64,000 nt of DNA from Eledone cirrhosa (taxonomy: Eukaryota), in the NCBI GenBank assembly GCA_964016885.1, contig OZ024740.1, forward strand, positions 330,460,001-330,524,000, read 5' to 3'. The notes under the pieces were generated by a model. It was not told the DNA's origin, searched no databases, and saw only the letters and a list, made by a program, of their open reading frames with translations. The position numbers and the translations under genes are program-made. Positions within the stretch are counted from its first letter, which is position 1; the number at the start of each line of letters is the position of its first letter. Shown here in pieces: positions 1 to 64,000 of the stretch.

Positions 1-1850
1 CGTGTCCGGTGGCTGTGAGGGAGCCTCTCATGCAATCAGGCAGTTCTTCAGCAGCTGCCCATCGGTACCGTCATCCAGGGACTCCAGGCACCTCATTGTC
101 AAGCTTGACATGAGGAATGCCTTTAACTCTTTACGCCGGGATCATCTGCTCGAGGCCTGCCTCAGACAAGCCCCCTCTGCCTACCCGCTGGCCTATCTGT
201 CATATGGAGCCCCAAGCATGCTCCTAGCTGCTGATACGGTCATAGCCTCGGCTACTGGGGTCCAACAGGGCGACCCTTTGGGACCCTCCTGTTCGCTCTT
301 GGTATTGACCACATCGCCCGGAGTATCACGGCTCCTCTCAACTTTGGTATCTGGATGATGCTACGTTGGGCGGGCCCGTACGGACGGTCTGCCAAGACCT
401 TCAATCGCTGATTCCTGCTCTGGCGGGAGTCGGCCTCCAGGTCAACTCGGCCAAGTCGGAGGTGGTGAATGTCAGCCTCGATACTGTGAGCTTTGCAGCC
501 TCCGTCTTGGACGTACGGTCCATTCTCCGACAGGTTCAGGTTACCCCCAAAGAGGATGTCCTCATCCTCGGGTCACCGATCCATCCGCCGGCCATCCGCT
601 CCACCCTCAGGTCCAGGCTTCAAAAACTCCAGACTCTCACGAGCTGACTGGGCTTGATTGACGGCCACCCAGCTCTCTTTCTACTGAGAAACTGCTTCGC
701 CATGCCGAAGCTCCTCTATACACTCCGCAGAGCTCCATGCACACCCAGACATCTCTCCTCGCTGACCTCGATGCTTGTATCCGAGCAGCAACCGAGTGGA
801 TATGCAACGTACAGTTTGACGACATAGGGTGGCAACGTGCCACTTTACCGGTCAGGTATGGCGGCCTAGGCCTCCGGTCCCCGATCTCACTAGCTTTGCC
901 GGCGTATCTTTCGTCGGTAACCTCGTGCCGCGTCCTCGTCAGCAAGGTTCTTCAAAACACAACAGAACCATATGTGTTCAGAGAACGTGAGGCTCCCTGT
1001 GAGACGTGGGACTGGCTGGGACTTAGCCCAGTAGACATCCCTTCTCTTTCTCCCCCTGTTCACGTCAAGTCCCCCCAACGCAGTTGGGATGCCATCCAGT
1101 GCAGCTTTGCCTCAGACAGGCTCACGCGCCAGCTTGACCAGCACCGCCTTGCTTGGTTTCGTGCGGCCTCCAAACCCCACAGTGGTGCCTGGTTCCATGC
1201 TGTGCCCTCATTCTCCACTGGCACGCAGCTAAACAACCATAGCCTGCGAATCGGCGTTTCCCTGAGTCTCGGCCTCCGGATCTGCCAGCCACACCAATGT
1301 CGCTGAGGTTCCACCGTGGACTATTTCGGCCTCCACCCGCTTTCCTGTCGCCACAGTGCCGGCCTGCATTCCACGCCATACTGCCCTCAACGTGGTCATT
1401 AAGCATGGCTTGGACGCAGCAGGCTCCCCTTCCCAGCTCGAGTCGGTGGGGATGGATCGAAGGGATAGCAAAAGGCCAGATGGCATGACCATATTCCCGT
1501 TCCGCGGTGGCAAACCCCTCGTCTGGGATGCCACATGCACCGACACTTTCTGCAGCCGCAACCTAGTGCAGGTTGCGACTGGCCCAGGTTCTGCTGCACG
1601 TCGGGCTGAGGGGGCCAAGCTCCTCAAATACCGGTCGCTCTTCGACAAGTTTGCGGTCGTTCCCCTAGCAGTAGAAACTTCTGGTGTCCTCGGCCCAGGG
1701 CTACCTCCTTACTCACCACCATAGGCGCTGTTCTGACCAGCCGTATGTGTGAGCCCCGCGAGTTGGAGTTGCTTTTCCAGCGCGTCTCCCTTGCCGTCCT
1801 CCGGCGAGACGCCTTCTCCATTCAGTCCGCCGGGGCTGTGGGTGGGCCCC
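1..1850 (+). mobile_element. CRE-clade-like non-LTR retrotransposon (RT, Zn knuckle, restriction-like endonuclease), frameshifted, 5' end outside window
   Basis: Motifs across ORFs 2-358, 366-647, 737-1306 and 1356-1724: KLDMRNAFNSL, GVQQGDPLGP, W-YLDD (near 345-360, shifted frame), LPVRYGGLGLR, HSGAWFHAVP, RHTALN, KRPDGMTIFPFRGGKPLVWDATC, AEGAKLLKY, PLAVETSGVLG. GC-rich against an AT-rich background. Confidence 0.85.
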
Positions 1851-2639
1851 ATCGCGTACCAATACATTAGTTAAATACCATTCTTTCATCTCATATATAT
1901 ATACATGTTGTGTATTATATTTACAACATGTCATGTGTGAGTATAAACATATAAGCTGGCGTACAAAAACAAGTATTTGTACAATTTTAGATAGTTTGAA
2001 ATTAGTAAGTTTGTTGAAATAACAAGTTGGTATCAAGTAAATATATATATATATTTTGTTAACATGTCTATAGGTAGTGGGGCTTTCCTTGTTCCAGTTT
2101 TAATGGATATGTGTTATAATGTATGCGATTAACATTATAAATCAATCCCTCATAACAAAATAAAGATACATTTAATGCTTGGCATTTATCGGATGCATTG
2201 AGTAGGACTATAATTATATTAATGACAATGATGGACCTGATAATCATTGGTTATAAACAAGACGGTCTCGAGCTATTGGCTAGTTAACATAAAATATTTG
2301 TCATATAAATAGAGATTAATTTGATAGAATAACAAAACAAATATGAAGTTGTTTACAATCGCAAATATGAGTTGTTATTCATAAATCATTTACGCCATAT
2401 TTCTCTTGTATTTTGGTTACAATAAAATACTAGTATATTTTATTAGTTAATCCGATTAGCTATGAAATATTCATGAGTGTAAATTAAACAATAAGACAAG
2501 AATTGCTAATTACAACAACATAACAATCGTAGGATCTACATCTTCAGAAGGAAGAATATATTAAGATATAATTTTTGATGTTTTCCTGTTTGACTTCGTT
2601 AATATGCGTGCCCGTAAGATGTTTATATTTAAGTGATTA

Positions 2640-3860
2640 CCTTACCCCCCCCCCCCCACACACACACCCGTATTCGACCCACTACCACAACTAATATACT
2701 AAAACCCACACGCACTCACTCCCAAACACGCACACACACACACCAGTATATCACACTCACTCATACTGTACCCAGCACCTTCTCTCTCTTCCCCGAACTA
2801 CCAACACCCCCACACTACGCATCCTACTAACCTCCACTAATATACACCCAACACCCCTACACACTGCACACACCACTCCCTCAACTTTTCATACTAACCC
2901 ACTTCATCTCCTGTCCACCGCACCTCTGCACACACATACAGATACAGGCTACACCTGCCAACCATCACTCGCCTGTGTGTCACTTACCCTCTCGACCGTT
3001 ATCTCCCCTACCTCTCTCTCTCTCTTGCATCCTTCACCCTGCCTTCTCCACCCCCTGCCTTGACCTTCTTGTCCACTTCCTGTCGCGTGCGCCCCACAAC
3101 TTTCTACACCCTCCTCACCAATCCCACGGTTCCTACAACACTGATCACTTTCTCTGGACTCTAACCGATAACATTTCTCTGGAATCTAACCGATAACATC
3201 CGACCACACACTCACTGGGAAAACATTCAGGAACACACAATCACACAAACACTTACACTATTTTCGCACACACGCAACCATACATTCCCACGTATCCACA
3301 CCACACAAGAACACAGACAGACACGTGCGTATCGTCACATACACCTACTCTGACTCCGAATTCCGCACGCCCCTCTCCACCCCCTCCGACCCTCTCCATC
3401 CACAAGGACACACACACACACACACACTGACTTACACCCCACCCTATGTACACACTGGTTTTTCTATTACCCGCGCATGGAACATCGTTCTTCCCCAAAC
3501 TCTCACACTCACATCCACACATACACACGCACACACACACACGTACAGCTACACACATACAAACACACCCTCCCCGCTGAAACCCCTGTTTTCTTCTCTC
3601 TCTCTCGCCCTCCATCCAAAAACCCACCACCACCTCTACACACCTCACACCCTCTCACCACTTGTTTTCATCTTAATTTGTTTTCCTTCAATTTAACCCC
3701 CCCCCCCATCCTATTTAATGTCTTTCCACCACTCCTCCTTACACCCTTGGAAATATTTTCCTTCCCACCTTTCTCCTGATGAAGATCTTATACCCGAAAC
3801 GTCTCCCCTCCACTCTCAAGCGTGAACCTAATACCAACACTGTTCATACTACACTTTTTG
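2640..3860 (+). mobile_element. Degraded Penelope-like 3' end with C/A-rich low-complexity sequence and decayed HHR core
   Basis: HTGFSITRAWNIVL (near 3450-3495) resembles the PLE C-terminal G..l...W..l motif. CTGATGA(3776-82)...GAAACGTC(3796-3803) has broken stems. Followed by (TA)n. Confidence 0.35.
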
Positions 3861-3974
3861 CTATTGTTTTTGTTTTTTGTTTGTTTTACTTATATATATA
3901 TATGTGTGTGTGTGGGTGTGTGTATATATGCGCGCACGTGTGTGTGTGTGTCTGTGTTTAGCATATCATATATC

Positions 3975-4026
<52 letters not shown>

Positions 4027-5778
4027 GCGCGCACGTGTGTGTGTGTCTGTGTGTAGCATATTAAATATACATATATCTATATACGCTTTCATTGTAAGCG
4101 CCACATTTTTTGTTTGCTATTTAATCACTATTTAATTAAAAGGCTGCGATTTGTCTCGTATGTCAAAATATCGTAATCCGATCTAATTTTGCTATTTATA
4201 GCTGTGGTGGATACACATACATAGATAAGTTGACACATAAACGATGGATGTCTGTGATCTAGAGACAAAGTAAAACAAGAGAAAGAAATTAATGTAGACT
4301 GTCGAACAATGTTATTAATATCGACATTTTTTCTTGACAATGTTTATATAATTAATATAGGCTATATACATCTGGTCAAATTAAAGTATAATATATATTA
4401 AGTGTGGGCGTATGTGCTGTAGGAAGATTCACATATATATATGTGTGTGTGTGTGTGTATTTCTTCAGTACGAATCTTGATTTGAAATTATGTGTTGAAA
4501 CCGATATTGCTATATTTGGGGATGGTCATTCACTCTATCTTTATTGTTTCGCCAAAGTTCTTTCGTGACCTTCGCAATGACTATCGATTTTTTGTACCTC
4601 TCCCTTTTCTTGTCTTACACTTCTATTTCATTTAGTCGTTAAATGCATACACATAAAGAGCTAGAGAGAGGGATTGAGACAACGAGAGGGAAAAACAAAG
4701 AGAATTAGGTGTGTTCATAATTAAAATGTAAGTTAAAACGAAAATATTAGGTTTAAACAGGTTAATCTGGTAAGCATATGGAAATATTCAACATTTTCTA
4801 CGCAGACGATGTAAGTACACACAGAGATCATAATGGGCCATTCATTGTCTCAGGGTCGATAAAATACATTTTTAATAAAGTGCTTTGATTGATTTACCGA
4901 CTTTTACTTCCGCTAAATTTTTTGGGTTATGGCTAATACTGGAGAATAAGGAGAAAAGTATTTTCTTCATATTTCATATTTGAACTGGAATTGGATATCA
5001 AAACCTCTTAGTTTAGCTAACCCGACATTTTTCTTGGAAAATATGCATTTATTATATTTCCTTGCAGTAATTATATAACCAGCGAATGTCTGTTGGGTGA
5101 AGAATATTCTACACAGACACATAGACAACAGACCCAGATACTGACACACATGCACACACACACACACATACGCACATATACAAATATTTAAATATAATAC
5201 ATATCTCATACATATATATATATATGAATATATATATATATGTGTTTGTGTTTGTGGTTATTAGTGCCAGTGTGTGTGAGAGAGGGGTTGAGAGAGAGGG
5301 AGCGTTTGTGTGTGCGTGTGCGTTAATAAATATTAAGACAATCTTCTAATTTTTCATATGTTGAGATATTCATTAAGCCTGAACATCACATCATTAATCA
5401 TGTCGTCTTACGAAGGCGTGTCTACGTTAATTAGTGTTAAATAATAAATAATGAGCACCAAAGAATTGTGCATACTAACAGTTACAATAGATTGAAATAT
5501 GAAAAAATACAGCCTGCCTTCATGTACGCTGATATAACAATGACCAATTGTTTCCTAGTCAAGATAATCCCACATCATATTTAGAAACGTACAACTGACA
5601 TATAATAATTAAGCTTGATACGACTTGTGTTCATTGATTGGGTCGATGCAAATGCAACCCTACGAATCAATTAATTAAACAATTAAATTAAGATAATATA
5701 TATATATATATAAATATATACATGAGAATTCGTTGCATGAAACGCCCTTCTTCCACTATGGTTTGATCATTTTTTCTG

Positions 5779-5833
<55 letters not shown>

Positions 5834-6636
5834 TTCTCTCTCTATATATCTCTCTCTCTCTCTCTTTGGATGAATGGATGGATGGATATACATATATATA
5901 TTACTGAATACACATAAGCGTTACTTAAATAAATGATCAAAGTTAGCTGCTTCTAAGTTTTTGTTTAGCATTTTGTTGGGCATTTAAGCGTGTGGAAACA
6001 TGCAGTATCACATATGGGCTTCGAACTCACGCCCGCCGTATATCACACGGCTGCAGTATAATTATATAATTCTCTACAACAAAATAAATAAATGATCTGT
6101 AAATGTAACACAGCCGATGGTTTGAGTTCGAATGGCACTGGAGATAAGTTTTCACTCGCCAGGAACATTTTCACTCGAGGGGGACATTTATATACAAATT
6201 CATCGTAAAAGAAGCAGTCAGAGAGCAGATTCATTCTTCTTTCAACAGTTTTCAGGACCATGATTTTTTTAGATGGTCTTTCTTGAACATGTAAAAATAA
6301 ATTACTAAATCGTTAAAATAATTTCTTCGTATAATTATTCGATAAAAATGCACATTTGTGCGTAACAGATTTCTTCGGAAAACAACAATAACTTAGGAGC
6401 GAGCATTGTCTAATATCCTTGAGTGTACATTCTTAAAGATAATCTCATGGATCTTAGATCCCATGGAATCTGTCTCTCAGAGATTGTTGGTAGAATTAAG
6501 TAGACGGATTGGTTCCAATGCCCTAACAGTATATTAAGTGTTCAGGCGTCAGATAATCGCGTAGTGAGATATATCAAATAACAACGAGTTGGTATTTTAG
6601 CTGATAGATTGATTACACCTATAGCTTTGACATTAT

Positions 6637-6810
6637 GGATTGGCAGTATCGGTAGAGGGTCGGACGCCATGCTTTGACACATAGAGTTACGGCCCTTGCC
6701 ATGCTAAGTTTAAATCCCTCCAAGGTCAACTTTGACTTTCATCCTTACGGGGTCGATCAAATAAAGTAACAGTAATGCACTGATAATCGCCAACAAGTAG
6801 AAACAATTAT
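6637..6810 (+). mobile_element. tRNA-derived SINE with Nin/Deu-like central domain
   Basis: A-box-like TGGCAGTATCGG, degenerate B box, ctttcatccttacggggtcgat-aaataaagta core, aagtagaaacaattat tail. Same family as 23508 and 56280. Confidence 0.75.
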
Positions 6811-8887
6811 TTTTAAAGTTACCATTTAAATTAAGCCATCAAGCTACGGTTATATCTATTGAAATGATTTGATCCATTTTCGTTTTGTTTTACACACATT
6901 CTATATGAGGATGATAAACAATTTCAAATAAAAAATTTAGTAAAAGTAGTATTTTACTTTGTTGTTATTACTCATCCTCCATACACACACACATACACAC
7001 ACACACACCTCACACACATAACTTACGCACACACCACACAGATAACACCCACCCACAACCAGTAATGCAATGGCTAATTGCTGGCCTTGTGCCAAAAGTA
7101 GAAACAATTATTAAATGTTAATTAATAAAGTAAAAATATTCTTCAGCAAAAGATTTCCAGATAGATTGTATTAAGGATTATGAATTACAAAGCTGGATAA
7201 ATTCCAAGTACATTAATTGTCGCAGATGCAAAGCATATATGCAAAATCAAAAGTATACATTCTGAAGCTGACACCATCTGATATATTCGATATTATGTTA
7301 AGAATATTTAGACACTTATCCTGTTGGTGATACTGATTCTGATGTACGCTTGAGGATTTAAGATTCAGAGATATTATCTGATAAACTATTTGACGAAATC
7401 CAGTTTTGCCTGGTTCATAGTCTAATATGTTAGAGTTACTAGATTCATTCTAATGAGGTTTTACACATATAGAGGATTTGGTAGACTAATAATTAATATA
7501 TTGAAAAAATGTGGTTTTATATAATCAGAGTGATTTCAGAATGTTTCTCCTAAATTATTTACAGTTTGAAGATGAGAAAACCATAAACCATAAATTTCAA
7601 ATAACAGCAACATTACATTTATTTAAAAGCAGAAAGAAAATGGGAAGGGTAAGCGTTCTCGGGTCACCGGAGAATGAGAAGGGAAGTCGGAGGGCGGTGG
7701 ACTCTAAGACTATCTGTCAAATATCGAATTTCTTTACTGCCACAACGACGGCTACAATTTAACATACAATGGGTAATGGGGAGTCAATTAAATAATAACA
7801 TAAAACATTATAAAATGTGTCAATTTTTCAGTAATGGATAATCCATGATATTTATAATATATATTGTATTTTGTTTAATGGAAACTTCGTAGTTATTTTT
7901 TACTGGTAGTTATTATATACGACTACAGTGTGGGTTTACATTTCTAACACATATTTATTTTATATTAACTTAAAATCTACTTAAAATCTTATGTTATTCA
8001 CCATGATGCAAAAACAATGTTTAAGAGTTACTTCAATTTTCATTCGTTTGCTTCTGTTATTTTGAGAATGAGTGAGCACATAATGTTTTTCAATATTTAG
8101 TTTCTTGAAGTCAAATTATGATAAATATTGAAGTGATCGCATAAACAATATGAACTATTATTTTTATAGTATTTTGTAAAATATCTCTAAAATTGTTAAA
8201 ATAATTAAACGCCTACATCTACATTGAAGACATTTATGTTTTCTGATATACCCGTAGGAAATATGTGTAGCCATTTTAATATGTTTCATATAAATTATGC
8301 AGCGGTTAATCTTGTCCAGTGTAGCATTAATATATTTTCTTATAACATGTTCGCATTGATGGAAATACAGAGGGCATTACTGTGCTTGATTAAAAACCTC
8401 CATTTCAATGGTTATTATCCTTTCCGTATTATCATCTGGATGACTGACATTGGACGTTGTTTTATAGTAAGCTCTTACGCTGTTAGAAGAAATTGAACTC
8501 ATAATAGCAAGCGAAATATTTTCTATTCAATCTAAAAGCGGTTATTTAATATAAAGTGATGAATCAAGAAATATTTAGAGTATAATTGCAATAAGGTTAT
8601 CAGGGTTGTGGAGAACTAAATATTTACTTCATTGACATGTTTAGACAGAGTTTGCTAGAGAAATAAATCTTCATTTAATTAATTGCTAACTGTAACATTT
8701 GTTTGAAGAACGTGGGTCAAGTAGACACTATTCAAATCCATGTGGTCATATATACAAACATATGCAGATCACACATATATAGATATATGAATGCATAAAT
8801 ACATAGACACACCCACATATACACACACATGCACACACACACACACACACATATATATACACACATACACACACACATATATATATA

Positions 8888-9114
8888 TTAATTCAAAATA
8901 TTAACAAAATAGAACTATCTGACGAGGAGGTACTGTTGAAGTTAGCTCAGTAGCTTTTAAATATGTATAATAAAATATACTTGATCACAAGAAGTTCTAT
9001 TTTTGTTAATATTTTGAATTAATATTAAAAATTCCGAAAAACCAAAATTCTGTTGAGTGATTCCAATCTATTGTAAAACTAATTCTTTGATTTATTCATT
9101 GAACCTTGTTTAAC

Positions 9115-9118
<4 letters not shown>
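8888..9118 (+). mobile_element. Short fold-back element ending in (TA)n, homologous to 36891-37188
   Basis: ttaattcaaaatattaacaaaatagaact (8888-8916) is inverted at about 8995-9022. The 3' part (ctgttgagtg-ttc-aatctattgtaaaac...gaaccttgtt) is shared with 37100-37185. HHR-like CTGACGA near 8918. Confidence 0.55.
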
Positions 9119-9149
<31 letters not shown>

Positions 9150-9156
<7 letters not shown>

Positions 9157-10062
9157 GGACAGTACTACAACGAAGACATAAAAGGGACGCGCATTTCTTC
9201 GGCTAGACTAACTTTGCAAACTGTGCTAGGGAAATCTGAAAACACTTCCTATCGCGTTAAATTAAAGTGTTTCTCAATTCTCAAATTTAAATTTCAGGTG
9301 TTATTATTCTGTCTGTGGTGTTATTAATAAAATCATCATTGTGATCTCTCATAGTTTATGTAAGGCTCCCGCTTTGGTGAGCATTCTAATCTACAATCAT
9401 AGCGTAGGCCATGTATTTAGCTGTAAGGTCTTATCTAATACGTTGCTGTGGGTAGTCGCATAAAGTCCATAGAGGTTATTAGTTTTGTCAGATAGAACGA
9501 AATGCTTAATGGAAGATTTGAAAATATTTTGGTATCAATTAAATTTGTCCTGGAAAGAGGGAGATTGTTTGTGAAAGGCGTTTTTTTGCCACTGGATTAA
9601 TAAGATCGACTTCGAGAAAAAGAATACCATTTACCTTAGGTAGGTATTTAGTCGATTTCCGATTATCGGTATTCACAGTATCAGATGGTCTTTCTTCGTA
9701 CGCCGACGTACGCAATGCTAGACGTTTAACCACATCTTCGACTTTCAGAAGAATGAGTTTCGAATAAGTCCTACTGGAAGAGGTAAACATTTATTTTAGG
9801 AGAAATCATCTTCTGCGTGAGTGATATGTAAAGTGTCAGGAATACATGTTCCAGGAGACGAATAATGCAATAGATAATTTGTAGCGGTATTCAAAGCAGA
9901 GTGCAACTCAAGCCCGGGTTTTTATATAATTACTATTGAGGCCAATACTAGTAAGATGACAAAACAAGAACACGCATTTCATTCACTAGGCCAACGTTTC
10001 AATCTGCAAGCCAATGAAACGCATATACCTGTTTTATCTTCGTTGTAGTACTGTGGTTAATT
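9150..10062 (-). mobile_element. Degraded element with ~35-bp inverted termini, possibly a PLE remnant
   Basis: aattaaggacagtactacaacgaagac (9151) vs tcttcgttgtagtactgtggttaatt (near 10037-10062). Abuts (TA)n. Minus ORF 9539-9790 has KYLPKVNG, weakly PLE-like. Confidence 0.4.
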
Positions 10063-10169
10063 ATAATACATTAAAACTCGCTCCACAGCTTAATTTGATC
10101 TAAGCCTTAGATATCTCTACAAATGTTTTACAATATAAATGGCATCTAGCAGTAGCCGTAAAAACCAAG

Positions 10170-10420
10170 CCAAGTTCTGATACATGAAATGTACGGCGCT
10201 AACAACTGGGCAGATTTGCCTCATAGCATCACTCCACAGCAAACATGGTTGGTGTTAAAAAGGGCAGTGATCATCCGTAAAAATCTAGCGAAAACTTTGG
10301 TTTCTATGAGCAAGTAACGCTACAAACAACTGGCTCGACTTGCATCATAAAATGGACAACTCATCTAACCCATGCAAGCATGGATAAATGGACGTTAAAC
10401 AAGGACGACTTTGATGATAT
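10170..10420 (+). mobile_element. SINE/LINE-tail fragment
   Basis: gttggtgttaaaaagggca...ccgtaaaaa...ctaacccatgcaagcatggataaatggacgttaaac...gatgat, resembling RTE-type SINE 3' tails. Confidence 0.5.
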
Positions 10421-10489
10421 ATTAATATAAATGCGGAGGTTGATACCACGTTTATCATTTTGTAAATGATTCAATATACTGTCCCGGTC

Positions 10490-10597
<108 letters not shown>

Positions 10598-10731
10598 TAT
10601 AGATATATAGATATATATAATCCACCCATTATTATTATGATTAGTGGTTTACCGAGGGATATCGAGTGACCACATTTATGAGATAACTCAATACGTTGGT
10701 ATATGATGGGCTTCTTTATTATATATATATG

Positions 10732-10797
<66 letters not shown>

Positions 10798-12059
10798 CAA
10801 TCTAAGTCATTGACAATAAAATTTGAATAATGTGATCACACATTCCACCCTTTTTTATAAGACTTTGCGATGATTACCTGTTTGCGTCAATATATATTTG
10901 GCCAGTTTCAAAATGGAAGTATTTCATTTTACTATGAATAATTTCGTACAATATACTTTGCTTGGATATTTCTGAATATTATAGAGTATTTTCAGATGAA
11001 ATAGGTTTTACCTGTATCGATTTTTATTTCCATCTGGAACTTACCTACAAAATAAAAAAGAAAATACAATTTTAGACATTTGAATCCTAAGAAAGTAAGA
11101 AAGGGCTGTTTCAATTCAGTTTACACGTCATCATATCCGGAGCTCTTGCTCCGATAATTGAAAATATATATAATAATAATTATAATGATAATAACTATAA
11201 ACTTATTGGCTACAAAGGCCGACATGTGAGGATCTACTTAAAAACGTGTAAAGAAAACGAAAACATGTAACAATTAACAATAAATAAATAGCAATAGAAG
11301 TTTTAGATTGGAGGCAGAAATGCCTGGGGCATATTTAGGAATTCCACATAAAAAATCAGCGTAATATTTAAGAGCACAGTAGGAAGCTACAACTTTCCAT
11401 TCTGAACACTCCAGCTTATAGGTGAATGCTCAGAGCAAACGTTGATTTTCAGGCGGAAGACGGCCGGCAGCTGCATCCATCCTTATCATGAAAATATATA
11501 TTCGACAAGCCTCCACATAAAACATTAATGACCGAACACAGGAGTAAATCATGCTGAACGGCTATGTCACTTTGCGCGCATCTCGGACAGTTCCGTCTGT
11601 CATCAATTCTGGGCCTAGCTATATTTTCGTAAAGGAGCGATGCTTCCCGGTAGCACTGACAGAAATGGGATGTCTGGAAATGATCCATAGACAGCAGAGC
11701 GAAAGTCATCCAGAACAGACTGCCTTGTTCCTTTCATCGGCGCCAAGAATGTCTCGCAGAACGTTGTCGCACTTGCGTCCTACTACTTTTCCACATAACT
11801 CTAATGTGGAATTTGAACTAACCACTTTGCCTGATTGGTAGAGTGTTGTGAGTACATGACAACTTTCCAGATGCCAGACGCCTTCTCTCGGCCTTCGCCT
11901 GACCCAGAACTGCTGATCAAAGCAAGGGTAAGAAACCATTCCCTCCTGAACTGATATCGTGGCTGAACAGACAGAGGGAATTGTGGCAACTGTAAATGAG
12001 GTAAAATTAATAGGAAAGAGAAAAAGAACATGAGCAAGTATCATATATATAGGGACAGA

Positions 12060-12720
12060 ATATTTTGCATGGCAAATATGTGGCCTGTAGCAAACCTATT
12101 GCTGTCAATGTAGTTCAATGTTAAAGGCAGATAGTCTTCATCTTAGCAACTAAACCTCAAACCAGGAACTATCATGCCAATGTGATGAGGAGTGAAGTAT
12201 ATCCAAAGTGCCATTTCTGCAATGATGAGATTGATACTGTGGACCACTTCATATTTGGGTGTAAAGATTTAGCCGAAATAGAGTATAAATCAAAACATGA
12301 CAGTGTTGGCCAATGTCGGCATAATTAAATCAAAACTGATGATAAATTGGTTTAGCCTCATTCTGAGTACGTAATTGGGGGAGAAAATGTAACTATTTGT
12401 TTGTAACTTTCTTGTGGATACAGACAGAATCATCAAATCTAATAAATTGTATATGTTATTGAGTGGTATGTCCATTCCACGAGAACAGAATATTGCGGCA
12501 AAAGAATTTGACAAGCTTAGAAAATATGACGATTTTCTTACTGAAATTGGAAAAATGTGGCATCTCAAAGCGGTTACATTACCAATGATTCTAGGATCAC
12601 TTGGAAATATCAAAAAGAAAGAGGAACATATTTGAGACTGATCCCTGGCTTAAAATCTCTTCAAGAAGTGCAAACCTGTTTTTAACAGACACGGCATACG
12701 TATTGAGAAGAACAGTGAGT
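12060..12720 (+). mobile_element. R4/Dong-like LINE 3' fragment (Zn knuckle plus restriction-like endonuclease)
   Basis: PKCHFCNDEIDTVDHFIFGC near 12200-12265. ORF 12414-12635 reads SIPREQNIAAKEFDKLRKYDDFLTEIGKMWHLKAVTLPMILGSLG. Confidence 0.75.
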
Positions 12721-13019
12721 ATCATAAGCCTCTATATTTTTTAGATAAAATGAATTGATTACATTCCATAATTATGTAAGTCGTAAATAATTTAGCAATC
12801 TTGTATGATTGATTAGCATTCTGTTGTAAATAGGATTTTAAACATTATGTGCACGGGTTTGAAGTAAATGATATACTTGCAACTGCTTAAACTGCGTGAT
12901 GTGAACAATGTGGTGTGATTATTTTTGTAAGTTTCTCTGCTCTATGTGTTGGGAATTCACTCAGCAAATAATGGTTTCTGATTTAGGCAGAAGGCCAACA
13001 ATGTTTCGGGAAGGGGAAA

Positions 13020-13850
13020 GTGGATTAAAGTAGAGATAGAGAAGTTGCATAGTCTAGCGCGTAAGAAAATGTTGGTGCATTACACGTAAAAGCAATTGTC
13101 AAAATGTAACAAGCTAAGTACACCACGGAACACAGGATTGTACACGTGAAAGATTATGGGCCTAAAAGATGCAGGTCCTTAGACTTGTATTCCTTCGGTA
13201 TAACGGAGAACATTTATGGTATGTTGCCAAAAGCAGAGACTTATGCATGGAAGCTATTGAAAATAATGACAGTTACAAAAGGATGCTACTGGTTGAGAAT
13301 CTCTTTAGATATAGGTGTATTGAATTACTATGGGAATTTGAAAGTAGAACGAAGTACGTAAATGTAGTGTCTTGGATTTGTTGACAAAATGTCATCATCA
13401 GAAAGAAACAGAAAGTTTATTTATAACTGCTCAAGAACAAACAATAGACACAAACCCGATAAGGAATATGTATGACAGTTGAATCAAATATGTGTAGGAT
13501 ATGTGGGAAGAAGGTGGAACATGCGAAACACGCCGTGAGAGCCTGTTACATACGTGCGTAAAGCGAATATAAAAGGTGTCATGATACAGTGTGCTTACAT
13601 ATCCAATGGATCTATGCACGAAATATGAATTTGCATCCAGTGGGATAAGGTATCAGAACAAAGCAAAGGAGGTCTTTCCTGATTAGAATTTGAAAGTCCT
13701 TACAATCTAGACAGATATAGATCTCGAATATACAAAACTAGATGTAACTTTGGTGGAGAAAGCTACTGAAAAACGTGGTTGTTGATCGATGATGCTTGCC
13801 AAAGAATTAATTACATTAATTGTAAAGAACACGAAAAAATCGTAGATTAA
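13020..13850 (+). mobile_element. R4/Dong-like LINE fragment, degraded
   Basis: WDLLTKCHHQKETESLFITAQEQTIDTN near 13372-13460, matching the W...ETE..I.AAQEQ.L.T motif, followed by decayed knuckle and endonuclease sequence. Confidence 0.6.
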
Positions 13851-13879
13851 GCTGTCCTGGGAATAGATGTTGCCAACAT

Positions 13880-14520
13880 TTTAACCCATCAGTGGTTTAC
13901 ATCTTCTGAACTGAAATTGGAGACTGGACGACATATTGTATCAGCATAAGATCAATGTGTACTAAAAACCACAAGACAAAAGCTATCAATTCAATAACAT
14001 AAAAATGAATGCAACGCATTATGCAGTGTGTATAAAGAACAACCAGAGACCATTGGTATAATTTCAATGCACTGTCTTTTAGCTCCAGCCAAACAATATC
14101 TTAGTTGGCACGACAGAGCTGCATAGTACATACATTAGACAATGTGCAAGTATTTTGATCTGCCCGATCAGAAAAATTGCTGGGGGTCTCAATTCCCTTC
14201 CGTATTTGAATAATGTGGAACTTTAGCGTTCAAAGAGTCCGGAAAATAGTTGCAAATGGGTTTGATATAATATTAAAGGATCTGCAACAGTATCTATACC
14301 TGCTTATTGACATGGCTCTTAATATTGACAAGAATGTGTCTGTAAAAGCATTTGAAAACCGAGCAAATATAGTTTCCTGGATATAGAGATTGAGGAAATT
14401 GGTAGTTGAGAGCTAAAACAATACCAGAGGAAGAAAGGGAAAAACAATTTGAAGGAAAAGATATTCAGACGGTACAGAAATAGACATGTTTGGTCTCAGT
14501 ATAGGTCACATGCAGACTTC
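13880..14520 (+). mobile_element. Second R4/Dong-like LINE fragment, degraded
   Basis: QWFTSSELKLETGRHIVSA*DQCVLKT near 13890-13970, then C..C...PET..I and HDRAA..IH..MCK knuckle remnants and decayed endonuclease. Confidence 0.6.
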
Positions 14521-16426
14521 TGTTTTTGAAATCACATATAATTTTATTCCGTCAAAGTGGGAAGTAATTCTATTTTGTAATGCTTATTTGTGCGAATTGC
14601 TATTATGACAAATCCATGGGGGACCTGAATTGCTAACGAACTACGAATTGTGTTTCGCTCGATAACACTATCAAGAAATGGTGTCTATGCGATAGAAACT
14701 GTAAATTATCATGTTAATGACTTTATCTCTCGAAAATAGGAGTGAGATAAGAAAACACGAACCAACATTTTGGAGCCATAAGCAACCTGCTTGATCAATA
14801 ATTAGCTAGTCTTCACTCCTCATATAAGATCTTATCACATAGTAATAAATAAAGAAATAGAATGTTTGAATCTCAATACTACACAGTGCTTTTACGTGGC
14901 TAGTATCTGTTGTTGCATAGGATTGCCATTATATAACCTCTTATAAATTATCAGATGCATTCCATTTCAATTACCTTGTCCAAATAGAATTACTTTGCGG
15001 TTCTATGTTGGAGATCGCACAAAAAGCAGTATATCAACATTACCTCATTATTCCCCTTTCATTCCATCGTTCCCAGATATATAACAGGGACAGTTAGCAA
15101 CTGTTAGTGGAGATCAATCAATTAAATGCCTCTACAAACATGTATGGGCCTACATATATATATTCCTATTCTTTACTTAACAGCATTGCAAATTTGAAAT
15201 GTATGCTCTCCTCATGAAGATAGTAAAATTAAAAGAAGTGTCACATGGGTGTGATTTAAGCGCAGTCAACATTACTCTGCGTAATATATATAAACTGAAA
15301 GGCACGCTCATATACATACTCACGAACGTTCATGTGATTCCATCCATTCGTATATGTGTGTGCATGTGTGTGTGAGTGTGGGTATGCCTTTATACATTTT
15401 CTCGTTTAGTATTTATTTGTTTATGTTTTAACATACAGATGTGCAAAATAACACTAGTACTTGCGAATAAGCAATATCTTCATGCAATAATATTCAAATC
15501 CATATATAAACAAAACGAACATCAGATCTATATATTTCTTTTAACATCTAACTCAGTATCGGTTTGAGCGTACTTAAATATCCCTTAATATCCACCTCAT
15601 ACTTGCATGGTGAATTATTTTATTGATCGCGAAAGCATGAAGGGCAAATGATACCTCGGCACGATTCAAACTCAGAAATATTACGAACAAAGGTTCTAAC
15701 AAAGGTTAAACGATTCTGTAGATTTTAACATGTTATAGCAGTAGTATATGACGTCTAATTCATACCTATGCGTTCTTTAAAAATTTAGAATACGATGAAT
15801 GTCTATTAATGTGTTATCGGCTCGACAACAATGATTTTGAAGTACCTATGCCTGCCTCCATTAGACCTTGCTTCCGTGAATATCCACCTTCCTATTTTAT
15901 CTCAGAGCAGACTCACTCAGATCAGTCACAGTGATCGCGTTTTTCTGCATATTCCGAAAAATATATTTCGTGGAACTTTCCTGTTTATTAGATTATGTTT
16001 GGACTTTCTAGGCTGCGGTTATAACAGGGTTAAAACATCATATACCATTACATGACACAGCGCAGGCACATTTAGTTTGTGGATTAGTCAACGACAAATG
16101 GCGCTTTCTTCTGTAATCCTAGGCTTTGATGATATATACTTTGATGATAAGAATTGCATTCAAATTGGATTAATTGAAATAATAATGTTAATAATATTCA
16201 AATAACTAATCATCAGCGGAATGAATTAAGTAGTGTATAAAATACAACAACGGTGTTAACTTGGAGCAATAAATTTAATCTGAATTGAAATTAATAGCAA
16301 TGTGAATCTTGTAATCAGAATAATACCAATTAAGTTCCTATTGTTTTGAGAAGGCAACACGTTTTGAAGTCGTAACATAGACTAGATAACCAGAATATTA
16401 ATGATTATAAATATTTATTTACGAGT

Positions 16427-16465
<39 letters not shown>

Positions 16466-19230
16466 GTCTGTGCCAGTAAGACATGTTGTCACACTTGATC
16501 TGAATTAAATATTCACACTTGTTTCAAGATTTCATTAGAATGCTTATAAATATTCAGACAATCAAGGATATAAACGATCGATTATACAGACATGTTACTC
16601 CGAATAGTCATTTGCATATGTCAACACAAAACTCTAATTAATCAGTTCGAGAAGACAAGTGATATGTCGGACAAATAATTTATATTAAATTTATCAAAGT
16701 TGAAAGCAAATATATCTCGTATATATTCTGCGATATTCAAGAAGTATGCAAGTAATATCTTTAGAATTAAATTGTGGTATAGCGGTATTAAGTAACTTTG
16801 TTGACAATTATTTATCGAAAACCGATTGAATATAGCAGGTAAGATCCTATGACATTATGAGAAGTCATTGTTTTTTCTCTTACTAAACTGAAACGCTCAA
16901 TCATTGAGAGCATGAAAAGGATAAAAAAGCATAGGGCGAAAAAGATTGAATTTAAAGTTACAGAGGAATACTGCAACGATAAATATTTTGAATAGGAAAT
17001 AAGTGGTGAATAACTGCATAGTTGCGCGAGATGATATATATTGTGGGAATCTGAAAGCCGATGTTTGAGAGGAAGTCTGTAAACAACAATAAGTAAACGT
17101 GTATGCATTAAGGTGGAATATTTTCACACGCATTCTCATGTATATAGCGGGTATATAAAAAGGAATAGCAGGAACTAATCAGCTAGCTCATATAATCTCT
17201 CATATCCTCATGTATAGATGCGCACAATATACCAGCAAATAGTAATCTATATGCAAGCATGTCAGACATGGATCCTTACGCCAACACGTACACATGGCAA
17301 TAATACATATATATAGTCCCATATGCATATGCATAAATACGTTGATCAATATATAAACATCCCTATATCACTCACAATTACGTGCCACGCATGGTAAGAT
17401 ATATATCAGGGAATGATCAATGGAAGCGAAATCATCAGCATATTTCAAAATATATGTTAAGATAGGTTGAAATCAAGATAAGAAAAACAAAGATAAATAT
17501 ATGTGCGCATATGCATATATTTCTGTATGCATCATTATATGTATGTATGCGTATGTCTGCATGTATGTCTACCCATGCGCTTCTGTGCGTATGCATGTAT
17601 GCATATACATAGGTATATCGTTTATTGAAAAAAATCATCTCTAATACATAAAGAGCAGGAACGATGTTCGTGTACAGTTTACATTATTGTCAAATGAGAC
17701 CTCTATGTATCTGCCAATTCTTCTGACATATTTTCCAAACGCCACAACAACAGAGAAAAAGACGATTTCTAACCCCTAAATTTAGTATTATAGACTATCT
17801 TTGAAAAGTGGACAATCAGTAGTCGTGTCCGTATGTATCACCTGCGAATAAATGTATAGATTTAAATATATATATATTTCATTGTAAGTACACACTTATG
17901 AATTTTCACCAACTAGATTTGTAATATTTGGAATATTTATGCTAATTCTCATTCTGACCTTTAAATGTAACTTGCCAATTGCTTTAAACATTTCATGATA
18001 GTCGAAGCCGTACTTTTTAAAGATTGTTCGTGATAAATTTGGTTTACACGTTCAAGTACAGCTATACAACTTTATAACTATGTAGACCGGGTAGAACATC
18101 TACAAATACATCAGTAGTGTTTACTAGTATTTAGGGTGCGCTATCGTAAGTGGATTTCAAATGATGTGCAAACATCATATTCTCTGGCCAACATTTTCTT
18201 GGTCTACTATAACAATCAGTAGATCACGATTCTCAGTAAGATCACGATTCGAAATATTATTTTATACGTGAGAAAGTACATAAAGTAGGGCTGCCGTAGT
18301 GGTGTACATCATTTGGATATTTACGCTTGGAGGAGTCCACACTTCTCCAGGTCTGCACACAGGAGATTTCTTCCAGTGATTCATATAACATGAAAGAGAG
18401 GAATTTAGAAACATATATACAGGAGGAATCGACCCCGGTTCTAGAGAGGTACATTTTTTATCAAATTAGAAAGGAAAAGCAACATTGTTCTCGGAGTTGT
18501 TGGACCAAAGACAGATCAGAAACTGAAAGATTAACGCCATACATTATCTCTCTTCCCCGCTCTCTCTTTCATATATATATATATATATATACCTATACAC
18601 ACACACATGCACACACACGCATGCACACACACACACACATACACATATACACACACACCCACACAGACACACACACGCACGCACACACACACATACACAT
18701 ATACACACACACCCACACAGACACACACACGCACGCACGCACACACATATATATATATGTATGTATATAAGTAAGTACATACATACTTACAAGTGCACAT
18801 TCGTAAAAGCATTCATAATTTCATAAAAATAGACAAATGTTAATGTATCCATCCATACATACTTACACATATGTATAACTAAAACGGTCTCATCTGGCAA
18901 TAATTCTGTTATCACATTAGACACATCCTTAACTCTAAAATAGTTAGAAATATCAATGAATGCGAAACCCAATGGTTGTTGCCGACGAACGCTTGTCGAA
19001 CCTAAAAGGTAACACGATTCTTCGAGGAGGTGCTATGTTATTGTAATGTAGGTTAAATAATATCCTCGCTATCTCAATAAAACCACATCACAACAAATAT
19101 AGTAGGATATCGTATGAAACTCATTATGTATCTATTCTACTCATTTCCTTACTGTCTCCTTTCAATACTGCTAAATATGATTTTAAGCGTATATTTATTT
19201 GTGTATACGCCTAAACTTACACATGTACAT

Positions 19231-19311
<81 letters not shown>

Positions 19312-21329
19312 TACATACATTCACACACAAACATATATATATATACACATTTATATATATATATATATTTGTGTGTCTGTGAGTCTGCATACGTTAGTTT
19401 GTATCTATCTAATATGTTACTCACAGACACATACGCACATATGTGTATGTGTGTCTGTGTATCTGTGTATGTGCGTGTTTCTGCGTGTGTGTATATAACA
19501 CATACTGGCATATATGTGCATGTCTGAATAAGTTTATATTTATAAGTAGTATATTTTGTGTGGTAATAAAACGATTTTTATGATTGCCCAGGTATAGTGC
19601 TCATCAGTAGATATGTATTTCGGGAAGTACATTAATATTTATTTGCATTCCTTTGGCCTCTTTCCTTAAACTAAAAAAAATCTTGTTTTCAAAGAGGTTA
19701 GCATGTGTGTTAATGTGAAGATGTGAAATGAAAATGGTCTCCTTACTTGTATGTCGATATGGTCGGTATTTAATATCCAAGTGGAAGTGTCGTTCCCTTG
19801 TAAGATAAGTAACTTGAACGTATTTTCCAAATGCCTTACATGAAAATATACAAATTGTGTATTAGTTGCTCTAACTACAGTACAGAAATATTTTATTTGC
19901 TTTCACTGATCTCAAACGAAGTCTATGTCCACAAAACTCACTCTGTATTGGCTTATTACTAACGTCACGAGCAGTCTCCAATTGTTTATCCAAAGACGCA
20001 GAACAAACATGCTACTTTTTTCCTGCTGCTTTCTCTCTCTCACTCTCATTTTCTCCATTTCTCTTCCCTCTAACCTTCTGTCTGTAAACAGAAGAAACCA
20101 GATTATTAGAATTCAGTTTTCGTGTTTCAAGATTTCCGAGCGAAATCACAATATTTTTTCCAAAAATAGAATTTTCATTAAACTACTCCTTGTTTATTTT
20201 CAGACTACTGTTCCGTTTTCCTTAAATTTTCTAAATATATATTTTTTAACGTCATGTATCATTACCTATTTCCTCCACGCGCATTTCTTCCGCTACTAAA
20301 ATGATTTCGGTTCATCCGTTCTCCTTGCTATCACATCATCTGAACTAACGCCCTCTCGTCTAACACATTTCTCATCTTGTTAAGACACATTTTCTCTCCA
20401 GCCCTCACTTCTTAATTTACCCTCTGTTCTCTGAAAGTCTTGGCCTGAATGCCGGCACATTGTGCCTAGTTTCTACAGAAATCAACTTGCAATATTTCAA
20501 GGTTAACATCAATGGTATCAATCTTGCGTATAAAAATAATTACAGAAATATAATAATTATTTATTTCCATAAACAGGACACAAATTCGATCATAGGAAAT
20601 GTTAGTAGCCGTATATCCATTGAGATTAACCCGTTCTCAATGGCTATAATACAATGCGTCAAATCCATGTAGGTTCCTCTAACGAGATAGACTCTGTTCC
20701 AAGTAATTGGTGTGTTACCCCATTCATTGTTTGCAACATCCCTATACGTTGTACAACTTTCAACAATGTTTGACAGTCAGCAAAATATAATAAAGGCCGA
20801 CAGTACTACCTTCCTCAAAGCTTTAACAAAATCATTCAAAATATTACGATTTTGTCGAAAAAGTAACAACGGGAAATATGAAAATACGATTGTGAAAACT
20901 ATTTTTCTTGCAGCTATTACTTCTCACGCTTATCAGTTAAATGTGAATTGAATATTCAGGCAACACAAATTAATGTTTACATTTTCTTTTTTGCCAGTCC
21001 TTGATGAAAGGATAAATCATGACTTGTATAAAGAGGAATAGGGTAAAACATCACTTTATCTTCATCCAGGAGATTGCTTAGATCAGAATCTATTCCGGTA
21101 GAGTAACCAACGTACAATACTAACGCGATAGCTGACTGTAATTGTCATTATACGCACTTAGATACAGGTCATTTTATAATTTATTATTTAAGCAATGATA
21201 TGTAGACAGATGAATGACACAAATCTTTGATTGAATAATCGTTATTGTACAGTATAAATTAAATAGGACTCTCGATTAATCGGATAGCATTTTGTTGGAT
21301 GCTTACGAACAAACATAAATGCTTTACAG

Positions 21330-22330
21330 TATGACGTATGCATCCATCTTGTGTACTGCTTCCGTCTGATCTATTCGACATACGTGAACTATAAGACCGA
21401 TTTTACTAGCTTTTCTCGAGTCTGTAATCGGTCTCAGGTCGCTGTATAAAGATTTGTTTCTTATGTGTTGTTCCCTCCAAGATATAATTTTCACTTTCCA
21501 CCGTAATTGTGTATATGCCCCACCTAACCGTATTTCCATCAATTTTGTGATGTCTAGAACCCAGCACCGTACACAAGCACACACTCAGCTGTGGAGTGAA
21601 TGAACTTGAACCATTACGTTTGCAACAGACCAAGTTAAGTTAATTCTAGTGCGCATGCTTTTCTCTGAGGTGTTAATCCACGACAAATACCCTTTTTCGT
21701 AATTTCTATTTTGTGACACAATATCACCCTCTTTTTTCTAGTATGCAATATATTCAGTCTTCTCATTTATGAACAATCACATTTTTTCCACCCAGCGTAT
21801 CAACAGCTGTGCTTTTTCGCAGTATCAATTGTCGATATTTCAGTGTTTCCAATGTTACGTCGAGTATGTAATATTGTATCCTGTTTGATGAGCATGATAT
21901 GTAGCTTGTCACAATTAGCAATGGATTGTATTTTTTGTTTGCGTTTTCTGCGCTGAATGGAAGCGAAAGCTTCGCAAAATGCAATGTTATAAGAGATGGA
22001 CAGTTATTTGCTTTTCCTCCTTCGATACCTATTCCAAGTGACAGGATTTGCCCCAGCGTTGATCTATTTGAATCAAATTAATTTGCATTCGTGCATACTA
22101 TTTGTTCTAACTAAAGTTTAATTCTATGGAGTAGCATATTGTTGTAGATTATAGATGATATTACTGTCAGACTAATTCCACGGTATTTTTCGACATCACT
22201 ATGAGCACATTATTTAGAAGCCACATGTTTAGCTAATTTCCATGAATGATCTAATTACGCATTTCGAGTACTGCATCAATTAAGGCTTCAGTTTTCCAGA
22301 GATTGGTTAGAATGCCATCGAATCTTGCTG
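21330..22330 (-). mobile_element. RTE-X-like LINE, degraded RT and 3' region
   Basis: Minus-strand YRGISLTVISSIIYNNMLL and RSTLGQIL near 22190-22040. ISWREQHIRNKSLYSDLRPITD in ORF 21324-21584. Confidence 0.65.
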
Positions 22331-22391
22331 TCTTTACATCAGTAATAATTTAGTATCTAATATTAAAATGTTATTATACATCATTATTTTG

Positions 22392-22495
22392 CCGAGGTTA
22401 ACTTTGCCTTTCATCCTTACGGGGTCGATAAAATAAAGTACTAGTAATGTACTGGTTAATTGCTGGCCTTGTGCCAAAAGTAGAAACAATTATTT
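22392..22495 (+). mobile_element. SINE, 5'-truncated (Nin/Deu-like family)
   Basis: ccgaggttaactttgcctttcatccttacggggtcgataaaataaagtac...ggccttgtgccaaaagtagaaacaattat. Confidence 0.75.
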
Positions 22496-22599
22496 TATTA
22501 TTTCATATCCTGGCATCATAGCTCTAAATTCCGAAGTAAAATTTAATGGGTCGCCCTCAAATGCAGAAAAGCAAGGAGTTGAATTAATATGCATACAAG

Positions 22600-23990
22600 G
22601 GAAACTTATATATCACGAGAACAAAATAAAATGGGGAAATGTTGGCTGGTTATCACGTCATCTGTTGAGAAAACAAGTGACAACGCAAAAGTAAAAGTTG
22701 TTAGGCTCTTACTCAGTCCCAAAATCCTCCAAACACTCTATAACATAGAATCCATATATCCGAGACCTGTAAGATCCAATCCTATTGGTATCCAATCACC
22801 TTTGTTATTTGATGTTACATTAGTACTAACTCCGTTGATGTTAAAGACGCAATAGACTTCTACCAATATCTAATATAACTTGTGAAAAACATTCCAGAAC
22901 ACAACATGATAATAATAGTAGGTGATTTTTAAAGCTAACATTGAACGCGCAGATTCAAAATATAATTTTCTTTATTTTAAGAATCAGATCAAAATGGTCA
23001 GCATCTCCTTCATCTTCCAACAGAATATGGGCTGATAGACCTGAATCTTTAATTAAAGAAACGAAAATGGATGTTATGGATCTTCACATATCCCAATAAA
23101 TTGAAAGCACAACTTGACTATATACTAATGATTAATAAAGGGAGAAACAGTCCTCTAAAAAGTTTCATATCACTTTTGAATCAGTAAATTCAGACCATAG
23201 AATTGTTTCTGCGAAAATAAGACTCATTCTAAGAATGCATAATATCAAACCAAAAACGACAATGAAATATGACTGGAATAAACAGCTAACTGGTGGTATT
23301 GAAAATCAAATATACAACTGAAGCCAGAAACCAATTCTTCAATAAACTGCAGGCAAACGCAGAAGAAATATATATTGATGAAATACATAAAAGCAATATG
23401 ATTACCCGTAAAGAAGCTCAATACCAAAATTAGAAAAGAAAAATCAACATTTACCATGGGGAAGCGATAATATTACAACCAAATAAAAGCATTATTAGAA
23501 AAAGAAGGGCGGTAGAGGGTCGGACGTCATGCTTTGACGAATAGAGTTACGGCCCTTTTCATTCTGAGTTCAAATCCCGCCGAGGTCAACTTTGTCTTTC
23601 ATCCTTACGGGGTCGATAAAATAAAGTACCAGTAATTTACTGGATATTTGCTGGCCTTGTGCCAAAAGTAGAAACAATTATTAGAAAAAGAATGTCCAGT
23701 CAATAATGTTCGTTTCCAAGCAACCAAAGATGATCTTGCGGCTACTTATAATTAAGACCTTACTACATATATAAACAACCAAATCAAAACCATATTAAAC
23801 GCAGTACAAAATCAATCACAAAAAAATTGCTTGTACAACTACCAATGAAATTGCTGGCAGAAAGGATACACCAATAAGCAAGAGAACATCTAAGACGATA
23901 AATGAAGGCGTACAAATAGAGAACGACCAATTTAAAAAATAATCTGGGTCAACCCAATTTAATAAGAGAAGGAAATATCACACCACGTAG
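22600..23990 (+). mobile_element. RTE-X-like LINE, degraded AP endonuclease and linker, interrupted by a SINE
   Basis: WLVITSSVEKTSDNAKVKVVRLLLSPK..LYNIESIYPR, IIVGDF, LWIFTYPN..KAQLDYILM and SDHRIVSAKIRL remnants. Confidence 0.7.
23508..23682 (+). mobile_element. tRNA-derived SINE (Nin/Deu-like family)
   Basis: B box GAGTTCAAATCC plus family core and tail. Flanked by an attattagaaaaagaa direct repeat resembling a target-site duplication. Confidence 0.8.
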
Positions 23991-24480
23991 ATGACAGGAC
24001 CAAATCTTTCATTACTGATGATTTCACAAAAGATGATCTATTGTAGGAGTTGTGCATATACAATAGATTATGTTTTTCAACAATCTGTTTTGTTTAAAAT
24101 ATATTTGCTTTGGCAGCATAGTTTGACAATAAATAAGGAAAATGAGGAAGAATTAACTAACCGGAATATCATTTGTCCAAACAGGTTGTAAACATTTCCG
24201 AAAAATTTGCTATATACATGGCGTTGAAATATATAAATTGACTTTTTTCACGTCCTATTTTAAGATGTCCTATTCAACATTTACATTTTAGAAATGCCAA
24301 CAAAATATATAAAAAATCTGCCAACTTCAATTCGAGGGAAACATCAAGATTGTGTGCTCACATATGTAAGATTTCGTGGTTTGTTATATTTAAACGAAAA
24401 ACAATTCGACGTCGCCGGTCATTTTATACGTGCCATGGTATTTCACGTAAAATGCTGATCTCTATCTATCTATCTATCTA

Positions 24481-24515
<35 letters not shown>

Positions 24516-24532
24516 CTCTCTCTCTCTCCCTC

Positions 24533-24588
<56 letters not shown>

Positions 24589-24642
24589 TGTGTTTTTTGT
24601 GTGCGTGTGTGTGTGTATGTATGTATACATATATATATATAT

Positions 24643-24673
<31 letters not shown>

Positions 24674-24679
24674 TATATA

Positions 24680-24739
<60 letters not shown>

Positions 24740-24790
24740 TATGTGTGTATACGTACATACATATATGTATACAGACGTACAGTAGCATGC

Positions 24791-24865
<75 letters not shown>

Positions 24866-24995
24866 CATATACATACAGGTACACATACATATATGCACGT
24901 ATCAGTTTAGCGGACGCTTATTATAACGCCGCTTTGTTCGTTTGTTACGGTGTTAAGGCAACCACGTCACCTTTTTGTTCAACACTGACACAGGA

Positions 24996-25038
24996 ACGAT
25001 GTACTAGTTTCAAGCTTGTTAGCTATCATCAGCACCGT
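24996..25038 (-). ncRNA. Type I hammerhead ribozyme (family C)
   Basis: Minus strand reads acggtg CTGATGA tagct aaca agctt GAAAC TA GTA catcgt. Stem I is fully paired and stem III is the palindrome ACTAGT. Confidence 0.85.
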
Positions 25039-25467
25039 ATACCCATCTACCAGATAATTGAACGTTCGAAAGTATATACTTTCCTTATGAAAATTAACGG
25101 CTGAGCAGCCTAATTTGCATATCGAGTGAGCTAAGTCGGTCAGGCATACCGAAAACGATAAGTTGAAATAAAATGAAAACGAAATTTCATTTCTCACTCT
25201 TAGTACGGCACTTAATTAAATGTAAGTATGTGCGTATACGTACATACATATATGTATACAGACGTACAGTACACACATACTTACATTTAAGTAAGTGCCG
25301 TACTAAGAGTGAGAAATGAAATTTCGTTTTCGTTTTATTTCAACTTATCGTTTTCGGTATGCCTGACCGACTTAGCTCACTCGATATGCAAATTAGGCTG
25401 CTCAGCCGTTAATTTTCATAAGGAAAGTATATACTTTCGAACGTTCAACTATCTGGCAGATGGGTAT

Positions 25468-25510
25468 ACGGTGCTGATGATAGCTAACAAGCTTGAAACT
25501 AGTACCTCGT
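25468..25510 (+). ncRNA. Type I hammerhead ribozyme (family C), one stem I mismatch
   Basis: acggtg CTGATGA tagct aaca agctt GAAAC TA GTA cctcgt. Confidence 0.8.
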
Positions 25511-25666
25511 TCCTGTGTCAGTGTTGAACAAAAAGGTGACGTGGTTGCCTTAACACCGTACGGCATAAAAATTCAGGCTGTTCAGTTTGTTTACAAACGA
25601 ACAAAGCGGCGTTATAATAAGCGTCCGCTAAACTGATACGTGCATATATGTATGTGTACCTGTATG

Positions 25667-25710
<44 letters not shown>

Positions 25711-25822
25711 TGCTACTGTACGTCTGTATACATATATGTATGTACGTATACACACATACTTACATTTAAGTAAGTGCCGTACTAAGATTGAGAAATGAAA
25801 TTTCGTTTTCATTTTATTTCAA

Positions 25823-25904
<82 letters not shown>

Positions 25905-26505
25905 TATATTTTAATAACCACGCAAATGTTAAACTAGCCTGCTTTTAAATTCCCTTTTTGGCGTATTACCAGTGAGACCTTGGTTACCATGTTGAGCGTG
26001 ACCATCCCCACTGAAAGTTTTCGTGAAATAGTCTTTTCAAGACTATACAGAGTATTTGAAGTTGTCCCAAATTGAAGGTTGAGTACTTTAGACTTTGTTT
26101 TATCATGAGTTAAGGCTCTATTGATTTTTCCCTGGATTTCTCTAAATTTTGTTGGATAAATCTATATCCTGATTGTTTTTGAATTGAGTCTGAATTATTT
26201 TTCCCATATCTTATGTTAACTATTTTCCCATTTTGACGCTATATTCACATATATGTTAAGGAATACTTTTAGCTTCTCGCTACAACAATTTCTATACTTT
26301 TTATTTATATATATATATATATATATTAGAAAGTGAGGTTTTCTTACGTGTCCTACACGAGGGAAAGTATATAGAAAAAAGATGAAATCTAAAATGCAAC
26401 TGGAGTCTCATTTAAAAAAATATATATATTTATCTGGTTCCTTTACCGGTTTCGCAGTTCTTCTGCTTTTCAAATGTAGAGTTGACCTGGAGGGTCTCTG
26501 GTTTT

Positions 26506-26542
<37 letters not shown>

Positions 26543-27459
26543 ATGAAGCGAACATATGTATCAGCTTGACATCATGGGAAGAAATTGATATGCTTTAAAT
26601 AAACTAATAGCTCATTCAATACTTTAATGCTGTAAAATTTTCCGGTGGCCTTTATCTGACGTATTTCAATTTCAACATTGGAAATACAATTTTTTAATCA
26701 ATTTATAAAATATCCCTTCATATGGAATCCGCAATGCTGGCTAATCAATATTCGATTTGCTTCATAGAAACATGAAATGAGTAGCTGTCAGGAATGCAAA
26801 ACAAAAAAAAGAACAAAAAAAAAGCGAGAGAGAATTATGTGTATAAAAGGAATATAACAGAGGGTGTAGAACATAAATTACGTGGTATCTTATGTATTAA
26901 CAATCAAGCGTTATGAAAACAGCAACGATCAATATAAATATATCTGATGTATTGAATTATTCTACCTTTGATCAGTTGAAAATAGATTTTTCGTGTCGGA
27001 AACATTTGGTACTGTACGTATAAATATAAATGTAATATGAAACAAATATTGATAAAGATAAAAACCTAATCACTGTTTAAAAGTGATATCGATCTTTGCA
27101 GGACGTCCAGATTCATCTAAACATATAGAGTAAAATAAAAGTTATAGATATAACTTAATACCAACTTTGTGATATGTTCTATTGGATTATTACAGATATT
27201 GGTAATTTGAGATATTTTCAAATATAAAATATGCTACATATTAGATAATATTTATTTCCCATTTGTTCAATGCCATGAATGTTATCACCCATTTAGTATT
27301 ATAATATGATTGTATATGTAGTATATAGGTGGATGGATAAGTACTTATAATAGCGTGTCTGTGTGCATATGGCTAAACGTGTGTGTTTCAACACAAAGTT
27401 TCAGATAACAAATCTTGCAAAACAAATTCAAAAACGAGAAAAAAAACACAAACACACGT

Positions 27460-27548
<89 letters not shown>

Positions 27549-27693
27549 CATGTGTATGTGTGTGTTTGTGTGTGTGGTATTTCGTTTTTTAATTTGTTTT
27601 GCAAGATTAGTTATCTGAAACTCTGTGTTGAAACATATTGTTATACTTCGGGGGGTGGGGGGGGCATGCTACGAATGAATACACATGCCGTTC

Positions 27694-28935
<1,242 letters not shown>

Positions 28936-28946
28936 CATTGTATATT

Positions 28947-28982
<36 letters not shown>

Positions 28983-29266
28983 TCGTTTCTGAATTTGTTA
29001 AGCAAGATTCTTTATCTGAAAATGTGTCTTGAAATCGATATTGTTATACTTTGGGAGGGTCATGTTGCCAATAAGAAACATACGCACCAGTTACTTTCAA
29101 TTCAATTTATTATAATACATTTAAACATTTAGGAATTTATAAATTTCCGGTTGGTTGGTTGGTTCCACAACCAGATGATTGTTTATATATTGTCAAAATT
29201 ATTTCGTCACACATTCTGTGACCTCTTCAGTGACTGAAGAACAGTCAGGAATTAGAGAAAAACACC

Positions 29267-30305
29267 ATGGAAAGCATCCATCAAATAGCTAACTCCATCC
29301 ACCAGAGTATAAGAGTTACTCTAGACTACCCAAGCAAACACCTCATCCATCGATTACCTGTACTAGACACAGAGCTCTGGTTAGATACCATTAATAACAA
29401 AAAACAAATCCTCCATTCCCATTATGCCAAACACATGACTTCCAAATATCTGATCCACCGAAACTCAGCTGTTTCGGACCATACCAAAATCAACATACTG
29501 ATTGCGGATTTGGTACGCGTGATGAGAAACGTGTGCCGCATGTGCAACCCCAAAGATCTAGAGAGACACATACAACACTTCATCCACCGTATGCCATTCC
29601 CTGGTTACAATCAGAGAGCTAAAATCAGAGTATATAGAGGAGCCAGAACCAAATGGGAACAAATGGTAAATAATGACACAAATTGGACCTGCCCCTTGTA
29701 TAGGAGCAAATTTTGGAATATAATAGAAAGAACTAGGAATAAGGTTAATAGAATAAACTTATGGTATGATAGCAATACATACCAGAGTGAAATGTTCATC
29801 GATACAACCCCTAGAAGTGAATTAGCTTACAAATTTAGAAGTGCCCTAGATAAACATAAACTCAATATTAAGATAGTAGAAAGACCAGGTACCTCCATAA
29901 AAACACTTATTACCAATAAATACCCTTTTCAAAGACCTCCCTGTATAGATAAGAAATGTATAATATGTAAATTAAACCCCCGTGTTAACTGTAACACTAG
30001 AAATGTAGTACATAGCATAAGATGTACTGAAGGACAATGTAGAGATAATACTATAGTGTACATAGGTGAGACAACTCGTATGAACACTGGCGAGACCTTC
30101 AAGATAGTAAAGAATCATCTGTACTCTACCAACATGCTAAAATAGAACATAATGGTAAATTGGAGAACATATAAATAAAAATAGAATCTACACACAGAAA
30201 AGACGCAATGTTTAGACAAATCACAGATGCAATAAACATAAATGAACTCCAACCAAAATTAAATAGAAAACATGAATGGAACAGCAACATCACAACTTAC
30301 AATTA
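29267..30305 (+). pseudogene. PLE RT/GIY-YIG polyprotein fragment
   Basis: IHQSIRVTLDYP, LPVLDTELW, YLIHRNSA, CIDKKCIICK...C, VVHSIRC...C...VYIGETTR. After a frameshift or deletion it continues [12 protein letters not shown]...FRQIT...PKLNRKHEW. Confidence 0.85.
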
Positions 30306-30505
30306 AGGACAACATGAAAACATACACGCACAGAGAACAAACAACCAACCAGTAACATATAAATAAACAAATAAATAAGCAAATATAAAGACACACAGAC
30401 ACCCGGATGCAACACATGCGCAAACTAAACACACAACACACGAAAAAACAAGATGGCGTAGGCTAGAACAACGGAGAGGCACAAAAAACAAAGAAAAAAA
30501 TCCCC

Positions 30506-30550
30506 AGTCACTGAAGATGTCACACAATGTGTGACGAAAGAACTTTGACA
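30506..30550 (+). ncRNA. PLE pLTR hammerhead ribozyme
   Basis: agtca CTGAAGA t gtcacac aat gtgtgac GAAAG AA CTT tgaca. Confidence 0.7.
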
Positions 30551-30695
30551 ATGTATAAACAATCATCTGGTTGTGGAAGCAACCAACCAACCGGAAATTT
30601 ATAAATTCCTAAATTTATAAATTTATTATAATAAATTGAAGTGAAAGAAGCTGGTGCGTGTGTTTCTCATTGGCAACATGACCCTCCCAAAGTAT

Positions 30696-30771
<76 letters not shown>

Positions 30772-30774
<3 letters not shown>

Positions 30775-31061
30775 TACATTTTAATGTAGAAATGATTTCT
30801 ACAGAACTAGAAATATCTCATTCATAAGAATCAACAGAAAAGAATTTTCTTGATGAAATCTTAGGAATGAAAGATTTGTACCCTGTAAAAGTTAATCCTA
30901 TCATAAAATGAATATAGATGAAATTTACTCACGTATTCTATATTTTCTTTATTTGATCGCTTCCTGATTTACATTGTGAGATTGCATATATATATAAAAC
31001 GCATGTTTATAGAAATATGTATAGACACACGCACACATACATACACACACACACACACATG

Positions 31062-31095
<34 letters not shown>

Positions 31096-31176
31096 TATAA
31101 ATGCAAGTATATATATTTTGTGAAGGCGCGTGGCTGAGTGGTTAGAGAATTGAATTACCAATTGTGAGGTTGTGGT
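30772..31176 (+). repeat. Local duplication block B copy 1 (copy 2 at 37480-37921), ending in a SINE 5' end
   Basis: gatgaaatcttaggaatgaaagatttgtaccctgtaaaa...tgatcgcttcctgatttacattgtgaga...ttttgtgaaggcgcgtggctga is shared between copies. Confidence 0.85.
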
Positions 31177-31481
31177 GTAGTCAGTATTTGTGTAAGTATA
31201 TGTATGGCTGTGTGCATGTGTGAGCACGCATAGGTGTCCGTCAGTGTGCCGGCATACATGTGCATGTTTATGTCCATAAAGATCAGAAATGATATAGCCG
31301 TCGTAGATTAAGCTGAGGAAGATAGGAATTCGCTCATTAAAGCAGGTTTTCCGTCCACACACAACTGATAAGGCACAATTCAGAATCAGATAGAAATAGT
31401 GGATCCCCAGGCAAATATGGCCGAGTGCCCCCAGGCAAATGTGGCAGAAGCATAGAAACATTGGAATCTTGCCTGACGTTG

Positions 31482-32605
31482 TAACCCTAGAAACAATTCA
31501 TTTTGCTGGAATGGTAAGTCATTTGGCTACACAAAATCAATGGAAAACCAGCATTAGCCCAATGTTAAACAATGAGCTTGGGGAGACAACATCAACAGGA
31601 TGAAACTTATTTCCAGCTATTTACTTCCTGTGTGTGTGTGTGTGTATTTTTGTGTGTGTATGCGTATGTGTGTCTGTGTGTCATGTACAGAGCAAGTCTT
31701 TGAAAATTTCGTAGTACGGGAAATCAATGGATCTATGCACAGCAGTATCTTTGTCCAAATATTTTCCGTCTTCAAGTGTAATTTACTCTCAATACTCAAA
31801 TATTTATCAGACACATTTGGGGGATGGTAAAGGCAAGTGAGAACATTTATAGGTGGCGCGAAAAATTATCACTTGATACATCGGTAAATAAAAATGTTTA
31901 ATCTTCCCGCCGTCTATAGAGATTTTCTCACTTTCTACAAACGCGTGGGGAAAAACAGTCCTTTTCTACGAGGTGTCTCTTGAAAAGCTCATTTGCCCCA
32001 CACAAATGGTGCAATTCTTTAAGGCAAAAATAATACAGCGAAACTGCGCGGTGGTAATTTGAAGAAAACATATGTATATTTTTCCTTTTATTTTGTAATT
32101 TTATATATGTATATATATTTATGTGTGTGTGTGTGTTTATATATATATATATATATTTATATCTGTATGTGTGTGTGTGTATAATACAGTATATAGAGAA
32201 GAAAACACAAAATGAGTATGTTTTCCATTACGAGGGGTACAGAACCACTAGACTGAAGAACATAAAGTCTACGAGAAGTTTGGAAAATATGTAATAATTA
32301 AAAAAAGGTAAATTAAAATATACAATACAGACCCACCATTATAACTGTGAATCACATGGACAAACTCAAAAAAGAGAATGTTTCGCACTAAAAAATGTCG
32401 ATGTCACAACTTGTAAGGGCTCATCGACAGGTATAAAGGAGATACTGTCAACACTTCTAAAGAGACTTTAGACAACTGAAATATTGCACGTGGTGAAATT
32501 AGGGAACATATGCGCGCCTATGAATAGTCCGGTACTTAGCTCTGGAGCTTATTAAATTACAGTTGAATAATGCGAGTCTTTAACTCCGTGTTTTCATTTG
32601 ATATA
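31482..32605 (+). repeat. Local segmental duplication, block A copy 2
   Basis: Paralogous to 27694-28935. Confidence 0.9.
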
Positions 32606-32789
32606 TTTGTATATATATATATATATATATATTGGAGTAAATGCTCTGAAATAGCGATATATATGTGAATATAGACATAGAATATTCGAAAATATTCTGT
32701 ATGTTTATAATAAACATTTTGAAGACCTAATCGCTATAGAATAGAATACGTCACGTATTACAATTAGATTCTCGATAAAAGCAAGGGAA

Positions 32790-32832
32790 GTAATCTACGC
32801 GTTTCATTCTTGTTAGAATTCATCAGGACCAC
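32790..32832 (-). ncRNA. Type I hammerhead ribozyme (family A), also at 33100-33142 and 33410-33452
   Basis: Reverse complement of gtggtc CTGATGA attct aaca agaat GAAAC GC GTA gattac. Confidence 0.9.
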
Positions 32833-33782
32833 ATATCCAGTGCTTTTATCGAGAATGACACAGCTAGAGACTTATAGAATACTTAGCTGTGTACAGGAAC
32901 TGGTTTGAAAGAGCGGTTGCCGGTCCGGCAGAAATTAGAAATTGGAGTAAATGCTCTGAAATAGCGATATATATGTGAATATAGACATAGAATATTCGAA
33001 AATATTCTGTATGTTTATAATAAACATTTTGAAGACCTAATCGCTATAGAATAGAATACGTCACGTATTACAATTAGATTCTCGATAAAAGCAAGGGAAG
33101 TAATCTACGCGTTTCATTCTTGTTAGAATTCATCAGGACCACATATCCAGTGATTTTATCGAGAATGACACAGCTAGAGACTTATAGAATACTTAGCTGT
33201 GTACAGGAACTGGTTTGAAAGAGCGGTTGCCGGTCCGGCAGAAATTAGAAATTGGAGTAAATGCTCTGAAATAGCGATATATATGTGAATATAGACATAG
33301 AATATTCGAAAATATTCTGTATGTTTATAATAAACATTTTGAAGACCTAATCGCTATAGAATAGAATACGTCACGTATTACAATTAGATTCTCGATAAAA
33401 GCAAGGGAAGTAATCTACGCGTTTCATTCTTGTTAGAATTCATCAGGACCACATATCCAGTGCTTTTATCGAGAATGACACAGCTAGAGACTTATAGAAT
33501 ACTTAGCTGTGTACAGGAACTGGTTTGAAAGAGCGGTTGCCGGTCCGGCAGAAATTAGAAATTGGAGTAAATGCTCTGAAATAGCGATATATATGTGAAT
33601 ATAGACATAGAATATTCGAAAATATTCTGTATGTTTATAATAAACATTCGCTATTTCAGAGCATTTACTCCAATTTCTAATTTCTGCCGGACCGGCAACC
33701 GCTCTTTCAAACCAGTTCCTGTACACAGCTAAGTATTCTATAAGTCTCTAGCTGTGTCATTCTCGATAAAAGCACTGGATAT

Positions 33783-33825
33783 GTGGTCCTGATGAATTCT
33801 AACAAGAATGAAACGCGTAGATTAC
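33783..33825 (+). ncRNA. Type I hammerhead ribozyme (family A), 9 plus-strand copies starting 33783, 34093, 34403, 34713, 35023, 35333, 35643, 35953, 36263
   Basis: Stem I gtggtc/gattac, core CTGATGA 33789-95, stem II attct/agaat, GAAA 33810-13, palindromic stem III ACGCGT, GUA cleavage triplet 33817-19. Distal stem I extension 33759-74/33832-47. Confidence 0.92.
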
Positions 33826-36425
33826 TTCCCTTGCTTTTATCGAGAATCTAATTGTAATACGTGACGTATTCTATTCTATAGCGATTAGGTCTTCAAAATG
33901 TTTATTATAAACATACAGAATATTTTCGAATATTCTATGTCTATATTCACATATATATCGCTATTTCAGAGCATTTACTCCAATTTCTAATTTCTGCCGG
34001 ACCGGCAACCGCTCTTTCAAACCAGTTCCTGTACACAGCTAAGTATTCTATAAGTCTCTAGCTGTGTCATTCTCGATAAAAGCACTGGATATGTGGTCCT
34101 GATGAATTCTAACAAGAATGAAACGCGTAGATTACTTCCCTTGCTTTTATCGAGAATCTAATTGTAATACGTGACGTATTCTATTCTATAGCGATTAGGT
34201 CTTCAAAATGTTTATTATAAACATACAGAATATTTTCGAATATTCTATGTCTATATTCACATATATATCGCTATTTCAGAGCATTTACTCCAATTTCTAA
34301 TTTCTGCCGGACCGGCAACCGCTCTTTCAAACCAGTTCCTGTACACAGCTAAGTATTCTATAAGTCTCTAGCTGTGTCATTCTCGATAAAAGCACTGGAT
34401 ATGTGGTCCTGATGAATTCTAACAAGAATGAAACGCGTAGATTACTTCCCTTGCTTTTATCGAGAATCTAATTGTAATACGTGACGTATTCTATTCTATA
34501 GCGATTAGGTCTTCAAAATGTTTATTATAAACATACAGAATATTTTCGAATATTCTATGTCTATATTCACATATATATCGCTATTTCAGAGCATTTACTC
34601 CAATTTCTAATTTCTGCCGGACCGGCAACCGCTCTTTCAAACCAGTTCCTGTACACAGCTAAGTATTCTATAAGTCTCTAGCTGTGTCATTCTCGATAAA
34701 AGCACTGGATATGTGGTCCTGATGAATTCTAACAAGAATGAAACGCGTAGATTACTTCCCTTGCTTTTATCGAGAATCTAATTGTAATACGTGACGTATT
34801 CTATTCTATAGCGATTAGGTCTTCAAAATGTTTATTATAAACATACAGAATATTTTCGAATATTCTATGTCTATATTCACATATATATCGCTATTTCAGA
34901 GCATTTACTCCAATTTCTAATTTCTGCCGGACCGGCAACCGCTCTTTCAAACCAGTTCCTGTACACAGCTAAGTATTCTATAAGTCTCTAGCTGTGTCAT
35001 TCTCGATAAAAGCACTGGATATGTGGTCCTGATGAATTCTAACAAGAATGAAACGCGTAGATTACTTCCCTTGCTTTTATCGAGAATCTAATTGTAATAC
35101 GTGACGTATTCTATTCTATAGCGATTAGGTCTTCAAAATGTTTATTATAAACATACAGAATATTTTCGAATATTCTATGTCTATATTCACATATATATCG
35201 CTATTTCAGAGCATTTACTCCAATTTCTAATTTCTGCCGGACCGGCAACCGCTCTTTCAAACCAGTTCCTGTACACAGCTAAGTATTCTATAAGTCTCTA
35301 GCTGTGTCATTCTCGATAAAAGCACTGGATATGTGGTCCTGATGAATTCTAACAAGAATGAAACGCGTAGATTACTTCCCTTGCTTTTATCGAGAATCTA
35401 ATTGTAATACGTGACGTATTCTATTCTATAGCGATTAGGTCTTCAAAATGTTTATTATAAACATACAGAATATTTTCGAATATTCTATGTCTATATTCAC
35501 ATATATATCGCTATTTCAGAGCATTTACTCCAATTTCTAATTTCTGCCGGACCGGCAACCGCTCTTTCAAACCAGTTCCTGTACACAGCTAAGTATTCTA
35601 TAAGTCTCTAGCTGTGTCATTCTCGATAAAAGCACTGGATATGTGGTCCTGATGAATTCTAACAAGAATGAAACGCGTAGATTACTTCCCTTGCTTTTAT
35701 CGAGAATCTAATTGTAATACGTGACGTATTCTATTCTATAGCGATTAGGTCTTCAAAATGTTTATTATAAACATACAGAATATTTTCGAATATTCTATGT
35801 CTATATTCACATATATATCGCTATTTCAGAGCATTTACTCCAATTTCTAATTTCTGCCGGACCGGCAACCGCTCTTTCAAACCAGTTCCTGTACACAGCT
35901 AAGTATTCTATAAGTCTCTAGCTGTGTCATTCTCGATAAAAGCACTGGATATGTGGTCCTGATGAATTCTAACAAGAATGAAACGCGTAGATTACTTCCC
36001 TTGCTTTTATCGAGAATCTAATTGTAATACGTGACGTATTCTATTCTATAGCGATTAGGTCTTCAAAATGTTTATTATAAACATACAGAATATTTTCGAA
36101 TATTCTATGTCTATATTCACATATATATCGCTATTTCAGAGCATTTACTCCAATTTCTAATTTCTGCCGGACCGGCAACCGCTCTTTCAAACCAGTTCCT
36201 GTACACAGCTAAGTATTCTATAAGTCTCTAGCTGTGTCATTCTCGATAAAAGCACTGGATATGTGGTCCTGATGAATTCTAACAAGAATGAAACGCGTAG
36301 ATTACTTCCCTTGCTTTTATCGAGAATCTAATTGTAATACGTGACGTATTCTATTCTATAGCGATTAGGTCTTCAAAATGTTTATTATAAACATACAGAA
36401 TATTTTCGAATATTCTATGTCTATA

Positions 36426-36458
<33 letters not shown>

Positions 36459-36460
<2 letters not shown>

Positions 36461-36864
36461 AAGGCGGGTAAAATTCCCGAGATCCATGGACGAGTTCTCT
36501 CCAGCGGTCTCTGTCCCTCATTATCGCTGCCATGTCCTGCGTCTCCAACAGACCAGTGTCTGTCCTTAGGGCATCAACATACGTTAACCTTGGTTTTCCT
36601 CTTCTAGTGTGTCCATGCAGGGGCTCCCACAGGAGCACTGAGTGCAATGTCAACTCTGGATGTTGGTGAGCATGTCCAGCCAACCTCAGTCTCCTCTGTG
36701 TCACTTTTGAGCTGACTTTTGGGATGCTCCCTTACAGCTCTGAGTTTTTCAACCTCAGTGTATACTGATTAATGTTCAGAGCCATCCTCAGCATTCTCGT
36801 GTAGCACCCATCCACCATCTGAGTGAGTTTCTTGGTCAGTGTCCAAGTCTCAGACCCATACAGC
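36459..36864 (-). mobile_element. RTE-X-like LINE 3' end, 5'-truncated, within (TA)n
   Basis: LYGSETWTLTKKLTQMVDGCYTRMLRMALN...QRRLRLAGHAHQHPEL...LLWEPLHGHTRRGKPRLTYVDAL...MRDRDRWRE. Confidence 0.85.
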
Positions 36865-36890
36865 ATATATATATATATATATATATATAT

Positions 36891-37185
36891 ATTACTTCAA
36901 AATATTAATAAATATAGACATTCATGTGATCAAACATATTTTATTATACATATTTCAGAGGCACTGAGCTATTTCATCATTACGTCCTCATCAGATAAAA
37001 TAAATTGATGTCTGACATTCTTCAACTGAGGTGATGGTTCAATTCAAGTCTTGACTACATGAATGTCTATATTTATTAATATTTTGAAGTAATATTAATA
37101 ACTCTCGAAAACCTAACTGTTGAGTGCTTCTAATCTATTGTAAAACGTTATTCATTGATTAATCATGAACCTTGTTAAACTTTTG

Positions 37186-37188
<3 letters not shown>
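36891..37188. mobile_element. Fold-back element homologous to 8888-9118
   Basis: attacttcaaaatattaataaatatagacattcatgt is inverted at about 37057-37093. Minus-strand CTGATGA...GAAA near 36965-36993. Flanked by (TA)n. Confidence 0.55.
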
Positions 37189-37234
<46 letters not shown>

Positions 37235-37755
37235 ATATATATATAAATATACACGGGTGTGTATGATTGTGTATAGAAGATTATATTAATAAAAGGAATT
37301 CCAACTTTGTCTGATTTACTCGTTTTATTTACGATCCTTTAAAATTATAATGGTATTAGAATGAAATAGTATGCTAGAATATTAAATGTTAAGTGTTAAT
37401 TGAAGAAGTACTTTCATGCATTCGCAATCTTCAGGATCATATTCTGTGGTGACAGTCAAGTTTACAATTTTCATACAGGAATACATATTAATGTACAAAT
37501 AATTTCTACTAGAAATGATTCATTCACAAGAATCAACAGGAAAGGATTTTATGATGAAATCTTAGGAATGAAAGATTTGTACCCTGTAAAATTTAATCTT
37601 ATCATAATATGAATATAAATGAAATTTACTCACGTATTCTATATTTTCTTTAGTTGATCGCTTCCTGATTTACATTGTGAGACTTCATATATATAATACG
37701 CATGTTTATAGAAATATGTATAGACACACACACACACACCACACATACACACACA

Positions 37756-37827
<72 letters not shown>

Positions 37828-37868
37828 TATATAATATATATATATAAATGCAAGTATATCTATTTTGT

Positions 37869-37985
37869 GAAGGCGCGTGGCTGATGGTTAGAGAATTGGA
37901 TTAGCAATTGTGATTGTGGTTCAATCCGCAAAGCAGACGATGCGTTATGTCCTTGGGCAAGACACTTTATTTCACTTTGCTCCTT
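37869..37985 (+). mobile_element. tRNA-derived CORE-type SINE fragment
   Basis: ggcgcgtggctga-tggttaga (A box), ggttcaatcc (B box), tgtccttgggcaagacacttt (CORE-like). Confidence 0.65.
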
Positions 37986-38329
37986 CTACCTGGAGTTGCC
38001 ACCGATAGATATTATTAGCAATTGAAAAGATCAATTGAAACATTATTTCCTCGGTCCGATTTGACGAAAGTCAATCGAATGTTGATATATATATATACTC
38101 AATTTCATAATAAACAACACGATTTAGTTATTACATTATCAAAGTTACAAGAAACTAGATGATTCTTACGAACGGGCAGGATGTTTCTGTAAGAATCGTC
38201 TAGTTTCTTGAAACCTTTTGTAATGAATTAATTATATTGTGTTCTTTATTATGTAATTAAATAGCTCTGTACAACACATAGAGCAGTCGTCCTTCCTTTA
38301 CTCTTCCTATGGAAATATTTAAAACACAT

Positions 38330-38377
<48 letters not shown>

Positions 38378-39745
38378 CTGTGCTTGTGCATGTGAGTGAG
38401 TCTATGTGCGTGTATTTGTATTTAACAGCGATCTAAATTTTGTGCGCCCTATCTGAAAGCGAAGAATTAACAGGAGGAGGAAAATAAGTAGGCATTACCG
38501 GGATGATGTATAATGCATTACTCTAACTTTCACTAAGCAGATACATTACGTTAACTGTTAACTGTTCTGAGAAATGCCAATATACATACAAATTAATCCA
38601 TTTTCCAAACAGGTAAATATCCCACTTTCTAGGGCATTTGAATCATTCTCGATTAATTGATTGAAACTGTAAGAATTTGGCAATTTTTCAACCCATTCCG
38701 AAACACTGTGGACAAATACATGACAGTTTAGATAATCTCATGGTACTGGCTGATAAATCATGAAACATATGAATCACAACGCTAAAGACAACACACCGCA
38801 CTATATCACTGTTATCAATACATACAAACTAAAGCTTGGTCAATACTGAATACTGTGTACATTATCTCGACATGCACCCATCCAACCACCGTAAATGGAC
38901 ACTCATGATGTCACTTGCAAACGTGAAATCCACGCGGAATGTTCCATCTTCACAACGTTGAAGCCGGAATTCCGTTATCAGTATACGTCCAGTCCTCCAT
39001 AACTACCACGTCATTGTTTTCAACTGCATCGGCAATAATGAGAAAACAATAGTCTGTTGGTATAAATATTTTTATAAATAGTTCTGTCTTTCTTTCGTAT
39101 TGACGTAACGCTTCCTTAAAGACTTGATGATAGAATTGGAGATTAGATTGCAATAATAGAATAGTCATGAAAGCTTATGCAATCAATGACGATGACTACT
39201 TTTGGGTTGAAAGCGAAGAGAACCATTTCCGTCTTATATACAAATATCCAGAAATTCCATTGCATTATTTGTACTTGAACCCATCCATAACTTCACATTT
39301 CGTTACAACTCCGATCCGTGCATCTTCGATGTCCTGGCATAATTCAAGTAATATGAACGTTTTAACAATTAATAATAATGCATTAGTGTTTTCATCGATT
39401 AATAACAACAGCCATCAAACGGATCCTTTAGTTCATTATAATGTTATACTTCAATGGAATCACTACTTATTCCTAACATTCCAGTAATTATGCACCTATA
39501 ATTAGCAAAAGATATCAGCATGTTATAGAGATCTCTAATTTCCACCCAGATAAGAATATATTTAACAAACATACACATCATTACATTGAATATAGTATGA
39601 GAATTTGTCACAAGAGATTTGACGACGCGGGGGGAACAGGTTCAGTAGTGTGATTTCACAGAAGCTTAGGTTGAGTGACTAAGGCAACCGTTAGCAAGAG
39701 AGTAGATATAAGTACACATATATTCACACAATTGCACACACACAC

Positions 39746-40105
<360 letters not shown>

Positions 40106-41399
40106 TTTGGGTATTTTAAGTGATGTTTCAGTTATTAATTTTATAAAATCAAATATCACAAGTGTTCATTTGTATATAATTTCTTCTACGTTATTGATAA
40201 GAGTAGTATAAGCTCTACGTTTATATTGCAGTAAATTCGATTAAAGACCTACGTGTAACATACTTCTCTTAATTAGTCAGTATACAATGTATGATTATTA
40301 AGAAACGTTCTAATGGAGAGGTGTTTTTCATCACTCTAGTTGGTGTTCAAGGTATTGAGACTTATGCAAAAGAGATGTAGAACGGTAAAGACATACTATT
40401 ACATTTATAAAATGAATATATGTACTAAGAAAGATAAGGAAAATTGCAGTTGTGTTATAGGTAGTAAACCTACATATTGAGCCATAATGTACACTTATTA
40501 TTAAATAACAGTACTGAATGTTAGTTTAAATTATGTTTACCTAAGGTACTATATCGGCAAGTCTTATATGAGAAAAATAAGCTTTAATATCAAGATGATT
40601 TCATATATACGGCAATTGTTAATTGCCGTTGCTTCTGGTAAGTATAATGGTGTTTATCTTAGAGTTTCAAACATTAGGCAGCAAAAGCAGAAACAAGGGA
40701 CAGTGAAAATAACAACTTCGGCATCAAAATCGAAAATAGTATTAGTGATATATTAATTAATATGAAAGTATGTTGTTAACTAAAGATCAGTAAGAATATA
40801 AGAGAGCATACTGATAAACAACTGAAATTATTACAAGGCATTATCAGATGATAATATCTGTACATTCTATATGATTAATTCGTACATAACTGAATGAGGA
40901 AAACATAATTTTAATTATTCCAGCAGTAAATATTTAAAACGGAAAAATAACTTCTAAATAATTCTTTGAGCGTTCTGTATGAGTAAATGTGTTGTATATA
41001 CTGAAAGTACTCAGTTCTCTCAATCTGAAACGCATCGTTTGCATTTTAGCCTGTAACCGAATAACAAAAAGATGTTATGCATATCTCTTTATCATTACAT
41101 TTATTTGCTTGTATGTTTGTCTGTGCATGGCTGCTTCGGTGTAATTATTTTTATAACTGCATTAATGTTAGTGTGTGTGCAAGTGTGCTTAAGTGTATGT
41201 TTAGATACGTATGTATGCATGTATGGGGGAGGGGGAGGTAAGTAGGCGTGTAAGGGAACTTGTGTTGACGCATGCGTACGTCTAAGTGTATAGTTATGCG
41301 TCTCAACATAAAACTACACAATAATATCTATAATAATTGTCGGTTTCGGCAAGAAATATTCCAGACGTTTGTTCAACAGATCGCCACAGTCAATAAAAT

Positions 41400-41775
41400 C
41401 ATATTCTGAGTAGCGGATTACTCATTGTTATTTGGAATGAAAGTGTGTTTGAGTTGTGAGAGGAAACTATCTGACGGTATTCCAAACCCGTTCCGTCACA
41501 ATGTTTGTTAGCAGTAATATGTCAATTGGAATATTTGCTCGACATGATTTGCACAAGAGGAAGAGAAGTCGGACATTCTTGATTTTGAAGAGAATACATA
41601 AACATTTCGGCCTGATTCCAAATATGAATATTAAACATTGCAATATGTGCAGCAATGGACTTACCCAACTTCAAAAGTTTCCTCTCAACAAATGCTCTGA
41701 CACATTCACTCAAAAACAGATTTTAAAGAAAAACAATTCACTAAGTAATATAAACCAAGATTAAATATGTAACTG
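41400..41775 (+). mobile_element. Degraded PLE GIY-YIG C-terminal remnant
   Basis: HCNMCSNGL...KFPLNKC and, in a shifted frame, KEKQFTK*YKPRLN, matching the PLE KE..FI.KYKP.LN terminus. Confidence 0.45.
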
Positions 41776-42831
41776 TTCCACATTTCATAATATATAATTA
41801 TCTATAGATGAGAACCACATATTCACATACAACTTTAAGCCAACCTCTGCATGTGGAACATTACTCATACGCACGAACACATAGATCTCAGGTTAACGTA
41901 AATAACACCATCCCAAATCATCTAGATACCTCTTCTTTAACAAATGTAAGCAAAACATCAACCACCACAACCACCCTGAAGCACTACTTTCAATCATGTT
42001 TATATCTATATTTGTTATTTTCTATATATCTCAGCATTGTTTTAGCCTTAGTTTATGTGCAAAATTGAACCATTGACAAAATGGTGCCCCACGTGCACAC
42101 GCGCACACACACAAACACATACACACTACATAAGGCAACATAGACATCACAAACATCGTACATATTTCAGCACAGCGAAAATAATTCATCATTGAAATGA
42201 AATTTTCCTCGAAAACATTTTTTATTATATTAATATTATCCACTTTTGTTTTATATATTTGTATTTTCAATAGAACTTTCATTCATCTATATACCTATTT
42301 GTTCCTGTTTGTATCTACAAGCCATAAAAATAAACTTGAACTCATGACACAATGGAACCCAACCTAAACACACACGCAGAAACCATAGATCAATAAAATG
42401 CCATGTGGGTCTTTATTCTGAATTGGAAAGGAACTTTCTATTTAAATCAATACGATTTTCTAGTAAATCAATTGACTAGTGATCTGCTGAACCCATTTCC
42501 AACCCACACCATCCTCTTTCACAAACAATAAGAGATTTTGAGAGAAAATTCAAATGTGATCTCACTTGATGCTGAATATGATAGCAAACATTTACTTTTT
42601 CATATTTGAAAATATTTGAATACCAACCAAAGCCGGTTATATTTGCACAAACTAAAATTCATTTAATCTAACAAATATGAAAATATATATTCTATCGGAT
42701 TAAAGAATACAAAAATGTTAAATATACTCCTGCGCTTTCCAAATTGTGCTTTCTTCATGTTTATATATATTATTATAACCATAGAACACACACACGCACA
42801 CCCACACACACACATACCCCCCCCCACGCAC

Positions 42832-42926
<95 letters not shown>

Positions 42927-42929
42927 AGC

Positions 42930-43258
<329 letters not shown>

Positions 43259-43378
43259 TTCTCACGAATGAAACAGTTCTAGCCCCGAAGAAGCATAAAC
43301 GTTATACTCTGCTATGTATTGAGTACCCTACTTACTGTGGTTACTTCCGATTCAACCCGGAATAACTTATCTTACACA

Positions 43379-43474
<96 letters not shown>

Positions 43475-45155
43475 AGTGCGTGTGTGTGTTTGCGTGTGCG
43501 TTCTTCTTTCTTTTGCTCCAGATTTGTATTTAGCGGTAGTGAGATCATAGATCAATTACCGTGCACCGATGATCGATTGATTGATTATTGAACTCATTCA
43601 TTCAGTTTCGTGAAAAAACTTATCCTAAAGTAATATTAGAAATATGTATATAAGGATGCTGATATTTAAGTATTTACATTTTAAATATGATACCTTTTTG
43701 AATTAGATATATGTTCTTACATCCTTTTACAAATTTTCTCGTATGTATCTAAATAGTTATATAATATATACATACATATATACTGATATCGCAGACATGC
43801 ACGGATCTTTTTGGTTTACCTTTTACAAGTTGAATAAAATATAATAATGCCTTATGCCTTAATGCTATGCTGCTTTGCAAACGCTGCAATAATCCGAAAG
43901 TTGAGATACCGAATCAAAAACCCATTAAATAAAAGATATTTCCATTATTTTACAGCTGATAGACGCCCATAATATTAGAAGATACAGTCATAAATTGTAA
44001 AATATCAAAGGTAATTATTCACGCATGTCAAATTAACAATATGCGTTCAAACCTAACTGTTATATTTCCCTTTATATTACACAAATAATGGGCAAAAAAC
44101 AGTAGCGATGCAATTGTATTTGCACTCAGAAATAAACGGTCTGAACGCGTACTGCTTGCCTCAAAGAATTTGGCAAAAGTACATTAGCCATGAATGCATG
44201 GTCGATATCTTTCTTTTCCATATACCACAATCGCTCATATATATATATGTGTCTGTGTGTGTGTGTGTGTAACTAAATGAACACTTCCAAAAAGAAAGAC
44301 AGTTTTGATACAGCATACAAACTTCATAAGAGTGTTTGTTTATTGCAAACTTACTAATCGATAAGTATACACACGTGATGCTGAATCCAATATAACTTGC
44401 GTATATTACTTGCATTAGGATGATAGTAATGATGGTGATGAGGACGAGGAGGAGAAAGGGAAGCAGGTTGGGGTTCAAGATGATGCTGATGATATAGACG
44501 TTGATGATTTTCATATTTATGATTGGCATGGCAATGGCGATACAGATAAATGTTGATTAAACATTATTAACAATCGATTATTTCAGAAAACGAAAGCCAC
44601 ATCTGCACGAAAGTTGTATGATTTCTAGAACGCTGAATATGTAAGTCAAATGCATTTGAAATTGAATTAATGATATAAACAACAATATATTATAATCTAT
44701 TGTTGACAATCATCTATGTAACATAAAATGAATTTGGAAGCATGGCATTTTATTATGATGTTGCATAGACAACTATGTTCGAGAGAAAATAGGCATAAAA
44801 ATAACTGGCCTAAAATGTCAATAACGTCTAAATTATCATAGCAATCTCATTTTTGTTCAGGCGAAATATGGAATTAGTGGTGTAAAACAATATCTAGTTT
44901 TCTCAACAGAATTAAAATGATACTACTACATAGTATAACTTAAAATTACTCATTGTATTGGAAACATAAGTGGAAAGATTGTAGTTCTAAGGATGGTGTT
45001 TGCAATGAAATTAATTCCTCCCAAATATTTCAGAATTTCATATCAATATGCCGAAATAACTTTATTGTCAGGATGCTGGAAAATATTTTGTTCGATAACC
45101 GTCTATGCGCTGGGAATATATATAACCATGTGTATTTGCATATATGCATGGTTAT

Positions 45156-45215
<60 letters not shown>

Positions 45216-45246
45216 ATAAGCATAAGTTTTATGTGTATATATATAT

Positions 45247-45277
<31 letters not shown>

Positions 45278-46035
45278 AATGTGTGTCTGTGTGTGAACCT
45301 ATCTATTGCTGCGTGTCTGGATGTTTGTTCCTGTGTGCCAGTCTGAGGTTTCTTTTAATTTCATGTTTCATGTAATTATATTTTATAAGCTCATGAATTA
45401 AATTTATTTCTATAAATCTAAGCCGATTTCATATATCATATAAGTTATTATCTCCGATTTCCAATTAGGTTTATCCTCTGAATCATTACTTATTTGCAAT
45501 ACTGATCTGTATATATATGACGGTTTATCAAGGTCGTTGTTAAATAACGTTTGATTTCGTTTTATTTTTAAACTACTATTATTATTAAATTCACAAATAA
45601 TGATATAAAATGATAAATATTTTATGAAATTAATCGCGATTCAGACACGCAAATGAAACCGCACATGAAAAGGAATTATGATATTGAGTATTTAGTGATT
45701 TGGAACAAACTACACCAATTCGGTTCCTATTTACTCAATTCCATTCAGTCAGTCATTCGATTAACGTGAATACATTTTCTCAGCATGCTGATGCAAACAA
45801 CGGAATAGGATGTAAGTAATAATCATAATAATATCATACCCAGTTAATGTATGCTTTTATCTGATCTGTTATACATCAATAAACTATATTAAACAGGTTT
45901 CTTATTTTTTTTTTTGCTTTACCCAAGAAATGTAAAACTTTGCATCTAATGCCCAATTCATATTTGTCCTAAGAACATTAACGAAAAACAAAAGCAAACT
46001 AAACACCAACTGCCTCAAAGGCCGGTAGATAGGTA

Positions 46036-46080
46036 AATATTGCTGATGAGTTGTAACAACAACGAAACTAGTTCAATATT
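46036..46080 (+). ncRNA. Type I hammerhead ribozyme (family B variant)
   Basis: aatattg CTGATGA gttgt aaca acaac GAAAC TA GTT caatatt. Confidence 0.85.
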
Positions 46081-46766
46081 CCTTGTCTGGCTTTCTGGAC
46101 AATAGGGGGAAGGTGTTCTCCCAAAAGTATGTAAACACACAGACAAACCGGTTTTTAGAGTCATACTGGTTTTCGAGGAAACACCTTTCCTCTATTCTCC
46201 AGTAAGCCAGACAAGGAATATTGGACTAGTTTAGATGTTGTTACATCTCATCAGCAATATTTACCTATCTTCCGGCCTTTCTAGAGAATCGTAAAAGCAC
46301 ATATCGTTATATGCTTTTTCTATGAAAATTAGTAGTGGGCAGACTAATTTGCATAGAGCGTGAGTACGTACCGGTTCAGCGGAGACGATAAAAACAAATA
46401 ACGAAACGAAATTAAATTTCGTTTCGTTTACATACAGAATAGCTGGACACTCACAGTAAAGTGTCCAGTGAAAAACTCGGTACATCTACATATGTACACG
46501 TGTGTGTATTCATATGCATACTAGTATTTCAGTATACATATGTGGATGTACATTTCTAACTTAATTGTTTAAGCGTCAGTCATACAAAAGTGAGTTACAA
46601 ACGAAACGAAATTTAATTTCGTTTCGTTATTTGTTTTTATCGTCTCCGCTGAACCGGTACGTACTCACGCTCTATGCAAATTAGTCTGCCCACTACTAAT
46701 TTTCATAGAAAAAGCATATAACGATATGTGCTTTTACGATTCTCTAGAAAGGCCGGAAGATAGGTA

Positions 46767-46811
46767 AATATTGCTGATGAGATGTAACAACATCGAAACT
46801 AGTCCAATATT
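46767..46811 (+). ncRNA. Type I hammerhead ribozyme (family B)
   Basis: aatattg CTGATGA gatgt aaca acatc GAAAC TA GTC caatatt. Confidence 0.92.
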
Positions 46812-47026
46812 CCTTGTCTGGCTTACTGGAGAATAGAGGAAAGGTGTTTCCTCGAAAACCAGTATGACTCTAAAAACCGGTTTGTCTGTGTGTTTACATA
46901 CAGAATAGCTGGACACTCACAGTAAAGTGTCCAGTGAAAAACTCGGTACATCTACATATGTACACGTGTGTGTATTCATATGCATACTAGTATTTCAGTA
47001 TACATATGTGGATGTACATTTCTAAC

Positions 47027-47119
<93 letters not shown>

Positions 47120-47124
<5 letters not shown>

Positions 47125-47505
47125 TATACTTGGGGAGGGACATATTTGTGTAATAATATTGCCAGAATTAAAAACAGAACACACTCACTGTTTGGTTGGT
47201 TTTCGCTTCTGTGTCTTTTATATTGGTTAATTTAATTTAATCTGTCCTCAACGTTACTATTGACTGAACAACGGTCAAAAATACTGATACAATATAGACA
47301 CAGACACTATATATATGTGTTTGTGTCTATATTGTATCTGTATGTTTGACCGTTAGTCAGTCAATAGTAACATTGAAGACCGAATAAATTAAATTAACCG
47401 ATATAAAAGACACAGAAGCGAAAACCAACCAAACAGTGAGTGTGTTCTGTTATTAATTCTGGCAATATTATTACACAAATATGACCCTCCCCAAGTATAA
47501 CAATA
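47120..47505. repeat. ~190-bp-arm imperfect palindrome with PLE-type termini
   Basis: tgttatacttggggaggg...gacacagacac-(TA)-gtgtttgtgtc...atgaccctccccaagtataaca. The ends match the PLE pLTR terminus seen at 30678-30703. Confidence 0.7.
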
Positions 47506-47569
47506 TAACAATGAGTTTCGACTCACGATTTCATATAAAAAAACTCGCAAAACTATATATATATAATAT

Positions 47570-48033
<464 letters not shown>

Positions 48034-48167
48034 GGAAGTGCATATACTAAGCGTACCAATCTAATAGCAATCCTATCTCCCTCCTCTCTCACTCTATTTC
48101 TCACATCACATATTTTGAATGAAATACTTTCCTGCGCACAGATGCTTATATATATATATATATATAT

Positions 48168-48352
48168 TAAAAAGTTTAACCCCGACAGCAGAGCTCAAGC
48201 CGTGATGACGGTAATTTCTGGACTGAAATAGCCGTCGAAATGGGTTGGGCTCTGCCGTCGGGGTTAAACTTTTTCCTATTACCCACTCTATTATCCTAGG
48301 TATTGAGTACTCTGGTGCGTTATGGTCTATATGGTTCCTTACCACACCTCAT

Positions 48353-48356
<4 letters not shown>
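48168..48356 (+). mobile_element. Fold-back pLTR-like element homologous to 39858-40055 with HHR remnant
   Basis: Inverted aaaagtttaaccccgacagcagagctcaagcc, then TGATGA cggtaatttc...gaaatagccgtc GAAA tgggttgggctctgcc GTC ggggt. Shared tail ttacccactcta...ggttccttaccaca. Confidence 0.65.
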
Positions 48357-48404
<48 letters not shown>

Positions 48405-48480
48405 CATATATACATATATGTATCTATATATGTATATATATACATATATGTATATATATACATATATGTATATATATACA

Positions 48481-48526
<46 letters not shown>

Positions 48527-48598
48527 CATATATACATATATGTATATATATATATATATATACATATAAGTGTATATATATATATATACATACATATA

Positions 48599-48665
<67 letters not shown>

Positions 48666-48673
<8 letters not shown>

Positions 48674-50745
48674 ATACTTTGGGAGGGTCATGTTGCCAAT
48701 AAGAAACACACGCACCAGTCGCTTTCACTACAATTTATTATATATTTATAAATTTATAAATTTACAAATCTACAAACTTATAAATTTCTGGTTGGTTGGT
48801 TGGTTCCACAACCAGATAGTTGTTTATATATAGTCATAGTCCTTTCGTCACACACTCTGTGACCTCTTCAGTGACTGGTGATTCCATTCTTTGTTTCTGT
48901 GCCTTTCCTTTCTTCTATCCTACGCCATTTTGTTTCTGTGTGTGTGTTGTGTGCTCAGTTTGCGCATGCGCCACATCCGGGTGTCTGTGTGTGTTTGTGT
49001 TCATTTATCTGTTTGTTTATTTATTTAATTATTTATTGTTGGTTGGTTGTTTGTTCTATGTGTGTGTGTGTTTTCATTTTGTCCTTAATTGTAAGTTGTG
49101 ATGTTGCTGTTCCACTCATATTTTCTATTTAATTTTGGTTGTAATTATTGTTATACTTTGGGAGGGTCATGTTGCCAATAAGAAACACACGCACCAGTTG
49201 CTTTCACTTCAATTTAATTTATTATATATTTATAAATTTACAAATTTATAAATTTCTGGTTGGTTGGTTCGTTCCACAACCAGATAGTTGTTTATATATA
49301 TATAGTCATAGTTCTTTCGTCACACACTCTGTGACCTCTTCAGTGACTGGGGATTTCTTTCTTCGTTTCTGTGCCTTTCCTTTCTTCTATCCTACGCCAT
49401 TTTGTTTGTGTGTGGGTTGCGTGCTCAGTTTGCGCATGCGCCACATCCGGGTGTCTGTGTGGGTTTGTGTTCATTTTTCTATTTTTCTATTTATATTTTT
49501 CTATTTGTTTGTTTATTTATTTATTTATTGTTGGTTGGTTGTTTGTTCTATGTGTGTGTGTGTTTTCATTTTGTCTTGTGTGTGTTTTCATTTTGTCTTG
49601 TGTGTGTTTTCAATTGTAAGTTGTTTGTTCTATGTGTGTGTGTGTTTTCATTTTGTCCTTAATTGTAAGTTGTGATGTTGCTGTTCCACTCATATTTTCT
49701 ATTTAATTTTGGTTTTAAATCTTTTATGCTTACTGCCTCTGTAATTTGCCTAAACATTGCGTCTTTCTTGTGTGTGGATTCTATTTTTATTTCTATGCTC
49801 TCTAATTTACCCTTGTGTTCTATCTTAGCATGTTGGTAGAGCACAGATGATTCTTTAAGAATCATCTGTGCTCTACCAACATGCTAAGATAGAACACAAG
49901 GGTAAATTAGAGAGCATAGAAATAAAAATAGAATCCACACACAAGAAAGACGCAATGTTTAGGCAAATTACAGAGGCAGTAAGCTTAAAAGAATTAAAAC
50001 CAAAATTAAATAGAAAATATGAGTGGAACAGCAACACCACAACTTACAATTAAGGACAAAATGAAAACACACACACACATAGAACAAACAACTTACAATT
50101 GAAAACACACACAAAATGAAAACACACACACACATAGAACAAACAACCAACCAACAATAAATAAATAAATAAACAAACAAATAGAAAAATATAAATAGAA
50201 AAATAGAAAAATGAACACAAACCCACACAGACACCCGGATGTGGCGCATGCGCAAACTGAGCACGCAACCCACACACAAACAAAATGGCGTAGGATAGAA
50301 GAAAGGAAAGGCACAGAAACGAAGAAAGAAATCCCCAGTCACTGAAGAGGTCACAGAGTGTGTGACGAAAGAACTATGACTATATATATATAAACAACTA
50401 TCTGGTTGTGGAACGAACCAACCAACCAGAAATTTATAAATTTGTAAATTTATAAATATATAATAAATTAAATTGAAGTGAAAGCAACTGGTCCGTGTGT
50501 TTCTTATTGGCAACATGACCCTCCCAAAGTATAACAATATCGGTTTCAACACACGATTTCAGATAAAGAATCTTGCTAAACAAATTCAGAAACGAAATTT
50601 GGTTGTAATTGTTTTATGCTTACTGCCTCTGTAATTTGCCTAAACATTGCATCTTTTCTGTGTGTGGATTCTATTTTTATTTCTATGTTCTCTAATCTAC
50701 CCCTGTGTTCTATCTTAGCATGTTGGTAGAGCACAGATGATTCTT
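48666..50745. mobile_element. Cluster of PLE pLTR/ORF-end copies, same family as 28981-30703: - 48666-49145, - 49146-49858, + 49859-50598, - 50598-50745
   Basis: [12 protein letters not shown]...FRQITEAVS...PKLNRKYEW in ORFs 49659(-), 49868(+) and 50576(-). pLTR HHRs at 48832-48876 (-), 49304-49348 (-) and 50337-50381 (+). Confidence 0.9.
50337..50381 (+). ncRNA. PLE pLTR hammerhead ribozyme
   Basis: agtca CTGAAGA g gtcaca gagtg tgtgac GAAAG AA CTA tgact. Confidence 0.78.
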
Positions 50746-50763
50746 TATATATATATATATATT

Positions 50764-50807
<44 letters not shown>

Positions 50808-50842
50808 TGTATATATATATATATACATATATACATACATGT

Positions 50843-51005
<163 letters not shown>

Positions 51006-51439
51006 GAGAGATATAAATATTTCGTTTATATGTGATTTGAGAAGAAAGAGATGTTAAACAAATACATAGTAGACGTATTGAATAATCATTTTGATGATAT
51101 CACTGTTGGCAAATATCATGTGTTTATAATATGGTTTTCATAAACAATGTAGAGACATGAAGGCCCCACCGCAGCGTGTTAGTGCAGATATAGACTTTCA
51201 CAGCAACTAATAGTACGCTGTTATGTTCACCCTGTGAAACAACTGGATATCTAAAGAAATGATAAACAAGCTATCACCATGTGTATAAATACATACATGC
51301 AAACAGACACATTCAGAGACCAACGTAGACGCATATATAAATAGAGAGAGAGTATGAAATCAAGGTACAGAAACAGATAGAAGAGATGAATGATTAAATA
51401 GATAGATTTACATATAGATAGACAGCTAGCGAGAAATAA

Positions 51440-51491
<52 letters not shown>

Positions 51492-51496
51492 GAAAA

Positions 51497-51600
<104 letters not shown>

Positions 51601-52073
51601 TATATATATATATATATATAAATAATATATATATATATATATATAGATACATAGATAGATAGATATACAGATACACGCATATATTCATACATACACACAT
51701 TAATAGATAGATAGATTGATGAATATAATACATTTTCGACGGGTAATATTATATAATAATCATGTGGAAGAAAGGAGGCGTTATTAAGTAGTATATCATA
51801 TATATATATATATATATGTGTGTGTATGCGTTATGTGTGTGGGTGTGCGTGTGTGTGCGCCTGTGCGTGCCCGTATGTATGTCTGTGTGTGTATCCCGCG
51901 TTCAATTGGGGGTAACCACAGTAAGTAAGATACTCAATACATAGCAGAGTATAAATGTTTAATATAAAAGTGTCTTGTACTTGACCAGATCTGTTTTCTT
52001 TCGAAGAAAATCATTGGGAATCACTGGCCCTGTAGAAGACATATATATATATATAAATATATATATATTTACA

Positions 52074-52117
<44 letters not shown>

Positions 52118-52118
52118 C

Positions 52119-52235
<117 letters not shown>

Positions 52236-52244
52236 GTATGCATG

Positions 52245-52275
<31 letters not shown>

Positions 52276-53300
52276 TGTGTGTGTGTGTACTTGTGTCTCT
52301 GAGTGTGTTTATTTGTGTATGTTCGCTTCAAATTTATTCAATAAAATATTGCAACTCAAAAGAAGAACAGTATCTACATCAAATGGATGATAATAGAACA
52401 CTATCGACTGTAAATAAATGAGCCCAGCCGAGCAAATTTTGAAATAAGGAAAACTAGTCGATATTCAATAACCTCCACAACAACGTTTGATGATTTAATC
52501 CCCGACAGAATTATTCTGCCTATGCCCCCAAGGATATAAACACATTTTATTGAGCTAGTATCCTTAAATGTTGATATTAGCCTTCCCCACAAATATATAT
52601 TATTATATTTCACTTTTATCTATCCCCTTCTAAATTCTTAGTGCCGTAGATGGAAGTGTCCCCTAAAATAACATTTTTGGGAGCTCCCGTTTTTTTTTTT
52701 TATTTCTTTTAGTAAACATTTACCGGTGCGTTCCGATCTGTCCAGGTCGACCAAGTTGGCCCTGAAGCCCAACGAACGGTTTGTCCTTGGTGCTGTGCTG
52801 TGCTGTCGGAGTTGAGTTGCTCAATACCTTGAACATATTTACCAAATGATTACTAATACCAGTAATATATATATATATATATTTATAATTATCTCCAAAT
52901 TATTTGTTGAGCAAAATTTGCCAAATTACTACTGTGACTGATAGTAGTAGCTAGGCTCTGTCTTAATAGCACCCCCACTCCAAGCTGGTTAACCTCAGTG
53001 TCACGTGATTGATTCTTTTGAATTTGCCACTTGACCAAGAAGGCAGTGAATTTTTCAATGGCTTGGAATCTAGCCCCGCTCGCTTTTTTCCATCCACTGA
53101 ATTATTTTTATATAAGTTCCCAGTGTCCCCGCATTGCCTGGAAACTTAGCTGAGAATAGACTCCCTGATGACGTAAGCCTTCTCTATAGTTATTACGTAA
53201 CTATATTTATGTCCTTACAGAAACTAATTAGTTGGAGTGAAATTTTAGTAAGTAAGTCAATTTTCATAACTTTCTTATTTACGTCTTTCATATATATATA

Positions 53301-54915
53301 TAAAAACAAATAACGAAACGAAATTAAATTTCGTTTCGTTTGTAACTCACTTTTGTATGACTGACGCTTAAACAATTAAGTTAAAAATGTACATCCACAT
53401 ATGTATACTGAAATACTAGTATGCATATGAATACACACACGTGTACATATGTAGATGTACCGAGTTTTCACTGGTCACTTTACTGTGAGTGTCCAGCTAT
53501 TCTGTATGTAAACACACAGACAAACCGGTTCTTAGAGTCATACTGGTTTTTGAGGAAACACCTTTCATCTATTCTCCAGAAAGCCAGACAAGGAATATTG
53601 GACTAGTTTCGATGTTGTTACATCTCATCAGCAATATTTACCTATCTTCCGGCTTCTCTAGAGAATCGTGAAAGCACATATCGTTATATGCTTTTTCTAT
53701 GAAAATTAGTAGTGGGCAGACCAATTTGCATAGAGCGTGAGTACGTACCGGTTCAACGGAGACGATAAAAACAAATAACGAAACGAAATTAAATTTCGTT
53801 TCGTTTGTAACTCACTTTTGTATGACTGACGCTTAAACAATTAAGTTAAAAATGTACATCCACATATGTATACTGAAATACTAGTATGCATATGAATACA
53901 CACACGTGTACATATGTAGATGTACCGAGTTTTCACTGGTCACTTTACTGTGAGTGTCCAGCTATTCTGTATGTAAACACACAGACAAACCGGTTCTTAG
54001 AGTCATACTGGTTTTTGAGGAAACACCTTTCCTCTATTCTCCAGAAAGCCAGACAAGGAATATTGGACTAGTTTCGATGTTGTTACATCTCATCAGCAAT
54101 ATTTACTGGTCTGCCCACTACTAATTTTCATAGAAAAAGCATATAACGATATGTGCTTTCACGATTCTCTAGAGAAGCCGGAAGATAGGTAAATATTGCT
54201 GATGAGATGTAACAACATCGAAACTAGTCCAATATTCCTTGTCTGGCTTTCTGGGGAATAGAGGAAAGGTGTTTCCTCAAAAACCAGTATGACTCTAAGA
54301 ACCGGTTTGTCTGTGTGTTTACATACAGAATAGCTGGACACTCACAGTAAAGTGACCAGTGAAAACTCGGTACATCTACATATGTACACGTGTGTGTATT
54401 CATATGCATACTAGTATTTCAGTATACATATGTGGATGTACATTTTTAACTTAATTGTTTAAGCGTCAGTCATACAAAAGTGAGTTACAAACGAAACGAA
54501 ATTTAATTTCGTTTCGTTATTTGTTTTTATCGTCTCCGTTGAACCGGTACGTACTCACGCTCTATGCAAATTGGTCTGCCCACTACTAATTTTCATAGAA
54601 AAAGCATATAACGATATGTGCTTTCACGATTCTCTAGAGAAGCCGGAAGATAGGTAAATATTGCTGATGAGATGTAACAACATCGAAACTAGTCCAATAT
54701 TCCTTGTCTGGCTTTCTGGAGAATAGAGGAAAGGTGTTTCCTCAAAAACCAGTATGACTCTAAGAACCGGTTTGTCTGTGTGTTTACATACAGAATAGCT
54801 GGACACTCACAGTAAAGTGACCAGTGAAAACTCGGTACATCTACATATGTACACGTGTGTGTATTCATATGCATACTAGTATTTCAGTATACATATGTGG
54901 ATGTACATTTTTAAC

Positions 54916-54921
<6 letters not shown>
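53301..54921. mobile_element. Retrozyme-like family B, locus 2: ~1.7 units (-) at 53301-54105 plus ~1.75 units (+) at 54106-54921
   Basis: Period 465 (duplicate ORFs 53421/53886 and 54159/54624). HHRs at 53594-53638 (-), 54059-54103 (-), 54192-54236 (+) and 54657-54701 (+). (TA)n on both sides. Confidence 0.9.
54192..54236 (+). ncRNA. Type I hammerhead ribozyme (family B), second plus copy at 54657-54701
   Basis: aatattg CTGATGA gatgt aaca acatc GAAAC TA GTC caatatt: 7-bp stem I, 5-bp stem II, ACTAGT stem III, GUC triplet. Confidence 0.92.
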
Positions 54922-54974
<53 letters not shown>

Positions 54975-55539
54975 CACATTTAATGCACATTTTCACACGG
55001 CCAAAACGAAGCACGCGCCGGCCAGACGAGAGCAGAGCAATTTCGTTCATGTGCGTGAGATTTTCCATGTTAAGCCTTATTTGCAAGATTCTTTGAACAA
55101 GCCGCTGGAATTATGCACGAGACAAACATGACAAAATAATGAAAGGGAAACTTCCGAGTGTCTTTTGAAATGAACAGAAAAGCTATTGCTTTAACAAGAT
55201 CAATTAATGTTTTTATAAGGTTTAAAATACCCCAGGCCAACAAATATGTTTTCAACTTGTATTTTATCATTGATTGTAATGCATCTAATCTGGTGCACAT
55301 ACCACATCACAAGCGTTTCAAAATTAAATATTTTCTCTGGAATCAGCTTCGACAATCCATGTTCACATTTTAAAAATTAAATGACTCATATCGCCCCTCA
55401 GCCTTGGAAAATAATGAACATCCTAATATCAATTATATATCCTGATATAAATGAACGACATGTTCATAACGGGTGCAGTAAATAGATTTAAATTTGGAGT
55501 AAAGATAGGATATAAGTGATCCTAGAATGCTATCCTCCT

Positions 55540-55611
55540 TGTCGATAAAATAAAGTACCAGTAATGCCCTGGGTGATTGCTGGCCTTGTGCCAAAAGTAG
55601 AAACAATTATT
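55540..55611 (+). mobile_element. SINE 3' fragment
   Basis: gtcgataaaataaagtaccagtaatg...ggccttgtgccaaaagtagaaacaattat. Confidence 0.7.
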
Positions 55612-56009
55612 TTACTTCTTTTTCAAAGTTCATATATGTTTGGAGGATGAGGAAGATTTCTCTATCATGCAAACCGTAGAAATCTGAAGCCTGTATAACA
55701 CTTCCATCAGTCGGATATAATTTATCTTACCATCATCTACCGTTGTTGACTTCAGTGGATAAACTAATTGTTTTACTGGAGAGAATGTAAGAGTTTGGAT
55801 TATCTCCCTTGTAATAGATGTTTAAATAGATTTTAAATATAAAACTTTCGATATTTTCAATAAAGTTGCATCATCCGTAATTTGATTAAATGATACGAGG
55901 GATGTGATGTTGTAGATGGTTTAATGCGCAAATGTATGCAAGTATATTCTCTCTCTCCCTATATCTCACTCTTTCTCCCTTTCTCTCACTATCTACCTAT
56001 ATTTATATT

Positions 56010-56087
<78 letters not shown>

Positions 56088-56279
56088 TGTGTGTTTGTGT
56101 GTGTGTGTATGTTTATATATTTATATATGCCTGTGGAACATTGGAACAGTAAACATATTATGAAATTGATTTTCTTTTATGCACCATTCCTTTCAAAGAC
56201 ATAATTTACCTCAGACTATCACATCTTATATGACAACTTTTATGTAAATCGCGATCCATTCAAATGCTTCTAATATATA

Positions 56280-56462
56280 ATTGTTTCTACTTTTGGCACA
56301 AGGCCAGCAATTACCCAGTTCATTACTGGTACTTTATTTTATCGACCCCGTAAGGATGAAAGGCAAAGTTAACCTCAGCGGGATTTGAACTCAGAATGGC
56401 AAGGGCCGTAACTCTATGCGTCGAAGCATGACGTCCGACCTTCTACCGATACTGCCAATCCA
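56280..56462 (-). mobile_element. Full-length tRNA-derived SINE (Nin/Deu-like family)
   Basis: Minus strand reads TGGCAGTATCGG (A box), GAGTTCAAATCC (B box), gcctttcatccttacggggtcgataaaataaagtacc, then aagtagaaacaattat. Confidence 0.85.
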
Positions 56463-56580
56463 CATATAATGAATGAATCATAGGTCTCTATATCTCAGAT
56501 CCAGAATGACGGCTATGAGAATGGGAAATCCTTAAATTATGCAGCTTTACAACATGTTAATGTTTCTCGCTACTATGGTA

Positions 56581-56816
56581 CTTATATTTTTTTGTTTATT
56601 TAGCCATACTCTTTTTCTTAATTCTTTGAAATTAAATTCTAAATACATGTGCTGCGTTAAGCAGGTTTTTCAACCCACTGGCTTTGTTTAAAATTTTAAG
56701 TGGATATAACTGGTTCTAGTTAAATATAGCGTCATTAAGATGTCATCTTATTTCTAATATATATTTATGCATGCACACACACACACACCCACATACATAC
56801 ACACACATACACACAT

Positions 56817-56866
<50 letters not shown>

Positions 56867-56921
56867 ATATAACTGTTTTTCTGTTTTTGTACGGCCGACC
56901 ATGCTATTCTTCACTCTTTCA

Positions 56922-56958
<37 letters not shown>

Positions 56959-57153
56959 CATGCATAAATATATATATATTAGAAATAACATGACATCTTA
57001 ATGACGCTATATTTAAATAGAAACAGTTATATCCTCTTCAAATTTTAAACCATGCCACTAGGTTGAAAAACCTTCTTAACGCAGCACATATATTTAGAAT
57101 TTAATTTCAAAGAATTAAGAAAAAGTGTATGGCTAAATAAACAACAAATATAA
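56581..57153. repeat. ~200-bp-arm imperfect inverted repeat around a microsatellite spacer
   Basis: tttatttagccatac...gcgtcattaagatgtcat...tgcatgca vs tgcatgca...atgacatcttaatgacgc...gtatggctaaataaa. Confidence 0.8.
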
Positions 57154-57177
57154 GTGTGTATGTGTGTGTGTGTGTGT

Positions 57178-57224
<47 letters not shown>

Positions 57225-58559
57225 CATACATATGTATAATACATGTCTCTAACGCTACACTACTCGACAACAAAACACGCCAGACGCAAACTAGCCCGAT
57301 ACATAACAGGCCAAATACATTTACGAAATTAGATAAAATTACAACCCATTCACCATATCGGTATATTATTCATCAGGCTTCTAACCCCGTCAATATATTG
57401 TTTCTGTTGTGCTGTGACTGACGTCTGCAAATAGCTTTGCATGTTATCGTTATATAGTTTAGAAAAAATGCAGAATACTATTTCTTAAATATATAAATTG
57501 CTTACACTGTATCGATTATGTGCAGAATATAGCATTGGTAAAATACAAAAGTGAATGGTATTTGTAATAAATATGTTATTCTAAAAATAGTCTTGAATAA
57601 GCAATAATGTTTGATTTACATTTATATGTCTGAGTATTAGAACCTATTTCCATACACACATTCACTGACATAACTGATATATAGATATATTCATGCGTTT
57701 CTGCATGTGTGTATAAGTGTGTATCTTTCTCTTCGCTTGAGTATATAAATTGACTCATACATACGCAAACTCACAGCCTTTTTCACACCCAAGAACACAC
57801 ACACGCACATATTCACAAACATTGACACACACATGTACAAACACACATATATACACCCCCCCACAAACACATGCACATACATACACACGCACATACATAC
57901 ACACGCACGCACACATATTTATATATACTTACAGAGAGACAGAGAGTAATAAAAGAGAGGGAGAGATAGAGAAATAGAGTGCTATAGATTGATTTGATTC
58001 TCATCAACAATATATGTTTGAGGTTTCAACTTCAAATATTAAACATGGATGGTGTGAGCATTGCCGGTTACGATATTATTAGTTTAAACTGGATACATTC
58101 AGCAAGGTTTCAACAAAGTTTCCTTACATTTCCACTGACATCCATTGTAAATTCATCTAGTGAGAGCGGATAGTAATACTTTGTGTCAATGATTCGGTAG
58201 TATAAACAACATTCTTCCTTCTTTCGGAGTTTAAACATGGACGTTGAGTTATTATGTTCTTAATTCAAGTTATTTTAATTTCCAATCTTCGATTCGAATA
58301 TCTACGACATGATTCGGCTAATATGATATCTTATTATTTTAATATACGAAATGGAAGATCTGTTCATAATGACCACTATAAATTTAATACATATTTTCTG
58401 AAATAATAAGGATCTCGATTTAATTTGATCAATATTGACCACCACCCCTCCGCCAGTACTAAAGCACTGGAAGCACACATGCATTCAAAACCATGAATCA
58501 TGAAACTCTCATCCCCAACAGGAACCCTGTGATTAAAAAGCAAGCACTTGTCAACATGA

Positions 58560-60560
58560 TAGGACTGGCAGCACAAGCAATATTATAACAAATTGGACAA
58601 ATGAAATGAACTCCCCGAATCAAACAAAACAAAATTCAGGTAGATGATTTTGGATGTGGTGAAGAATATTAGATTATTTAAATTGTCGAAACCAAAACTT
58701 GCAGGGAAAGAGTAGCAATAAAACCAATCCGGTGGGTTAGGATTGGAAAAGATAGAGACAAGTCTGACATAGAATGAAATGGAAGAATATCTAGATTCTG
58801 ATAGAAACGGAAAGATGTGCATGTGTGGGGTGAACAGAAAATTGCACAATAATTCTTTGAGGCGGAAAACGCAAAGAAGTGGTTGATGGGAATAGAACAT
58901 GTTCCAATTGGAACGAATGGAAGAGTCAACAAATTGAATAGAATGTAAATTGATAGGGAAAGTAATCAAAATCTAATTTTGGAGTTGGAAACTAAAAGTG
59001 GAAACACCCAAATTTCAGAGGATCCGGCCGGAAACGTTTGTGAGGAAAAAAGGCGGGTGATATTTTTAAATATTTCATTCCTTACTCCATCAAAGAATAA
59101 AACATTGCATTTTTGACTGCCACTCATGCTGTTGCAAAGAGATGTGGTTTTAATGGAAAGTGAATGAAGAAGAACGATTGTGAAAACTGTGCATTTTCAA
59201 ATAAATAGATCAGCTTAGGACATATTTGAGCAAACCAGAATGTAAATATGCAGATAACGTGCACAAGAAATATGGGGCGTACCAAAGGGATATGATTTGG
59301 CAATGAATAAATCAAATTATTAGAACAGCTGCAATAAGGGGATGGGGATACAGTAATAGAATCAATTCAATCAAAGGAGTGTTTAAAAAAAAACAATAAA
59401 AGAAAACACTATTTGAAATTTTGGAGTAGGCTTAATAACAGTTTTGAAAAGATATATCGGAAAATGAAGAAAAGTGCAATCTATAAGTAGAATGGATTAG
59501 AGAGATAGCAGAATAATTGATATAAAAGAGAAAGCAAACAAATGTGACCATTAAGAGATGTGTGGCTACCAATTAGTATAGTTAGTACCAAATAGGAAAT
59601 TTTCTGGACCGATGGCCTACAAGTATATTGCTTGAAATACATTCCCTTTTTTGACGAAAGACGGCTGAAATTCTGGATGAAAGTAGTCAAATGATTTGGC
59701 TGTTATTGACAACTACGATAATAGTATAAATCACCAGCAAATCAGGAATGTGCGCTCCGTAGAGCAGAACATATACCAGGAAGACCAAGAGTCATATATC
59801 AAAGAAGTAAAAGGCAAAAGTAAAGAAAAGAAAGACAAAACTGCTTCTAGAATGCAAAGGTACTGAACACAGCTATTCATGGAACACCCTTGTGAACACC
59901 AAAGCGGAATGAGAGGAATTCGGGGCTGGATCAGTAAAATCTATATAAAAGATGAAAGAAGTAGTTTTCATAGCGGCACAGAATCAATGTTCCCAGACAA
60001 GATTCGTCGGAAAACACACTGGTGGAGAAGTTGTAACAGATCAGTGTCAAATATGTGGGATCACGGAATGAAATTTTACTCATATTGCCAATGAATTTAC
60101 ATGACTAAAACAAAAAGCAATATAAATTATGGGGACACGATTACGTGATTCAGATTATCCATTGGATAACTTGTCGCAAGTTCAAATTCATTTGCTCTGA
60201 GATATGATATAAAAATCTAGTTGAAAGATTGACTAAAATGAAAAGGTCAATTGTTGTGGAATGTTCAGATACAGGCAGACAAATAAGTGAAGACTGTATG
60301 CCAGTTATTGTTTTGGTTAACAAAGATGAAAGAAAAGTGTGGATAAATTATGCCTGTCCACATTACACCAGAGCACAAATGGAGAAAATCCCTTAAAATT
60401 AAAAAAAAACTTGCAGCATGATATTTTGCAGGATTTGGAATTAGAGAAGGTTAGAGCTGATATCATTTACCATTGGAACTTTGGTTATATTGTCAAGTGG
60501 TCTTAAAAGATTGTAAGACAAGATATGTATAGAAATGGTGATATTGTAGGCACGGATATT
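58560..60560 (+). mobile_element. R4/Dong-like LINE, heavily degraded
   Basis: Fragmentary HG..W..E..AAQ.Q region near 59875-60000, knuckle remnant near 60040-60095, endonuclease remnant near 60250-60520. A-rich sense strand. Confidence 0.55.
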
Positions 60561-60749
60561 TGATCTTTTGATATGTATGGAATTCCTGAAGTCAAATGCG
60601 ATGACTTTTTAATTGATAACAATTCTAGTTTAAATATCTATATTAATAATTATATCAACATTTGGACTCAAACAATTACGTTTGGTTTCAAACATTAACA
60701 CAAAATGATTGGCTGCTGAATATATTTTCAGATCTTGAAAGGAAGAAGG

Positions 60750-61016
60750 TGTTACAAATGAAAGCAGAAACAATTGAGAATACACGTTGAAAATGACGAT
60801 TCTGCAATAAAGGCCGCAAATAACATCAAAGCTTTGGCAAAATATGAATGTCAACAGAGATGTGCATCAAATGTCAGTGATAGTCGGTGCACCTGGAGAT
60901 TTTAAAAAAGGGAACTAAAAAATATCTGGACCAGATTTCTAGAAATCCATCACTGCAAAACATACAGGAAGTCGTACTAACTGGCACTGCCCATGTCATG
61001 AGAGATGCATTATGAA
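60750..61016 (+). mobile_element. R4/Dong-like endonuclease 3' fragment
   Basis: VIVGAPG...KYLDQI...SLQNIQEVVLTGTAHVMR terminus. Confidence 0.6.
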
Positions 61017-61169
61017 TTAGGATAAATTGCAAAAACATTTAATGTTGTTCATTTCATTATGGTATCATTTGATTACAATTGATTGTAAAATGCGTGTATT
61101 TCTTGGGAGTCGGGTTGACACTCTGCAAGATATGGGAAAGAGACAAAATTCAAAGGAAGTTTCAATTAA

Positions 61170-61520
61170 TGGTTTCTGATTTAAGCACTAATGAAAACAA
61201 ATATTTTTTGTGGGAAGGAAAAGTCGATTAAATCGACCACAGTAGTTTAGTGGTTCAGTATTTTATCGATCACGTAAGGATAAAAGGCATAGCTAAACAC
61301 GGTGGGATTTCCACTCAGAATGTAATGGGCCATGACTCTAATAATAAAAATGTTTTCTGATTTAGGCACAAAGCCATCAATTTTGTGGGGAGGGGAACGT
61401 CGATTAAATCGACTCCATTGCATTACTGGTAACGTATTTTATCGACACCGTAAGGATGAAAGGCAAAATTGGGATTTGCATTCAGAGCTTAAAGGACTCT
61501 GTGTCGCAAAACTGCATGTT
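61170..61520 (-). mobile_element. Two degraded SINE copies (Nin/Deu-like family)
   Basis: gtcgattaaatcgac...ttttatcgac...cgtaaggatgaaaggca repeated near 61220-61320 and 61400-61490. Confidence 0.65.
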
Positions 61521-61649
61521 CGACGATCCAGCGTTACTGACTATCTTCTTTTTTTAATATTGATAATGAAAGAGGTGTTGTTTCTATTTCATGTATTGCC
61601 TACTTCGAAATATATGTTCAGTGTCTAATAAAGTTATCTACTGAATTTT

Positions 61650-62150
61650 GCATCTATAGTGTACATCGTGGAGGTATTGTTATCTATCTACTTGTAAATA
61701 TTTCTATGATTGTCAAAGAACAAATTATTATAGGGGTTGTTCCTGTCTTCAACACACACATTAAAATTAATTATATCTCCATATCTTTATATTTGGAGTT
61801 TGTCTGCATTTTGGTTGTAGATATATTTTGATATGTGTGGAATTATTCGTCAATTAATATTAAATCATTTTTGTATTGTTTTGACTAAAATATCAGGTCG
61901 ATTGGATTCGACCACCCTGCCTGCATTTGTTTGTATATTCCAGATTATCATTACTTTTCCATTTTGACAGATACACGAAATTAATAAGTGAATATACTTC
62001 GCTTCATTTATATATTATCATAGAAATGTGTTTGTTGCTTTTACAAATTTGCTTGCAGACAAGAGCCACTACCAATCCGTGGTCATACATGTTTTCTCAC
62101 TTGTTTCCATCTAATATTATGGACACACCCAAAAGAATATTCAGTTTGAT
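61650..62150 (-). mobile_element. R4/Dong-like endonuclease fragment
   Basis: Minus-strand AGRVVESNRPDILVK near 61925-61880. Confidence 0.55.
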
Positions 62151-62694
62151 GTTACGAGTTTAGTTTTAGAAGCTGCATAGTATTTAAAACCTTCAAACAA
62201 TACCTCAATGAGAATTCAATGCTGCTCGGAAAATTCAAGTCACATATTTTAAAAATACAAGTGTATTCGAAACGTGAGCTTCGACACTTTTTTATGAAAC
62301 AAGATATCTTCATCACAAAACTGTATACGTATTCATTTCCCAAAGTCCCACCACTATAATCACCTACTCATAAATGCCATTAAATACGTAATAACCCCGA
62401 AGACAAATACGTCGGTAACGAACATTCACGCATATATATTATCCGAATCAATAATATGTTGTAATGCTCCCACCTAGATAATACGGAACTGCTTTTATCA
62501 GTTATGAGTGGGGCTAATCAGAATTCGTTTTCTAATGCCTGTCATAAAACGGCAAATTCTATATACATGCATTAATTCATATATTTACAAATGTTTCGTC
62601 AACGTACTATAGAAGAATATTCCCCATATATACACTACCATATTTATATATATATATATACATATATATACGTACAGACACATACGCGCGCGCG

Positions 62695-62754
<60 letters not shown>

Positions 62755-63293
62755 AATAAGCGTGCGTATGTATGTAAATCATATGTGGTTGTGTGTTTAT
62801 ACCTTTTTATAAACAATTAAAATATATTTCTAGGCTGATACAAAAAAAAATATATATATATATAACGCTGTAGCGATATATATCTCTTGGTTAAATGATT
62901 GCTTCGATAATTAATAAAATTGAATTTGTATAAATATATCGTTCGAGATTTTCTTCTCACCGTTATTAAAGATATTAATCGCTACAAATAGGCAATTTGT
63001 CATTCTGAACAAGATATAGAAAACTAAAGTAACACCTCTCATAGAAATGATTAATTATAAGAGAAAATATGATATACGAGACTTAGAAAAATAGCATCAT
63101 TTTCAACAACATATTATGTGAAATGCGTTAAATTGAATCTGTGAAGAGATATGTCCTTTAGCAAATTTTGCGAAAGATGACACAACTGAGAACAATATGT
63201 TGGGTGGAAAACATTTCAAAAATAGTTATTTAAATAAAATTAATATCGCCCAATAGAATTCCAGCGACTAAAAATCTGATTAGATAATAGGTT

Positions 63294-63342
<49 letters not shown>

Positions 63343-63398
63343 ATATATATATATATATATGGAGGAGGTTATAGTTCACTTGAAGCATTGTGTAATGA

Positions 63399-64000
63399 GG
63401 TATAAACGTTAGAACATTCTCCAGCATGGACGCCAGTATAAAGTTCAGCATAGAACACCCCGATGACCGCGGATCCCTATCCCTGCTGGACTTCCAACTC
63501 AGGGTAACAGAGGAAGGCAACATCCACACCTGCTTCTATAAAAAATCCGCCAGCAGGGACCTGTTCGTACATTTCAGATCGGCCCTCCCACTCGGTGCCA
63601 AGTTCGGATACATAAAGAACGAACTGGCACGTATCAAGAACAAATGCACCGACGCCAGAGACCGAGACACACACACCACACATTTCCTGGAAGTACTCAA
63701 ACTGAACGGATACACGACATCCACCACAAACCGTGCCAGAAAGAACAGAGGACACCACACCCGAGGCACTAACACTTGCTTCCTGAATCTCCCACACTTC
63801 AGTGAAGAAACAACAACAGCCATCCGCAGAGCCATCAGACGAGAAGGTCTGGATATTCAACTGGCCCATTCGGGTCCTTCTTTGCGTGGACGGCTAGCTA
63901 AGAGACACTCCACCAGACATGACAACTGCTGCAGACTAGCCAACTGCCCCATCAACGACACAGACCTATGCCACCAGGCTTACGTAGTTTACAGACTAGA
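63399..64000 (+). CDS. Penelope-like RT C-terminus, thumb, Cys motif and start of GIY-YIG; open to window end, 5'-truncated
   Basis: Stop-free frame (absent from the ORF track): FSSMDASIKFSIEHPDDRGSLSLLDFQLRV...FYKKSASRDLFVHFRSALP...FLEVLKLNGY...FLNLPHFSE...CCRLANCPINDTDLCHQAYVVYRL. Preceded by (TA)n and a ~40-nt extra piece. Confidence 0.85.

What the first reader, a model, noticed from the sequence alone, without database searches (positions are those of the whole stretch)
24736..25826. Third HHR element (~480-bp unit) with an internal TA microsatellite, a diverged relative of family B
Seen: just over one unit on each strand, HHRs at 24996-25038 (-) and 25468-25510 (+). The arms differ by SNPs, a ~35-nt indel and internal (TA)n length, so this is unlikely to be a read fold-back artefact. 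The upstream block aligns by eye with family B (gaaa.gaaattt...ttatcgt...ctcac...tatgcaaattag.ctgc.ca...taattttcata..aaag.atata).
Basis: partly seen in the sequence, partly recalled or inferred. Interest (0 to 1): 0.7.

Follow-up and report, generated by a model that had tools for sequence, protein, structure and literature searches.

The report
Two-armed hammerhead retrozyme, Penelope footprint
This is one back-to-back insertion of a 480-base non-coding repeat that carries a hammerhead ribozyme motif and occurs about ten thousand times in this animal genome; it is a known kind of mobile element, and its two fixed ends in TA repeats suggest it is likely copied by a Penelope-type retrotransposon enzyme.

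Summary
Window 24736-25827 is two diverging arms of a 479-bp unit, each with a type I hammerhead motif, set in (TA)n. The arms differ by private changes (a 32-nt deletion is unique in the genome), so this is no fold-back artefact. The unit is colinear with family B (score 85 against a shuffle maximum of 34.5 outside the ribozyme). Its exact ribozyme occurs 10,354 times. It is a metazoan non-LTR retrozyme, a known kind. New detail: arms end at two fixed sites about 60 nt apart, one per arm in 33 of 34 resolved two-armed insertions. An ORF-bearing Penelope-like element here shows the same rule (8 of 9). Units and arms of one insertion derive from one template. Upstream of the ribozyme lies a box shared with host U6, MRP and U6atac promoters but not U2. 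Likely cycle: transcription, ribozyme cutting, circular monomer, Penelope-primed copying from both cut strands. Cleavage, RNA and the partner enzyme are not shown. This copy is likely a dead end (one ribozyme per strand). The scan noted the same system on other DNA of this genome.

The parts
24736..25271 (-). Left arm, about 1.1 units; outer (3', ribozyme-sense) end at fixed site 1, running into (TA)n
25270..25827 (+). Right arm, about 1.16 units; outer end at fixed site 2, running into (TA)n
24996..25038 (-). Type I hammerhead motif, family-majority sequence; helix I 6 bp, helix II 4 bp closed by U.U, palindromic helix III; predicted cut after GUA (25002/25001)
25468..25510 (+). Type I hammerhead motif with a private A>C at 25506 that breaks helix I; predicted cut 25504/25505; likely impaired
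   Evidence: (1 of 73 motif copies)
25763..25827 (+). About 65-nt 'tail' between end site 1 and end site 2, present at one outer end only
25270..25271 (.). Inversion point, 2-nt TA overlap of the two arms
   Evidence: sequence
25313..25433 (+). Block conserved with family B; spans site 2; predicted three-way junction plus hairpin
25385..25434 (+). Octamer-containing box (25385-25397) and TATA-like word (25427-25434) resembling host U6/MRP/U6atac promoters; mirror copy at 25072-25121 (-)
24801..24860 (.). Internal TA run of the left arm (60 nt)
25673..25706 (.). Internal TA run of the right arm (34 nt)
24945..24946 (-). Site of the 32-nt deletion private to the left arm
24616..24735 (.). Left flanking (TA)n, likely target
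25828..25909 (.). Right flanking (TA)n, likely target

Best explanation
This is one two-armed insertion of a high-copy, non-coding hammerhead repeat (a non-LTR retrozyme) that is likely pasted into TA microsatellites by the reverse transcriptase-endonuclease of a Penelope-like element. Shown: unit, copy number, two fixed outer ends with one per arm, TA targets, variable inner ends, one template per insertion, covarying ribozyme helices, and a promoter-like box shared with host U6-type genes. Inferred cycle: tandem copies are transcribed from the box, starting about 10 nt before the ribozyme (likely RNA polymerase III, with read-through of T4 runs). Two successive ribozymes, probably acting as a dimer through the palindromic helix III, cut out a unit-length RNA that is likely circularised. 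A Penelope-type protein, likely a dimer, nicks both strands of (TA)n and primes one cDNA at site 1 and the other at site 2. Each runs round the template for a variable length, and the two truncated cDNAs are joined back to back. This copy has one ribozyme per strand, so it would not release a unit-length RNA.
For: 10,354 exact copies of the 35-nt ribozyme on both strands. Among diverging two-arm insertions with both ends at a fixed site, one end was site 1 and the other site 2 in 22 of 22 (51 position-sampled loci, 33 pairs, 11 with an unresolved end) and 11 of 12 (25 top-identity loci, 16 pairs); 106 of 114 fixed ends run into TA-rich sequence. Family B in the window ends at the two homologous sites. 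An ORF-bearing Penelope-like element in the window and genome (RT and GIY-YIG-type motifs read by eye) has two ends 60 nt apart in (TA)n, mixed in 8 of 9 resolved pairs. Frangieh 2024 (PMC11167929) shows in vitro that a Penelope protein cuts and extends both strands at AT-rich DNA and starts at two internal sites that define the tail. Opposite arms differ by a median 0.7%, same-arm units 0.9%, different loci 3.9%; near-private variants are shared by all units of both arms, e.g. 2 in 7 units of L120; young arrays share one TA length. No arm starts at the cut site (0 of 98). Ribozyme helices covary across A, B, C (10 of 15 pairs, 0 of 500 shuffles). The promoter-like box matches the three best U6 loci, MRP and, with one change, the best U6atac, and 0 of 5 U2 loci.
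Against: No ORF-bearing element with a C- or B-like terminal repeat was found: the one Penelope family examined shows no sequence likeness, and 20 further single-ribozyme loci had no coding sequence upstream. Rfam hammerhead scores are far below threshold. Helix II is closed by U.U and the monomer's lowest-energy fold hides the core; in the literature 8 of 9 Xenopus retrozymes did not cleave and the Penelope ribozyme was not needed for insertion in vitro. One insertion has site 1 at both ends (L025). Some arrays hold repeated groups of unlike units (L013, L091), which a single monomer circle does not explain. Box-to-TATA spacing is 42 nt against 46-48 in host genes, four T4 runs lie before the next ribozyme, and the same letters fold into a hairpin. 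The covariation structure was drawn from these same sequences.
Confidence: 0.78

Rival explanations
1. Same element and same Penelope-type carrier, but the template is an uncleaved linear multimer from a homogeneous tandem array; the ribozyme is weak or dispensable and no circle is involved.
For: U.U closing pair and inactive lowest-energy fold; no arm starts at the cut site; unprocessed RNA was the dominant substrate in vitro for a Penelope element; period-3 and cross-arm unit patterns in L013 and L091; a 28-unit B array exists that could serve as such a template for B.
Against: Arrays of 7-10 near-identical C units with array-wide near-private variants on both arms need a long, homogeneous parent each time; the ribozyme helices covary across families, so the fold is under selection; related retrozymes make abundant circles (PMC7229834).
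Confidence: 0.3
2. The copies are the 5'-truncated terminal repeats (pLTRs) of an autonomous Penelope element whose full-length copy was not sampled.
For: Footprint is that of Penelope elements; Xenopus retrozymes resemble pLTRs; only 76 C insertions and 20 other loci were read.
Against: Units run head to tail with no coding sequence between them in every array read; both end sites are read through into the next unit, not into an ORF, unlike the true Penelope element here.
Confidence: 0.07
3. A DNA-level repeat (fold-back element, minisatellite or Helitron-like) amplified by rolling-circle replication or unequal crossover, with an incidental ribozyme look-alike.
For: Tandem arrays and inverted arms; no RNA evidence and no strand-biased A>G changes.
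Against: The two outer ends are different fixed internal sites, not terminal inverted repeats; inner ends are random; dispersal over many contigs on both strands; ribozyme covariation.
Confidence: 0.03
4. Assembly or read fold-back artefact.
For: Near-perfect palindrome beside long TA runs; no listed short-read contig spanned the locus.
Against: Arms differ by private substitutions and a genome-unique deletion; outer ends differ and follow a genome-wide rule.
Confidence: 0.01

Closest known systems
Metazoan non-LTR retrozymes (Cervera and de la Pena 2020, PMC7229834: passages and Discussion read; Li, Clavereau and Pollet 2026, 10.64898/2026.07.22.740005: parts 1-3 of 5 read; supplements not seen)
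   Same: Non-coding, low-GC tandem units with one type I hammerhead each, thousands of copies, co-occurring with Penelope-like elements; unit length within the 51-972 bp range reported.
   Different: The passages read describe neither two-armed insertions with two fixed ends nor TA targeting ('inverted' and 'microsatellite' occur 0 times in PMC7229834). Unit is longer than the 170-400 nt studied and holds an expanding TA tract. RNA, circles and cleavage untested here.
Penelope-like elements with GIY-YIG endonuclease, Neptune/Hydra/Naiad types (Craig 2021, PMC8557442, passages; Frangieh 2024, PMC11167929, parts 1-2 of 4; Cervera 2014, PMC4209133, passages)
   Same: Partial tandems, an inverted 5'-truncated copy, a tail at one end only, (TA)n targets, two internal RT start sites, hammerhead with palindromic helix III.
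   Different: No ORF; tail about 60-65 nt against 30-40 nt; no sequence likeness to the one Penelope family examined in this genome.
Schistosome Sm-alpha repeats and newt satellite 2 (seen only as described in PMC6765202 and PMC2220036 passages; Coats 1994 not held)
   Same: Promoter inside the unit ahead of the ribozyme, so only tandem copies can propagate; polymerase III for Sm-alpha, snRNA-type promoter for newt satellite 2.
   Different: Here the box resembles the host's upstream U6-type promoter rather than U2; polymerase and start site are not shown.

Membership tests
Non-LTR retrozyme | Type I hammerhead motif in each unit | tested here: met
   Core letters and three helices present; 10 of 15 pairs covary across A, B, C. 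Rfam below threshold.
Non-LTR retrozyme | Short tandem, low-GC, non-coding units in many copies | tested here: met
   479 bp, 36% GC; arrays up to 10 units; 10,354 exact motifs; only microsatellite-derived open frames over the locus.
Non-LTR retrozyme | [quoted passage not shown] | tested here: not met
   Not met at this locus (one motif per strand); met at many other loci of the family. This lowers the activity of this copy, not the family assignment.
Non-LTR retrozyme | Self-cleavage of the RNA | not testable with these tools
   Folding only: the active double-hammerhead fold is -19.0 against a dimer minimum of -20.9 kcal/mol for the left motif, and -9.8 against -26.4 for the right.
Non-LTR retrozyme | Expressed as linear and circular unit-length RNA | not testable with these tools
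   No RNA holder listed.
Non-LTR retrozyme | No LTR, PBS or PPT | tested here: inconclusive
   No LTR-framed structure in the loci read; PBS and PPT were not searched for.
Penelope-like element (autonomous) | ORF with telomerase-like RT and GIY-YIG endonuclease | tested here: not met
   No ORF in or between units.
Penelope-mobilised element | Inverted 5'-truncated copy with a tail at one end only | tested here: met
   33 of 34 resolved pairs; same in the ORF-bearing element, 8 of 9.
Penelope-mobilised element | Insertion into (TA)n | tested here: met
   106 of 114 fixed ends followed by TA-rich sequence.
Penelope-mobilised element | Sequence homology to a pLTR of an autonomous partner | tested here: inconclusive
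   None to the one family examined; other families not surveyed.
U6-type (upstream polymerase III) promoter | Proximal box near -78 and TATA near -30 as in host genes | tested here: inconclusive
   Both words present; spacing 42 against 46-48; start site untested.

The most novel reading that the evidence does not exclude
A self-promoted RNA circle carrying a captured host U6-type promoter is copied by a dimeric Penelope protein whose two active sites are strictly assigned to two different start points on one RNA structure. Each insertion is then a pair of rolling-circle cDNAs primed from both cut strands. This would give the missing mechanism for Penelope inverted repeats and tails and direct proof that Penelope enzymes move retrozymes, testable with a 480-nt substrate.
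Probability: 0.35. Interest if true: 0.68.

Novelty: new member of a known kind. Interest (0 to 1): 0.42.

Why it matters
The element is ordinary in kind, but the family is a clean natural record of how retrozymes move. The papers read propose Penelope-like elements as carriers from co-occurrence and terminal-repeat homology, and say the mechanism is open. Here the insertions carry the enzyme's footprint, with a near-strict one-arm-per-start-site rule, and define a small RNA substrate (two start sites, a structured block, a promoter-like box) for an in vitro test. Searches listed no paper that reports this footprint for a retrozyme; most subscription papers and the preprint's supplements were not visible. 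The scan has already noted the same system several times on other DNA of this genome.

Tried and rejected
RNA evidence: no RNA holder listed; contigs of four runs of unrecorded kind show the family at very high depth in organism A and related pieces in organisms B and C, but none listed spans the locus. Two source elements for the two arms: rejected. Ends at the ribozyme cut site: 0 of 98 arm starts within 3 nt of unit position 237; loci were chosen by holding the ribozyme, so read-through counts (74 of 93, 35 of 44) are biased upward. Family A as a relative outside the ribozyme: no alignment. The window's Penelope element as sequence parent: no likeness at the end sites (16 of 300 shuffles as high) or over its 4,308-bp unit; a shared TAT|CG at site 2 is suggestive only. 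ORF upstream of single ribozymes: none in 20 loci. U2-type promoter: no significant likeness. Covariation in the block around site 2: weak, 1 of 32 pairs in 12 C-type rows; the alignment with B was out of register. Pfam found nothing in four Penelope/LINE-like frames, so the clade label Neptune-like rests on motifs read by eye against PMC8557442. miRNA hits in Rfam reflect the palindrome and are all below threshold. A protein homologue search was not completed. The pattern for exact site-2 ends gave only 420 matches because subfamilies vary just upstream of the site. The organism was not identified here.

Full report
Observation. The window lies in contig C1 of a 3.0-Gb genome. At 24736-25827 two arms point away from each other, between TA runs. 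With unit position 1 at 25270, the period is 479 bp. The right arm covers positions 1-479 and then 1-79; the left arm covers 445-479, a full unit and then 1-14. Each arm holds one type I hammerhead motif at the coordinates given. The arms differ at 6 of 340 core positions and by a 32-nt deletion whose junction occurs once in the genome. Against the family majority each arm has its own few changes. This excludes a fold-back artefact and points to mutation after insertion.

Relation to family B. Outside the ribozyme and the TA tract, C aligns to B with score 85 (shuffles 22.3 +/- 2.9, 0 of 500), and the two units are colinear end to end; C and A do not align. The internal TA tract matches a TA-rich palindrome in B and a short tract in an older C subfamily, so it is an expanded part of the unit. 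Its length is uniform within young arrays and varies within older ones.

The ribozyme. Helix I has 6 bp plus an outer bulged extension, helix II 4 bp, and helix III is a palindrome that needs a partner, the canonical metazoan form described in PMC4209133. Across seven motifs from A, B, C and the older subfamily, 10 of 15 pairs change on both sides (0 of 500 shuffles); the structure was drawn from these sequences. Against activity: helix II is closed by U.U in 72 of 73 motif copies (overlapping loci counted twice), the monomer's best fold hides the core, and Rfam scores are far below threshold. The right motif has a private change at 25506 that breaks helix I.

The family. The exact 35-nt motif occurs 10,354 times; a looser pattern covering A, B and C occurs 48,567 times. 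I read 25 distinct top-identity insertions and 51 loci covering the first 100 matches on C1, so the sample is from one part of one chromosome plus the closest copies. In ribozyme sense, outer ends fall at two fixed places: site 1 (positions 10-26) and site 2 (72-80). Of 137 arms, 54 ended at site 1, 60 at site 2, 13 in the internal TA tract, 4 at a locus edge and 6 elsewhere; 106 of the 114 fixed ends run into TA-rich sequence. Of 49 diverging pairs, 34 had both ends at a fixed site: 33 had one of each, one had site 1 twice (L025), none had site 2 twice (binomial p 2e-7 and 0.003 for the two sets). Inner ends are spread along the unit, often joined by a few shared letters, and none lies at the cut site (0 of 98). 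The window's locus follows the rule, as do B and A in the window.

One template. Opposite arms differ by a median 0.7% and units of one arm by 0.9%, against 3.9% between loci (174 units, 65 loci). Near-private variants run through all units of both arms in several arrays. Differences within arrays are strand-symmetric and rich in C>T and G>A, with no A>G bias. L013 and L091 hold repeated groups of unlike units, which suggests later duplication or a multimeric template.

The likely carrier. PMC8557442 describes Penelope insertions as partial tandems with an inverted truncated copy, a tail at one end and a bias for (TA)n. PMC11167929 shows that the tail lies between two internal start sites of reverse transcription and that both strands are cut and extended. 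An ORF-bearing element in the window (28950-30720; 33,604 candidates in the genome; a 4,308-bp unit with a 1,208-residue open frame in L128) ends at two sites 60 nt apart in (TA)n. Among 40 loci, 9 diverging pairs had both ends resolved and 8 were mixed (read). It shares no sequence with C or B, so it shows the footprint is Penelope's but is not proven to be the partner. Twenty further single-ribozyme loci had no ORF upstream.

Transcription. The stretch best kept between B and C holds an octamer word (name recalled), intact in 232 units counted against 5 one-letter variants (overlaps counted twice), followed by a TATA-like word. The same box lies at -77 to -79, with TATA at -30, in the three best-scoring U6 loci (3 of 13 examined; the other 10 score lower and are presumed pseudogenes), in RNase MRP (1 of 1) and, with one change seen by eye, in the best U6atac locus (1 of 5). 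It is absent from 5 of 5 U2 loci; background was 3 in 111,600 nt. That would put a start near 25458, just ahead of the ribozyme, the layout described for schistosome repeats in PMC6765202. Against: spacing is 42 nt rather than 46-48, four T4 runs precede the next ribozyme, A lacks the box, and the same letters form a hairpin just downstream of site 2 where an RT could bind. I put a polymerase III promoter at about even odds.

Verdict. A real, moderately young insertion of a metazoan non-LTR retrozyme, related to family B. The kind is known (PMC7229834; 10.64898/2026.07.22.740005). The one-arm-per-site rule, single template and U6-like box add testable mechanism that the passages read do not report. 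Earlier notes of this scan describe the same system elsewhere in this genome. Cleavage, RNA, circles and the partner protein remain unshown, and this copy is likely unable to release a unit.

Noticed in passing
window 28950-30720; L128, L122: Penelope-like retrotransposon fragment with inverted terminal repeat, hammerheads at 29230 (-) and 30511 (+), two ends 60 nt apart in (TA)n; very abundant; the two end sites lie in the first codons of the long frame.
   Followed up: yes
window 32631-36438: Family A: 310-bp hammerhead units, 3.3 on one strand and 9 on the other, ending at two sites about 36 nt apart in (TA)n; no likeness to C outside the ribozyme.
   Followed up: partly
window 33837-33855 and each A unit; L177-L179, L167 upstream: A pyrimidine-rich word just after the family A ribozyme resembles a word at about -260 to -290 of host U6 and one U2 locus.
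   Followed up: no
window 46020-47030 and 53290-54921: Family B, 465-bp units; the second insertion is two-armed with ends homologous to C's sites 2 and 1. A 28-unit B array lies at G000:C1:5738326-5752444.
   Followed up: partly
L041:412-925; L142-L157: Older C subfamily (78-90% identical, unit about 420 bp) with a short TA tract and compensatory ribozyme changes; one copy has a C-G pair where C has U.U (L142).
   Followed up: partly
window 25915-26280: The right flank is itself another repeat family (2,557 candidates, about 90% identical).
   Followed up: partly
window 48560-50760: Further terminal repeats of the same Penelope element in tandem and inverted order, hammerheads at 48871, 49343, 50342.
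   Followed up: partly
window 63399-63998 and 3776: A second Penelope-like RT fragment at the window end and a minimal hammerhead at 3776 of another type.
   Followed up: no
window 662-1724: Fragments of a LINE-like frame (by eye; no Pfam hit) in a GC-rich stretch.
   Followed up: no
runs X5, X6: Related pieces at about 90-95% identity in two other organisms, so the family is not confined to this species.
   Followed up: no

Follow-up and report, generated by a model that had tools for sequence, protein, structure and literature searches.

The window is a stretch of 64,000 nucleotides of the Eledone cirrhosa genome (contig OZ024740.1). At 46017–47032 it holds a non-coding tandem repeat with hammerhead motifs, arranged in opposed orientations beside an (AT)n run, which raises the question of how such an array comes to be inserted. 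The initial annotation described the locus as an independent insertion of a dispersed mobile family with conserved RNA structure and a preferred priming site, and flagged three details: a compensatory swap in stem II of one ribozyme copy, a dead ribozyme copy and a 3´ end shared with a second locus of the window. These three details turned out to be minor. The shared end is real, both loci finishing in AACTTAATT followed by (AT)n, at 47032 and 54921. Their flanks do not align and have nothing in common, as befits independent insertions rather than a segmental duplication. The many substitutions said to separate the loci amount to 11 of 466 columns (about 2.4%), so that the units do differ, but modestly.

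The repeat, here called family B, is a non-coding tandem unit of 465–468 bp, numbered so that u1 is 46567 and u466 is 47032 (Table 1). The longest stop-free frame of the tripled unit reaches 57/60 codons, and the same frame scan found no ORF with reverse transcriptase (RT) and GIY-YIG endonuclease. Near-identical copies were recovered on many contigs of the same 3.0 Gb genome (39–40 scored among 267–537 candidates per search). A hammerhead pattern covering family B and its sister family S gave 23,335 genome matches, with 0 for the control. Together with the unrelated flanks, these numbers bear out the dispersed mobile family that had been proposed. At least three subfamilies (B1, B2 and B3) occur among the fetched loci, with more in the genome-order sample described below, and arrays extend up to about 30 units per arm. 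One family B insertion (L267:2212-2773) sits in (ATC)n rather than (AT)n. The unit also carries an octamer-like motif (Table 1); a promoter of the snRNA type occurs in newt satellite 2.

Table 1. Features of the two family B loci of the window (positions are those of the window).
Feature	Position	Strand	Details
B2 stub	46017..46126	+	110 bp, unit positions about 182-291
Type I hammerhead motif, B2 variant	46036..46080	+	Stem II GUUGU/ACAAC, triplet GUU, predicted cut after 46073
Inverted arm, subfamily B1	46127..46429	-	Unit 335 to 33, left to right; expected b end absent
Hammerhead copy predicted to be inactive (TAAA, core change G12-to-U)	46217..46261	-	Changed base at 46233 of the + strand
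Direct arm, subfamily B1	46426..47032	+	Last 141 bp of unit, then full 466-bp unit 46567-47032
Tail, site a (46566/46567) to site b (46640)	46567..46640	+	From unit alignment and end counts
ATGCAAAT octamer-like motif	46674..46681	+	Also in sister family S by alignment; about 100 nt upstream of hammerhead
Type I hammerhead motif, common variant	46767..46811	+	Triplet GUC, cut predicted after 46804; stem II GAUGU/ACAUC
End site a (AACTTAATT) and (AT)n target run	47024..47122	+	
Second locus, left arm, subfamily B3	53300..54106	-	Site b end against (AT)n at 53300
Second locus, right arm, subfamily B3	54107..54921	+	Site a end against (AT)n

The 3´ ends of the insertions were tabulated in a census of 97 insertions, segmented around 150 of the 336 listed matches, and around those of the TAAA 30-mer, together with the two window loci; one (L152) was incomplete at the edge of its stretch and was dropped, leaving 96 complete insertions. 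Among 157 sense-3´ ends, 75 lie at one site (a, u461–u6), 76 at a second (b, u71–75) about 70 nt away, and 6 elsewhere. (AT)n adjoins 139 of these ends, while the free 5´ ends (n = 35) are scattered in position. The junctions are not random, and the suggestion of a preferred priming site holds to that extent; what it missed is that there are two such sites, used about equally and combined in a one-of-each pattern. Two-armed head-to-head insertions (n = 61) comprise 56 with a+b ends, none with a+a, none with b+b and 5 with one end elsewhere, a one-of-each pairing in 56/56 classifiable insertions (binomial p 1.4e-17). The second window locus, 53300–54921, is a typical a+b insertion. One-armed insertions end at a in 16 cases, at b in 18 and elsewhere in 1. 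The segment between the two sites, hereafter the tail, contains a 29-bp palindromic hairpin (46600–46628 in the window).

Since the census loci had been picked by similarity, the count was repeated on 17 family B clusters, drawn from the first 100 matches when these are taken in order along the genome. Seven of them are a+b and none has two ends of the same class; 4 pair a defined end with a short complementary remnant and 6 show one defined end. Taking both samples, the short remnants that adjoin (AT)n belong to the complementary class in 11/11 cases. Two same-class or off-target matches to the remnant motif, at L070 and in the left flank of the 46017 locus, were set aside as chance, neither of them adjoining (AT)n.

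Several features bear on whether the two arms arise in one event and from one template. A flank match of 10–15 nt was found in 13 of the 17 informative loci (of 60 examined, informative being those whose target is not pure (AT)n), against 2.2 in shuffles, with a maximum of 6; the true target duplication is probably a few bases shorter than this match. In 52 simple a+b loci, the two arms differ by 0.17%, compared with 0.45% when arms are permuted inside the subfamily (0/1,000 permutations), and seven locus-private alleles are the majority base in both arms. Most minority variants (64/72) have no mirror in the opposite arm, a pattern in keeping with several rounds of copying of a single monomer template, each with errors of its own. 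Variants mirrored between arms are limited to three in L075, in the same register, and one in L153+65; those of L075 fit a linear multimer or a DNA copy, not a monomer circle. Recurrent variants within some long arrays suggest later expansion at the DNA level. The internal junctions (n = 58) show an overlap of at least 2 nt in 23 cases, an overlap of 0–1 nt in 11 and inserted bases in 24, as expected of end joining. Two RNAs transcribed at a single source locus, or gene conversion, could also produce shared haplotypes.

In the family B hammerhead, stem I has 7 bp, stem II has 5 bp and stem III has two pairs capped by a palindromic loop; according to the accessible text of PMC4209133, type I hammerheads with such a short stem III need a dimer for cleavage. 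Three copies in the locus match Rfam Hammerhead_HH9 (E 3e-8, 6e-8 and 4e-7) with scores of 39.4, 38.6 and 35.9 bits, under the gathering score of 52, at which the Rfam search returned zero matches; Rfam miRNA and snoRNA matches in the unit were dismissed as hairpin noise. Two intact main variants make up 399 of the 416 scored pieces.

The copy at 46036–46080 indeed reads gTtgt/acaAc in stem II, with GTT at 46071–46073, the other six copies in the window having gAtgt/acaTc and GTC. The change is a true compensatory one, but it is a subfamily marker and did not arise at this position: the gTtgt subfamily pattern has 5,221 genome matches, with the compensating acaAc in all of the first 100 listed. 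As it belongs to a subfamily pattern, the swap counts as one inherited event. The copy at 46217–46261 does read TAAA in place of GAAA and is predicted to be inactive, as annotated. Its exact 30-mer occurs in 2 places genome-wide, and hammerhead core positions mutate at the background rate of 0.19% (8/4,184 vs 360/192,580); the TAAA copy is therefore read as a sporadic mutation without information, an instance of ordinary background decay. The TAAA base itself occurs in none of the short-read contigs or reads examined, and contigs drop rare variants.

Support for a conserved RNA fold in family B comes instead from sequence comparison of whole units, and the proposal of conserved RNA structure is upheld at that level. 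Subfamilies B1 and B2 differ at 26 sites. Mapped onto the predicted B1 fold, 8 of them make up 4 compensatory pairs, where random placement gives 0.29 pairs (p 5e-5), 4 are pair-breaking against 10.5 expected (p 0.001), 8 retain pairing via G–U and 6 are unpaired. The 9 sites that separate B1 from B3 carry no such signal. Across 12 variants including sister family S, 7 of the 17 hammerhead pairs are altered on both sides, with pair shuffles that ignore relatedness and 12 rows that represent few independent events; the core is invariant in all of them except the TAAA copy. The circular fold of the unit is predicted at -156.5 kcal/mol (z -12 on 40 shuffles), with a z of -6.4 for the antisense strand.

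The same end rule is found in two further families. Sister family S, with 62% global identity to family B, ends at sites homologous to a and b; both ends were found in 11 of 34 stretches, all of them a+b, of which two share flanks, leaving 10 independent cases. The window contains a two-armed family S copy at 24900–25640, whose hammerhead has a GUA triplet, and family S units often hold an internal (AT)n of variable length.

Family C codes for protein, with open frames that reach 1,281 aa. There are 39,621 candidates in the genome, and 150 scored copies share 98–100% protein identity. Its ORFs align to RT/GIY-YIG ORFs of the same genome at 24–25% identity (E 3e-16 and 1e-20), while a Pfam search of these ORFs returned zero matches; their assignment to Penelope-type elements (PLEs) is based on pairwise alignments and motifs read by eye. 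Two-armed copies with both ends visible were found in 17 of 20 stretches, and 16 of these 17 are a+b with a 60-nt tail, in a sample where 12 of the 17 had been selected as head-to-head pairs and the a end of L348 was taken from the alignment and not from the motif script. The sole b+b case among the 17, L336, is a perfect mirror. Family C arms differ by 0.47% when they belong to one locus vs 1.72% when they belong to different loci, and in 24 of 32 cases the closest arm is the sister arm. Family C lies in the window at about 28975–30700 and 48660–50750. The copy at 28975–30700 has two arms, of which one ends with a tail and the other without, and its RT/GIY-YIG frame, at 29234–30145, is broken. 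Family C is a very young family and the leading candidate for a mobiliser. A further PLE family (L186, L187 and L197) has RT and GIY-YIG matches, an (AT)n end and a tail of about 65–75 nt; a pattern search found no hammerhead in it.

Published work on PLEs offers a biochemical setting for these ends. In the available portions of PMC11167929, a PLE protein whose predicted form is a dimer acts in vitro on AT-rich DNA, both strands of which it cleaves and extends; synthesis begins at two positions on the RNA, one at each edge of the genomic tail, and no strand preference was seen. The end counts and this published biochemistry make PLE twin priming at a and b the simplest reading, and family B is likely to be a non-autonomous PLE, of the non-LTR retrozyme kind, that inserts in this way. 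Its observed basis consists of the dispersion of the family, the lack of an ORF, two fixed 3´ ends, their one-of-each pairing, scattered 5´ ends, target duplications, a haplotype common to both arms and the same end rule in a PLE that codes for RT/GIY-YIG. The two-armed a/b structure is likely the footprint of a Penelope-type RT copying one RNA from both ends of a DNA cut. In this scheme, transcripts of family B arrays would be cleaved by their hammerheads, probably in dimeric form, and the products would probably become circular. An RT-endonuclease of a PLE, likely a dimer astride the tail hairpin of one RNA, would then open (AT)n with a stagger of about 10 nt; one target 3´ end would prime at a and the other at b, the number of units copied would vary from one cDNA to the next, and end joining would unite both cDNAs head to head.

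The stricter form of PLE twin priming, in which asymmetry is obligatory, the dimer straddling the tail of one RNA with a used on one strand and b on the other, is put forward tentatively, at somewhat less than an even chance. If it were true, two enzymes on a hammerhead-made RNA circle would roll out back-to-back tandem arrays, one mechanism would account for the PLE tail, the inverted arms and the retrozyme arrays, and retrozymes would be moved by PLE enzymes with which they have no pLTR sequence in common. Twin priming has points against it: no autonomous partner was identified by sequence in the stretches searched, joins between families are a+b in just 1 of 3, L336 is b+b, mirrored variants occur in L075 and L153+65, the two PLE start sites lacked strand preference in vitro, and the 46017 locus has no b end.

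The search for a partner covered a small sample of 50 GIY-YIG stretches (the 30 best-scoring of 10,596 candidates and 20 with long frames), in which no similarity of the unit to an autonomous PLE was found. In four family C stretches, the best non-repeat match was 18/21 nt (E 0.77). This match, not significant, relates 46616–46636, in the 3´ part of the B tail, to the reverse complement of the b end of family C (L348:4025-4045), and may possibly reflect a recognition motif. B arms also lie head to head with young intact pieces of the family C ORF, with no AT run, at L069:2088-4127 and L124:2663-7256, and either co-priming or a deletion into a neighbour may account for them. Joins of a B arm to another family were examined as possible co-primed chimeras. 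Three could be scored, L124 (which runs off its contig) and L269 (no defined end) being left out. L069, a B b-arm with an intact family C arm ending at a, is complementary, while L084 and L107 are b+b, so that 2/3 fail the a+b test; L141 is an antisense neighbour. The joins are better read as deletions into neighbours, and the partner is not named by them.

In L1 twin priming, two target 3´ ends prime on one RNA to give a head-to-head inversion with a microhomology join; the internal site used by the second primer varies there, and the two arms have no overlap. In family B, by contrast, the two sites have fixed positions about 70 nt from each other, and the same sequence is copied in both arms.

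It is also conceivable, though unlikely, that each subunit of the enzyme primes on its own RNA, the a/b asymmetry being set by the protein and matching arms reflecting few source loci. Such a two-RNA process would explain the overlap of the arms without strand displacement, and L069 would fit it. However, no listed two-armed locus combines arms of clearly different subfamilies, except for the B2 stub of the 46017 locus, the seven locus-private alleles are common to both arms, and two of the three joins between families are b+b.

It is quite improbable that priming occurred once and that the cDNA then folded back and copied itself, endonuclease resolution setting the second end, as the accessible parts of PMC3846280 and PMC8557442 propose for PLE palindromes and tails. 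The mirrored variants of L075, the perfect mirror of L336, two junctions located centrally in the tail palindrome (L116 and L137) and the 302/303 identity between the inverted and direct arms of the 46017 locus would suit such a process. By contrast, 64/72 minority variants are unmirrored, the longer arm can be either one (a 5,742 and b 421 nt in L131; a 420 and b 7,342 nt in L153+65) and the one-of-each ends are left unexplained.

A foldback DNA transposon or MITE with fixed a and b ends, or a satellite spread by segmental duplication, is largely refuted and carries very little probability: inverted arms, fixed ends, target duplications and long arrays agree with such elements, but internal junctions and arm lengths vary per locus (59 junctions listed, with one near-repeat), about one third of the loci have a single arm and 5´ ends at scattered positions, flanking sequences are unrelated and the same anatomy is seen in the RT-coding family C. 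Assembly is known to be error-prone at inverted repeats in AT-rich DNA, and the perfect mirror of L336 and the two internal junctions of the 46017 locus, spanned by none of the listed short-read pieces, would agree with a long-read fold-back or assembly artefact, which is nevertheless scarcely credible given asymmetric arms with different ends, target duplications, and short-read contigs that show the b end joined to (AT)n as well as the 46017 flank junction.

The preferred reading, PLE twin priming at sites a and b, relates family B to two known kinds of element, and the comparisons that follow refer to the accessible parts of the works cited. Metazoan non-LTR retrozymes (Cervera & de la Pena 2020, PMC7229834; Li et al. 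2026, bioRxiv 10.64898/2026.07.22.740005) resemble family B in several respects: the tandem unit has low GC, measures a few hundred bp, does not code for protein and carries a type I hammerhead, copies are dispersed in their thousands, the unit is strongly self-paired, and PLEs occur in the same genome. Several characters by which non-LTR retrozymes are recognised are found in family B, namely unit length with a type I hammerhead motif, no coding capacity, dispersed multicopy occurrence, target duplications longer than 4 bp and a stable self-paired unit with conserved fold. Family B also shows several of those of a non-autonomous PLE (two 3´ sites around a tail, an inverted 5´-truncated arm and a microsatellite target), while the RT/GIY-YIG ORF of an autonomous EN+ PLE is lacking. 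Head-to-head arms, two fixed 3´ ends and targeting of (AT)n distinguish family B, no description of them being given for metazoan retrozymes in these texts; the words 'inverted' and 'microsatellite' have 0 occurrences in PMC7229834. The connection with PLEs is drawn for retrozymes from co-occurrence and pLTR similarity, and for family B from insertion anatomy, with no pLTR homologue found in the PLE stretches searched. RNA circles have been demonstrated for metazoan retrozymes, whereas those of family B are putative. It has been proposed in PMC7229834 that RT acts on retrozyme circles to give tandem cDNA, with PLEs as candidates, and bioRxiv 10.64898/2026.07.22.740005 ties retrozymes to pLTRs and reports cleavage in vitro as absent in 8/9 Xenopus retrozymes. 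EN+ PLEs such as Neptune and Poseidon (PMC8557442, PMC11167929, PMC3846280) have an ORF and a tail of 30–40 nt, in contrast with the ORF-less family B and its tail of about 70 nt, and do not show its arms of up to about 30 units.

The qualitative two-arm and tail pattern is already in print, and the kind of element itself is known. Inverted PLE arms, often with the tail at one end only, have been ascribed to endonuclease resolution or self-priming (PMC8557442, PMC3846280). A near-strict rule of one a and one b, given as a count, is not stated in the accessible text of PMC8557442, PMC11167929 or PMC3846280, and neither such a count nor its extension to retrozymes was found in the literature searched, most subscription journals lying outside it. 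The origin of PLE tails and inverted arms is called open in the text available from PMC8557442 and PMC11167929, and the enzyme that moves animal retrozymes is only suggested in that of PMC7229834 and bioRxiv 10.64898/2026.07.22.740005. Here the rule is seen in two hammerhead families and an ORF-bearing PLE of one genome, with thousands of very young copies, and makes both questions directly testable: which strand starts where, and whether one RNA is used or two.

Against this background, the 46017–47032 locus itself is atypical and probably comprises two insertions, since the gTtgt swap sits in a 110-bp piece of another subfamily. This B2 stub is 99% identical to B2 copies elsewhere in the genome, and the B1 arms are 99.3–99.7% identical to other B1 copies. 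The locus is the only B2 and B1 mixture among the 96 insertions, and it lacks both the b end and a left (AT)n, the 5´ end of the stub abutting single-copy flank directly. Stub and inverted arm together make up a near-symmetric palindrome (46017–46280). The most probable history is that the stub is older and that a B1 copy inserted beside it and lost its b end; the AT tract of the B2 copy would have received the B1 insertion, the centre being lost during insertion or later. A template switch onto B2 RNA, in place of two insertions, is less likely than this two-step course. The flank/element junction at 46017 is crossed without differences by short-read contigs (three runs of one sample, possibly the one used for the assembly). 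RAD reads of two other individuals end at about 45979, before this junction, and a third individual has none there. Directly past the AT run lies another fold-back element (47120–47510) with arms of about 170 bp, a nested targeting of the same AT tract.

Other elements are present in the window. GC-rich coding remnants of other retroelements lie at 662–1724 and 63399–63998, with zero matches in a Pfam search; the latter resembles by eye the PLE ORF in L196. A separate family with a 310-bp unit occupies 32631–36438, where 3.3 inverted and 9 direct units, 99–100% identical, lie between (AT)n runs. It likewise contains a hammerhead-like motif with an AACA loop, and its left arm extends about 30 nt beyond the point where the right one stops, in the manner of a tail.
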